This document shows positions 1 through 64,000 of a stretch of DNA of 64,000 nt, one piece after another. A program made the position numbers and the translations under genes. Origin of the DNA: Euprymna scolopes (taxonomy: Eukaryota); the NCBI GenBank assembly GCA_053919585.1, contig CM132804.1. One strand, given 5' to 3'. Every line of letters begins with the position of its first letter. Position 1 is the stretch's first letter. Below the pieces are notes generated by a model, which had not been told where the DNA came from, did not search any database, and saw only the letters and a list, made by a program, of their open reading frames with translations.

Positions 1-13974: not shown

Positions 13975-16900
13975 ATAAATATATATATATATATATATAT
14001 TTAGTTCCTGTAGCTATAATCGAAACCGAAACCAAAACTTAGATTTTTTGATAAATTATATATGAACAAAATAGATTACTAAGGGGCCATCAGCTAAAAT
14101 TCAAACCAAAACCAAGAATTCTTGATCAAATTATTTAAAAACATAGATTATTGAATTGTCATTTGCTATAATCGAAACCGAGCCAAAATTATGTAGAATT
14201 CTTTGTAAAATCATTTATAAAACAATTAAAAAAACTTTAACACCATCACCTATAATCGAAACCGAAACCAAAACTTATAAAGACTTTTTGGTAAAATTAT
14301 TTATTACAAGAAATGGAAGTAAATAACAATTATACGACCGGATGTAAGCGTGACACAGAACATAACATACACCCTATCGTATTAATTAGTCCTCGTTCGA
14401 AAGAGCAGGACACAAAATGTTTTAAATAATAATAATAATAATATTAATAATAATAATACTAGAATAACAATAACAAAGTCTTTCGCAGGCGAGGACTACT
14501 ATTGAGCGTAACCAGTTATACACTCCTTTTGAAAATGTTATCTCTATTTTTCTCGTTATATACTGAATATTTGTTAATGAAACCTATATGAAATATGTTC
14601 TATTTTAAATTTTAAAGATTTTCTATCCTGAAAGAAGTTTGAAAAATTGTAATCTAAAAAGTTATTTTAAAGTTTTTGTTAAAAAAATCAGATTTTCTCA
14701 TTATTCAGACCTGTATTACAAAGAGGGGGTTGCAAAAATGATATGTGGTGTGAGGAGAAATACAAACTGAAACAGAGAGGATATTCAGACCAGTAATAAT
14801 ACAAAAGGGGGGCTGTAAAAATGAATTGTGGTGTGAGGAGAAATACAATCTGAAATAGAAAGAAGGAGAGTTTTAAAATATAATCTTAAAAAGATAAGAT
14901 ACAAGTTAGAAAAGAATTTCATCCAAGGCATGAAAATTGTTAAACAAAATGTGTTTACTATAGGCTTTAAAAATAAAGGTACAATATTCAATTTGAAATT
15001 TACTTATCTTCAATCTTTTATAAATTTTACAAAGTAAGGTATAAATCTTTAATTTAAACTGAATAAAAAAATTACCTTGGATTTATTTTATGTACTGTAC
15101 ATTTTGGTGCACTTTAAAAACATTATATTTCATCTAACAATTAATGATATAGATATAAAATTTTCCATGATTTTTTTAAGTGTAATGTTGTATTGTTATA
15201 TATGGTTGCACTTCCATCTTTGTACAGGTCTTTTGATCGTCTATGGAGAGATTTGTTCTGTTTTTCTATTATTCTCGTATATATTTGGTATTGTTAATAA
15301 AGATTGCAGAGGGTTATTAGATTTGGAATATTTTGTAAAGTTTAGAATGATTCTCGTTTGTTTTAGTAGCCAGGAATGTATTCTGGAAATTTAAATTTGT
15401 GAATGTTGTTTTGTGTATTAGACAGGGTTTTGCATATTAACTATTTTAAATTTATTGTTCTGAAATCCATGTATATCTCCTAATTGGGTAAACAGTTGAA
15501 TCTGTAATAAATACTGAAGCAATAGTTATTACATGTTAGAATTCTATACTTTCTCTTTTTCTTTAGTAGAGTTCAATTATTGAAGGGCATAGCTCAACAA
15601 AAACGTAATTACAGTGTACATGAAAATCACTATGTTTTACTATCTAAAAAACAACGCCACGATGTTGTTTTCCACAGATATACAGTACTAGAAAATGATA
15701 TTTTGTCCTGAAATTTCTGAGTACGTGTTGCAAATATTCTGAGTTTTAGCATAGAATGGGGCTCAGTCGAACACCTACTATAAAATAAAAAATATAGCAG
15801 AGATAGCCTCACCAGATCTCTTCTATCAAACAGAGAAATTTCATGCAATTCTATGCGTGGGAGATGCATAGAAATATAGATAACTTATATTACACCTGAT
15901 ATGCAATCACTTATTTTCTACTTAAAGTGTCCTAAGCTCGTGACTGAGACACTTATTTTTTTCGTTGACTTCAGTTTTGAAGCTTTTAAGTGTCACTCCA
16001 ACTTCCTTACACAATATTGTTCCTCGTTATGCAACAAACCGAATATTTATTACTTGTCACATATTGCCGTAAACAACCCAAAAGTGAATTTGTTTTAATT
16101 TTTCAAATTCCATCGGTCACTCTATAATATTCCTTCAATACACTGCTTTAATTAATAGAGCCCGTTCTTTTATCAGTAACTCTACAAAATATATTAAAAA
16201 TAACACGCTTAATCTGAAACAAAAAAAGCCGAAAAAGAAGTTGATCTGAGACAAATAAAAATGCCGTAACATATTTATTTTATTTCTTTTAAAATCTCAT
16301 TATAAACAGTACAGTTTCAAACCGCCTATTCTTCCGCAATTATCTCCTATCATTGTGCTTGTTTTGTGCGAAGTCTAATAGAATGCACTCTAATGAACGC
16401 ACAGTACTCGTGCCCTCTTGACTTACATACAACTGACTATGTCGACAAGCAGCAAAAAATCACCCCTATACTCTAATGGCCATCTAGATCGGGGGGAAAA
16501 TTCTATCCTAATCGTTTCTTTTCTCAGGATTCAGGACATTGTAATTGCTTGCTTCTTTCGTGCTTCCCTAACCGTACAAATTTACAAACATTTAAATAGG
16601 CTGCTTACTTCCCCTCAACCTCATAGTATACATGATACTAAATTGAAGCCACTTACGCTCAACCTATTATATGCTGTGTTTAGGATAAAACTGAATAAGG
16701 CTGTATAGTTTTTAAGTAGCGTCAATGTACGTTATGGCGTTCGAACCCCCTGTATTATGTATGTACTTATTTATGCTTGAAGGTATTTACAAGTTAGTGT
16801 TGTATTTATTAACAAGTATTATGTCCTTTTTTTCTAATATTTTCAGATCTAAATCATTGAGACATTACTACACATTTACATTATCCATTCTCATAGATGT

Positions 16901-17143
16901 TTTTACCCTCAGAAGTTCTTCATCATAATATGTATATATTTCAAACCACCTGATCCGGCATGAGACATGTTCTGTGGAAGCAATTCTGCACAAATCCTTG
17001 TATTTTATTTAAAAACTTATCTTTGGATACTATTATGTAATATGATTCAACGGTTCAAATATTACATCTCATGGATTTACTAGGTTTATATTTCTCGGCT
17101 CTACAAAATTTGGATCATTTCACGTAATATTCCGCGTTCATAA

Positions 17144-17376
17144 TGTTGAAGACGCCACTCCATGTCATGAAGTCACTTCCTCTGGTCACTTCCGGTAACG
17201 AGTACCGGTGCCCGGCAGTCAGAGATTGGTACGTGGCTAAGCAGGTCGTGTGGAAACGCCAGGAGTTGAGGAATGGTATTGCTCAACCCGCCTTGCCTGT
17301 AATATATATGAATATATTGTTTGTTTCTAAGAGTCCTGTGTTCCTCTCGTTTTTATTACCATTTAACACCATAACA
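17144..17376 (+). mobile_element. Solo LTR (233 bp) with 5-bp TSD, BEL/Pao-like termini
   Basis: TGTT...AACA termini flanked by perfect CATAA/CATAA (17139-17143, 17377-17381); higher GC than the flanks. Confidence 0.75.
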
Positions 17377-17852
17377 CATAATAGATAATTTTATTACCAG
17401 ATCAGTTGAGTTCCTATTAGAATCTTTGCCAGGTCACCTAAATGATGATGTTTCTAAACATTTTCCCTAATTTGCAATCAGTGTTCGTTACTACCTTATT
17501 GCTCTATTCATTTCAATAATATCGCATTCGAAATTAATATAAAAAATAAAACATTTTTTAAAATAACATTCATCTGTGTGACAAATAAATTAGCGGTTCT
17601 CTCTCAAGGTCCTGGTTAGCATATATCCAACTCTCTGTAATTATACTATTTATTTTCTATTAATCGTTGAAGCTAAGTTAATAATTGTGGGAAATAAAAA
17701 TTTCATTGTATTTGTGTAGAAATTGTTAGAGGCTGGAAGGAATTTTATCAAGCCCCAGTTAAACACATTAAATGTATTACTAAGTATGTGTTTACTGTAA
17801 TGCGGACTGCACCATATCGAATTTCTACATTTCTTTTGGTTCCCAAAAGTTC

Positions 17853-18070
17853 TAATTTAATTGCTACCCCACGCGTACAGAGTAAGGCTCTAGGTCAGTT
17901 TTTAGTGTGGGGAAAATCAAGCTTCCCAAAAAGGGACACTCTGGATAGAAACACAAATTAAAATTTGTGTTAGGCATGAAGCATTTCCCTTCCACTAATA
18001 GAAGACATGAATGGTAACATGAAGCATCAGAACAGATGCTACACTGTGATCTTGGCCCAAAAACCACATG
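17853..18070 (-). mobile_element. Dispersed U2-snRNA-headed repeat (subfamily B)
   Basis: Minus strand ggccaagatcacagtgtagcatctgttctgatgc...tggaagggaaatgcttcatgc...ccccacactaaaaactgacc...gggtagcaattaaatt, matching 54500-54681 and 55967-56075. Confidence 0.75.
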
Positions 18071-18678
18071 GGCATTATTATTTGCACTGAGTAGCGCTTT
18101 GACATTAATAATTTCTTTTGTGACAGAGGATGTGTTTTTTATGCTAAATATACGTATGCAGTAAAACAAGTATACATTAACATAATAGACATCAAGTATT
18201 AAAAATGGTAGTAGCCAGCACTGTATGTCACCATATTACATACGTGGATTTCTCGTGTCAGTATTGCAAGCGGCTGACAATATTTTCTCTTCTGCAAACT
18301 CTCAATGAGGGCCAGAGAATCAAAGGCACCACGTGAAGGTGACGGGTCTTTATCTACTTACTAACCTCACTCTTTTATCTGATTCAAATGCCGTAACACA
18401 TAACATTTCCAGGTCACACGGTCAAAACCTATGGGGCCCAACACTGTATTTATCAAATCTTATCTCCAAGAAGGTACAATAATACACATCATCCTGAAAC
18501 TCATTAAAACAGGTTTACACTATCGGGTTAGTGAAAATTCGCTATCATAGCCGGACCAAAAAACGTATATATATATTTACCTTGGCTTTTTTTTTATTGG
18601 CCATAATGACACATTGTAAACGTGGCTATATATTTTTATTTATATTCCTATGAAGTAGAAGTTACCTTTATTTATATA

Positions 18679-20127
18679 TAAGCATTTCAGCCCGGCGTTG
18701 CTCGGGGGTTTAGAGGTGTATGTTAAGCAAAAAAAAAAAAAAAGTGGTCAATTTTTTTAAAAAGTTTGACCCCTATTAGGACCCCTTAACATTTATAGTC
18801 TGGGGCTAAAATCAAGTTATTTAGTTAGATCCATGTTAATGAAACCTATCTCAAATTTCAAGTGTTTACACCCAAAATTAGCGGAGGAGTCGGGTAGAAT
18901 TTTCAAAGGTCAAATCGTTGAACTTTGACCCCTTAACAGGCAAATTTTCGACCGAAAACTGATTACAAAGATTTTCACAAATCTCAGTAACCTGTATATC
19001 AAATTTCGAATCTGTAGACTTAAAATTTACAGAGTTATTGCGTTGGAAAATGTACACACAAAGACACACACACAGACACATTGACGTTTATAGATGTACT
19101 AGCATTTCAGCCCGGTGTTGCCCGGGTGTTTGGAGGTGTATGTTGAGCAAAAAAAAAAAAGCGGTTAATTTTTTTAAAATTTGAAAGCTATTATGACCAC
19201 TTAACATTTATTGTTTTGGACTAAAATCAAGTTATTAAGTTAGATCCATGTCCATGGAACCTATATCGAAAATTTCCAGTGTGTAGACCCCAAATTGTCG
19301 GAGGAGTTTGGTAGAGTTCTCAAAGGTCAAATCGTTGAATTTTGATCCCTTAACAGCCAAATTTCTGGCCGAAACCTAATCACCAAGATTTCCCCAAATC
19401 TCAGTATCCGGTATATCAAATTTCGAGTCTTTGGACTTAAAATTGACAGAGTTATTGCGCAGAGCATGTACACACAGAAACACACAGACACACACACACA
19501 CAGACAAGTTCACTTTTATATCTATACTAGCATTTCAGCCAGGCGTTGCCCAGGTGTTTGGAGGTACATGTTGAGTAAAAAAAAGTGGTAGTAGGAAATG
19601 TCGAAATTTTAGGCAGACATGAAACATACATACATACATTTATATATTGGTAACCAACAATTTTCGACCCAAACCGATTAAAAATGCTTGACCTATCTCT
19701 GATTACCCTTTACGTAAAAGTTCAAATGTTTCAACCAGAAATTGTCTGAGTAATTAGGTAGAGACCGCAGAGAGCAATTTGTTTTTAAGTATTATGACCA
19801 CTTAACATTTATTGTTAGGGGCTTTATTAAGTTGGATCCATGTCCAAGGAACCAATATCTTAAATTCCAAGTATTTAGACCCCAAATTGTCGGAGGAGTT
19901 TGGTAGAGTTCTCACAGGTCAAATCGTTGAACTTTGACAACTTAACAATAATATTTCTGGCCGAAAACGAATTATAGAGATTATCTCCAACTCAGTACCC
20001 TGTATATCAAATGTCGCGCCTGTAGACTGAAAATTGCGGTGTTATTGCGTTGGAAAATGTACACAGACGCACAGACATACAGATACACAGACAGACACAC
20101 AGACACGTTCACTTTTATAGATATAGA
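18679..20127 (-). mobile_element. Head-to-tail triplet of non-autonomous Helitron family A
   Basis: Units begin at 18679, 19099 and 19527; on the minus strand each ends in a cccgggcaac(a/g)ccgggc hairpin, ~7 nt, then CTAG; the TCTAT-type start is clearest in unit 3. Confidence 0.8.
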
Positions 20128-20239
20128 TAGATAGATAGATAGATAGGTGTGTCTAGATTAATGCAATCAATAAAAGTATATCTTTATTTTATTTATTCAC
20201 ACGTTTAATATTTACGTAAATAAAAGTTTTATGTAGGTA

Positions 20240-20287
<48 letters not shown>

Positions 20288-20955
20288 GTATATATAATAT
20301 ACTGAGTTCGTGTAATTCAGTAAGTTTTCATATACCAATGAGTTTTAAGCCAGAAAGAGTTGACTTAAGGAGTAAGCTACAACATTACCCTATTTCATAA
20401 TTGAGCATTTATATAATCTGGAAGCAAAATTCAGACTTCAAACAGGGTGTTGCTGGCAACAAAAAGTGTATTTCATTTTACGTTACAATTGTTTGCATGT
20501 CCAGTCGAACAATTTCAAACATTATACCGTTTGAAAATTTTCCAAAACCAGCATTTCATCAGACTTTATGAATAAATACACTTTTGACAATAGAGCATTT
20601 TTGAAGAGAAAGGAAAAAGAAAAATTCCCTTAACGGGAAAAGCATGTGAGAAGCATTTACCTTTGCTGTAGTTACGGAAAAGTCCATTTAAGTATTAATA
20701 TATCGCCTAATTTTCGTATCTTTATTTAAGAACAGTCATGAGAAGCTTTCAAAGATAACCCTAAGCTATTAAAAAAAATCATATATCCTATTCGTTGTGT
20801 TCCTTAATTAGATATCACTGTTTCTTTATTTCCCAAACATTACTTTTTTTATAAAAAAGAGTTTTTAAATTTTTATTTCTATATTTACAGCGTAAAATAA
20901 AATACACTTCTATTGCCATCAAAACCCTGTATGAAGTCTTGATTTTGCCTCCACA

Positions 20956-21008
<53 letters not shown>

Positions 21009-21220
21009 TATGTATTGTTTCCTTCAGTCTTCATAGAGTATGCATACCCACTGTGAGGGTGCCTGCGCGTCAAATTTTGTTGGCAAATCTTGCGCAATCT
21101 CCAACAACACCACTCAAGAGTCGACATTGTCGAATACCAGTTGCAAGTGAAGGTTCAGGACGACTGGAAACAATGCCGAAATAAGCGGAAAGCACATACA
21201 GGTCCTCGAATTCCCAAGTA

Positions 21221-21292
21221 GCATAATCACGTTGACTCACCGATTCTCGTCAGATCACCGAAAGTAAGCAACGTTGAGCCTGGCCTAGTACC
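21221..21292 (+). pseudogene. 5S rRNA fragment (approx. nt 9-80), truncated before box C
   Basis: cataatcacgttgactcaccgattctcgtcagatcaccgaaagtaagcaacgttgagcctggcctagtac closely follows the invertebrate 5S consensus, then runs into (TA)n. Confidence 0.85.
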
Positions 21293-21295
21293 ATA

Positions 21296-21367
<72 letters not shown>

Positions 21368-22512
21368 GAAATTTAGCAATTTTAAAGTTTCAAATAAAGA
21401 GAATACAGTAAATTGTTAAGTTAGTTATAATTCATTAGAAAACTATAAAAATCAAGTCGATACAGGATTACAAGACAATAAAAGTTGTCTGTCTGTCCAT
21501 GCATCTTTTTCTCGGTAATTACCGGTTCGATCTGCGCAGTTTCGGTTTAACAAAGATTGATCATCACAATACCATAAGGTTTATTAGAAAATACCGACCA
21601 AAACTTGCCGGAGCTTTGGGTGAACCCACCTTTCTTATGATACGAGGCAAATACCTTAATATTATGTGCTCACTTTTTTCGAAGTTTTATGAATGGATCG
21701 AATGCTCTCTAGAAAATTAATCACAGTGTAAAAGTATTCCGACAGATTATACTGTTGTAGTTATTTAAATATTTCTTTAATATATATTGACTTCCTATCA
21801 AAGCCCAGAGATAACTGAAGAATAAGGGTTTAAAAGTATCACGTGAATTAAAGAGGTGATGGTCGGTGATTGGGGACTGTAGATGAATATTGATTTATTT
21901 AAGAGGATGGCTCATGAAGAATTTATGTATATCGAACTAAGGAAACAACAATGTTATAGTTTGTTTATTTGTTAGCACCACACACATGAGCACTTTTTGT
22001 AAAATGCTCCACTCCTGGAATTTCCGTTTCTAAAGCCCTTTAACCTGTCGTAACTTCGGAAATAATATATTGTATACAGAGAAAAATGGCATAGATGAGA
22101 TGTTGGCCAAGCCTTACGTTGGCAAACGAAGGACCTGCTTATCCTCCAGCTAAAATCATAAAGAATCTATCGAATGACTCATGCAGGTTATTGATGGCGA
22201 TTTTATATCGACAGATTAGTGGGGGTAAACGGAACCCTTATGTAGGAAATGTTATCATTTAGTTTTAAATTTCTCGTCTAGAAGTCACCGGAGGAGAATA
22301 CAATTTGTTAGAGATGAAAGGCAGTTAGTAGGAAATAATGTTACGTTGTAATTCTATGGATTGCCTATTTTGCTTTGTCGTGATTTTGAAAATATGCATT
22401 TTAATAAACAGTACGTATTTCTTAACAATCCGACGAACGTAGAAACAAATATTCTATAATATAAAAAAGGTGGCGAATCGGGCAAATTTAGAAAGAACGA
22501 ACCTAACTACCT

Positions 22513-22568
<56 letters not shown>

Positions 22569-23746
22569 TATAGAAATATTTTTAAAATAACGCATTTTTA
22601 CAAAATGCTTTAACATATGAAAACGCATATACGCACACTTTTTCTTTGTAAATATATTGATATATTGGTAACAGTATGTAAATGTATGTATATTCATAAA
22701 TACATGTGCATGCTCATATGTATATGCTTATTTATAGATGTTAATATATACATACATATTTATACATATATATATATATATATGTACGTATTTATTAGCA
22801 ATGAATGCCTATATATAAATATGTATGTATAGTTGAACGATTTGTGTATGATATATATATATAAAATTATAAAACTCAAATGACCTTGTAACGAGTGATC
22901 TAACCCACTTTCCGGTTTACGCCATCCGGTTGCTCATGCGCGCACAAATATTAACCCATAACAACGTAAACAAATAACACAAATCGCTTATTTTTCAGAT
23001 TTTGACCTATGCACTGAAATATTAACATTATTATTTCGAAATTAGTGTTTAACATAGGAAGAGTGGGGAGTTTTGCAACTATTCGTTACAACTATACTGT
23101 CGCTATTTTCTTACAACTAAACAACTTTAACCCGTTGACACACATAAGAACAATTATAGTAAAGCCAAGACTACTACTACAACTACTCCTTACCCGTCTT
23201 TTCTGTCCTTCCTTCTTTTTCATTTTTTGTTTACATTTCTAAATACAAAATAGTTGTGTAAGCACGGTGAATTTGTTGAATCATTTACTAATCTGTTTCA
23301 ATATTAGTTTTATTTTATTTATTTAGATTTTGTTTTTTTGCTTCAGGTTTTATTAATTATTATTTTTTCTTTTTAGATTTTAAATTTCTATAACTAGGTT
23401 GAAGGATTCCAATATGGGGTTTTCATCCTTATATTTCTCATCGGTAGGTTCATGTTCGTTTTTGCTGCTAAATTACTTTCGTCGGCGTTCGATTCGTAGG
23501 AAAATCATGTTTAATTTTCGATTTTTGAGCAATTATTCGGAAAAATAGTTAACTTTACACGAATAGGGGCGATTTTTTTTCATGTCTGAGTTATCCGTCC
23601 GTGATTTTTCATTTTGATATACTTTCATATAAATGTTTGTTATGTAAAAAAAAACAAACTATTTTCTTTACGTCACAAGTGTCACGCTCATACATAAATT
23701 CCATAGCTAATATAACATACTAACTCAACGGGCCACGGATAGTCTA

Positions 23747-23832
<86 letters not shown>

Positions 23833-24000
23833 GTCTACACATTATATAAATATATGTGACTGCGGCTATTTATTTTTATGTTATTCATTCGATCGAAATG
23901 AAAGTGCTTGTAATTAGTTCCTCTATATTCGTGTCTATGATTGAGAACTATAATAATAATATCAATAATAACAATCATAAAAAGAACAATGCATCCACTA

Positions 24001-24058
<58 letters not shown>

Positions 24059-25129
24059 ATCACGCATTCAATTTAACTTATCTGATGTAACTATCCGACT
24101 TCGCCAGCATCGAGCGTATTTCCTACAGGAAGTAAAGCTCCGTAATTATTTCCATCTCTGGCAGCATTACGCACTTACCATTATGTCTCCCTCTCCCCCT
24201 AAATCGCAACCATTTAAGGACAATGAGTCTGCGTAACTATGTTTCGATAAAATGTTCACGTCGCAGTGATGAAGTGATCTAAATGAGTCATTTGTTGTGG
24301 AAAGCGAAACTCCGAAAATACGCGACGTGTTCAGATTCTGCTGATTGAAAACCGTTTTACAAAACCATTATTAAATTTATTTTTTTAAATTCTTCACAAA
24401 ATTTCGTTTTTATCGTATGCTAACATTTATATCATCATGATAATTCTCTTGGTTTTTATGTCTGGCTGGTTAACATTTTCTCGTAAATTGCTGTGACCAT
24501 CGAACTGATCTTTTATGGAGCTAATTATGATGCGTTGCAGCTATCTAAGTAATATGGTTGTCGTTCCATACAGAGTTACGGATTAATAAGTATTAATTAG
24601 GATGAGTACACCATTCTACATTTACACTATAAGATTTCTCGAAAATTACTCAAACGATCTTGTTGAATTTTTGTATGGATTATAATAACTTGCAGAAAAC
24701 TAAGTATTATATTAATTATTGATTACTATATATTAATAAGTGATAATAGGGTTATTAACCACAATATTCCATATATGCTTACTGTTTCTCTAAAACTATT
24801 GAGTCGATCTGACTAAAATTTTGCAAGGACTTGTGTGAAAATATTCCTCACTGAGTTGAGTTATATTTTACCCGGTAAATACACATAATATGAAAGTCTA
24901 TAGACATACTTATTCCTATAGAATACACATGTTTTATGAGTGTAAACTATAACAAGTATATGTTCCATCCAGTTGCATAGTTTTACTTAATGCAATTTGG
25001 ACTTTACTTAATGGAGAAGAGCATATATTTTTGAAGAGACTACATGCAATTTGTACTTTACGAAAATGTACTAACATCTGAAGTATTGTTGCAACGCGAC
25101 CATTCAGTAATATGTAGGATTCTGTCACT

Positions 25130-25990
25130 TCTGGACTTATGCATTCACCGCTAGTCTCTCACCATTTCGGCAGGGTCCAAAAAGTGCCTACAGTCTAGTA
25201 GGTCCCGCACTATCAGCCAATATCATACCTCAGTCATCGACGAAACGCTAAGTTACTGTATCTGTTTTACAAATAGTTTAATAAAATATGTCTTGATGAA
25301 CCAATCGAATTTATGACCTTTCGACAGGAATAATTCCACCCCTTCATTATTGATGTTTTAAAGAATTAGGTATTAATAAGTATTAGTACTTAATGCGTAT
25401 GATTGCTTTATAGATCTACAAGATGCTGTTAAGTATGTGTAATTTTCTCGCACCATTTTCTTTAAACAATGTTTGGCAATGCTTTGTGTGTATGTGTTCC
25501 AATTAACGTTACACATTAAAATAGAGCCGATGAGATTTAACAAAGAGCTCATATGTAACACATTGTTATTCATGTAATCAAATACGTAATTTTAAATCGT
25601 AAATTTTAAAGGTTAAAACGAGACAACAAAAAACAACTTTGGATCGATTGATTTTTTAATGACTAAAGCCATAAAGTTTACGCTATCAGCGTCAATGCAT
25701 TTGCAATACCTGTAAGCATTCAATTTAATATTTTTAATCGGATCATCTTAGTGTACTAAATGTGTGTAAAAAGTAAACACACATAATGAAAAAAATGAAA
25801 TGTTTTAAGGCAATATTAAAAATGTTTAACTCAAGTACAGTCATTTAACATTACAATTTGACATATCATTGTCACAGTTTCCTATATCAGTGATTTCTTT
25901 CCCTAAACCATCGATTTGTGGAACTCTTTACCTGTGAACTGCTTCCACACATATATAAAAATGGTCTTTTCAAAATCTAAATTAAGGTAA
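25130..25990. mobile_element. Scrambled, highly decayed CR1-group LINE pieces (+ 25130-25330, - 25430-25560, + 25890-25990)
   Basis: cagtcatcgacgaaacgct (SHRRN), NWNTYTQSIAK and FFPKPSICG/LWNSLP-like segments match the LINE C-terminus seen elsewhere in the window. Confidence 0.55.
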
Positions 25991-26081
25991 AAGGGGCATC
26001 TAATGACGTGCCCATAATAATATTTCGGACTTACATTAAGTGGCTTCACGCTTTTTTATTTAATAATCTTTTTTATTACAT

Positions 26082-27280
26082 TTCCACCCCAAACAAGGCA
26101 TATTGTCACTTTGATGTAGGGGCTACTATCAGGGACATAAGCTACAGGGGTACTATGTGGGGAGTTGTGAAGCAAGATGTCGGTTCACCTTTCACTTGAA
26201 CTTTTGCATGTCAGCACAGTTGAGAAAGAAGGACCCCGGAAGGGAATTCCAAAGTCTAGTGGTTCTTGGGAAGAAACTACTGGAGTAGAAGGCTCTCTTA
26301 CATCTAGGGATCTCTACTGTGAAGGGGTGGGGTTAAGCTGCTTGTCGGGTTTATCGGGGGTATTTACGTCGAGGGGGTACAATTTATCGGAGCATTACCG
26401 TTAAAATACTTGTAGAACATGCAGATAGATGTTATGTTTCGTCGATGGGATATTTCGTCGATGGGACAGAGGCTGAAGCTTAGATGCCAGTTCAGGACCT
26501 ATCAGGTTGGCGACTCTCTTTTGAATCTTGTCTAGGAGCGAAAGACTAGTAGCAGATGCACCAGCCCAAATATAACAAAAATGCTCCATACACGGGCGAA
26601 TGGTGGCCTTATAGAGACACAGGACACTTTCGGGCGCTAGTAGCTTTCTAGCACGGTAGAGAGAACCTACCATCTTCGCGCGGTCCTGGCAATGCTCTCA
26701 ATGTAATTGTTTCAACTCATGTTTACTGTGAACGTTAGGCTGAGGAGTTTAAAAGATGTACTTCCAGATAAAGAGTCTCGGGTCATTGCTATTGGTGGCA
26801 GAGAAGGTTTCTTTTTAATTATTGAAGGAAACAAGTTTAGTCTTGGCAGCATTGAATGTGACCATCCATTTTGTCCCCATTCCACTACATATTGGAGGCC
26901 ACCCTCTAGTGTGTCTTCCATTTCTTTAGATATGTGTTAATTTTTTTTTACTGCTGTGTCTGATATAGAGCGTGGTGCCATCAGCATATATACCTATCTC
27001 ACATACAATTTTGTCAGGGAGGTCATTTATGAATATTAGGAATAATAGAGGCCCAAAGATAGACGCTTTGAGGCACTTCCGTATTTATATTATATTGTTT
27101 AGATGTACGGCCGTCAAGGAAAATCTTGATTTTTCTCTTATCAAAGAAGGATTTAATTATGTTAGGTATTCTTCCAGTTATACCGTATGATCCGATTTTC
27201 CTGAGAAGACCTTCATGCCATATCCTGTCAAAAACCTAGGTATATCTAGAGCTACCGCTCTACCCTCCCCTGATTTTTCC
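26082..27280 (-). mobile_element. CR1-group LINE 3' fragment incl. part of RT
   Basis: SIFGPLLFLIFINDL, IYADGTTLY, YKATIRPCMEHFCYIWAGA; same 3' UTR (caccccaaacaaggc) as 6170-6862. Confidence 0.9.
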
Positions 27281-27324
27281 AGTGAATGTAATAGTACGAC
27301 TTCGATAAAGTAAAACATAAAAAC

Positions 27325-27480
27325 AGTTATTATTGGGATTCATGAGACTACTGTTCTCATTTTGAGTGTCATTTCCAAAACGTCGATGTAACCTCCGACC
27401 TTCTTCAGGTATATCTTGTCGAACTTGGAAATGTTTCTGTCAAGCTCAGGAATTTGCACGGAATTTCAAACGGAACGCTT
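27325..27480 (-). repeat. Second copy of the hammerhead-bearing repeat at 32040-32230 (GAAA core deleted)
   Basis: Minus strand caagatatacctgaagaaggtcggaggttacatcgac-gttttggaaatgacac...agaacagtagtc matches 32113-32200. Confidence 0.75.
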
Positions 27481-28819
27481 TATTTATTTCACGTGATGTT
27501 TTTATGTTAGCCATGACTAGATAGAGGTCCTACGTATTGATAATTGTATTTTACGGTAGCTAAGACTGAGAATTGAACCTTCAGTTTATTGAAATTATTT
27601 CCAAATAATCTAACCACTGCATCAGGGGGTCTTGCAGCACAGGTCTAATATAAATTTTAATACCCTAAAACAACTTTTATTTCTAGGCGTAAATATTATC
27701 ATATATTACTAATTATTATTAATATATGTTAAAATATATGTTATTTACATTTATATATGTATCATTGTTATTTACTTATTGCTCTATATATTATCTCTTA
27801 TTTACAATTAACGGTTACATCGACGCAGACATTGTGAAACTTATATTCAAGATCAGAACAATAGTCTTGTGAATCAAAATAATACGAATAACCAGTCCTC
27901 ATCTCACAAAAAATTCAGTAACCTATAACGGTTTCCTTAACGTTAAGCAAGTACATGAAACCAAACCATGACATCGGTCGATGAATTTGACACTCCGAAA
28001 TAACGAATGGAACTGTATAATTAGCTGCTCAAAATCGGATTTGAACGCAGATTTGAAACGTATTAATCTCCCGCCGATGAATTTTTTCTAAGAATTAATG
28101 GAATTAATTCCCCTCTTCTTTATTTTTCATTTTGACAGAAATATGGTCGGTTTTATTTCGCTTTTAAATGTCCAAATATTAATATAGAATGACATTTAAT
28201 CTTTTCCGGAGTTTTACTTTATTTTATTTATAGACAATATTTGTTATTTGCCTTGCAATTTATTATTAATTTGTATATTCGTTTCTTCCGAAATACGCTG
28301 CGTCTAAAATGCGGCTAATATTGGGGAAAAAATTGGGAAAAGTTTAATTCAGTTTTAATTTCGTCATAATATGATTTTTATTAAGCTTTGTTTTCGTTAT
28401 GATTTTTTAAATTAATTCTATGCATTTATTTTCATAATCAGGATTCACAGAAAAAGAAATCTTTTGTTGAGNNNNNNNNNNNNNNNNNNNNNNNNNNNNN
28501 NNNNNNNNNNNNNNNNNNNNNNNNNNNNNNNNNNNNNNNNNNNNNNNNNNNNNNNNNNNNNNNNNNNNNNNNNNNNNNNNNNNNNNNNNNNNNNNNNNNN
28601 NNNNNNNNNNNNNNNNNNNNNNNNNNNNNNTCGTGATTAATCAAGCCTGTCAGAGTGCCCGACATAATAAATCTAGACACATTAAATTCACAATATGAAA
28701 GCTTAGAGATATATTTATTGCTCCAGAATATTCGTCTTTCACTATTATAAATACCAATAAGTATATACTCCATACGGTCGCATAGTTTTACTAGGCAGTG
28801 AAGATTATATATTTTTGAA

Positions 28820-29170
28820 GGAACTAAAAAATGGGGTTAAAAACAAAATTATAACAACTGAGAGTGTCCTATACTGCTACAAAGCGACCATCTCCGACCG
28901 ATACATGGGGTATGGTTATATCTGAGCTTGGGCATTTACTGATGATCTCTCACCCTTAGACAGGATCAAAAAATTATCTAATCTAATAGGTTATGCACTA
29001 TTGACCAAGCTCCAATCTCTGTCCTATCGACGAAATGCTAAATCACTGTGTCCGTTTTACAAATAGTTTACTGGAACGTGCCTTGGTGAACTCATCGCAT
29101 CTACGTCCTCTCGATGTACATACTTCCGGCGTAAAGCGACATGAGGAAAAATTCCTTCTCCTTATTATTG
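28820..29170 (+). mobile_element. Decayed CR1-group LINE fragment
   Basis: ESVLYCYKATI...LDRIKK...KLQSLSYRRNAKSL similarity to the LINE C-terminus. Confidence 0.7.
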
Positions 29171-29784
29171 ATGTCCTTAGGTGCCGGAAAGCCTAGGCAC
29201 GTACAGTATCTATGTGTAAAATTTTATAATAATCGGCTCCACCGTTTAGGAGTCACTCGGGAACGAACTCACATATACAAACACACACATAAACAAAGTA
29301 CATTTTATATAGTAGTAGAGTTAAGACCCTTTCTTTTTGTTCTAAAATGATTTAAAAGAATGAGGATTTGGAGAATACGTTTCACTACCAAACAAGGCTA
29401 ATGAACAAATCAGTATAAAAACATTATTTTATTTTGGCTTGCCTGTGTCTAAAATGTCAGCAATATGCCCCGCTGTTCAAAAAGTATGGAGACCCTCAGC
29501 GTATATCTTTGCGGCACGGGCACTTTCGACTGAAATATTGGGAGAATAGGATTCAATATGTGAGCACTAGTTCGAATAATATCAAGGACACACATTCTCA
29601 CTCCTCATCACAAATATTCCTAAACATAATAAAGTTATTATCCATTAAAAAAAAAAAAAAACAAACATTCGGATTAATTTTTCGGAAAATAAGAATTGTG
29701 ACCACGGCAACCAATGTAGATCTCATCGATAGCGATATTTACGCCATTTAATTGCAGAAGTTGAAGTCATTTCGTTTGGAAGCA

Positions 29785-29816
<32 letters not shown>

Positions 29817-30879
29817 ATAATAATAATAATAATAATAATTGTTTTTCAAATAGCGGACGAGAAAGAATGGTGCCCAATAAACAAAGCGACTAAACGAATA
29901 CTTAGATTCACTTTGTTTGTATTACCGTTTTTGTCTATTTAAGTTTGTATATAATTTCTTTGTATAAAAACAAGTGACTCTACAAATATTCAAATAGTTG
30001 CGTTGTTAAAAACTTCCGGCATCTGTTAGTGCATTTTTACTGATCTATGGAGATTAAATGCTAATTTAGACTCTATTTTTTTTTTAAATAAAAATGTTAA
30101 TCTATATAAAATCCTCCTCTAAAGAAAATGAAAGCTGTTATATTTTGCGTTACCCTACGGAGTTATGGAGGTAAAATCCTTCTTAACAAAGACCAATGTA
30201 TATTTTATTGATTAAATGTTCATATGTATAAAAAAAAAATGGCGGGAAATAAATGGATGTTATGCAAATTTTTGCATACCTTCTGTTATTGTAGAGACGA
30301 ACATCCACATCGTATATATCATATTTGTAGTAAAATACTTCGTCGAGTAAATGTATACAATCGTTTAAAAATAATACTTTTATCTGAAATATTCACATCG
30401 GCTATTTACTCTGAAAGGTTTGATTTATGGCAACGCCTGCTTTTTTATATTATTATTTTTTTTAGAATTTTACTAAGCAGATGGCCGTGTAATTTCAGGG
30501 AAACAGTTTTATTTGTTGAGCAAAAAAAAAAAAAAAGTTTTAACATTTACAACCGTTTTGATTGACAACAAAATAGGGGAATTCCTCCCTTTTCCTGTTC
30601 AAAATATAAAAGTTAAACAATTAAATATTCATTAAAATAAAACGGAAGTGGAGATAGGCGAACTTCTGTTATTTCGACGATAAATCCATTTATTAGAATT
30701 AATCCATGATATTGGGATTTTAGATGGGATAAAACGACAACAGAAAAAGAAAGAAAACGAATGAACTAAAACTCTTTAGAAATATGTGGAAAGTTTGCAG
30801 ATGAAGACTGAAAATGTAATACATTTTTTTACAGCTATATCGTTGTCTGAAACGATCTCTTTTTGATGAATAATCATTA

Positions 30880-31420
30880 CTGACCATCACCATTGGTTTC
30901 TATTCTGTGTCATTCTGAGCAACCATGCTTATGTCCGCGATATCCTTCACTTTGTTTGTCAGTATTGTTGTTGGTTTGCTACGTTCCCTTTTGTCAGGTT
31001 TGTACCAAACAGCAAATCATTTGTTAGACCGTCTGTTCAGGCCACATGTCTCAAACATTTGCATTTCCTTTCATTGATGTTGTCCATCAGTATTTAGCAT
31101 GGTAAAATCTTCTCAAAAATTCATCTGTTTGTACGTTTCTCCACCCAACTTACACGAAGACGTCTACGGCAGCACTACTATTCAAAAGCAACAATTTTAG
31201 TTTGTTCGACTTTCTTTTCGACCCAATATTCTGCTCCGTATGTTTCTATTGAGAGTAACAAAACTTGCGGGGCTTGTTCATTTGTGTGTTTTTAAATGCA
31301 TCTGCCTTTCCAGATATTGGTTCTGTCCATTGCAATACGACATCTTACTTCTTTGCTACTACCTATTTTGTTAGTAAAAACCGCACCCAAGTAGTAAAAA
31401 TATTCAACGTTTTTTTTTTT
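30880..31420 (-). mobile_element. RTE-clade LINE 3' fragment
   Basis: Minus strand YGAEYW..., AFE*.CCRRRLRVSWVEKRTN and RKCKCLRHV correspond to RTE motifs YGAETW/AFEMWCYRRMLRISW/RLKWFGHV. Confidence 0.7.
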
Positions 31421-32117
31421 TTTTACAAAAGAGTAACCTCTCATCAAGGCCTGGGATAAGGGTTATTGAGTGTACAGTAATAATTGGGATTAATTATTAA
31501 GTTATTAATGGAAATTTTGTAGATTAAATTACTTAAGGATGAAGTTCATCAAGAATTCGTTCATGATGGACGTGAAGACAACCAAATTGTAGTCAGCTTG
31601 GAAAGAGGCGGTGCCTGTGTTACTTTTATTACCATTGCTGACGTTGAGGAGGATTCCTGCTTCTCCGATGGCGACGTTTACCTTGTTGGTTCAGTCTTGT
31701 AATTCTTGCATGCAAATATAAAGATGTAAAAAAGGGTGCTCCTTGTGAAAATACGTTTCTGAAATTCACAAACATACAATGATGTGTATAGTCATTTAGA
31801 ATAATCCCAGTATTAATATTTTAAATGATTTATTACTGAAATATATTTAAAAAAATAAATAAATAAATTCGCTTAAAATATTACATTCTTTACGTAAAAA
31901 TTATTCCCACTTTGTATTTATCTAAAATAATTCCTTTAGAAAACAGTTTACTTCGTTCAAAGTATAGTAAACAAATATAAGCAATTAGTAAATGCCCATA
32001 CCAAGTCAGGGGGGATGGAGCGAGATCATGGTTCCCCCGGGAAGTGGGTAAAGGGTTTAGTTCGAAAATCCGTCCAAAGTTTTCGATTCGACAGAAATGT
32101 TTCCGAGTTTTACAAGA

Positions 32118-32162
32118 TACACCTGAAGAAGGTCGAAGGTTATATCGACCGAAACGTTGTGG
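32118..32162 (+). ncRNA. Minimal Penelope-type hammerhead ribozyme
   Basis: cac-CTGAAGA-a-ggtcga aggttata tcgacc-GAAAC-GTT-gtg; 6-bp stem II; palindromic aacgtt stem III. Confidence 0.65.
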
Positions 32163-32778
32163 AAATGACACACAACATTAGAACAGTAGTCCGATGAATC
32201 CAATTAATAGGAATAACCAATCTGCATCTCAAAAAATTCTGGAACGTAAAAATAAGCAAATGAATGATACTAATCTATGAAACCGATTAATTAATTCTAC
32301 AAGCGAGATTGGCCCAATGTCTACGGTCTTTGTTTCCCATCTCGTTAGCTTGATGAGTCGTATGACGAAGAAAAATTGAGGACGGTTATATTTAAACAAA
32401 CATTTATATTTATCCTGGTAAGTTACTGCCACATTGCTTAAGAGAATTTTCATAAGACTTAGAAACTAGTTTAAAAGCTGTTTCTTCAAAATAGTTGAAT
32501 AAGTTCAAGGTACAGCAAAGAAGAATGACTAATAAATAACATCTCTAAAAGCGGTACATTCCATTCTTTAGTGTTGATTGACTAAGTGGAGAGCATCAGG
32601 TCGTCGTTTAGCGTCCTGGTTCAGAATATCGCTGAAAAATTTTCAATATGTTTTTCAATCCCACCCAAAGCCGGCCGGAGGCTTACTTGGCCAAAAACGT
32701 GGCAAGACGACAACTACAGATGGCAGTGATTGCTGAGAATGAAGTTAGGAGATTTGAAGTTCCGATCCGTCGCGGAAA

Positions 32779-32822
32779 CCACCTGACGAAGGCCAGAGGA
32801 ATAGTTGGCCGAAACGTCGTGA
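32779..32822 (+). ncRNA. Minimal Penelope-type hammerhead ribozyme
   Basis: cac-CTGACGA-a-ggcca gaggaatagt tggcc-GAAAC-GTC-gtg; GUC cleavage triplet. Confidence 0.7.
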
Positions 32823-33080
32823 AACAATAACTAATAAAGATGAGCATGATATTCCGCAATAAATTATTATAACTAATACTCATCTGCATAATGAATTCCA
32901 ATTAAAAATAATATATAAGTTTTAGAACGATTATACATGTTTCTATAGAGTAGACTATTTTAAAATATATAGATCAGGCTCCATACTGAGATATTACATT
33001 TGTGAGATAAAAACTACATACAACGATAAAAATGTTCGCGTCTATTACTGAGTACTATATTTATATACACATATACTCAC

Positions 33081-33138
<58 letters not shown>

Positions 33139-33322
33139 TCACGTATATATATATATATATATACGTGAGTATATATANNNNNNNNNNNNNNNNNNNNNNN
33201 NNNNNNNNNNNNNNNNNNNNNNNNNNNNNNNNNNNNNNNNNNNNNNNNNNNNNNNNNNNNNNNNNNNNNNNNNNNNNNNNNNNNNNNNNNNNNNNNNNNN
33301 NNNNNNNNNNNNNNNNNNNNNN

Positions 33323-33476
33323 CTGTTTGACTGGTTCACAGCTCATCAGTGCGACTAGAAAAGCAACTGCCCCAAGCCAAGACCGAAACACGACCGCCCA
33401 AATGACAGTCAAGGCTTCTCACCATTACGCCATACGGCTGCTGCTGTGTGGGTAATGAATAAACGATGTTTTGACA
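33323..33476 (-). mobile_element. Second, permuted copy of the tRNA-hammerhead unit
   Basis: Minus strand tgtcaaaacatcgtt...cagcagccgtaTGGCGTAATGGtgagaagccttgactgtcat...ggcggtcg...agttgcttttctagtcgcaCTGATGAgctgtgaacc; matches 13881-13935 then 13641-13750; runs into an N gap. Confidence 0.75.
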
Positions 33477-33492
33477 CACACATACACCCCCC

Positions 33493-33537
<45 letters not shown>

Positions 33538-34559
33538 ATATTACTCCCAGCCGATCAACTACCGATTCGACATTAACCTGTCTGACCAGGATGTTAAAGT
33601 GAGTTAAGACAAGCTCCCAAATAGTAACGGACATCTAAACCTTATAACGCACCAATATCTGAGGGAAGGGGTGCCCGGCCTAACTATCGCCAGACTGCAT
33701 GTTTCTTGTGAGGATTCTGTAATGCATTGAAATATCGGATTAAATTTTTATGAGTAAATATGTTTGTTTATTGAAAACAGATTTTGCACTTGTTTGGCTT
33801 TAAACCGTNNNNNNNNNNNNNNNNNNNNNNNNNNNNNNNNNNNNNNNNNNNNNNNNNNNNNNNNNNNNNNNNNNNNNNNNNNNNNNNNNNNNNNNNNNNN
33901 NNNNNNNNNNNNNNNNNNNNNNNNNNNNNNNNNNNNNNNNAATTTAATTAAAATATGATTTGATTTATTCTGAGAACAAATCTCTAATTATGGAATTGTT
34001 ATCCAGTCACATTCCCAAGTGACGAGAAATGTTAATTTAATTGTGAAAGACGTCAGAAGGAATATTCTGAGAGTTATTATTATTTGTTTGATATATTCGC
34101 TTGTTTTGATGGATTGAAATCATTCATTCTTTCATTACATTTCAATTTCTTATAATTTTATTTGTCTTTTGGGGGAGGGGAATTAAGTTTAATTACATCA
34201 TAGATTAATGAAAACCAATCAACTCTGCCCATATTATAACAGCTTTGATCTATGATTATCCCAACAAAGTAGAAATATGTAAACAGCATGCGATACAGAG
34301 AAAGGCATGAACAATATATCAATAAATTGTGAGATAGAGATATATGATTTATATATATATATATATGATTGCAACGTCTTGTCAGACGAGTGCCACTCCC
34401 TCAGACATTTAAAATCCATGAGCCCAAATGCCTGAGGGAGTATCTATACAAAGATGATGTTACAGAGTCTTAGCTGTATACGACAGCTAAGTCTCTCTCT
34501 TGGTTCAAAATGTTGAGATCCAGCAACAAGCAAGAGCAAGATAGCTAGCAACAAATTAA

Positions 34560-34683
34560 ACTGCAGACCAGTTTAATGCGGGTACTGGTCTCCCGCTTTA
34601 TGTTTTTTTTTAAATCAGAGATTTGCTTCTCCTAGAAAGGTTGCCTTCACCACGGCTTACGGGAGCCCTCTCCACCCCAATAA

Positions 34684-34734
<51 letters not shown>

Positions 34735-34925
34735 TATACACGGTGCTACTTGGCCGTTGACCCAGAAAAAGAGTTCATATGCCCTTGGGAAGGTCTTGTT
34801 TTTAATCCTTCATGGAGACTAGCCGCCCTCCGCACCAAACAAGTCTGGTGGGGGAACCAGTTTAGTCGCCGGTGACCCGACCATGAGGCAGGTAGTACTG
34901 GGTTACATGGTACCAGTAGCATATG
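34560..34925 (-). mobile_element. RTE-type 5' UTR / RTE-related SINE fragment, interrupted by (CA)n
   Basis: Minus strand ggcaacctttctaggagaagcaaatctctgatt resembles the recalled RTE 5' UTR motif; GC-rich structured 5' part. Confidence 0.45.
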
Positions 34926-34951
34926 ACATGACCTGACACTATATATATATA

Positions 34952-36479
34952 CAGTCCTGGTTAAAATCATAAGATCACTTAAGAAAGTAAGCGTTTACGC
35001 ATATTATCGCATTTTTAATCAAACAAATGGCCAAAAGGGAAAACATGATGGAAAAAATGAAATCTGTTTCATTCAGATACTTAACCCTGATCTAATTATT
35101 ATTTTTTAAAACATTTTCATCTGGTCAAAATGATAAGACCACATTAATAAAATCGGCTACTTTTGAAAAAATGACTACGAAAAGTTTTTGTTATATTACT
35201 AAAAGCAACTTGTTTGTGAATAAAAGCAGCTTACTAAATTATAAATTGCAAAAGGGAAACCATTATCAGAGTTTGAGAGAGGAGGGATCTTTGAGCTTAA
35301 TAGAGGTGGACTCTCTCATAGAGCCATTGCAAACGAAGTGAATCGTAGCAAAACGGTAATCAATTTGTTTAAGAAATCCAGATCAATAGGGCAGAAAAAG
35401 AGTCAAGGTCGACCCCCCCCCAAAAAAAACCCCATCGCCGTATCAGAAGAAGTTAAAAAAAACCTCCAGTATGAGCTCAAGTCGATTGAAAAACCAAACA
35501 GCAGCAGAATGTAGTCCTAAAACCATCAGAAGGCATCTGAAAATGAAGGGTTTCAATCATTTAAAGCGACTGCAGAAACCACGTCTTCTTGAACAGCACA
35601 AAAACTAACCAACTTTAATATGCCGCCAAATACCAGGCTTGGGATGAAGAGAAATGGGAAAATGTAATTTTCTCCGATGAGAAAAAGTTTAATCTAAATG
35701 GTCCAGATGGATTGCAACACTATTGGCATGATAAAAATGTGCCCCAAAAGACTTTTTCAACTCGGTATAGTGGAGGAAGTGCTTTAATGATCTGGGGTGC
35801 TTTCTCGTCAGCTGGAACCCTAAAGTTACAAGTAGTGAAAAGCCGGCAAACATCATTGAAGTACATTTCAATGCTTGAAAATGATTCTATCAGGACTGAT
35901 GGTCCACGTCTGTGTGGAAGAAATTGGATTTTCTAGCAAGACAACGCTGCGATACACACTTCTCGGCAAGCACAAGAATACTTTTCTTCAAATAATATAG
36001 AATTGTTAGATCATCCAGCATGTTCTCCGGACCTCAATCCCATTGAAAATATTTGGGGATGGATGGTAAAACAATTGTTCAAGGACGACACCTAGTATGA
36101 TTCGATAAATGAACTTTCTGATTCAGTTGTCAATACATGGAATAAAATTCCTTCGCAACTGATAAAAAAAACTTTGTCGCAAGCATGCGGTAGAGCATTT
36201 TTGAAGTAATTAGTAATAATGGAGGCTATACTAAATACTGAGACCCTTTTTAGTAATTTATAATTGCCTTTTGGTAGATAAATTATCAGTGGTCTTATCA
36301 TGTTGACCAGGTGAAAATGTTTGTTTTTTAAAAATAATTATTAGATCAGGGTTAAGGTTTCGAATGAAGCAGATTTCATTTTTTTCCAACATATTTTCCT
36401 TTTTGAAAATGGTTTCACCCATTTGTTTGTTTAAAAATTGGATAATATGCGTAAACGCTTACTTTCTGAAGTGGTCTTA
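34952..36479 (+). mobile_element. Tc1/Tc3-type DD34E transposon with ~190-bp IR/DR TIRs (right end in gap)
   Basis: TA|cagtcctgg start; left TIR 34952-35142 mirrored at 36288-36479; direct repeat ggt(t/c)aaaat..taaga(t/c)cac at both ends of the left TIR. Confidence 0.92.
35245..36241 (+). pseudogene. Tc1/Tc3-like transposase pseudogene
   Basis: KGKPLSEFERG HTH start, VIFSDEKKFNLNGPDG, QDNAAIH-(34 aa spacing)-SPDLNPIENIWG; multiple stops and frameshifts. Confidence 0.92.
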
Positions 36480-36713
36480 NNNNNNNNNNNNNNNNNNNNN
36501 NNNNNNNNNNNNNNNNNNNNNNNNNNNNNNNNNNNNNNNNNNNNNNNNNNNNNNNNNNNNNNNNNNNNNNNNNNNNNNNNNNNNNNNNNNNNNNNNNNNN
36601 NNNNNNNNNNNNNNNNNNNNNNNNNNNAAACATTAATGGCTACATATGTGCATACATGTTTCTGTAATTACCCACGTTGGGGGATTACGTCTTCAGGCCA
36701 AGAATTACCGTCG

Positions 36714-36766
<53 letters not shown>

Positions 36767-37597
36767 CTGATACACGATTACATGCACGTATAAACACACA
36801 CACATATACATATACACATATATACGTACATGTACATATATAAGTATCTATTTTCATATATTTCTATATTTCTAGGGTGTGTGAGAGGCAGCTGTGTAAT
36901 ACTGGCACACGCATTATTTTGCGCCGCACACTTCATTTTACATAACAGAAAATAATAAACACTTTAATGGTACGTAATAATCTTCGAAAGCATGGCAATG
37001 CAGGCCGTTTGCTTTAGGTGTTCAATAAATTATCAGGCGATAATAAACATTTCCTTCGCGAAGCCTGAAACCCCATGCAGACGTTAGGCTAACTATCGTT
37101 TTTGTTTCCGCAATATCGACATAATTTTTCGGAAAGGTAGAGCTTTGTCCGCTTGACTGGTGATTTGATATTGTAAAGCGGTAAGGTGTCTTTCGTTCTC
37201 TGAGATTTTGGTTCGATTTAGAAGAGTTGGTCTTTTATATTAAACTACTAAAGATATTTCTTCAGCGTATCCTTCCTTCGCCACTCCGTCGTCAAACTGA
37301 GTCTCCACTCCATGCACTTCTTACCCCTGTTTCGCCACTATGCAACGAATATGCATGCATAGAAGAACACTTTCTATTGTACTCTCATGCTATCTAGTGC
37401 GTCGACATCGTTGTTGCAAATTCTCCATCTAATCTCATTTAGCTTTCAACATACACAATGGTCACGGAACTGCAGCTAGTTTTTTTTTCCTTTCATTTGG
37501 CAAAACTATTTTGATGCACCTGGAAATTTATCCATGATCTCGTATATTAGTAATCAACAATGAAACACTGAGGCAGTGTTACTTGGCATTGTATTGC

Positions 37598-37820
37598 TTG
37601 GTAGAGACCGTAGATGTGAATTTTTTAAAAACTTTGCACCCTATTATTACCCCCTAACAAGTATTGATTTGAGCTCAAATCAAATTATTAAGTTAGATCC
37701 ATGTCCAAGAACCTATATCTAAAATTACAAGGATTTTTATACCCAAAATTGTCGGAGGAGGTTGGTAGAGTTCTCAAAAGTCAAACACACAGAGACAAAC
37801 ACATTCGCTTTTATATATAT
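37598..37820 (-). mobile_element. Helitron family A 5' fragment
   Basis: agttagatccatgtccaa, ttgtcggaggaggttggtagagttctcaaa and acacattcgcttttatata as in 18679-20127. Confidence 0.7.
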
Positions 37821-37821
37821 A

Positions 37822-38551
37822 CTAGCAAATGTACCCGTCGTTGACTAGGTTCAAAAACAGCCTACAGAAAATGGACTCTGATTTATGAAAGTATTATAGC
37901 TTATGAAAAGGAAGGGTTGTAAAGAGATAGCTTCGAATTTGGAGGCATAAAAACCAAAACAAAATATTATGAAAGTAAAAATAAAATAGATAAACCCCAT
38001 AATTTATTATACCATACCTGTTCACACTTAACCACTTATCACCATATTCTGTGGATATATATTAAAACACCTTGTTAAACTTTGTGACATATTTCCATTC
38101 TATTGAGGTCAGGCGCGAATAAGCGCCCCATAATTTTATTCTACCATATTTCTTCAAACTGAAACATAATTATCAAAGTATACGAAAAGATATGAAAAGT
38201 CTTTATTAAAGTTTGTGCCTATTTCCATTCTATGGAGGCCCGGCGCGAACAAAAATCCCACAATTTTATTATACCATCCCTATTTAAGTTAAAACATACT
38301 TTTCAAAGTATTCTTTATACATTTATATAAAACACACTTGTAAACGTTTTTTTAAATTTCTTTTATTTCCATACTTTGTTGACCAGGCGCATACACAACC
38401 CCCACAATTTGAATGAATCATCTTTACGCAAGATTAAACACACCCATTCCTGTGTTTCGATACATCTTTTATCATTATATGTAATCAGTTCTTTACTATA
38501 GTCAACCATATAGGGACCTATTCGTTACCAGACACACACACAGTCGTTCAG

Positions 38552-38560
<9 letters not shown>
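37822..38560 (-). mobile_element. Non-autonomous Helitron family B, near complete
   Basis: CTAG at 37822 with an adjacent imperfect cccgtc-gtt-gactagg hairpin; homologous to 7010-7690; no TIR or TSD. Confidence 0.72.
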
Positions 38561-38630
<70 letters not shown>

Positions 38631-38631
<1 letters not shown>

Positions 38632-39392
38632 TAGCATTTAAGCCCTACGTTGCCCGGGTGTTTAAATGTATGCATTGAGCAAAAAAAAAAAAAGTGGTAG
38701 AAGGAAGGCAGGCTTGAACCCGTATGGGAAAACACCTGACGTCTTTGGTGTTACGATCACAGCCAAACGGGAAGTGACGTAGGTTTAAATTAAGGCTAGA
38801 CAATCGAAAGGAAAAGATGATATTCGAAAATATCGGCGATATAAGCGACCCCCATATAGAAAAGTGCCCAGTTTGAGGTAAATATATTAATGTTTTAGCC
38901 AATTTTTCGATATTTGTCGTCTGAAAGGTCGAACTTTAAAACGATACTTATCTTGTAAAAAGCCGTGTCCTCAGTCGAAAGTTTTAGGTAGACATGCAAA
39001 CTTACATACATACATTTATATATTGGTAGCTAAAACTTTTCGAACCAAGCCGATTAAAAAGCCTGCCCTATTTCTGAGTAACCTTTATGTCAAATTTCAA
39101 TTGTTTAGACTAGACATTTCCTGAGTAATTTGGTAGAGACCGCAGATGTCAAATTAAAAAAAAATGACTCCAATTATGACCCCTTAACATTTATTGTTTT
39201 GAGCTCAAATCAAGTTAATAAGTTAGGTATATGCCCAAGAAACCTATATCTAAAATTTCAAGTGTTTAGGCTAAACATTGGCGGAGGAGTTAGGTAGAGT
39301 TCTCAGAGGTTAAAACGGTGAACTATGTCCCCTTAACAGCCAAATTCCTGGCCGAAAACGGATTCCAAATCTCAGTACCCTGTATATCAAAC
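38631..39392 (-). mobile_element. Non-autonomous Helitron family A copy
   Basis: ctagcatttaagccctacgttgcccgggtg terminus directly after (TA)n; body matches unit 3 of the 18679-20127 array. Confidence 0.78.
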
Positions 39393-40135
39393 TTAAACAT
39401 ATAATAAAATGCCTTCGAGAACAATATTTATTTTAAACATTAAAAAGTTCAAAATTATTATGGTCTATTTACATTGTTTAAAATTTAAACAGTTTTTGAA
39501 CAATATTTCTTTACAAAATTATATAAAAAATCTATCTCTGTTGTCTAAAATTGAACTGTTCTATTAATATTGCTTATAATATAATAAAAATTCTGTATAT
39601 ATTGTTTAAAATAAATAATTGTTTATAATTTAAAGGAAATGTTCTGTTTAAGTGCACGCATATTTTTGGCGAAAAAATATGGCCACCGTTTTTAACATGA
39701 AAAAATTACATTGTTTAATATTCGAAAAAAAAAAACTACGTATTTGCGGAAATTTAAAATGCGATATTCGTTTTCAGCATAATCAAACACCCATAGAAGT
39801 CGACATTTCAAGGGAAAATGTTCAGGTTGAAACAAAGTTAAAAATAATTATCATTATCAAATTATAATTTAAAATTATAAAACGTTCGGTACTTATGTAT
39901 TTTTGTTACCGTGCTGAAATAATATTATTTTGAAAGCCATTCTAAACATGGGAATAGGGGGGTGTTTTGTAACAATTATGTGCTTCCACCTAATAAATTA
40001 TGATAAAAGAAGCTGCTTACTGTTTACTACAATAATATCAGGGGGTCTCTATTTACGCTGAACATTCACAAAAATGTCAAAATCAATGTATTACATATGA
40101 AAAAGTCCACTGTGGATTTTCCACAGGTCTCGCTA

Positions 40136-40186
<51 letters not shown>

Positions 40187-40474
40187 GTTGTTGTTGTTGT
40201 TGTTGTTGTTCTTGTTTTTGTTCTAATTGCTATTAATAATATGAGTAGTAGTAGTAGTAGTAGTGGTAGTAGTAGTAAGATATTTACAGTCATTTTTTAT
40301 TATTATATAACTGCCAATTACCGTTTGCTTTTAATATTTAATACACACTAAATACATGGTTAAATATACTTTACTTCTGTAGTTCGAGTTATGTTTCCAA
40401 AATTCCTTATTAATTGTTTTTATACGTGTCATTTATAATTAACTAAGGATATCATCAATAACCATTCTTTACTA

Positions 40475-41140
40475 TACAAGTAGCCCCATTGCAGCCAGAT
40501 GGCTGCTTATTGTGAAAGAATAAGCGATGGTCTAAATTAACCACCCTGTTCAAATCAGAGAAAGTCACTTTTTTTTTCTTTTTTAACCAGACGGAGAAAA
40601 TGGAAGTATTTTTTTTTAAAAGTAAACAAAAACAATCTTGTATTTTTCAACCAATATTAATTGAAACCGTTTTACTTACTTTCTTTTTTTTTGTTGCAAA
40701 TCAGAGAAAGTCTTTTTTTTTATTTTGTTAATCAGACGGAAAAAATGGAAGTATTTTTTTTAATAAAAAAATCTTGTATATTGCAACCAATATTAATCGA
40801 CTGCTGCTGATACTCCCACCGATTTAATACCTCTCACCACCACTTTGCCTAACGGCTGCTAATGCTACTCCCACTAATTTAACACATATCACCACTACTA
40901 TTGTTTTCTCTGCTGCTACTCCCTCCGATTCAACTCCTATCACCACTACTACTTTGCATTTATTTGCATTTATTTTGCATTTCCATACATCAAACATGGA
41001 TATAAATACCAGTAAAATATCCGCCGGGTCATAAACTTCATTTTAGTACCTAAATCGGCTGGGTGGGTTGCCTGTAGGCTGACTTAAACCGCATCACACA
41101 CACGCACCCACAGACATTACATACATTTATAATAGGATGT
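40475..41140 (-). mobile_element. Possible Helitron-like element with internal tandem duplications
   Basis: gcagcc-agat-ggctgc hairpin near one end, TCCTATTATAAA start on the minus strand; ~145-bp duplication (40550/40697) and ~55-bp subrepeats at 40800-40950. Confidence 0.35.
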
Positions 41141-42332
41141 GTACTTATCTCGTCTACTCTCACTGATAAGGCTGCCAGAATAAATCAGCTTCATGACTTT
41201 AGTGAACCGTCTATTGATTTTATCGTTTTTCCTACTCGTTACAAACCTTAATCATATGCTACAAAGTAAAAAAACAAAACAGCAATCTTCCTCACCAAAT
41301 ACATATTTCCACAAATAAATAATTTTCATTGTTTTAAACTTGTTGGATTTGGCATTAATTAAGCAAAAAGGGTTGATATTACGTAAAAAAACACATCTAA
41401 CTAAACTCTATGAGTACATATTTGGAGATATTAAGTATATAATAGTTTTTGAAGATGACTGAATCCGACATTAAGCAAATCAATATGGTTAGATATGACG
41501 TAAATACATTCGATATATATACTATATACAAAACTCAACCATAAAAAACTATCTTACTAAATTGCTTGATTCGGCATTGGATATACAAGAAAAAAGCCAA
41601 ACCATTAATCTTCATTGTATGTTGAAATAACTATTGTCTAATATACCTTAACGCTTCTGTATGACAGAACATTAGCTACTCTGTCCAAATATGTCGGAGT
41701 TTTGTTAAAGTTTTAAAGTTTTCCGTTGTGATAATTTAATTGCTTCTAACGATATTATCCAATGAATCGAATTCAATAAATAACGATAATCACCGACAAA
41801 TTCGATCGCCAGATGAATTCAATTCTATTTCAAATACTAAATCGATTTGAAATAGAAATAATACAAACTCTTTGATTGATGGAAAAAGGAATGGAATTCG
41901 GAGACATTTATTCTTATTCATTCATTTATTTATTTATACGCAAACATTATACGATTAGAAATGAATAAGTTATGCCCGATTACTTATTAAGCTAAAGACA
42001 GCATGGCGAACTTTAATTAGTCTACTCATCGCGTTTTTATTCATGAATTAATTTATTGTTCTATCCACTACTTAGACGATTGCCCTCAAAGGCGTAACCT
42101 CCAGCCAGAAGAAGTTATTTAATTGCAAATCGCTTTCAGTGTTCCTATAATTGAAATTCCATTGAACTGCTCAGGCATTTTTAAAGCAAGCTGTATTTAC
42201 ACAAAAACGTTCGATTAAAAAAATAACAGCTAAACTTGTGTCTAACTTCCTTACATGGAGGTATATTATATGATAATATATATTTTGATTATTACAATTG
42301 AAATAAAAGCTGATTTTATTCGAAAATTAGCG

Positions 42333-42383
<51 letters not shown>

Positions 42384-43741
42384 TCATTAGTATTTCTTAG
42401 ACAGGTTAACATAAAAGATTACTAACTTGCAACAACCGGTGTTTTTGCTGGAGTTTTGATTACAACTCATTTCTGCATATTTTCAATACTCTTGTCATTG
42501 CAGTCATCGCTTGCCTTTTACTTATAGTTTGCAATGACCATTAGTCATCATTAAAGGTCTCAGGTCTTATCGCATTTATCCAGTGATGGTCTGCTCGGTG
42601 CTTTCCCACCTTGGTTTTACCCCTTCTTCAATATTATAGACTGTTCGCTATGGCGCCAGTTTTTATCGGTACTACAATAGTTTTGGTGGGGGGTGTTGAT
42701 TTACGATTTTACATTTTCAGTTTTAATTGTTCCATCCATGTTTCTCTATCTTGCTATTTTAAATTTGTTACTGTTTACATACGCTTGTAGCGCATGCGTT
42801 TTAGCCTCCGCATCAAGAGTGTTTCTTAATATTTTACTTGTTTTCATTATTTTCTTTTGTATCTCCTGTCTAAGTGTTTTTGTGAGTTTCCTCTTTTGTC
42901 ACCTTTATAAATTAGGCTGTTTTCCTCCAATGTATTTTATGGTTCAGCACCCACGTTCTTTGTTTCTTTTCTTTGTCATTTTTGCAGTATCTCTTGCTAC
43001 AGTGATTAGCCCTTCTATGGTCTGCGAAATGTAGTTTTCTGATATGTTATCGTGTGTTTCACACAGTCTTCCATACTTATCAGCCACTTTTATTCGTCTT
43101 TTGTTTTCACATAGAATCCTTTAGCATTGCGCTACTAAAGCATTGTGTATTATTAATCTGGTGCTACTAGACCATGCTGTCTGAAAATATTGGCTTTCTG
43201 GTATATGATTTTGTTTTTCTATTCCCCTTTGCAAAACTGAATTAGGTTCTACAAAATCAAATACAACAGTCTTTTCCCCCCCTTTCGCCTTTTTTTCATT
43301 TTTCCCTTACAAATCAATCAGACCAAATACCATGAATAAATATTTGAAGATATAAAAAAACTGGAAACTTTAACTTGTTTCCAAAATTACAAGATCCGGC
43401 ATTAAACAACATGAAAAAGGTTAATATGCCGTAAAATAAACTAAATCAAAGAAAGAAAGAAGTATTGTCATCAGTCTTCAAAACTATCTCAGTTCACTTT
43501 TTGTCCAACCGGTAAACAGTCCAGAGTATCTTACTAGTTACTCTTCTCATGTATTTATGCATTTTATTGTGTTCCTTTTATATAATTAAATGTTCAGGAG
43601 TTTTCCATTTCTTCTTATTTATTCATTTTTGTTTATTCTGTTTCTCTTGGTTTATATTACTTTGATCGTGTCGTCTTCCAGAACTCCCACATAATCTCCA
43701 CATGATTGTGTAGTTTTATTCATTTTGGTGCTTTAACTTTA

Positions 43742-43800
<59 letters not shown>

Positions 43801-43953
43801 TTAAAGGAGATTAGAACAATAGTCTAAAGAGCTGAGTGTATTTCAATGTAACAGTGAAATCACTAGTTTCACTAAAATACAGAAAAGAAAAAGTGCCCGT
43901 TGTAATTTAGATATATAATAAGCTCGATAGGTAAATATCCTAGAGCTAATTTA

Positions 43954-44266
43954 ATATTAAGTAATGTGATTGATAATTTAAAATTAAAAAAAAAAATTAT
44001 GATCAAATTAAAAATCAGTTTCACAAGAAGGAACAGCAACAAAATCAATTATCTGTACGATCGTTTCGGAAAACCGAGGAGACCTTGTTTATTAAAAAAC
44101 TATATGTAATAATTATTGTCCGTAACTTGATGTCTACCAAAATAAAAACACGGTTTTCCGAAACGATCGTACCGATAATTGATTTTGTTGTTGTTCCTTC
44201 TTGTGAAACTGATTTTTAATTTGATTATAATTTGTTTTTTAAATTTTAAATTATCAATCACATTAC

Positions 44267-44273
<7 letters not shown>
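43954..44273. mobile_element. Fold-back (MITE-like) element, ~122-bp TIRs
   Basis: attaagtaatgtgattgataat...cgatcgtttcggaaaaccg mirrored by cggttttccgaaacgatcg...attatcaatcacattacttaat; ~75-bp spacer; TA or TTAA at the ends, (TA)n on the right. Confidence 0.85.
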
Positions 44274-44332
<59 letters not shown>

Positions 44333-44404
44333 CCCGACGAATCCTATAGTGGATGAAATGCAGAATATTCAGTGTAGCTTAATCGCCATATATATTTTAT
44401 AAAT

Positions 44405-44474
<70 letters not shown>

Positions 44475-46092
44475 CTATCAGTGCGAACATTATCATTCGG
44501 AAATCCATTTGAATATACTGGCTTCAAATTTTGCTTGCTTATAAGCATAACTAATTTCTCTTTTGTTTCTTGCAAAAAGTGTCAGTTGTACCATATAAAT
44601 TAGGTTGTTCGTCTCTATTAATAAATTTATTCGGCTGTGCGTTTTGTTAAACGGACTCATAGCTACAGTAGTCAATAGTAAAGTTAAGAAATGTTCATGA
44701 TAAGTACTCCATTGTAACTTTAATCTAAGTTATGTATTGTAAATCAGTTATCAATTCAAATATCTGTGTTTTCATTGCGTTTTAAATCAGATTGTAAAAC
44801 TGATATGATATCTCGTACAGCATCAGGCATTCTAATATCTACGATAGAGGAATTATATCATATGTTTTCTTGTTGTCTATCCATGCCATGGCTGTGCTCT
44901 TTTTTTTCCTAGTTTTACCGCTTTCAGAATCATTTGGTCTATGTATTGTAGATATTTCGTTCATCTGTTCGCTTTGGTGGCATCTCTCTGGAGAGTGATA
45001 AATATTTTCTCTCAGTTGTAATGTTAAGATATATTACTTGGTTAGTAAGCAGGTTATGACCTGTAGTTGTTACTACCGTTTATTTTTAGGTGTCCTTTTG
45101 TATCAGCAGTTCCACATTTGATCATCCCTCTCGCACGTCAACTTTGATGATCATCTTTTAAGGTTTTGAATTTGTTTGGATGTAGCGTCATATTATTTAG
45201 TACTCTCTAATTTTCCATTATCCTTATGGTCGAATCTAGTGTTTCAGTATAAGGTAAACATACCAATTATTGTTCATCGCAATAAAAGATTGTGTTTCCT
45301 TGATTTTGTGTCACCACAAGACGCTTTCTTGATAATATTTTCTATTGGAATTCAATAGAATTTTATTGGCAATAATCCAGGATTAGAATAGTTATTGGTG
45401 TTACTGTTGGTAATAGCATAACTAGTAGTACCATTGAAAACATAAATAATAGTAGGTCTAGTACTAGTATTACTATAAATAGTAATATTATATTCAGGTA
45501 GACGGAACATTATGCAAAATTGGGTGCAATTCTTCTAATATTTGTGATGGCTTCTAATTTATTTACTGTTCTTAGTATTATTATTATTAGTAGTAGTAGA
45601 TATAAGAGTAGAAATAATAGTAGTCGAAATAGTAGTACCTTTTACATTGTACAACACTGTAATATGTCGGTCATTTTCTGTGTGGGGCATGTGAAATTTG
45701 GTGCAATTCTAGCGAATAGAATTAAAGTCTAAAATATTGTAAGCAGAGTGAAGACAACCATTCTCAAGTATCAGATATAAACACATATATGACTATGCAT
45801 GCAGACCTATCTTTCTATATATTTATCTGTTTTATATCACTCTCATATATATTTGTGTGCGCGCATGTGTGTGTCTCTAGATGTGTATATATTGCATACA
45901 TTTGTTACGACCGAATTTAAATCTGACCTTATAATTAATTATTTTTATAATCTTTATTATTGAGCAAAACTTTGCTGACCAAAATAAAAATAAAACATAC
46001 ACGCTAAGAGGATTACAGCGTTGCTTTCAACGCTAGACAGATAATTGAAATGACTAGCGGATAATACACCTTTTCTGACAGGAACATATTTT

Positions 46093-46149
<57 letters not shown>

Positions 46150-47379
46150 ATGTGTGTGTGTAGACATACCTATTTGTATTTGTATATATGTACAGAGAAA
46201 ACAGAGAAAACAGAGAAATGATGACGGTCGTGTAATACGAGGACGTCATGTCGATAGTGCACGCATTATAGTAATATCTAATTAAAAAACAGATTTTAAA
46301 TAGATGAACACGCTTGTCATAAACATGAAAATATAACTTCGGCTCATAAGGAAACTCATTTATACACAAAGACAACAACATTTTTCTAATAATTGATAGT
46401 ATTCTCTTTGTTATGTCGATTGTTAGTGTATAGTTAATTTTTAATAGCTAGTACGTTAAATGAAACTACCCGAATAAAAACATCAGTTCCATATTTCGTT
46501 GGTGAGAAATATTCAGAATGTATATAAACCCATAAGAATTTACATCTGAAAGATTGAAAAGTTTATCTGATCGAAGTTATTTAGAAAATCAGTGGCATTC
46601 CTTCAGTGTTATTTTGTATATGTACCAAGTCGTCTATTTACGAGAGGTGACTTTTGCAATTGCTCGTTTAATTTCCTTTGTGATATATATTTTTTCTCTG
46701 CGTGATTTTTTATGTTGTGCTGTTAGTATTTATTAACCTGCGATTGGTTCGTTATATTCTGGGACCGTACCTAAGAATAGGTAACATTCCAAAGATGTTC
46801 AACTGATCCTGCATATTGATTATTTAATGAGCCAGCAACGATAATGACGCCCCTGCCCATCTTTTGATCTCTATTGTTCTTTTTATATTTTTGATGTCAT
46901 TTCTAGTTGTATACTATACATCGATTTGGTAAAACTGGGCTTATTTTAACTTCGATCCGGACTAGTGGTTACCCCTCCTGTGTTTGAAAACAAATGTGAT
47001 ATACCGCTGAGGTGGTCGTTTTTGTTATAATAACCAATTACTTTTCTTATATATTTAGGAGAACAGGAAAAATAAAGCAGTGAAAACAGGAAACGTTATT
47101 TCACTCCCAATATTGACATGTGAAGTTAGTGCTTGACGAGTTAAAAAGTAAAGAAGCATCAAATTAATAAACAGACAAACTACGTCTACAATAGAAGAGA
47201 ACAAAAAATAGTGTCGCAATAAGATTTAAGAAACTTATAATATAAAACTATGCTGCTTAATATTAACATTATTATAGCATTATTATGACTGTAGTACTAT
47301 TATACTTTTTATAATGAACAATGAACAATGTTTTTATTTATGTTTTTAAGATTTTTTATTGAATGTAATATTTACTGGC

Positions 47380-47572
47380 GTGAATATACTTTTTAATTTT
47401 TAGTGTTATTATTAGTGTTAATATACTTTCTAATTTTTAGTGGTATTGTTAGTGTTAATATACTTTCTACTTTTTAGTGTTATTATTAGTGTTAATATAA
47501 TTTTTTGTTAGTGTTATTATTAGTCTTAATATACTTTTTAATTTTTAGTGCTATTGTTAGTGTTAATATAGT
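47380..47572. repeat. ~32-bp minisatellite, about 6 copies
   Basis: Repeats of ttttagtgttattattagtgttaatatactttttaa. Confidence 0.85.
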
Positions 47573-47609
47573 TCTTATTATTTATAGTTTTATTGGTTAT
47601 TTTACGCAC

Positions 47610-48480
47610 GTTCTCCCCTGACAAGTGATATCGCCACTTGGACGTTAGAGGCTACTATTAAGGAGCATGCTTAGAAATAATAAACAAGATGTTGGTTTAC
47701 GTTACATTTAAACTTCTACATATGAGTACAGTCAGGAAAGCAGGTAGCAGGAAGGGAATTCCAATGCCTAACTGTTCGAGCAGAAGAAACTATAATAGAA
47801 GATATGTATATGTATAAGACAAGGCTTAGAGCTTAGTTGAACATAGTGGGATCAATTAGATTGAAAAATGTATTTCTACACAGGAGGGGAGGTTATTGGT
47901 AGACGCACCAGCCAAGATGTAGCAACAATACTTGATGTATGGGCGAATAGTATGTATTCATTTGCTTTCCCACTGAGCAAATGAGGCACAAGGCCGTTTT
48001 TAAATGTGGAGAGAGAGGGAAGGGGTAGGGGAAAGGGGACCAACTCCCGATGTGTGGGAAATGGGAGCTGGATAGTGACAACTGGTATGAAGGGTTGCTC
48101 CTACATTGACCAAGGTCTTATATGTGGGGTTTCCCCCAGATATGGTCTTTGCTCGGAGTATCTGACGGAACAGATACTATGCTTCGATCTTGTCGCCCGG
48201 ATCGCAAAGGGAAGTACATGATACTCTCCGGTTTGAGTTGTCTTCTAGATCGGTTGAGGGATCTTACTTTATTAGCAGCAGCTTTCGCCATGTCCTCAGT
48301 GTTTTTGTTCGAGTCCATACAACCCGTAAATATAAGGCCAGGGAATTGGAAGGAAGAATTCTCAGATTATTTTACATGGATGTCGATGGTTGGAATGACG
48401 TCTTATTTGTGTTACCCTGTGAAAGTTAAACGGGACAATTTATAAAGAGAAAGACCTTAATGTTCACCGATACATTAGTG
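47610..48480 (-). mobile_element. CR1-group LINE fragment split by a U2-headed insertion
   Basis: AAANKVRSLNRSRRQLKPESIMY on one side and TIRPYIKYCCYILAGAS on the other; these motifs are contiguous in the copies at 6650-6740 and 26560-26650. Confidence 0.82.
47954..48213 (-). mobile_element. Dispersed U2-snRNA-headed repeat (subfamily A)
   Basis: Minus strand caagatcgaagcatagtatctgttccgtcagatact...gcaaagaccatatctgggggaaaccccacatataagaccttggtcaatgtagg...gcaaatgaatac, colinear with 54251-54494. Confidence 0.9.
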
Positions 48481-49479
48481 TAGTCCTAGGTGGTTAAGAT
48501 TTTTAAAAACCCAAGAAAGTTCAATAGCGGGTGCTTGATGACTAATACAATGACGCTGTTAATGCGGGATTCTTTTAGTCATCGCCTAAACAGTGGTCCA
48601 TAGAAAAAGGACAACAATAATAAAAAAATAATTGAAAAAATATTGAAAAAATAAAGTTAACAACTAAAAGTCTCAAGGGATATATGCGTGCTGCGTGCCT
48701 CTGTATGCCGACGTTAGGTTGGCATTCCGCTTTTCCTGCTTGCTGTCTTTTGAGAGAAATCAACTGAAATGGATTGCATTTGTTTGTTCTTTAGTCACAA
48801 ATGCCATAGGCATCAATGAGAAGAACACTAATCGTAAATCCTTGTTTTTTTTAATAAAAATTAAATATAAAAAACAATATAATAGTGTAACTTTAGAGTT
48901 ATCAAAAAAATATATGATTTTTTGTTTTATTTTTCAACAACACAGCGTGCATGAACAGTTGTTAAAAAAAAACTTTTGCGACGACCGACTGTCTTTTTCT
49001 CATCTATTTTTGTTCCCCCGCTTTCTTTCGGCAAGTGAGCAGGTGGTGTAGTGTGTGGCTTAATCTTACATGCTAAAACTCGGTAAAAAAAGAGGTTCGC
49101 AAGGTGAGGGTGAACGAAGTCTGGGTTTTTATTCAGATAATCTATCTACATAGCGTCAACATTGAATTCGCCCATATTGGCTAAATTGGTAAAATTCTTA
49201 AGTACCTTTCAATCAGTAGTTTTTCACCCAGGATTCTCTGAAACCAAAAACTCGGATTCATATCCGAAACAAAACAATTGTGCCTACTATCCTATACCAT
49301 GCATGGCTCTCTTCACAAAACAATAATATTATTAAATATTATTATCAACCCGTAATTGCCTCAGATAAAGTAATTTTTCTTTCTTTTAGTTTGCGTTACT
49401 AACCTTACAAACTGAATCAGAGAGACAGCTGGTTGCTACCCAGGATTATTTACATAATAAACAGCTCTAATTCAGTTCC

Positions 49480-50400
49480 AATTAAAATGTCACTGATGTG
49501 ATTTTCGACCATCACAGAGGTGGGTCCCACTAGTATTAAATGTTACGATCAATTTGCGACCCTACTCGATTACAGTCTGTAGGTCAGTTTCTAATGACTC
49601 TGCCATTGTATTTGATTAATGTACATCCGTTCTTCCTTCCTGTATACCATAGAACGTTGTATTATCAGAAAATATACCCATCGTGGACCAAATATTATCA
49701 TGAAGCTCATTCGTGAATATCAAAAATAAAAGTGGTCTAAGGACTGACGTCTGAGGCACTCCCGCATTAATGTTATACTGCTTCGTCCATCACTGAGAAC
49801 CTGGATAATCCTATTGTCTAAGAAGGATCTAAGTACATTAAGTATACCTCGAGTTATACTGTACGATTAGCTTTACATGCTCAGCCTTTCGTGTCAGACT
49901 TTCTTAATGCATGGTATATGCATACAGAGATTACTGTTAAAATATCTACAGGACACCTACATTGCTAAATGAATACTGTTTGTCAGGGAGAAGATTAGCT
50001 TTGGCTAGGTGGTGGACTAGTGATTGATTACATAAGATTTTAGGGAAGAGATGGGACCGACTGATAGGGCTATAATTGAGAAGGTCAGTCCTTTTATCAG
50101 AATTCGTGTATACTGGAATCACAAATGCCATCTTCCAGTTATTAGGGAAGCAGGATTGAGGAAGGTATTTATTGTTGATCATGGAAAGTACAGAGGCTGT
50201 CCCAGTCGAGCAGGGAGAAGATCGGGCTCACAACTCTTGGTGGTGTTTAAGTTTTTTATGATATCACGGACATGAGGAGGGATGATTTTTACATCATCTA
50301 GTGTGACTTCAGTCCGCATAGGGAAATTTGAGCGGAAGTTGTTTGTCAGCTCGAAGGTGCGGGTGAATCAACGGCAAGCAGTTTCATCTTCTCGGCTGCC
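49480..50400 (-). mobile_element. CR1-group LINE RT fragment
   Basis: FPNNWKMAFVIPVY...NYSPIS, LLPDKQYSF, AGVPQTSVLRPLLFLIFTNE (GVPQGSVLGP motif). Confidence 0.85.
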
Positions 50401-50796
50401 ATGCATGCGATCTTTCTGTTGCTGAAAAGTAGAGATATTACTTATTGCCCATTATTCAATACTAATATAGATTTTTCAGAAATAAAAATTTCTTATATTT
50501 TGTGATTCTATAGGTTTTCCAGTTATTCCAGCAGGCTTTCATTTGGTTGTCGCTCTTTCTCTCTTCCAATGATTTCTAGCATCTAGGAATTTATGAATAT
50601 GAAGTCAAGTTCTATTGTAATTATGATATGTAGTGTTATTGATAGTGCTATTGTCATTAGTATTATACTTTATACCAAAAGTAGTGGAATTGTTATACTT
50701 CTAATTATTCATAGTGTCATTTCTTAATGTTATTTGTAATCTGCTGTAATTATTATCATCCTTAATTAAAATACTTTTTTTTATAATTTTTAATTT

Positions 50797-50835
<39 letters not shown>

Positions 50836-52018
50836 TATTATTATTAATATTATTATTATTATTGTCATACGTTCTCGGTGTAATCTATGCTTTATTGTCT
50901 TATTATATGATTATTAATAACCATAGACCATCCCTCTATTTAATCTTTTGCACGTATTGCCTAAATAAAGTATATACAATGTTCGCATGATGTCGACTGA
51001 ATGTCTTCTTTTCGTTATCAAAGGCGGGCAACCGCTCTTAATGCACGGATTTTTCTTCTCGGCCCCATGCTTTTCATGATTTAATTATGTATATTGCAAC
51101 ATAGGGCGGCATAGGCTTTCTTCTTTCTGGTTATCATGTCTAAGGAATCTATGGCTGATAAAGAAAAAACAGTGCACCCAAACATGATCCCTGCCCAATG
51201 TTTATAATAAACAATGTTCGTAACTATTATATGTAATGCTTTATATCTCGGGAACATAGATTTGTTGGACATGTTCATATAAGGAACATGATTCCAAAGT
51301 TATACCATAAATTTTCCAACACATATATTGGAATAAAAAATGATTTTATTAATCAACCAATTCATTGGTCATGGATTTTTTTAATGCTATATCGAGTTAT
51401 CACATACCTTGATTGAATCTCATCTACGTTTAAAATAATGTGTTTTTACAGAATTTTGAATATTTTCCAACTTTCCTTATTATTTTTTTTTATTAAATGG
51501 AGTGTAGTAATCCCTGTACTTACCAACTTTTCATTTTTAAATTTATGCAAAATTATATACTATTACTTGCGTATTACTACCTTTCAACGGAAAATCCTAA
51601 TGTTTAAGTCATCGTGGAATATATATATATATATATATATATTTACATATATATGTATAGATCTATAATTATATATACATATATATATATATGCATATAC
51701 ATATATTTACATATGAATATGTATTTTTTATTTAGTTGAATAAGTAAATTTTACTTTACACCATTTTTAATTTGTGTAATATAAATATTTTATCTTCAAC
51801 ATTCGTATCTAATATATATGTTAATATTACCTAATTAAATATATACTAATATAGAATGAACCCTGCACACCGATAAAATTTACAGTATACTCAAGTATTA
51901 TTTTCATAGAATTCGTTTCGTTTTTAATAAAGGTAGATGACTGCTTAAATACCAAAATAAAGTATGTGCAAAAACTACAACATCGTTTAAGGCATCTTAA
52001 ATTACACATTACACTTTT

Positions 52019-52076
<58 letters not shown>

Positions 52077-52140
52077 AATATATATATATATGTTTGGAGA
52101 TACAGGATTTATATACAGTTTTGAAAATAATAAGCGGAAG

Positions 52141-52181
52141 TTTCTCAAGAGCTCTTTCGGCTATCATTTCATCAGGAGAAA
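52141..52181 (-). ncRNA. Minimal Penelope-type hammerhead ribozyme (weak stem II)
   Basis: Minus strand tttctc-CTGATGA-aatgatagcc-GAA-agagctct (palindrome)-t-gagaaa; 6-bp stem I. Confidence 0.6.
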
Positions 52182-52524
52182 ATTGATAGTGTACAAAATA
52201 ATATTATGTCGAAAATAAAGACTTCTACTGGGGAACTTATTGAATGTGCCAAAAGTAAAGGGACACTAAAATAAATTTATTACCGTTTAAAAACGATTAA
52301 AATATAGGCACAACGAGGGGAAAAAACAAAAAAACAAAACGGGAGAAAAGATTCAAAGTTCCCCAAAGAGAAACACTGCGTTGGGTGTTTCCTTTTGCCG
52401 GCACAAAGAAGGTTGTGTGTATATATATGAAGAATATATAACTAGTTTTCATATAATGCAGTTTTAGTTTAAGCCAATATCAGGAAATGTATAACTTCGC
52501 TACGACATTGATTTTTAAATATCT

Positions 52525-52572
52525 TTCCTCTGATGAGAAGGGCTATTGTTCCTTGACATTCCGCGAATAAAA
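52525..52572 (+). ncRNA. Degenerate hammerhead-like motif
   Basis: CTGATGA-g-aaggg ctattgt tcctt-GACA-ttccgcgaat (near palindrome); GAAA mutated to GACA. Confidence 0.35.
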
Positions 52573-54250
52573 TAAACCTTAATTATTGTTTCTATTCGTG
52601 TTTTCTTTTCGAAGAGTAAATTAATTTAAAGGACAATTGGCAATCNNNNNNNNNNNNNNNNNNNNNNNNNNNNNNNNNNNNNNNNNNNNNNNNNNNNNNN
52701 NNNNNNNNNNNNNNNNNNNNNNNNNNNNNNNNNNNNNNNNNNNNNNNNNNNNNNNNNNNNNNNNNNNNNNNNNNNNNNNNNNNNNNNNNNNNNNNNNNNN
52801 NNNNNNNNNNTGTTTTTGTCAGTGCTTCCAAGAGTGCAATAGTTGTCTTTTCTCTTGCAAGTATAATTTAGTCACTCTGTACTTTTATCAATGCTGTGCT
52901 ACTAGATGGTGACCACATATTTCTTGAAACTTTGAATGAGCTTAAAAATGCGCACGTATACCATTATCATTATTTCCATTATATCATTTCAACTATATTT
53001 TATATACACACTGATTTAACCTCATTTGAATTAGTAAAGTGTAATATAGTGCATGGACAGTATGATAATATCCATACGAATTCACCTTGCATTGTTGATG
53101 ATAAACTGAAAAATATCCTAAAACCCATCCACTTGAAACTCAGCTTTGTGAAGATGGTAATTAGTCTTATAGGAGAAGATCGCCTGAAGATAGTGGATTA
53201 AAACTATAGTTTGCAGGCATGAAGTTTACAATAAGTGGATTGCCCTTTACTCTTGTTTACTTGCAATGGTAACATACATTTTTAATTTTGCAATTCTCTG
53301 AAATATATCAAATATGTTTGCAAATAGATAAATAACGGGTCTTGTGCAGTTTTACTTTACTAAGAATGTTAGTGAATTAATTTCGTAATCAGCTTCCATC
53401 TTATTACACATGTAGATGAGTAAATGAGGAGCTTATGTTGAGGGCCAATCATGTATAAAATTTTCTTGTAGTTTTAGGAACAGCTGGAGAGTAATAACAT
53501 TGTTGATGGCATCTGCAGCTAGATAAGTGGTTACGGAGATTCTTTTGTAAGTGAACCATGGGTTGAAGTTCAGTCGGGTGAGAAAAGGGTTAGTAAGGAG
53601 AAGAATATGAATACCTAGAAGATTTTGTAGGCAAATTCTTACCCTATTAAGCTAGTGGTTATGAAAAAGCATTTATTAATAAAAACTGTAATGGGATTCC
53701 ATTTCCGTTTATAAAAAAAAGTTATATTTCGAACGTTATCGGAGCACTCAAAAATAGAACAGTGATATATTCTGTTATGAATGTTTTTGAATCAATCTGG
53801 ATGGATGTTAAATTGTTCTATTTGGAACTTTTTTTTTAACACTTTAGAATAATCAAGACAATGTCTTGCAGAAAACATATATAAAGACTCTGCAGAATTC
53901 GCGCCAGTTTGTTAACAAAGTTATTAATTTGAAGTTGCCAACTTGTTAAGAACTCGGGTAATCTTTCAAGAATAAAAATTTAACAGTAAGAAACAGCTTA
54001 GAAGCCAACCACCGCATCATTTGAAGAAATTGTACTTTCTGTATTTTTTCTCACTGAACAAAAAAACTATATATTTTAATATAAGGTTTTACCCATAGAT
54101 AAAACATTTGGTTTGAAGTTAAGAGTTATTATCTCCTTTTCACTATTTATCTATTTACCTTATAATTTGCTTTCAAAGCTTGTAGCAGAAGTACGAACAA
54201 AGTTTATTTACTTGAAAATATTTTCTATGGTTTATGTTAAATTAAGTATG

Positions 54251-56075
54251 TCGTTCTTGGCCTTCCGGCCGGGATCAAAGTTTAGTATCTGTTCCGGCAG
54301 ATACTGCAAGCAAAGACCCTATGTGGGGGCGACCCCACAGATAAGACCTTGATCAATGTAGGGGCAACCCTTCATACCAATTGTTACTATCCAGCTCCCC
54401 TACTCCCCGGGGAGTTGGTCCCCATTTCCTCTTCACTCCTCATTTTAAAAATCGACCTTGCGCCTAATTTGCTCGGTGGGGAGCAAAGAAATGCCTCAAA
54501 GATGCTGCCCTTAAGATAATTTGTACCAGTCAATGGAGGGGAAACCCTCTATACTGGGACAATTATTATTTTTGGTAACCAGATTGCCCCCTTTTTGCCT
54601 ACTTTTAGGGGAGCTGGTTTTTACCCCACATTAAAAACGGCCTTATGCCTAATTTGCTTTGGTGGGGGCGCAAATAAATACATTAAATTAAGCATGTTTT
54701 TATTTTAACTATGAGTTTCATTAGTTTTCTTCTTTTAATTTATTGCGCGCTCATATCCTATGAAAGAAACATGTATGAAAGGATTACTTGAGCAGCTCAC
54801 ACCCAAATGTGGAACAATCTTAATTCTAGAACACATTTTTAGTCGAGTACAAGCGACTCTATAAGTCACTCCGTCGGTCCGTGGGTTTGTCGGTCTGTCG
54901 GTCTGTCGGTCTGTCGGGTGGTCTGTCGCTCTGTCCGTAAAACTTTTGTGCTTGGCCTCTTTGGTTAAGATCAAATATGCTGTTCTTAGCTTTTTAAGCT
55001 TTTCTTGGCCTTTTGGCCAAGAAGACCATATGTGGGGGCTATCGCACATATAAGACCTTGGTCAATGTAGAGGCAACCCTTCATACCAATTGACACAATC
55101 CAGCTCCCCTACTCCCTACTTCCTCTCCACTCCTCACATTAAAAATCGGCCTTGTGCCTAATTTGCTCGGCGGGAGAGCAAATAAATACCATTTTCTTGG
55201 CCTTTTGTCCAAGATCAAAGTGCAGATACTGCAAGCAAAGACCATATGTGGGGGAAACCCCACATATAAGACTTGATTCAATGTAGGGGCAACACTTCCT
55301 ACCAATTGTCAATATCCAGCTCCCCTACTGCCCTGGGAGTTGGTCCCCATTTCCCCTTCACTCCTCACATTAAAAATAGGCCTCGCGCCTAATTTGCTCG
55401 GTAGGGAGCAAATAAATACCGACCCACATATAAGACCTCTGTCAATGTAGCGGCAACCCTTGATACCAATTGACACAATCCAACTCCCCTACTCCCTGGG
55501 GAGTTGGTCCCCATTTCCTCTCCACTTCTCACATTAAAAATCGACCTTGTGCCTAATTTGCTCGGTAGGAGAGCAAATAAATACCATTTTTTTTGGCGTT
55601 TTCGCCAAGATCAAAGTGCAGATACTGCAAGCAAAGACCATATGTGGGGGCGACCCACATATAAGACCTTGGTCAATTTAGGGGGAACACTTCATACCAA
55701 TTGTTTCTATCCAGCTCCCCTACTCCCCGGGGAGCTGATCCCCATTTCCCCTTCACTCCTCACTTTAAAAATCGGCCTTGTGCCTAATTTGCTCAGTGGG
55801 GGAGCAAATAAATACCCCTTTCTTGGCCTTTTGACCAAGATCAGAGTGTAGCATCTGTCTTACTACATGCTGTACTTATGTTTGCCACTTTTCCTTGGCC
55901 ATATAGCTAAGATCAAGAGTGCAGTATCTGTTCTTAATAGACGCTGTACTTACGTTTATAACTCTTCCTTGGCCACATGGCTAAGATCAAAGTGTAGTAT
56001 ATGTTCTTAACAGATGCTGCACTTACATTTGTAACTTTTCCTTGACAATGGAAGGGGAAACCCTTCCATGCTAAG
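54251..56075 (+). repeat. Tandem array of U2-snRNA-headed structured repeats
   Basis: A-type units 54251-54494, 55000-55190, 55191-55420, 55421-55585 (5'-truncated), 55586-55815; B-type body 54500-54681; short head 54949-54990; three ~73-bp heads at 55821, 55893, 55967. The head ttcttggccttttggc(c/t)aagatcaaagtgtagtatctgttctta matches U2 nt ~5-48. Confidence 0.9.
54836..54945 (+). mobile_element. DINE-1/Helentron-associated (HINE-like) 5' end
   Basis: tttttagtcgagtacaagcgactctataagtcact (hairpin agtcg..cgact), followed by a (gtcggtct)n microsatellite. Confidence 0.6.
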
Positions 56076-56077
56076 GA

Positions 56078-56280
56078 TTTTTTCGTCGCATGCAATCACT
56101 CCATCGGTCAGTCTCTAACACATTTACATTTTATTTTATTTTTTGTAAGCAAGAGATATGGAGTAACAGTTTTGTCCCCCGAATTACTGAGAGGGGCTTA
56201 TGTTTTCAATGGGTCCGTCTGTTCGTTAGTCCGGATGATTGACGGATAACTGTCCATTAGTTTTTCCTGAAATTTTTATT
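56078..56280 (+). mobile_element. Degenerate HINE-like end fragments
   Basis: ttttttcgtcgcatgcaatcactccatcggtc resembles 54836; ttttgtcccccg...gagggg...gtccgtctgttcgt has the T-run/hairpin/GTCC layout. Confidence 0.4.
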
Positions 56281-57077
56281 TATTTAAGTCATTTCACACC
56301 ATTTTCCGGTCATTTTAGTTCATCTTTAAGAATTCCATGTCAATCCTACATTCACGCATTCATTCATTACACGAGAGCACGCGACTAATGACTATCGGCA
56401 TTGTTCCTTAGTACAGGTAGAGATTTCGTCAGATTTAAAATATTTCTGAAGCGGTAAAATGTGTCCATCATCTATCCGGTGAGATTTGTAATGAATTTGA
56501 AGTAATTGGTATATTTCAGGCCACGCGCAAAAATCAGTCCCAAATGCTTGTTAGAGCACGGTGTTTTCCGAGTACGAGAGTCATTTCTTTCAATTGGTGC
56601 TTAAAATATTAAAGTTTGGTTGTGGATTGTACATTATCTTAAAAGTTTTTCTTCACTAAATTGTGGTGTAACATATTGAAAGGCAGTATCAAAGAGTGAA
56701 CCTGTATGATTATCCGATATCAAGAGTTAAGCGCATGCGCATCGAGGAATTCACGCTTGATTTATGTTTCTGTAATTATCATTGCCAAATTAGAATGCTA
56801 AGACGTGTGTTAGAAAATGATAAATATATTAGTTGCAATAATAAAAAAGTTAACAAGAAATACATAGTTGAGCAACAATGATTTATTATTGCATTCCTTT
56901 ATGCTTGCAAACTGACAGTTTATCCATCTTAGACGACGTTCTTTGTGCATCCTCACATCGGTATTCTTTTTCTGTAAATATCTATTAATTAAAATAAAAA
57001 GATATAATCGCATATAAAATGTGTCACTTGCAAACGATAAAAGCACAAAACAGTTTGAAAGGAAATACTGCCGCGGT

Positions 57078-57410
57078 CTGTTTTTGTTTTACGGCATATC
57101 AACCCTTTTCGGGTTATTTAATGCCGAATGCAAAGATTTTGAAGATAAATTTTTTTAATAGAATATATTTGTTGTTTTCACGTCGGTTTCTATTCAACCC
57201 ATAGTTGGGATCCTAACAGTTACTACCACTCCGGGTCAGAGTGGACCTGGGAGCAATGGTAATTAAAGGGTGGCTCCACACACCCCAAAGCCCACAAGCT
57301 GGGGCCTCACCACTGGATATAGTTTAAGGTCATATCCAGGACCCCTGTTGAGGGACTTTTACCCTCTGCAGGGGGGCAGACGGCGTATTCTAATGCCCCA
57401 CCGACAGGGC
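57078..57410 (-). mobile_element. Interspersed SINE-like repeat, copy 2 (with GC-rich head)
   Basis: Colinear with 11995-12300; minus strand begins gccctgtcggtggggcattagaatacgccg and ends ggcattaaataacccgaaaagggttgatatgccgtaaaacaaaaaca. Confidence 0.8.
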
Positions 57411-58572
57411 CGTTGAAAGGAAAGAACCGAATATTCAAAGTTATGGGATGAAAAATCAATACAAGTTCATAATGTTTTAAAGTAAATACTAATATCGTGG
57501 ATCTCAATCTCAAGGATTTTGATGATGTAGTAATTTTGTCAGATTTAGAAATGTTTCTATGATTTCCTAATTAAGAATGATCTCCAGAATGTGGATTTAT
57601 TTTTTTGGGTAAGTGAGGGATATGACGTTATAGCTTTCCTACAGCCTCTGTTTGAAATAATCTGTTGCTAGATTCTCCCTACTGAATTGTAATGATTATT
57701 GTAGGAGCTTGCATACAATAGAATCCCTATTTCTTCCTCTGTGGAATATTCACTACAATAACTCGTCCTGCATAGATGACAATTGCACCCCCTTTTTATC
57801 TATACCAGAAACCAAACGGAAATTCCATGGATAAAGTTTTTTGTTTTTCCCAACCCCGTCTGTATCGTTAGCTCGCTTTCACAATTAACGGCAGCACGGT
57901 TTTATTCAAGTACTGCGTAAATAACTTCATTTTAATCGTTCTTTTGCAAAATGAAGTTCTCTTTAAACACCTGCTAATTGTATTCATTGTGTCCAATCTT
58001 TTTATAGGAAGCATTATCTTCGAACGAACTACTATTAACGCTTAACATCGTGTTTACAAGTGCATTTGCCGTTGCAATATATTATTAAAAAGACAACACT
58101 GAGCTTATTAGAGAAAGCATTGATAAACATCTGTAAATAGCAGGTGGTGTCAGTTTGGATATAAAATTAATTGAACGTCGTATGCTTTATTCGTCTGGAG
58201 AAAATATAATTAAATTGTAGATTATACTTTGTAGTAATGCTGTAGTTGTTAATTTGTATACAAGATTAAGAACGTCGACAACTATTAAGATAGTGTTTAT
58301 ATACGATTTGTACGATTTTGCTTATACACAATGTAGGTGTAAGATGCTATTTTACGTTTTAATCTGGAATGTATCTTGATACACATAAACAAAATATGTT
58401 AGTACACATATACAAGGTGCACGATATAATATGCTGACTATTTCTATCCTTTATTTACAAGGTCTTATCCTGATACATTAGTCCTATAGATGACGATTAA
58501 AAAATTAATATATTGTGCTATGTATTTTACGCGAAAAGATGGAAAGCATTCTTGAATGTATTTACACACGTA

Positions 58573-59864
58573 CGAGGGGTGTTCAATAAGTAATGTCAAT
58601 GACCCACTTGCAGTTGTCTGATCTAGCTGACATTATGCATGTGCAATGATCTATAGCTTTAGGGGTTATGTGGCAAATTACAGCTCTGAACTAATTGTGG
58701 CTTCTGTTTTACAGATGTTTGAACTGAGTCAGGTGTGAAATGGAGCCTGTTGAATGTCGAGCAGTGATCTGGTTTTTGTATTTGAAAGGACGCCCACCAC
58801 AGGAGAATTTTGATGAAATGAAAGAAACTTATGGTGATAATGCCCCATCATATAACCTTGTAAAACTCTGGCATCGTGAATACAAACATGGCCGGAAGTC
58901 TATGGAAACAGCTCCCAGACCTGGTCGCCCCCATTCTGCCATTGGTGAGGCATCTGTTCGTCAAGTTGTGGCTGTCATTTTGGAAGATCGGCGCATTACT
59001 ATTCACCAAATAGCCCAAGATGTCAAAGTTAGTACAGAGTCTGTGGAAACTATAATTCATTACCATTTGCATATGCATAAGGTGTCTGCCAGATGGATTT
59101 GCAGGTTGCTCACACCATTCCAGAAGTGAGAACGCGTCGAGTGCTCGAGGATGAATTTTGAGATATCGCAAGAAGATGAGTCAATGTTTATCAAAAAAAC
59201 TGGTTTAACAGGATGAAACCTGGGTCCATCACTATGATCCAGAGACCAAGGTCCAGTCAATGCAGTGGAATCACTTGGACTCACCACCTCCAAAGAAGGC
59301 AAAGGTGCAGCCCTGCGCTGGCAAAGTCATGCTCACAGTCTCCTGGAACTAAGACGGAGTTATGATGACAGATTTCCTGACAAAGGGTACCACAATTACA
59401 GGAGCCTATTATGCTTCACTTTTGAGGAAATTAAGGAAAGCTATCAAAATCAAGAGGCAGGGCAAGATCAGCAAAGGTACCCTTCTCCTGCAGGAGACGC
59501 TCCAGTCCACAACTCGCATGTCGCCAGATCAGAAGCACGGGCGTGTGGTTATGAAATCCTACCCCATCCTCCTTACTCTCCTGACTTGCACGCTTTGACT
59601 TTCACCTCGTCCCAGCCATGAAGTTGTGTTTGAATGGAAAGAGTTTCCAAGATGATGTAGCCTTGATTTCTGAAGTCACGTAGTGGTTGGAGGACCAACC
59701 ATGTGTGTTCTACAAAAACGGTTTCCAGAGCTGCATCAAATGATGGGAGAAATGCATAACTCTTGGTGGTCCCTATGTAGAGAAACACAAATAACTGTGC
59801 CACGTTTTGTTGCTCTACTTCTATGGGAAGTAGGTCAGGGACATTACTTATTGCACGCCCCTCG
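58573..59864 (+). mobile_element. Full-length mariner (DD34D) element, 1292 bp, inactive
   Basis: TA TSD on both sides; TIRs cgaggggtgttcaataagtaatgtc / gacattacttattgcacgcccctcg. Confidence 0.95.
58740..59794 (+). pseudogene. Mariner transposase pseudogene (irritans-like)
   Basis: RAVIWFL..., PRPGRP, KVSARWICRLL (WVPRxL), TG*ETWVHHYDPETK-like, LPHPPYSPDL..FDFHL; stops and frameshifts. Confidence 0.93.
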
Positions 59865-60649
59865 TAATATAAGAGTTATAATTTGAGTTTTACTTGGCTA
59901 TCAATGTCAAGGGTGTGTGTCAATCAGTTATATCTGCTTTCCGTTAATATATTTTTAACCTTTTATATAAACGCGAATAATACCTATCGAAAGCATGTAA
60001 AATTAATTTATAGACCCTTCGTGAGAATCAACATGTAAATATGCTCAATCTCGTATCTATAATATACGTTCTAATTTGTAGCTAAATCTATTAGAGGAGT
60101 TAACTCTAGAAAATGTCTTAATCAGGGCCAACGTTTAAGAAGTCGTTAGAAAGAAATTGGAATCCAGTAAATGTTGCTAAATCAATGCCTGAAAACAAAG
60201 AGGTACAACTCAATTAACGTCTGATACATTTGAATTTTAAAATAGGAGCTTGTGCCAATGTTGTTGCCTAAAATCTTTATAAAACATATAAATAAAAATA
60301 AATTAGTGGAACTGATGTTTGATATCTTTTGCTAAAATTATAAAAAAATCTGAGGCATGTGAATTTTACCAAAGTTGTTCGAGACCCCTTATTGTATGAA
60401 ATGAATTAAACATTACATATCCCGAATTTAAACCTCTTTCGAGTAGTAGTTGTGTTTCGAAATTCACAATGATGTTGCAGTTAGGACAGTCACTAAATTC
60501 TCTGCATACAAATGCATAAACAAGTTAATATCCAACAAATTTATGAATCTATATTTAAGTGTGTTTCCTTACAACATTACCCATGAAACAAAAAATCATA
60601 TGTATGAATGTTTTTCACTTAGGGATTCTAGGAATTTGTTGCTCCATGT

Positions 60650-61660
60650 TGTTCAGCAAACATTTTTCTTTGAATTGCTTCCTCTTTCTCTGAATTATTA
60701 GCTATGCTCGGTATATTTTATTGGTCATAAAAGCTATAAGTTTAAGTTGTATTAACCCTCAGCTCAGACTCTTATCAATATCCTCTATGCAATCAGAACG
60801 ACTTTCAACACTAGTGTACTATAATATTTTTGTTATATATTCGAGTGAAAACAAAGCTTCTATCTTTACATCATCAACGCCCAGATCCCCATCTGGCATC
60901 AATTGAAATGGATGGCTATCGTCTCGAGGAGGCTACCTGTTTTGAAAAGCTTCTGGGATTGATCTTTACTCCTGATCTGGAATGGAACATCTACATCAAA
61001 TCTGTTGCCAAGATCGCTGAAAAAATGGTAGGACCCTTCTACCGCTCCAGTAGATATTTCACTGCTGATGCAGTTCTCTATCTATATAAAAGGCAAGTAC
61101 GTCCAAAAATGGATAACTGCTTACACATCTGGGCAGAAGCTGCTAAAAACAGCCGATCCTACCTTGACAGAGTACAAAATAGACTTCGTAGCTTACTGGG
61201 GGATTCCCTTTTCTCTTCCCTGCAACCTGTCTCGCACAGAAGAGACGTTGCGAGCCTGTTTTTGTTTTATATAGTTATTTCCATGGCAAGTGCCCGTCTG
61301 AGCTCTAATCTCTGTCCCCCACGCCAATCTTTCACGAAAAACACCTGTTTAGCTGAAAACACTAGCAATAATTTTTCCCACTCTTTATCTGTGACTTGAT
61401 GAAAGCGTAGATTCCATTTAACAAAGCTTTTTTCTAAGAAGTGCACGCCTGTGTAACTCTCTCCCGTTTGCCTGTTTCCCATCTGAATCCAACATAAACA
61501 AATTCCTGATAAACCGCCCACTTAATTAATCCAGTTTATCAAATCTCCATTACTAACGATTACTACGAGATTGTCCCATCGATTACTGTACACGCAATAA
61601 TCCTTATCCCCGAGTGGCCTCTGGGCCTTGATAAGTGGTGACTACCATGTAAAATAAAAG
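60650..61660 (+). mobile_element. CR1-group LINE 3' fragment (diverged subfamily)
   Basis: LLGLIFTPDLEWNIYI, LYLYKRQVRPKMDNCLHIWA, LDRVQNR, LQPVSHRRDVASL; A-rich end at ~61650. Confidence 0.88.
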
Positions 61661-62644
61661 AAACCGCTTATTGAGAGTCTGGCTGTTCGACTATATTTGA
61701 TTGCTAGGACCTCAGACATAAAGTATTTTTTTAAGTTAACAGTCCGGATATATATTTTACGTCGGCTGGGATTTTACACGCGATCAGAAAAAACATTCTA
61801 CGAAAAAAAAAAAAACATTAATGTAATAAAACGTGTAAACGTGCGTCTTCAAAAATCTTAACAAGAGAAGTTAAATACTTATATAACTAAAATGTCAATT
61901 GAAATTTGAAAAGAGCTAAAACATTCGACAGCAACCGGAAGTCATGCGCAAAACATTTCCGCAAAATGTACATTAACGAAATACTACGCAGTAAGTATTC
62001 ATCCAATGTGTTTAAGACTAATATAAGCAACTTACAACTATAATAATTTGCCATGGATCCTATATGTTTTACTTTTCACAAATCTGAATTAAATTATTAT
62101 TAAATTATTATTAAATACGAATAAAAAAATAAGAAGACAACAAATTTCCTGAATTAAAAAAAAGCAGATAAAACCTTGTTATCATGTATAAATAAATTGC
62201 GAAATTGATAACAAGGAAGTCAAATAAGCATGGTTATTGCTGACAAGTTCAATCAGTACATATTCACATTTTGATAATACGTCGGTATCACTACTGGGTT
62301 GTAAAGATTAAAGATATAAAAAATATTATATTTATTATTAGTTTTTAATAGTTAAAAACTATTAGCAGTTCTAATAAATGATGTATACTTACTGCAATGC
62401 TATCTAGAAGCAATAGTTATGCAATTTACAAGAAAAGAAAGGATTATGTTTTTCTTTTTTCTAGACCCATTACATAGACAATGTTTCCGCTATATTTTTT
62501 CGTTGCTTCTGCCGTATACTTGGATTTAAAATTATAGATATATTTCATAAAAAAAAACAAAAACAATTGATGTTACTTATGCGCAGTGTTGTTTGCCCAA
62601 ATTTTAAAAATTACAAAAATTGATAGAGTAAAAATATGCTTGGA

Positions 62645-64000
62645 TGATTTAAGTAGACCCCCCCCCCAGATATTAGTGAACTGTCATTTTTTATTTTCAT
62701 TGCTCCAATTTTTAATGATTTAAGTAGAAAACCCCCGGATAATACTGAACTGTTATTTTCTATTTTCATTGCTCCAATCTTTAATGATTTAAGTAGAAAA
62801 AAACAGATATTAGTGAAGTGTCAATTTCTATTTTCATTGCTCCAATTTTTAATGATTTAAGTACAAAAAAAACAGATATTAGTGAACTGTCATTTTCTAT
62901 ATTCATTGCTCCAATTTTTAATGATTAAAGTAGAAAACCCCCAGATATTACTGAAGTGTCAGTTTCTATTTTCATTGCTCCAATTTGTAATGATTTAAGT
63001 AGAAAAAACAGATATTAGTGAAGTGTCAATTTCTATTTTCATTGCTCCAATTTTTAATGATTTAAATAGAAAAAAAACAGATATTAGTGAAGTGTCAATT
63101 TCTATATTCATTGCTCCAATTTTTAATGATTTAAGTAGAAAAAACAGATATTAGTGAAGTGTCAATTTCTATTTTCATTGCTCCAATTTTTAATTATTTA
63201 AGTAGAAACCCCCCAGATAATACTGAACTGTCAGTTTCTATTTTCATTGCTCCAATTTTTAATGAGTTAAGTAGAAAAAAACAGATATTAGTGAAGTGTC
63301 AATTTCTATATTCATTGCTTCAATTTTTAATGATTTAAGTAGAAAAAAACAGATATTAGTGAAGTGTCAATTTCTATTTTCATTGCTCCAATTTTTAATG
63401 GTTTAAGTAGAAAACCCCCAGATATTAGTGAAGTGTCAATTTCAATTTTCATTGCTCCAAATTTTAATGATTTTAGTAGAAAAAACAGATATTAGTGAAG
63501 TGTCAATTTCTATTTTCATTGCTCCAATTTTTAATGATCTAAGTAGAAAAAACAGATATAAGTGAAGTGTCAGTTTCCATTTTCATTGCTCCAATTTTTA
63601 ATGGTTTAAGTAGAACACCCCCAGATATTAGTGAAGTGTCAGTTTCTATTTTCATTGCTCCAAATTTTAATGATTTAAGTTGAAAAAAAACAGATATTAG
63701 TGAAGTGTCAATTTCTATTTTCATTGCTCCAATTTTTAATGATTTAAGTAGAAAACCCCCAGATATTAGTGAAGTGTCAATTTCTATTTTCATTGCTCCA
63801 ATTTTTAATGATTTAAGTAGAAAACCACCAGATATTAGTGAACTGTAAGTTTCTATTTTCATTGCTCCAATTTTTAATGATTTAAGTAGAAAACCCCCAG
63901 ATATTAGTGAACTGTCGATTTCTATTTTCATTGCTTCAATTTTTAATGATTTAAGTAGAAAACCCCCAGATATTAGTGAAGTGTCGATTTCTATTTTCAT
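62645..64000. repeat. ~59-60-bp AT-rich satellite, >=22 copies, continues past the window end
   Basis: Unit gatttaagtagaaaa(aaaa/cccc)cagatattagtgaagtgtcaatttctattttcattgctccaatttttaat. Confidence 0.97.

What the first reader, a model, noticed from the sequence alone, without database searches (positions are those of the whole stretch)
54251..56075. U2 snRNA-headed structured repeat family, both arrayed and dispersed: candidate new snRNA-derived mobile element
Seen: about ten units in 1.8 kb, eight of them starting with a head like ttcttggccttttggccaagatcaaagtgtagtatctgttctta. The longer units have a conserved multi-hairpin body ending tttgctc-ggtggg-gagcaaataaatac. Two subfamilies (A with an extra atatgtgggg-GNRA-ccccacatat hairpin, B without) are mixed in the array, and each has a solo copy elsewhere (47954-48213, 17853-18070). 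Known: the head is the U2 5' end (stem-loop I, U6-pairing region, GUAGUA). snRNA-derived SINEs (SINEU) are described from crocodilians, and Utopia and Keno retrotransposons target U2 genes. Inference: this is an amplified non-autonomous element built on U2 in an invertebrate, not a set of ordinary U2 pseudogenes, because the body after nt ~48 is shared between copies yet is not canonical U2. There is no poly(A) tail.
Basis: partly seen in the sequence, partly recalled or inferred. Interest (0 to 1): 0.92.

Follow-up and report, generated by a model that had tools for sequence, protein, structure and literature searches.

The report
U2-headed retroposon that targets itself
This mollusc genome holds tens of thousands of copies of a short, non-coding jumping element that starts with the first ~45 bases of U2 spliceosomal RNA. 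It shares its tail and its insertion site with a protein-coding LINE found inside the real U2 gene cluster. Because it inserts into its own U2-like head, it builds head-to-tail arrays like the one in this window.

Summary
Window 54251-56075 holds six long units, each a U2 5' head of up to ~45 nt plus a ~200-nt hairpin-rich body ending AAATAAATACC. It also holds short U2-like 73-nt units, and there are solo copies at 47954-48213 and 17853-18070.

The family is very large. The 14-nt tail occurs 63,223 times exactly, against 71 for the control.

- **Real U2 genes:** they form a 764-bp tandem array on another chromosome and share only nt ~1-47 with these units.
- **LINEs in the U2 array:** the array is interrupted by ~7-kb LINEs of L1 type (AP endonuclease + RT). 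They carry the same U2 head, a related 3' tail (17 of 18 core bases, then a terminal hairpin and AAATA), and the same insertion point.
- **Junctions:** 77 of 100 unbiased SINE 3' ends, and 5 of 20 sampled LINE 3' ends, are followed by ATCTGTTC, which is U2 nt 38 onward and the published Keno/Utopia site.
- **Array structure:** each array has one head, at its 5' end. Neighbouring units are never each other's closest relatives (0 of 20).

I conclude that arrays grow by repeated site-specific retrotransposition into the head, not by local duplication.

This is a SINEU-like element paired with a Keno-like LINE, a new variant of a known kind. The scan has already noted this U2-headed family on other pieces of this genome. 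The LINE partner, the target site and the array mechanism are what this report adds.

The parts
54237..54250 (+). Left target-site duplication (TTAAATTAAGTATG) of the dimer
   Evidence: The same 14-mer, with one mismatch, recurs at 54683-54696 right after the dimer's 3' end.
54251..54495 (+). Unit 1: U2-like head (54251-54294) plus A-type body
   Evidence: 92% identical to the reference A copy over positions 4-245. Rfam U2 partial match at 29 bits.
54496..54681 (+). Unit 2: starts with TCAAAG (U2 nt 27-32), then a B-type body and the shared tail
   Evidence: 89% identical to a B1 reference over positions 51-220. The junction class 'nt 27' is also seen genome-wide.
54683..54696 (+). Right target-site duplication (TTAAATTAAGCATG)
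54836..54999 (+). 5' part of a host repeat: start TTTTTAGTCGC..., a (GTCGGTCT)n run at 54873-54935, and a degenerate U2-like unit at 54938-54999
   Evidence: The same flank is found at 10 or more other loci. TRF result.
55000..55190 (+). Unit 3: head nt 2-24 joined to A body positions 62-245
55191..55420 (+). Unit 4: head nt 1-33 plus A body; starts directly after the previous tail
55421..55585 (+). Unit 5: 5'-truncated A body (positions 83-245), no head
55586..55816 (+). Unit 6: head plus A body
   Evidence: 89% identical to the reference over positions 2-245.
55817..56075 (+). Three 73-nt U2-like units (head plus ~30 nt) and a GNRA hairpin fragment, belonging to the host repeat
   Evidence: TRF period 73, 2.9 copies. 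Rfam U2 partial matches at 32-40 bits. The same units occur in other host copies.
56076..56405 (+). 3' part of the host repeat; the last ~130 nt are conserved and end ...GCACGCGACTAATGRCTATCGG
   Evidence: 89-94% identical at 10 other loci.
47954..48213 (-). Solo A-type copy with a diverged head at a site that is not U2-like
   Evidence: 82% identical to the reference over positions 20-244. The 3' flank is unrelated to U2.
17853..18070 (-). Solo distant relative: head plus B-like body plus a related tail
   Evidence: ~70% identical to B1. The tail aligns with the family tails.

Best explanation
The units belong to a very abundant family of short non-coding retroposons with several subtypes that share one tail (A, B1, C), plus a relative with a diverged tail (B2). 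A full copy has a head copied from U2 snRNA nt 1-45, a body of GNRA-capped hairpins, and a 3' tail made of a conserved box, a hairpin and AAATAAATACC.

The family is most likely copied by the proteins of an L1-type LINE (AP endonuclease + reverse transcriptase) that lives in the real U2 gene array. This LINE resembles the published U2-specific Keno.

Inferred mechanism:
- The endonuclease nicks U2-like DNA so that the new copy's 3' end abuts U2 nt 38 (ATCTGTTC...).
- Reverse transcription starts at the tail hairpin.
- The second nick, about 8 nt further on, duplicates ATCTGTTC.
- The head upstream is left intact, so it can be hit again. Each hit adds a unit just behind the head, and head-to-tail arrays of mixed subtypes grow with a single head at the 5' end.

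Shown here: the shared tail, head and junction, the array anatomy, and the independence of neighbouring units. Inferred: the enzymology, and that LINE-2 or a close relative is the actual driver.
For: **Real U2 and the LINEs**
- Real U2 genes form a 764-bp array. It is interrupted by LINEs on the same strand with ORF2 = Exo_endo_phos + RVT_1 + zf-RVT.
- ORF2 aligns along residues 6-866 with human L1 ORF2p at E 7e-64. It matches R2 only in the RT region, at E 1e-19.
- Both LINEs begin CAGTGC directly after U2 nt 46-47.

**Shared tail**
- SINE and LINE tails share a 17-of-18 core, GGCCTTGTGCCTAA(T/G)TTG. In LINE-2 and the SINE (not LINE-1) a hairpin follows and the element ends in AAATA(C/A)(C/A).

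**Shared junction**
- 63,223 exact tails against 71 for the control. Of the first 100 in genome order, 77 are followed by ATCTGTTC, 3 by TCAAAG (nt 27) and 7 by the head's 5' end.
- 5 of 20 sampled LINE-2-family 3' ends abut ATCTGTTC, four of them within a SINE head. One LINE shows an 18-bp TSD that begins exactly there.
- The published Keno/Utopia 3' flank starts at U2 nt 39 (PMC4640811).

**Retroposon anatomy**
- Units are 3'-anchored: 94 of 137 end at reference positions 243-245, while starts are scattered.
- A 14-bp TSD flanks the dimer in this window.

**Array anatomy**
- 9,256 exact head-to-body junctions. In all 13 cases I could pair with a tail cluster in the first 15 Mb of C1, the head lies at the 5' end of a run (my reading).
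- No head-head duplicates.
- Adjacent units average 85% identity against 89% between loci. 0 of 20 adjacent pairs are each other's closest relatives.
- Arrays mix the A, B1 and C subtypes.
Against: - No transcript starting at the head was seen. PolyA RNA-seq reads of the family lie on both strands and run into flanking sequence. LINE-2 is nearly silent, and no U2-to-LINE junction reads were found.
- In the U2 array itself the LINE 3' flanks start at U2 nt 1 (LINE-2) or nt ~25 (LINE-1), not nt 38. The nick site is therefore not unique.
- The tail similarity outside the 18-nt core is loose, and one of 1000 shuffles reached the same local alignment score.
- Placement in the Tx1 clade was not tested.
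- My locus sample came from top-scoring hits and is biased. Only searches are unbiased samples.
Confidence: 0.75

Rival explanations
1. The mobile element is headless. It is a short non-autonomous derivative that starts at CAGAT and ends AAATACC. Every U2-like head seen upstream belongs to the target (an older U2-derived SINE, pseudogene or host repeat), not to the inserted RNA.
For: - About three quarters of units lack head nt 1-37.
- LINE tandem arrays join tail directly to CAGCTTGG with no head.
- The C43 LINE copy has a head that is clearly target-derived, with an 18-bp TSD.
- The dimer in this window can be read as an A unit inserted into the head of an older B element.
Against: - A-type heads share substitutions that are absent from real U2 (ATTTTCTTGG, GGCCAAG) and differ from the TTCG-loop heads of B2 elements.
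- LINE-2 carries the same GGTCAAG head variant in the U2 array, where neighbouring genes read GGCTAAG, and on another chromosome.
- A solo headed A copy lies at a site whose 3' flank is not U2-like.
- Tails abut head nt 1 in about 4-7% of cases.
Confidence: 0.2
2. The arrays are satellite DNA that arose from one element and expanded by unequal crossing-over or replication slippage.
For: - Regular periods of about 200-245 bp.
- Some whole arrays recur at several loci (L015, L029, L030).
Against: - Adjacent units are no more alike than units on different chromosomes, and 0 of 20 adjacent pairs are closest relatives.
- Subtypes are mixed within arrays.
- 5'-truncated units sit directly behind complete tails.
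- There is a single head at the 5' end of each array.
Confidence: 0.04
3. The array at 55000-55816 was not built at this site. It arrived, wholly or in part, inside the ~0.8-kb host repeat (54836-56405), which already carried an A unit when it spread.
For: Ten other copies of the host repeat have an A unit at the same place, right after the degenerate U2-like unit.
Against: - Host copies differ in the number of units (one to many), the junction type (nt 1 or nt 27) and the deletions present. This points to later, separate events at a hot spot.
- This rival concerns the local history only, not the family's mechanism.
Confidence: 0.3

Closest known systems
SINEU (U1/U2-headed SINEs of crocodilians; Kojima 2015, PMC4494074)
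   Same: - Short non-coding retroposon with a 5' head copied from U2 snRNA.
- No recognisable internal Pol III promoter, and T-runs inside.
- Partner LINEs of the L1/Tx1 type, some carrying the same snRNA head.
- Shared target preference of SINE and LINE.
- Frequent 5' truncation.
   Different: - The host is a mollusc.
- The body and tail were not compared with SINEU sequences.
- The target is the element's own U2-like head at nt 38, not a Mariner element, so copies pile up in head-to-tail arrays.
- The SINE tail resembles the LINE tail, whereas no LINE tail match was found for SINEU-1.
Keno (Tx1-clade LINE specific for U2 snRNA genes; Kojima and Fujiwara 2004, as cited in PMC4494074 and PMC4640811)
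   Same: - AP endonuclease plus RT.
- Sits in U2 genes in the same orientation.
- The main 3' junction of the family is at U2 nt 38/39, as published for Keno and Utopia.
   Different: - Keno is reported from vertebrates, lancelet and cnidarians.
- Clade membership was not tested here.
- In the U2 array the 3' flanks start at nt 1 or nt ~25.
- No SINE partner of Keno is mentioned in the two Kojima papers read here (PMC4494074, PMC4640811).
Utopia (U2-specific LINE with a restriction-like endonuclease; PMC4640811)
   Same: - Same target gene and the same 3' junction.
- Occasional tandem insertion.
- Relatives that insert into U2-derived satellites in Ciona.
   Different: The LINEs here have an AP endonuclease and align with L1 ORF2p, not with R2-like proteins.
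R2/R1 in rDNA and telomeric HeT-A/TART arrays
   Same: Site-specific or end-specific retrotransposition that yields ordered head-to-tail arrays (general knowledge).
   Different: Here the target site is carried by the element family itself, so arrays can seed anywhere in the genome.

Membership tests
SINEU-type snRNA-headed SINE | 5' head derived from U1 or U2 snRNA | tested here: met
   36 of 38 identity to this genome's own U2 over nt 6-43. Rfam U2 aligns model positions 1-47 only.
SINEU-type snRNA-headed SINE | Short, non-coding, spread by retroposition (3'-anchored, 5' truncations, TSDs) | tested here: met
   Units are ~245 nt. 94 of 137 end at reference positions 243-245 while starts are scattered. 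A 14-bp TSD flanks the dimer.
SINEU-type snRNA-headed SINE | Partner LINE of the Tx1 group sharing head and target preference | tested here: inconclusive
   An L1-type LINE shares the head, tail core and nt-38 junction. Tx1 clade placement could not be tested because no reference sequences were available.
SINEU-type snRNA-headed SINE | Sequence relationship to crocodilian SINEU-1/2/3 | not testable with these tools
   Repbase and Dfam are not available. Independent origin is likely, given the host.
Keno (U2-specific Tx1 LINE) | ORF2 with AP endonuclease and RT | tested here: met
   Pfam Exo_endo_phos + RVT_1 + zf-RVT. End-to-end match to L1 ORF2p.
Keno (U2-specific Tx1 LINE) | Insertion in U2 genes at a fixed site, with the 3' flank starting at nt 39 | tested here: inconclusive
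   Copies lie in the U2 array with a 5' junction at nt 46-47, but their 3' flank starts at nt 1 or nt ~25. Dispersed copies abut nt 38 in 5 of 20.
Utopia | Restriction-like (PD..D/ExK) endonuclease C-terminal to RT | tested here: not met
   An N-terminal AP endonuclease is present instead.
Classical Pol III SINE (tRNA, 7SL or 5S head) | Head with an internal Pol III promoter | tested here: not met
   The head is U2, whose genes use an upstream Pol II promoter (established knowledge). No tRNA, 7SL or 5S match in Rfam. T4 runs occur inside the head and body.
Ribozyme-bearing tandem repeats (retrozymes, HDV-like 5' ends of LINEs) | Hammerhead, HDV-like or twister motif | tested here: not met
   No such Rfam match, even at E up to 10, on 54000-56300.
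Satellite DNA grown by unequal exchange | Neighbouring monomers most similar to each other | tested here: not met
   0 of 20 adjacent pairs are closest relatives.

The most novel reading that the evidence does not exclude
This would be a SINE/LINE pair in which the element family carries its own integration site, the U2 branch-point-recognition stretch in its head. Retrotransposition alone would then manufacture satellite-like arrays at any locus where one headed copy has landed. That would be a self-seeding route from mobile element to tandem repeat, accounting for tens of megabases in a cephalopod-size genome that is currently described as almost free of SINEs.
Probability: 0.55. Interest if true: 0.75.

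Novelty: new variant of a known kind. Interest (0 to 1): 0.62.

Why it matters
- **Range of snRNA-headed SINEs.** They are described only from crocodilians. This extends them to molluscs and links them to a U2-targeting LINE with a shared tail, head and insertion site.
- **Origin of tandem repeats.** It gives a concrete, testable mechanism for how retrotransposition can build long tandem arrays.
- **Repeat annotation.** A recent cuttlefish genome paper reports almost no SINEs and ~40% unclassified repeats in decapodiform cephalopods (PMC13218726). If this genome is of that kind, which is my inference from its size and chromosome count, a family with more than 60,000 exact tails shows that automatic annotation misses a major SINE-like component.
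- **Site-specific integration.** The fixed nick site in a conserved 15-nt U2 stretch may be of interest for work on targeted integration.

Tried and rejected
- **Rfam at gathering score on the whole window:** nothing.
- **The genome search with RF00004 on the 5.9-Gb genome:** failed twice. A 34-nt vertebrate-like U2 pattern found nothing. A 22-nt pattern then found the real array.
- **Named relatives of LINE ORF2:** the best hits are unnamed at ~62% identity, so there was no clade label.
- **Contigs of relatives in other organisms:** one had no DNA available but showed ORF1-ORF2 repeating every ~6.8 kb. Two marine metagenome contigs had no U2 flank.
- **Expression:** polyA RNA-seq shows family reads on both strands, embedded in longer transcripts. 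There are no starts at the head, LINE-2 is almost silent, and there are no U2-to-LINE junction reads. This gives no support for, and no evidence against, U2-promoter-driven transcription.
- **Count of headed against internal A units:** spoiled by my pattern's first letter, which excluded the canonical headed form.
- **Ribozyme idea:** rejected.
- **Literature:** 'SINEU' in an octopus paper turned out to be the word SINEUP.
- **Host repeat:** its class (Helitron-like? MITE?) was left unresolved. It has no clear TSD.

Full report
**What is in the window.** Alignment to natural reference copies taken from other loci resolves it into two parts.

The first part is a dimer at 54251-54681. It is a U2-like head plus an A-type body, followed by a B-type unit that starts at TCAAAG. 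The dimer is flanked by a 14-bp target-site duplication, TTAAATTAAG(T/C)ATG.

The second part is an array at 55000-55816, with no gaps between its units. It holds one internally deleted A unit, one full A unit, one 5'-truncated A unit and one more full A unit. The array lies inside another repeat (about 54836-56405) that itself carries U2-like 73-nt units (55817-56035, TRF). That host repeat recurs with the same flanks at ten or more other loci.

Rfam U2 aligns only model positions ~1-47 of each head, at 18-40 bits, below the gathering score. The A unit folds far better than shuffled sequence, with z -6.8. The predicted fold has U2 stem-loop I, a hairpin that pairs the branch-point-recognition stretch with the start of the body, and two GNRA-capped hairpins.

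**The real U2 and the family size.** The genome is 5.9 Gb, and public runs label it a mollusc. Genuine U2 genes (Rfam 161 bits) form a 764-bp tandem array on contig C9, with 1,186 exact hits to a 22-nt U2 pattern. The heads match real U2 at 36 of 38 positions over nt 6-43, and nothing beyond nt ~47 is shared. The units are therefore not U2 genes or plain pseudogenes.

The 14-nt tail AGCAAATAAATACC, with a loose 21-nt extension, occurs 63,223 times, against 71 for the reversed control. The exact 31-nt head-to-body junction occurs 9,256 times.

**The autonomous partner.** The U2 array is interrupted by ~7-kb elements on the U2 strand. LINE-1 (locus L047) and LINE-2 (L054) each have two long ORFs. 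ORF2 carries Exo_endo_phos, RVT_1 and zf-RVT domains. It aligns over residues 6-866 with human L1 ORF2p at E 7e-64, and with R2 only in the RT region. The partner is therefore of the AP-endonuclease type, like Keno, and not of the Utopia type.

Both LINEs begin CAGTGC right after U2 nt 46-47. The SINE bodies begin CAGAT(A/G)CTGC at the same point.

The LINE and SINE tails correspond. They share the core GGCCTTGTGCCTAA(T/G)TTG at 17 of 18 positions. In LINE-2 and the SINE a hairpin follows directly, 7 bp in the SINE and much longer in LINE-2 (z -5). The element then ends in AAATA(C/A)(C/A).

The LINE-2 family has at least 2,479 first-look candidates, and it too forms head-to-tail arrays with a period of ~7.0 kb. 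A relative in another organism shows the same arrangement.

**Shared insertion site.** I took the first 100 SINE tails in genome order as an unbiased sample. What follows each tail:

| Sequence after the tail | Count |
|---|---|
| ATCTGTTC (U2 nt 38 onward) | 77 |
| TCAAAG (nt 27) | 3 |
| 5' end of a head | 7 |
| 5'-truncated body | 4 |
| Unrelated DNA | 9 |

Of 20 sampled LINE-2-family 3' ends, five abut ATCTGTTC. Four of these continue into B-type SINE sequence. The fifth (C43) has a U2-like head upstream of its 5' end and an 18-bp duplication that begins exactly at ATCTGTTC.

A 96%-identical LINE-2 copy on C2 lies between a head and the remainder of a B2 SINE. That head carries the same GGTCAAG variant as the LINE-2 copy in the U2 array, whose neighbouring genes read GGCTAAG.

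The published 3' flank of both Keno and Utopia starts at U2 nt 39 (PMC4640811).

**How arrays arise.**
- Units are 3'-anchored. 94 of 137 end at the last three reference positions, while starts are scattered at positions 1-9, 43, 68, 105 and 189.
- Arrays mix the A, B1 and C subtypes behind one head, preceded by unique DNA (L029).
- In the first 15 Mb of C1, every head-to-body junction that I could pair with a tail cluster (13 of 13) lies at the 5' end of a run (my reading).
- No two heads lie closer than 140 nt.
- Adjacent units average 85% identity, against 89% between loci. In 0 of 20 adjacent pairs are the two units each other's closest relatives.

Local duplication therefore cannot explain the arrays.

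The simplest account is inferred from these junctions and from the established target-primed mechanism of L1-type LINEs. The endonuclease nicks the bottom strand opposite nt 37/38 of a U2-like head, and reverse transcription starts at the tail. The top strand is cut about 8 nt further on, which duplicates ATCTGTTC. The head upstream stays whole and can be used again. Each event therefore adds a unit directly behind the head.

**What remains open.**
- Whether the head travels in the RNA at every event, or is mostly supplied by the target, is not settled. Headed solo copies at sites that are not U2-like, family-specific head variants and tail-to-nt-1 junctions favour a headed full-length RNA. 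The headless majority and the C43 LINE favour a target origin.
- The tail-to-nt-1 junction is unexplained. It is seen for LINE-2 in the U2 array and in about 4-7% of SINE tails. It could be a second nick site, or a template jump onto an RNA that starts at U2 nt 1.
- Transcription is unknown. PolyA RNA-seq shows only embedded, two-strand reads, and LINE-2 is nearly silent.

**Comparison with what is known.** The nearest described system is crocodilian SINEU with its Tx1-Mar LINEs. Some of those LINEs carry the same snRNA head and share a target with the SINE (PMC4494074). The system here differs in four ways:
- The host is a mollusc.
- The target is the element's own U2-derived head at the Keno site.
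- The copies form arrays as a result.
- The SINE and LINE tails are recognisably similar.

No paper in the searchable library reports snRNA-headed SINEs in molluscs.

Earlier notes of this scan had already flagged the U2-headed family on other pieces of this genome, and one note proposed a U2-targeting LINE with a partner. My results were obtained independently and agree with them.

Natural copies served as references throughout.

Noticed in passing
window 54836-56405: A host repeat of ~0.8 kb without its inserts. It starts TTTTTAGTCGCGTGC and ends GCACGCGACTAATGGCTATCGGCCTTGTT. A 12-nt inverted match sits near both ends, and it contains a (GTCGGTCT)n run and U2-like 73-nt units. There is no clear TSD and its class is unknown. 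It looks like a recurrent landing pad for the A units.
   Followed up: partly
G000:C9:168.87-168.97 Mb (L047, L054): The real U2 gene array has a 764-bp period and more than 1,000 pattern hits. About 4 of the first 100 units are interrupted by intact-looking two-ORF LINEs. Three LINE-2 copies have identical junctions and may be one insertion spread by array homogenisation.
   Followed up: partly
G000: C3:81.88 Mb, C10:60.63 Mb, C19:152.7 Mb, C41:27.78 Mb and others: LINE-2-family copies stand in head-to-tail arrays with a ~7.0-kb period, outside the U2 locus. The tail is joined directly to the next copy's 5' end (CAGCTTGG...).
   Followed up: partly
window 58740-59621: Remnant of a Mos1/mariner-type transposase. 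An HTH_48 domain (E 9e-8) lies at 58740-59129, and a second ORF fragment downstream had no Pfam hit.
   Followed up: partly
window 62660-63970: Tandem repeat with a 67-69-bp period and about 19 copies, running to near the end of the window.
   Followed up: no
window 3016-3548, 18634-20125, 37622-39442: Another dispersed repeat family (repeat finder families D10-D18), present in several partly tandem copies. Not examined.
   Followed up: no
window ~52650-52800: A run of N (gap or masked stretch), seen as X in an ORF translation. Left untouched.
   Followed up: no
L002, L008, L024 (other chromosomes): A B2-type U2-headed SINE with its own diverged tail (ends GTAAATAGGTAC), often with a UUCG-type loop in the head. 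It is the commonest U2-headed sequence in the polyA RNA-seq reads laid on the head (907 of the loose ends at one place).
   Followed up: partly
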